This document shows positions 1 through 18,880 of a stretch of 18,880 bases of DNA, piece by piece. Source of the stretch: a virus (taxonomy: Duplodnaviria > Heunggongvirae > Uroviricota > Caudoviricetes). The notes beneath the pieces were generated by a model. That model saw nothing but the letters and a program-made list of their open reading frames with translations. It had not been told where the DNA came from and made no database searches. How positions within the stretch are numbered: the stretch's first letter is position 1; the number at the start of each line of letters is the position of its first letter. Made by a program: the position numbers and the translations under genes. The stretch lies in the IMG/VR virus record IMGVR_UViG_3300033074_000961; one strand, 5' to 3'.

Positions 1-7366: not shown

Positions 7367-7527
7367 GGGATGAGATGGGACGAAAAGGTATCGAAAGACG
7401 CCGAGTACAGCTAGCAGGAAAGGTGAAAAAATATGTCAGCAAAGGCATACTTGAGTAGGTATCGTAGTACTGGTCATCTACTTCTGATTGCTCAGAAGGG
7501 CGGGTTCAATTCCCGACCATCCCGCCA
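7367..7527 (+). ncRNA. 161-nt structured RNA with a tRNA-like acceptor and T-arm
   Basis: 5' GGGATG pairs with 3' CATCCC, G-CCA end, CGGG-TTCAATT-CCCG T-arm, several internal hairpins; flanked on both sides by the spacer ATTTAT. Confidence 0.75.
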
Positions 7528-7533
7528 ATTTAT

Positions 7534-7608
7534 GGGTGTGTAGCTCAGCGGAAGAGCAGGCGTCTCTAAAACGTTTGGTCGTGGGTTCAAATCCCACCAC
7601 ACCCGCCA
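7534..7608 (+). tRNA. Amber suppressor tRNA (CUA), copy 2
   Basis: GGGTGTG/CACACCC, GCTC/GAGC, GGCGT-CT CTA AA-ACGTT (anticodon 7566-7568), GTGGG-TTCAAAT-CCCAC, G73-CCA. Confidence 0.95.
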
Positions 7609-7628
7609 ACAAAACACAAAACAAGTAT

Positions 7629-8102
7629 ATGAATAACCTAACGATACAAATCAACAGTCTGGAAGCACTTGAACGTCTCATTGGTGGTGATGCTCAAGTG
7701 GAAGTCGAAGTCCGCAACTCGGTGGTACAGAAGTTTGCCGAGAAGCATCTCAAACCCCTCGCAAATTGCGAACCTATTACAGCAACCTTGAATGCTATCA
7801 AGGCAGAAATTTTGAAGATTGTACAGGAGAAGTGTGAGAAGGACATCGCCACATTCAAGAACGATTGGTACGGCAGAATTAGTGATGTGAAGCTCCGTTC
7901 CGAAATCAAGTCAGAAATTGATAGTCAAGTTCGCAATGTGGTGGATGATACTATCAGAAAAGCAGTGGATGAAGCAATCAAATTCTGGGCTAATAATGCC
8001 GAGCTTGAGAAACGGGTGGAGAAGAGATTTGAATACTATACCACAGAGCATATCAATGCTACGGTGAAAGCACGTCTCGAAAAGGTCAAGGCATCGCTCT
8101 AA
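7629..8102 (+). CDS. Hypothetical helical protein
   Basis: Start moved to ATG 7629 (MNNLTIQ), after the tRNA and an AC-rich leader. Confidence 0.8.
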   Translation: MNNLTIQINSLEALERLIGGDAQVEVEVRNSVVQKFAEKHLKPLANCEPITATLNAIKAEILKIVQEKCEKDIATFKNDWYGRISDVKLRSEIKSEIDSQVRNVVDDTIRKAVDEAIKFWANNAELEKRVEKRFEYYTTEHINATVKARLEKVKASL

Positions 8103-8107
8103 TCTAC

Positions 8108-8135
8108 TTGACTTCCACCGATGGTGTGGTATAAT
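8108..8135 (+). promoter_or_regulatory. Sigma70-type promoter, leaderless
   Basis: TTGACT-16 nt-TATAAT with TGn extension; ATG 8142 lies 6 nt downstream. Confidence 0.85.
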
Positions 8136-8141
8136 GAGACA

Positions 8142-8969
8142 ATGAATAAAATCACGCTCATAATCCCTGACCTTCATCATCGGTGGAGACAGGCAGAGAA
8201 AATCATCTCCTCGGTGGGTGCTGACGAAATAATCTTTCTCGGCGACTACTTTGATGATTTTGACGACACTCCTGATGATGTCAAGGAGACGTGTGATTGG
8301 CTAGAGTCTTCGGTGGCAAAACCCAATCGAATTCACCTGTTTGGCAATCATGACCAACACTATGCATTTCCATATCGCACTTTTCAGTGTAGCGGATATG
8401 CTCAGTGGAAGTATTTCATCATCCATGACCGAATTGAACCGAAGTTGTGGGACAAGGTGAAATGGTATCATTTTCTTGATAATCGGTGGTTGATAACTCA
8501 CGCAGGACTTCATAAGTTTAACGTGCCCGACCACATCAAGAAACACCGCACCGACCGTGCCAAGTTTATTCAAGAGCTAAGTGGATATTTGGACCACGAG
8601 ATTCGTAAAGGATTTCAAGATGGTGCCAATAGCAAAAGCAATTGGGTATTCAATGCAGGTCATGCCCGTTGGGGACAACAGCGGGTGGGTGGTATTACAT
8701 GGTGTGACTTTGAGAGGGAATTCTTCCCAGTTCAAGGAATCAACCAAATTGTAGGGCACACTCCACAAGGATTAGGGTTCCCCAAGTGGTGCTTATTGAA
8801 TAATAATGGAAAAGTTTCGTACCCTCCATATGACAAGTATGCACCGACAGTAGAAATGCTGGACGATCCAGACCTGTCCGTAAACATAGACCTAGATGTA
8901 CATGGAAATACGCATTGGGGTGTATGGAATGGGCGGAAACTGACAGTCGGCAACTACATGGACTTGTAG
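8142..8969 (+). CDS. Calcineurin-like metallophosphoesterase; ends in TAG
   Basis: PDLH, GDYFD, GNHD, THAG and GHT motifs; track start 8121 lies within the promoter. Confidence 0.92.
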   Translation: MNKITLIIPDLHHRWRQAEKIISSVGADEIIFLGDYFDDFDDTPDDVKETCDWLESSVAKPNRIHLFGNHDQHYAFPYRTFQCSGYAQWKYFIIHDRIEPKLWDKVKWYHFLDNRWLITHAGLHKFNVPDHIKKHRTDRAKFIQELSGYLDHEIRKGFQDGANSKSNWVFNAGHARWGQQRVGGITWCDFEREFFPVQGINQIVGHTPQGLGFPKWCLLNNNGKVSYPPYDKYAPTVEMLDDPDLSVNIDLDVHGNTHWGVWNGRKLTVGNYMDL

Positions 8970-9001
8970 TTCACTACTTATAACTGACAGACCTCCAGAT
9001 T

Positions 9002-9054
9002 TGTCAAAGGACTTTTTATAAAGTCCTTGACATTTTTCAAAATTCAGGTAAATT
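9002..9054 (+). promoter_or_regulatory. Promoter with overlapping inverted repeat
   Basis: TTGACA (9027-9032)-16 nt-TAAATT; IR TGTCAAAGGACTTT-TTAT-AAAGTCCTTGACA (9002-9032); ATG 9063 lies 8 nt after the -10 box. Confidence 0.65.
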
Positions 9055-9062
9055 GAACGTGT

Positions 9063-9689
9063 ATGAATGGAATAGCAACCAAAGCAATTGTGCTCAAGCT
9101 CAACCGACTCTGGAAGCCGGTAGGAGTTGGCACTGTCGGAAAGACCATCTGCGACATGATGACAGGTGTGGTCCTTGGCATGGACATTGTTTATGCTACG
9201 AATCCCGACGGTACGCCAAACTTTGACGAGCAAGAGTACGTCAACCCCGTCTCTTGGGACGAGTGGATGAAGCTGCCCGTACATCCGTGGCATCTGTGCA
9301 TCCATTCGGCGAAAATGACTATCCGTATTCCTACGGTTGTCATTACCGCCAAGTACTCCAAGGTTCATGAGAAGAAGTTCAAGGGCAAACCTACCAAGGA
9401 AGCTCTCTTCATCCGTGACAATGGTATTGACGGTTACACCGGCAAAGAGCTGGAGTACGAAGACGCAACGATTGACCACGTTGTTCCGACCTCCCGTGGT
9501 GGTGCTGACACTTACGACAACGTAGTGCTCACCAGCAAGGAGATCAACAACAAGAAGGGCAATAAGTTGAACTCTGAGGCGGGACTAACGCTGTTGGTCA
9601 ACCCTCACAACCCGAAGCCGGTCAAGGTCTCGCACACGATCCGAAAGGCTCGTCACCAAGACTGGAAGAACTTCTTGGTTGTAAAGTAA
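9063..9689 (+). CDS. HNH endonuclease-like protein
   Basis: VLKLNRLWKPV N-terminus, IRD, TIDHVVPTSRGG, NVV, NNKKGNK. Confidence 0.9.
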   Translation: MNGIATKAIVLKLNRLWKPVGVGTVGKTICDMMTGVVLGMDIVYATNPDGTPNFDEQEYVNPVSWDEWMKLPVHPWHLCIHSAKMTIRIPTVVITAKYSKVHEKKFKGKPTKEALFIRDNGIDGYTGKELEYEDATIDHVVPTSRGGADTYDNVVLTSKEINNKKGNKLNSEAGLTLLVNPHNPKPVKVSHTIRKARHQDWKNFLVVK

Positions 9690-9697
9690 GAATCACA

Positions 9698-9727
9698 AAC
9701 CCCGCCTTTGGGCGGGGTTCTTTGTTT
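9698..9727. terminator. Bidirectional intrinsic terminator
   Basis: AACCCCGCC-TTTG-GGCGGGGTT followed by a T-rich tract, between convergent HNH and gmd genes. Confidence 0.85.
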
Positions 9728-10815
9728 TAGGACTCCAAATCTTTTTTCACCATCTTCTGCACCAATTCCTTAAAGTTGGTCTGGGGGTTCCATCCCAACT
9801 CGGTTTTGATTCTTGTTGGATCACCCATCAATTGCTCCACTTCGGCGGGGCGATAATTGGCCGAATTGATTTTGACCAAGACAATTTCTTTGAATGGATC
9901 TGAAAAATTGGGTAGGCGATATGTTTCTTCGAGACCCTTATCGGTCCAGAATCCCTCAATACCTGCTGCTTTGAATGCTTCCTGAACAAACTCCCGAATA
10001 CTATGTGATTCGCCAGATGCGACAACATACTCTCGAATTTGTTGCGAGTCTTGATTCAGCATTTTCCACACCGCAATAACACAATCCTCGGCATCCGACC
10101 AATCACGCATGGCATCAAGGTTTCCAAGTTCCATTGGCACGACTGTTCCAGTCTTCAGTTCTTCAGTAATTCGTGCTACATTCTTGGTAATCTTTCGTGT
10201 AACGAATTCCTCACCCCGACGAGTACCTTCATGATTGAACAACCATCCTTGAACTGCGTACAGACCATAGGATTCACGATATACCTTTACCAACTGACGT
10301 GCTGCTGCTTTGGATGCTCCATACGGTGAGCGAGGACGCATCGGATGTTTTTCATCTTGCGGTGAGTACACCACGTCTCCAAACTCTTCACTTGAACCCG
10401 CATTGTAGAAGCGGCATCCCGGGCAGTGGAGACGAATGGATTCAAGAATATGAATCATCGAAGTAGTATTGGTCTCCCACGTCTGGGCCGGGAAGTCCCA
10501 CGATGACTTAACGAATGACTGTGCGGCGAAATTGATGAAATATGATGGTTTTAATTGGCTAACAGTCTGTGCGATGGAATGGGCATCGGTGAGATCAAAG
10601 TTGATTAAGTGAAATCGAGGGTTGTCTTGAAGGTGGTCCACATTTTCGTGGTTGGATACACTGAGGCGACGTGCTCCACCGAAGACTTCATAATCGGTAT
10701 TTGCAAGCAGATAATCTGCCATGAATGAACCATCCTGCCCTGTAACGCCAGTGATGATTACAACTTTTTTGTCTTTAGCAAACTTAGTTGCCTCCTCAAT
10801 ACTGAGTATTCTCAT
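9727..10815 (-). CDS. gmd: GDP-mannose 4,6-dehydratase
   Basis: IITGVTGQDGS, AAQSFV, SSEEFG, YGASK, FNHEG.RRGEEFVTRKIT, LGNLDA.RDW, RPAEV; start probably ATG 10815 (GTG 10836 possible). Confidence 0.95.
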   Translation of the reverse strand: MRILSIEEATKFAKDKKVVIITGVTGQDGSFMADYLLANTDYEVFGGARRLSVSNHENVDHLQDNPRFHLINFDLTDAHSIAQTVSQLKPSYFINFAAQSFVKSSWDFPAQTWETNTTSMIHILESIRLHCPGCRFYNAGSSEEFGDVVYSPQDEKHPMRPRSPYGASKAAARQLVKVYRESYGLYAVQGWLFNHEGTRRGEEFVTRKITKNVARITEELKTGTVVPMELGNLDAMRDWSDAEDCVIAVWKMLNQDSQQIREYVVASGESHSIREFVQEAFKAAGIEGFWTDKGLEETYRLPNFSDPFKEIVLVKINSANYRPAEVEQLMGDPTRIKTELGWNPQTNFKELVQKMVKKDLES

Positions 10816-10844
10816 AATTTCGTAACTTTCTTGCACGGGTTGTC

Positions 10845-11021
10845 CTATTCATACATAGGTACGTATTCATAGATCAGCTCGCCATCTTTGTTAAAATAAC
10901 AGAACCAGTAACCACAGCGTTTGCCGTGGTAATCTTTACGTGCCAATTGTAACCATTCTTTGTACCATTCTTGTTCCCACCACTCAGGCGTCTTTGAAAT
11001 AATCTTCGTCGTCTCCGTCAT
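10845..11021 (-). CDS. Small Trp/Tyr-rich hypothetical protein; start uncertain; ends in TAG
   Basis: Fills the gap between the 10984 gene and gmd; overlaps the upstream gene by about 40 nt. Confidence 0.45.
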   Translation of the reverse strand: MTETTKIISKTPEWWEQEWYKEWLQLARKDYHGKRCGYWFCYFNKDGELIYEYVPMYE

Positions 11022-11457
11022 CATCGTCATCATCATTTTTACTGTTCTGACGATGAAACTTAGTAAAGTCATCCTCGGAAAGGCCGAGGACATTAACGAG
11101 ACTGTTGATGAAATAACACAGCGACATTTTATCATAGTTCTTTTCAGACATTTTGTGTGCAAGGACCATGATTAACCTATTCAATTCGGGCATTCTGGCA
11201 ATGATTTTTTTATCAATACCAAGGCTTTCCGCAACTTCTTGCGGACTTACTAGGCCCGGAATCTTGTTATTCTGTACTGCTTCGTTAATTTCAGAGACGA
11301 TTTTCTCCTGAAGCATTTTCCCGATTTGTTGTTCACTCTTACCGAGTCTTTTGTACCGAGAAAAGTACTTGTTGATGTCGTCTTCTGTTATCTTTTTAGC
11401 AACAGAAAATGATGTCAGAACCCCCATCTGATTTAGTATATGGATTGGTTGAGTCAT
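10984..11457 (-). CDS. Hypothetical protein with acidic C-terminal tail
   Basis: Start moved to MTQPIH (11457), just after the upstream stop and a TATTTAT motif. Confidence 0.7.
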   Translation of the reverse strand: MTQPIHILNQMGVLTSFSVAKKITEDDINKYFSRYKRLGKSEQQIGKMLQEKIVSEINEAVQNNKIPGLVSPQEVAESLGIDKKIIARMPELNRLIMVLAHKMSEKNYDKMSLCYFINSLVNVLGLSEDDFTKFHRQNSKNDDDDDDGDDEDYFKDA

Positions 11458-11463
11458 ACTACA

Positions 11464-11470
11464 ATAAATA
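11464..11470 (-). promoter_or_regulatory. TATTTAT motif, candidate late promoter
   Basis: 6 nt upstream of ATG 11457. Confidence 0.4.
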
Positions 11471-12250
11471 TCACCAACGAGACTTAGGAGATATTTCTTC
11501 TGCTCCCTGAATCCAATCCGCATCAAATGTATGATTTCCACGGCGTATGTATCCACGTCCACATTCAAATGTACAATTCAGACATAGAAGTTGAAGGTTA
11601 TCTAAAGCAAAATTCCTCCTGTCGCCGTCCTTGTGGTCTAATAAAAGGGCAATCTTATTGTCCACGATTCTTCTTTTATCATACCCACAAATATTGCATT
11701 TCGGTGGGAATGTACCACTTCTGATAAGCTTATCCTTTACCATCCAATCCGAAACTGCTTTATTGTCTCTGAATTCACCAGCAAGTATTCTGGTTAATGG
11801 GAATTTTCCCTTTTCGGGGTCAAAAAACCTGACCTTTCCAGTCTGATCGGGTAGAGCAGGTTCATAAATTCCGTAAAGCTTAGCATATTTCTTATAGGTA
11901 TCAAACGATACACCGAGCAATCTTGCTTGTTGCGCTGCGAATGGGGACTTCTTCTTTACTTCTTCAATTTCGCTCTGGAGAAGTGGACGGAATCCACGAC
12001 CACGTTTCAATTTTTTCGGCGGTGCAGGTAAAAGTCCATTACTCTCAAGAATTTCTTGTGGAAGTTGGGTTTCATCAAGAATCTTCTTAGTTTCCAACTC
12101 ATGAACTTTTTTCTCCATTTCCTCTACTTTTTTGTACAGGACAGCAACCAACCGTTCATCGCCAGTTGCAGTTTGAAGACTAGGAAGAGTCCCGAGATTA
12201 GGACTTTCCTGACTTGCCGTTGGAGGGTTTTGATGATCTTGGGGTTCCAT
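11471..12250 (-). CDS. HNH endonuclease with N-terminal HTH-like region
   Basis: QARLLGVSFDTYKKYAKLYG (HTH-like), CNICGY, LDHKDGDRRN...NLQLLCLNC. Confidence 0.8.
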   Translation of the reverse strand: MEPQDHQNPPTASQESPNLGTLPSLQTATGDERLVAVLYKKVEEMEKKVHELETKKILDETQLPQEILESNGLLPAPPKKLKRGRGFRPLLQSEIEEVKKKSPFAAQQARLLGVSFDTYKKYAKLYGIYEPALPDQTGKVRFFDPEKGKFPLTRILAGEFRDNKAVSDWMVKDKLIRSGTFPPKCNICGYDKRRIVDNKIALLLDHKDGDRRNFALDNLQLLCLNCTFECGRGYIRRGNHTFDADWIQGAEEISPKSRW

Positions 12251-12563
12251 GTAACGGTTCTTTGGCTAGGTCACATTTTGTTTGCATTTTGAATTTTTCT
12301 CTGAGCTGTTCTGCTTTATTATAGCACCCAGCATTGACAAGAATCCAATACGAGTTGTATAGCACAGATTTCTTAGGGGTCTTTTTATCCCAGCATTCAG
12401 TCACGGCACGAACAATGCCATATTTCTGCTTTCTAGTAACTTCAACCGCTCGGGTAGCAGCTTCAAGAAGTGGATCATCAAATATATCAGTGTCCACGTC
12501 GAACTCCTGCACATTATCGGCGGTTAAACGTACTACAATATTCTTAATCGTTGAGGATTTCAT
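12198..12563 (-). CDS. Hypothetical protein
   Basis: Start moved to MKSSTI (12563) to limit overlap with the helicase. Confidence 0.65.
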   Translation of the reverse strand: MKSSTIKNIVVRLTADNVQEFDVDTDIFDDPLLEAATRAVEVTRKQKYGIVRAVTECWDKKTPKKSVLYNSYWILVNAGCYNKAEQLREKFKMQTKCDLAKEPLHGTPRSSKPSNGKSGKS

Positions 12564-14172
12564 AGTTTTTCGCATAAGCAAGGTCTCCATCGTTGAGTAG
12601 GTCCAGATTGTCCAGTTTTTGCTGAACGTTTCGGCAAACGTTTTCCTCAACGGTATTGGCGACACACACAATACGCTGGACACTCTTGGTTTTGGCATCA
12701 TCTCTCCAAATACGTCCAAGTGCCTGTCTCATAAATACTGGCGAGTAGGACGGAGAAATGATACTCATGCGAGGAAAATTGCCATTCAAATCATGTAAGC
12801 TCAATCCAGCACCGCCAGATTGTACGTTAACTAAAATAACTCTTTCTTTGTCTTCTTGAAATAATTCAACGTTTCGGTCCCGAACTTTGTCGGAAGTCTT
12901 GCCGTCGAAGATACAAGTAGTACCTAATCGAGCAGCAAGGGCATTGAGTGTTTCAGTGAAATTGACAAATACGGCAACTGAGAAACCTTCTTCTTTGGCT
13001 TCCTCGATCATATCCACGAAAAGGGGAACTTTGATGAGTTCAATTTGTTGACGAGCACGGAGTTGAATGGTGAGTTCACTCTCACCATCACCTTTTTTGA
13101 TACGTTCCAACTTTGCCAACTCTCGTTCCATGTCACCATAGATTTCATTGATCTTGTTGGCATCCTCTTCGTCCATGTTATAGACTTCGGGAATGATTTC
13201 ACAAGCAGGAAACCCGGGAATGTCGTCACGACGTAGGCGAACCCCACGTTGACCGAAGATGATATGATGAAGTCTCTTGAGAATCTTAGGGTCATTGTTA
13301 AATTCAAGTCCCCAATTGCCCTTATAGACCCCGTTCTCGTATGCCCACTCGTAGTAGGCTTGCCCGTTCTTGTAAATCTTGAGCGCAAGACCCACCGCAC
13401 GCATTTCGAGGGGGTTTGTAGCATTGGTTGCCGAGCAGAAGAGCATCGGATACCCAGCCTTAATGCCATCAACACATCTCTTGGCATTTTGAGTTTTCCA
13501 GTTTTTGAGTTTCTGAGACTCGTCAAAGACAATCAGAGTATTCTTGGGGAGTTTCCAGTTGAACTTCTTTCGCTTGGTTTTCCGGTCCAAAACGAAAGAG
13601 GCAATCGGTGAATCGGGGCGTCCACGGATAAGTTTCTCATAGTTGATAATACCTACCAACTTGTCCTTCATCTTGAAGTGCTTTTTGATTACCTTAGTCC
13701 ACGATTTGATGACTGCTTTAGGACATACGACACAAATGTTCAATCCCAACTCACGGGCAACAGCAACAGCAGTATAGGTTTTACCAGTGCCCGTATCCGA
13801 TCCGTCAATAGCAGCACCCCAATGATTGATTGCCGAGCAAAGTTTACCAGCAGCATCTATTTGCCACGGGCGCAATCCGCTTATGTCTTTGATTTTGTAT
13901 TCGGGGAGAATGAACTTGTCTTCAGGCTTCGGTGGAGCATCCTTAAAGATTTTGAAGAGAGCGGCGTCGTCTTTAGTTTCGTATAGATACCACTTTCCTG
14001 TCTTTTCGCTCTTTTTGACAGTGAACCCATCAGCAAGCATCTTGAAGCGATTCTTCTTCCAGAACCCAAAGAAAGCACTAAGCATATCCGGTGGAATACA
14101 CCACTCCCTACGCCATTTACTGGCGAAACCTTCACGCACGGTATAGGGGGCACTCCAACGAATGTCCAACAT
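12544..14172 (-). CDS. Superfamily 2 (SNF2-like) helicase
   Basis: LRPWQ Q-motif, DTGTGKT Walker A, VCPKAV, FDESQK, SAT, SGGAGLSL, QALGRIWR; start probably MLDIRW (14172). Confidence 0.92.
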   Translation of the reverse strand: MLDIRWSAPYTVREGFASKWRREWCIPPDMLSAFFGFWKKNRFKMLADGFTVKKSEKTGKWYLYETKDDAALFKIFKDAPPKPEDKFILPEYKIKDISGLRPWQIDAAGKLCSAINHWGAAIDGSDTGTGKTYTAVAVARELGLNICVVCPKAVIKSWTKVIKKHFKMKDKLVGIINYEKLIRGRPDSPIASFVLDRKTKRKKFNWKLPKNTLIVFDESQKLKNWKTQNAKRCVDGIKAGYPMLFCSATNATNPLEMRAVGLALKIYKNGQAYYEWAYENGVYKGNWGLEFNNDPKILKRLHHIIFGQRGVRLRRDDIPGFPACEIIPEVYNMDEEDANKINEIYGDMERELAKLERIKKGDGESELTIQLRARQQIELIKVPLFVDMIEEAKEEGFSVAVFVNFTETLNALAARLGTTCIFDGKTSDKVRDRNVELFQEDKERVILVNVQSGGAGLSLHDLNGNFPRMSIISPSYSPVFMRQALGRIWRDDAKTKSVQRIVCVANTVEENVCRNVQQKLDNLDLLNDGDLAYAKNYEILND

Positions 14173-14191
14173 AACTAATTGGTGAGAATGA

Positions 14192-14500
14192 TTAGTTACC
14201 GAACTCGTCTCTTTGCCAGAGCTGGAGATTAGTGATGTCACACTTCATTCGGCGAGAAACGCCTGCGTCATCACGAATTACACCCATCTCAAACATGTCT
14301 GCCATAGAGCGAACAAATGTTACGGAGTTGGTATCGTCATATCCATGCCCACATTCTTCGAGCAGGACCATTCGTTGCTTGCGGGTTTGACCGAAGGCAC
14401 GAAGAGACATGCTTTCAAGATATTGAACGGCTTGAGGATATGATGGAAACCTCTTTTCAACAGGAGGTCGTAACGTTGTATCAACAATGTAGATTGTCAT
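14192..14500 (-). CDS. Hypothetical protein
   Basis: Start at ATG 14500 preceded by AAGGA. Confidence 0.7.
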   Translation of the reverse strand: MTIYIVDTTLRPPVEKRFPSYPQAVQYLESMSLRAFGQTRKQRMVLLEECGHGYDDTNSVTFVRSMADMFEMGVIRDDAGVSRRMKCDITNLQLWQRDEFGN

Positions 14501-14613
14501 AGTTTTCCTTTTGTGTATGTGTCGTATAACATATGATGCCACAACACATTATCGTGGCGTCATTATGCCTTAAATCTAAAGAAGAATCAACTTATTTTAT
14601 CGAGTTTTTATAC

Positions 14614-18880: not shown

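Follow-up and report, generated by a model that had tools for sequence, protein, structure and literature searches.

What is encoded in the 161 nucleotides that lie between two tRNA genes in the RNA array of this phage? The window, that is, the whole 18,880-nucleotide stretch of DNA that was analysed, derives from an uncultured huge tailed phage, and the segment in question (W161) occupies positions 7367 to 7527 of its plus strand, on which all features described below are located. A sequence-only reading had proposed a non-coding RNA gene, so far unannotated, whose ends resemble those of a tRNA and whose product is matured by the tRNA pathway, and had considered a tRNA or rRNA mimic and an intron-like insertion as possible identities.

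W161 starts 6 nt past the CCA of the preceding tRNA-like gene, from which it is separated by the AU-rich spacer ATTTAT (7361-7366). Its 3' terminus, G-CCA (7524-7527), is followed by an identical ATTTAT (7528-7533) and then by a canonical tRNA gene with the anticodon CUA (7534-7608; 68.6 bits). CCA-ATTT(AT) spacers are also repeated between the tRNA-like genes of related phages. The 5' strand of the acceptor stem (7367-7372) pairs with 7518-7523 to give 6 bp (GGGATG/CATCCC), and the T arm CGGG/UUCAAUU/CCCG (7501-7515), which was also present in the RNAalifold consensus (see below), has a standard T loop. The 3' acceptor strand, the discriminator G and the encoded CCA together span 7518-7527; the discriminator is A in the relatives. 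Because the two mismatches of W161, A.C between positions 7 and 151 and G.A between positions 134 and 150, fall at the acceptor/T junction, the frame consists of 6 + 4 rather than 7 + 5 base pairs. The tRNA-like ends and the identical spacers pointed out before were thus borne out by the sequence, as were the positions of all the other strings that had been listed. That the 161 nt form one gene is supported by the sequence and by the homolog L031:535-695 and the covariance model R2, both described below.

A comparison with Rfam, which had been suggested as a check, covered the window, the segment 7200-7650 and, separately, 7374-7500; both at the gathering thresholds and at E <= 10 it yielded only the neighbouring tRNAs and noise, and no known family matched W161. 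As a tRNA the element was rejected: RF00005 did not match it even at E <= 10, and ARAGORN made no call even with the intron option. Neither a D stem nor a 7-nt anticodon loop can be drawn, and by the predicted structure W161 cannot decode. The tmRNA candidate was rejected as well, as the 3:70 pair is G-C and not G-U, no reading frame that could plausibly encode a stop-terminated tag was present, and ARAGORN reported none.

The intron-like insertion proposed in the sequence-only reading would make W161 an interrupted tRNA, whose intron or insertion (one or more) is excised with help from the RNA ligase and kinase encoded nearby, leaving a tRNA able to decode. Genes for an RNA ligase, a kinase and a cREC protein do lie 2-4 kb upstream, and interrupted tRNAs are found in related phages. 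This became evident when each single internal segment whose removal leaves 68-95 nt was deleted (approximately 10,000 deletions) and the products were submitted to ARAGORN: three long elements of the relatives (L007A, L009A and the long L002 element) gave 313, 358 and 991 calls and are plainly tRNAs with one insertion, whereas a fourth (L009B) gave no calls. With W161 the same scan returned 2 marginal calls, neither of them using the acceptor stem. Since no acceptor-stem tRNA was restored by any single deletion, the intron reading is unsupported; moreover, the interior of W161 is as conserved as its frame, all 161 nt being free of indels in the close homolog. To our knowledge, there is no pathway for protein-spliced tRNA introns of such kind in bacteria or phages, and we consider an interrupted tRNA very improbable.

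The D and anticodon arms are replaced by an insert of about 125 nt, the cargo, which is predicted to form five hairpins and displays the loops or elements GAAA, GAGUAC...GGAAAGG, AGCAAA, UAGUAC and UUGC. The place of the D arm is taken by the linker AGAUGGGACGAAAA (7373-7386), whose G12 is A in L031. It is followed by hairpin H1 (7387-7402, GGTATC-GAAA-GACGCC), which has a GAAA tetraloop and is part of the RNAalifold consensus, and by GAGUAC-N8-GGAAAGG (7403-7423), whose sequence pattern makes it a candidate for a bulged-G (AGUA/GAA) internal loop and whose cap varies. Hairpin H3 (7432-7449) has the composition UAUGUC/AGCAAA/GGCAUA. Hairpin H4 (7454-7482), also in the consensus, includes AGTAGGT/ATCTACT and has 11 bp, a bulged C109 and the hexaloop UAGUAC. 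Immediately 5' of the T arm stands hairpin H5 (7481-7498, CTTCTGA-TTGC-TCAGAAG), with 7 Watson-Crick base pairs and a UUGC tetraloop. A long-range helix between positions 7-12 and 108-113 (W161 numbering) competes with H4. The GCAA of the H3 loop could also form a kissing pair with the UUGC loop of H5; as H3 is absent from the distant relative L048, we mention this pairing as an idea only.

Folded as a single sequence, W161 was not more stable than its shuffled versions (z = -0.88), therefore the sequence of W161 alone is no proof of RNA structure, and it is the comparison with homologs, not thermodynamics, that places the element beyond chance. The closest homolog, L031:535-695, is located in a 1.1-kb Logan contig that was seen in 5 samples. 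It is likewise 161 nt long and 94.4% identical to W161, with 9 substitutions and no indels. It was detected only through a regular-expression scan of the collected loci (see below), because it lies across the marker gene: W161 is upstream of the gene for a 157-aa protein in the window, whereas the L031 copy is between the 157-aa gene and the phosphoesterase gene. This difference in position indicates that W161 behaves as a self-contained gene.

The substitutions in L031 include two compensatory changes, A4/U154 of the window to C/G in the acceptor stem and A67/U82 to G/C in H3 (pair 67:82). G12>A and C109>U are at positions that are unpaired in the consensus fold and paired in the rival helix 7-12/108-113, which likewise stays paired in L031. 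The remaining three fall in a linker, in a loop and on the discriminator, and none of the predicted pairs of W161 is broken by the 9 substitutions. For 9 random substitutions the probability of breaking no pair and producing at least two compensatory pairs is 5e-5. Between the same two loci the adjacent 157-aa gene has only 71.9% nucleotide and 77% amino-acid identity, and 92 of its 133 substitutions are at third codon positions. Set against this third-position-rich divergence, the 94.4% identity of the RNA means that W161 has changed about 10 times less than roughly neutral neighbouring sites. W161 is evolving far more slowly than the neighbouring protein gene. Recent transfer from phage to phage, instead of constraint, could be part of the cause of the 94% identity, but it cannot explain the compensatory pattern.

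Construction of a covariance model from phage homologs had been suggested before, and such a model (R2) was built from the two-sequence RNAalifold consensus of the window and L031, which comprises the acceptor stem, H1, a small hairpin at the GAGUAC element, H3, H4, H5 and the T arm. R2 recovered two distant relatives. L048:1944-2094, of 151 nt, scored 38.2 bits (E 1.7e-9) and L014:178-301, of 124 nt, scored 24 bits, whereas no ordinary tRNA in these 123 kb exceeded 7.5 bits. The acceptor stem, H1 with its GAAA loop, the GAGUAC element, H4 with a UAGUAM loop, H5 with UUGC, the T arm and the CCA are all present in the window, L031:535-695 and L048:1944-2094, and L014:178-301 carries the 3' half of these features. 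A wider model (R3) added no strong member and gave weak matches (14-25 bits) on other long tRNA-like families. In total, four family members were found, two of them distant.

In the alignment of these four sequences 96.5% of the cells were paired, and 16 of the 41 pairs showed changes on both sides. Three such pairs (of 6) are located in the acceptor stem, two each in H1 and H3, four in H4, three in H5 and two (of 4) in the T arm. Neither value was reached by any of 500 shuffles, and slid controls gave at most 4 pairs of this kind. Fitting the four sequences to the structure of the model favours pairing in this alignment, so that the two-sequence result obtained with L031 is the cleaner test. 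The stems have been rewritten around preserved GAAA, UAGUAM and UUGC loops and a preserved string GAGUAC. In L048, H1 retains its GAAA loop with two pairs altered on both sides, and the H5 stem reads UCCCAA/UUGGGA versus CUUCUGA/UCAGAAG in the window with the UUGC loop retained (3 of the 5 modelled pairs altered on both sides), while the altered H4 stems of the relatives carry the loops UAGUAA, UAGUAA and GAGUAA. The retention of 16 of 41 pairs through double changes argues that W161 is a selected, structured RNA, and as judged from the four sequences it is a small conserved RNA family. The proposal that W161 is a non-coding RNA gene, unannotated so far and tRNA-like at its ends, is therefore supported by the encoded CCA, the setting among tRNA genes and the conserved structure, and on the comparative evidence W161 is best regarded as a real, conserved and discrete 161-nt RNA gene of a huge phage.

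The same comparison bears on the idea that W161 is a decaying tRNA or tRNA-like pseudogene, or else a miniature tmRNA. The two mismatches at the acceptor/T junction, a folding energy at the level of chance and the absence of W161 from most close relatives (see below) are what a decaying gene might show, and the Rfam tmRNA model does touch the element. This contact, however, amounts to 13.3 bits versus a gathering threshold of 47 and involves the T arm only, and the G-C pair at 3:70 and the lack of a plausible tag frame (see above) speak against a tmRNA. Decay is hard to reconcile with 94.4% identity next to a gene with 71.9%, with compensatory changes, with the absence of indels and with the rewritten stems of the distant homologs. 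Both variants appear highly unlikely.

The resemblance to ribosomal RNA noted in the sequence-only reading was examined with regard to the GAGUAC element. If W161 were an rRNA mimic, GAGUAC-N8-GGAAAGGUGAAAA would copy 23S rRNA domain I around position 457, or else form a sarcin-ricin-type bulged-G loop, and would titrate a factor that binds or attacks this rRNA site. The E. coli 23S string named in the earlier reading does exist, at position 457. The bulged-G (sarcin-ricin/loop E) consensus consists of 5'-AGUA-3' opposite 5'-GAA-3' with Watson-Crick flanks, and the AGUA/C-G/GAA arrangement of W161 fits it as a sequence pattern. C42-G51 closes one side, and on the other side a G.A is followed by C-G pairs in competition with H1. 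Both GAGUAC and GAAAG have been retained in L031 and L048. The pattern is identical in L031; in L048 it reads GAGUAC...UGAAAGC, with unequal flanks that do not make the canonical motif and with a 6-bp hairpin cap replacing the 8-nt loop. No covariation was found in the element. The AGUA/GAA bulged-G pattern is thus a fair reading of the sequence and is conserved in three members, as a candidate motif. The similarity to rRNA as such did not hold up: in local alignment to 16S + 23S + 5S rRNA, 173 of 300 dinucleotide shuffles reached the best score of the W161 interior, other long tRNA-like RNAs gave the same score as W161, no LSU match was found for W161 in Rfam, and the 13-nt match GGAAAGGUGAAAA is preserved neither in L031 (A60 is U) nor in L048. 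We regard an rRNA mimic as decidedly unlikely. The pseudoknot proposed between GUACU (7467-7471) and AGUAC (7404-7408) is not supported by the homologs: A replaces C104 in L031 and L048 has the loop UAGUAA, whereas G39 is unchanged.

Other carriers of W161 were sought in several ways. A blastn search with 7200-7650 against 50,697 phage records gave tRNA-level matches only. About 30 syntenic loci were gathered via the downstream 157-aa protein, and most of these relatives had other tRNA-like genes but not W161. In L001 and L004 there is no RNA array at the corresponding spot, L003 has a tRNA-like gene of the GNRA type followed directly by tRNA-CUA, and L006 has two 55-nt genes only. As most of the closest phage relatives (L001, L003, L004 and L006) are without the element, W161 is either dispensable or mobile. 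No other carrier emerged when IMG/VR was scanned with five patterns (the exact 3' 26-mer, GAGTAC...GGAAAGGTGAAAA, the 5' linker with the T loop, the acceptor with the T loop, and H5 with the T arm), the outcome being 0 matches, 8 chance matches beside ordinary tRNAs, or L014 again. The records from which L001, L002 and L024 come were searched by BLAST and with the model, and gave no match. When the W161 interior was compared by Smith-Waterman alignment with the other long tRNA-like RNAs and with T4 rnaC and rnaD, z did not exceed 3.4 and L014a alone was suggestive.

The relatives of this phage have an estimated genome size of about 350 kb (81 kb corresponding to 23% completeness). A domain scan of the plus strand proteins identified, in this order, an RNA ligase (3239-4246), a cREC domain protein and an AAA_33 polynucleotide-kinase-like protein, which are followed by an upstream tRNA-CUA (6353-6429), the PTH2 gene (6481-6819), a 125-aa gene and the RNA array. 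On the 3' side of the array lie the 157-aa gene, a metallophosphoesterase (Metallophos) gene and a gene for an HNH protein. For jumbo phages a role in RNA repair has been described for this set of ligase, cREC, kinase, PTH2, Metallophos and HNH genes (PMC7824862).

Within the array W161 is preceded by a D-armless tRNA-like gene of 55 nt (7226-7280) and by an 80-nt tRNA-like gene (7281-7360, ARAGORN tRNA-??? (gcga)), in which a 7-bp 'anticodon arm' stem is capped by the GNRA tetraloop GCGA. Both neighbours belong to well-supported families: the D-armless 55-nt genes were found in 11 copies at 8 loci (98.9% of the cells paired, 13 of 17 pairs altered on both sides), and the GNRA-capped 80-nt genes in 6 copies/loci (98.6% of the cells paired, four capped-stem pairs covarying). 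Long tRNA-like genes of the relatives fall into four or more additional families, each of which was seen in at least 2 genomes with 70-82% identity. Taken together, the neighbouring genes and the families of the relatives mark this position in the RNA-repair/Pth2 module as a hotspot for non-decoding RNA genes with tRNA ends.

By consensus match, a sigma-70-like promoter (TTGACA-16-TATAGT with TG, 11/12) is located at 6245-6272, and this site may drive tRNA-CUA, Pth2, the 125-aa gene and the RNA array. The first strong terminator-like hairpin downstream, likewise a consensus match, is at 9698-9719 (9 bp, 7 of them G-C, with a T run), and no terminator was found between the two. Such an arrangement would suit a role of W161 as processing punctuation, in which the tRNA-like fold is only a signal for RNase P and 3'-end cleavage that separates cistrons and the released RNA has no function. 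Mitochondrial tRNA punctuation and the mascRNA at the end of MALAT1 are precedents, and W161 is located between protein genes, different ones, in both genomes. A 55-nt minihelix would suffice for this purpose, however, and such elements sit next door; nor would punctuation call for a cargo of about 125 nt that is conserved at 94% including its loops and has covarying stems. Punctuation as the sole role is therefore unlikely.

We favour, with a probability of roughly three in four, the reading that W161 is the gene of a stable, non-decoding, tRNA-shaped RNA with a conserved cargo and tRNA-type processing, for which the role of a decoy or adapter is our guess. Given the tRNA-like ends, the CCA, the spacers, the tRNA setting and the conserved structure, it is natural to infer that W161 is matured by the tRNA pathway. 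It would share a transcript with the Pth2 gene, the adjacent tRNA-CUA and the remaining tRNA-like genes. By analogy with tRNA maturation, RNase P would recognise the acceptor/T minihelix and cut the 5' end, and the AU-rich spacers and the encoded CCA would let the 3'-end machinery of the host (exonucleases) finish and maintain the 3' end. The tRNA chassis would confer stability on the RNA, and the conserved cargo loops would contact a protein or RNA partner. Because W161 lies inside a ligase/cREC/kinase/Pth2/phosphoesterase module and beside at least two families of anticodon-less mimics, we guess that it acts not in decoding but in a conflict over the translation apparatus, where it would serve a tRNA-binding factor as adapter or divert it as a decoy. 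The factor captured might be a tRNA-targeting effector of the host or the phage's own repair enzymes.

A more far-reaching version, which we think improbable, is that the clade maintains an arsenal of at least six families of non-decoding RNAs on a tRNA chassis, each presenting a different structured bait. In such an arsenal W161 would display the sarcin-ricin-like AGUA/GAA hairpin together with the UAGUAM and UUGC loops, and would either capture a host factor directed against tRNA or the ribosome or recruit the phage's ligase, kinase and Pth2.

Whatever its partner, the RNA is a convenient object for experiments, since its ends are defined, its loops are conserved and natural variants with and without the gene are available. 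Standard annotation overlooks such genes or mislabels them as tRNAs of undetermined anticodon.

Of the known RNAs, canonical tRNA (RF00005) shares with W161 the acceptor stem, the T arm with UUCAAUU, the discriminator with CCA and the position and spacing in the array; W161 differs in having no D arm, no anticodon arm or loop and twice the length. The tRNA-like domain of tmRNA (RF00023, including the reduced forms carried by phages) resembles W161 in combining an acceptor stem and a T arm with a long non-tRNA insert and no D stem. W161, in contrast, has no G3:U70, no tag frame and no supported pseudoknots.

The engineered 'tRNA scaffold' that Ponchon and Dardel reportedly introduced in 2007 carries a cargo in the body of a tRNA and is said to be processed and stabilised like a tRNA, the same mechanism that we infer for W161. 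The scaffold is man-made and keeps the full cloverleaf except the anticodon loop, whereas W161 is natural and also does without the D arm.

YrlA, the partner of Ro60/Rsr (RF02553), is another non-coding RNA with a tRNA-like module and a genomic link to RNA-repair enzymes (PMC7824862). YrlA, however, carries its tRNA-like module internally and uses its ends for the Ro-binding stem, whereas W161 is tRNA-like at its ends. The YrlA model reached 16.6 bits versus a gathering threshold of 69, on the neighbouring T arms and not on W161, and no TROVE domain was present among the ten plus strand proteins scanned (3239-9689).

Judged by architecture only, the closest known system is RNAC of phage T4 (species 1, rnaC, 139 nt), which together with RNAD (species 2, 119 nt) is encoded, like W161, inside a phage tRNA gene cluster. 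For about 50 years no function has become known for species 1 and 2, which are usually seen as a curiosity of the T-even phages. The rnaC gene adjoins rnaD and tRNA-Arg, and W161 has a tRNA-like gene on one side and tRNA-CUA on the other. Both RNAs combine an acceptor-like stem (covarying among the T-even phages in the case of RNAC) with a canonical T arm, a large structured body replaces the D and anticodon arms of each, and GAGUA strings occur in both. The two differ in that CCA is encoded in W161 and not in RNAC, and in the number and loops of the hairpins, and the similarity of their interiors is low (z = 0.8). The T-even rnaC model (R1) gave no match in the window at E <= 10, and the W161 models R2 and R3 gave none at the T4 locus; since neither model finds the other RNA, W161 is placed outside the RNAC family. 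The function of RNAC is still unexplained (PMC3014915, PMC9697503). In W161 the design of RNAC, tRNA ends around a foreign structured body, recurs in an unrelated huge phage, under strong purifying selection and amid conserved anticodon-less tRNA mimics in a module for RNA repair and translation rescue. The shared design, together with the conserved families of mimics in this module, suggests that such RNA genes make up a general class in phages, most of which has escaped annotation.

The module, in which the genes for RNA ligase, cREC, polynucleotide kinase, PTH2 and phosphoesterase accompany an array of tRNA-like genes, contains several kinds of small tRNA-shaped RNA. One kind is a family of 55-nt genes that combine a T arm and an acceptor stem of 7 bp with a 5-bp hairpin, whose loop has 5 nt (UUUAG/UUCGG); the D arm is absent and CCA is usual. 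Covariation is strong (98.9% of the cells paired, both-side changes in 13 of the 17 pairs), and there are two subtypes, starting with GGGCGTG or GGTTGGG. Such genes were found at window 7226-7280 and, in loci from related phages, at L006:2375-2429 and 2432-2486, L007:1281-1335 and 1338-1392, L009:846-900 and 1057-1111, L013:20-74, L014:306-360 and 609-663, and L033:1340-1392.

A second conserved tRNA-like RNA has, as its anticodon arm, a 7-bp stem that shows covariation, and because this stem is closed by a GNRA tetraloop, the RNA is without an anticodon. ARAGORN calls the gene a tRNA and gives it an anticodon of four bases (gcga/gcaa), and annotation pipelines can be expected to label it as a tRNA of undetermined type. 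It is located at window 7281-7360, L002:3284-3363, L003:2373-2452, L007:1394-1473, L010:1032-1111 and L033:1393-1478.

In several genomes a 55-nt gene of the GGGCGTG/GGTCGTG type is joined head to tail to the GNRA-capped gene, with a spacer of 0-1 nt and sometimes with the CCA missing (junctions at window 7277-7281, L007:1389-1394, L033:1391-1393, L046:2498-2503 and L048:1728-1733). In this arrangement, therefore, the 5' cut of the GNRA-capped RNA would create the 3' end of the 55-nt RNA.

The equivalent module of related phages encodes at least four more families of tRNA-shaped genes, 118-186 nt long. Identity within each pair is 70-82%, the pairs being L009:585-718 and L048:1542-1672, L009:723-841 and L048:2100-2217, L009:906-1050 and L047:2376-2518 (perhaps also L050:1337-1513), and L014:179-301 and L048:1820-1939; L007:1115-1277 and L014:364-549 are further long genes. 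Among these long genes are a tRNA whose D loop holds an insertion of about 65 nt and a GNRA-capped tRNA-like RNA whose T stem holds one of about 85 nt.

The window also carries two different tRNAs with a CUA anticodon (amber suppressors; 6353-6429 and 7534-7608), despite which the standard code reads well across it. The tRNA-CUA directly upstream of the PTH2 gene is kept in nearly all relatives (L001-L014, L046-L050). Two tRNAs of L002 (3366-3471 and 3474-3555) have the anticodon loops CUAAUAA and CUAAUAC, and ARAGORN assigns AAU to both; in one of them a structured insertion of about 34 nt in the variable region is taken by the program as an intron. In L003, from a close relative, the place of the PTH2 gene and the 125-aa gene that follows it is taken by a gene for 174 aa (L003:1858-2382) whose Cys motif is HNH-like, which suggests that homing-type elements remodel the module.

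In the family of W161, the 161-nt tRNA-shaped non-decoding RNA, each RNA contains AGUA three times, in the GAGUAC element and in the 5' strand and the loop of hairpin H4. A wider count took in eight long tRNA-like RNAs: W161, the elements L014a, L014b, L009c, L007A, L009B and L009A of the related loci, and rnaC, the phage T4 gene of species 1 RNA. In a test biased by the post hoc choice of the motif, their interiors contained the pentamer RAGUA 13 times against 3.6 expected, a count reached by 0 of 2000 shuffles.
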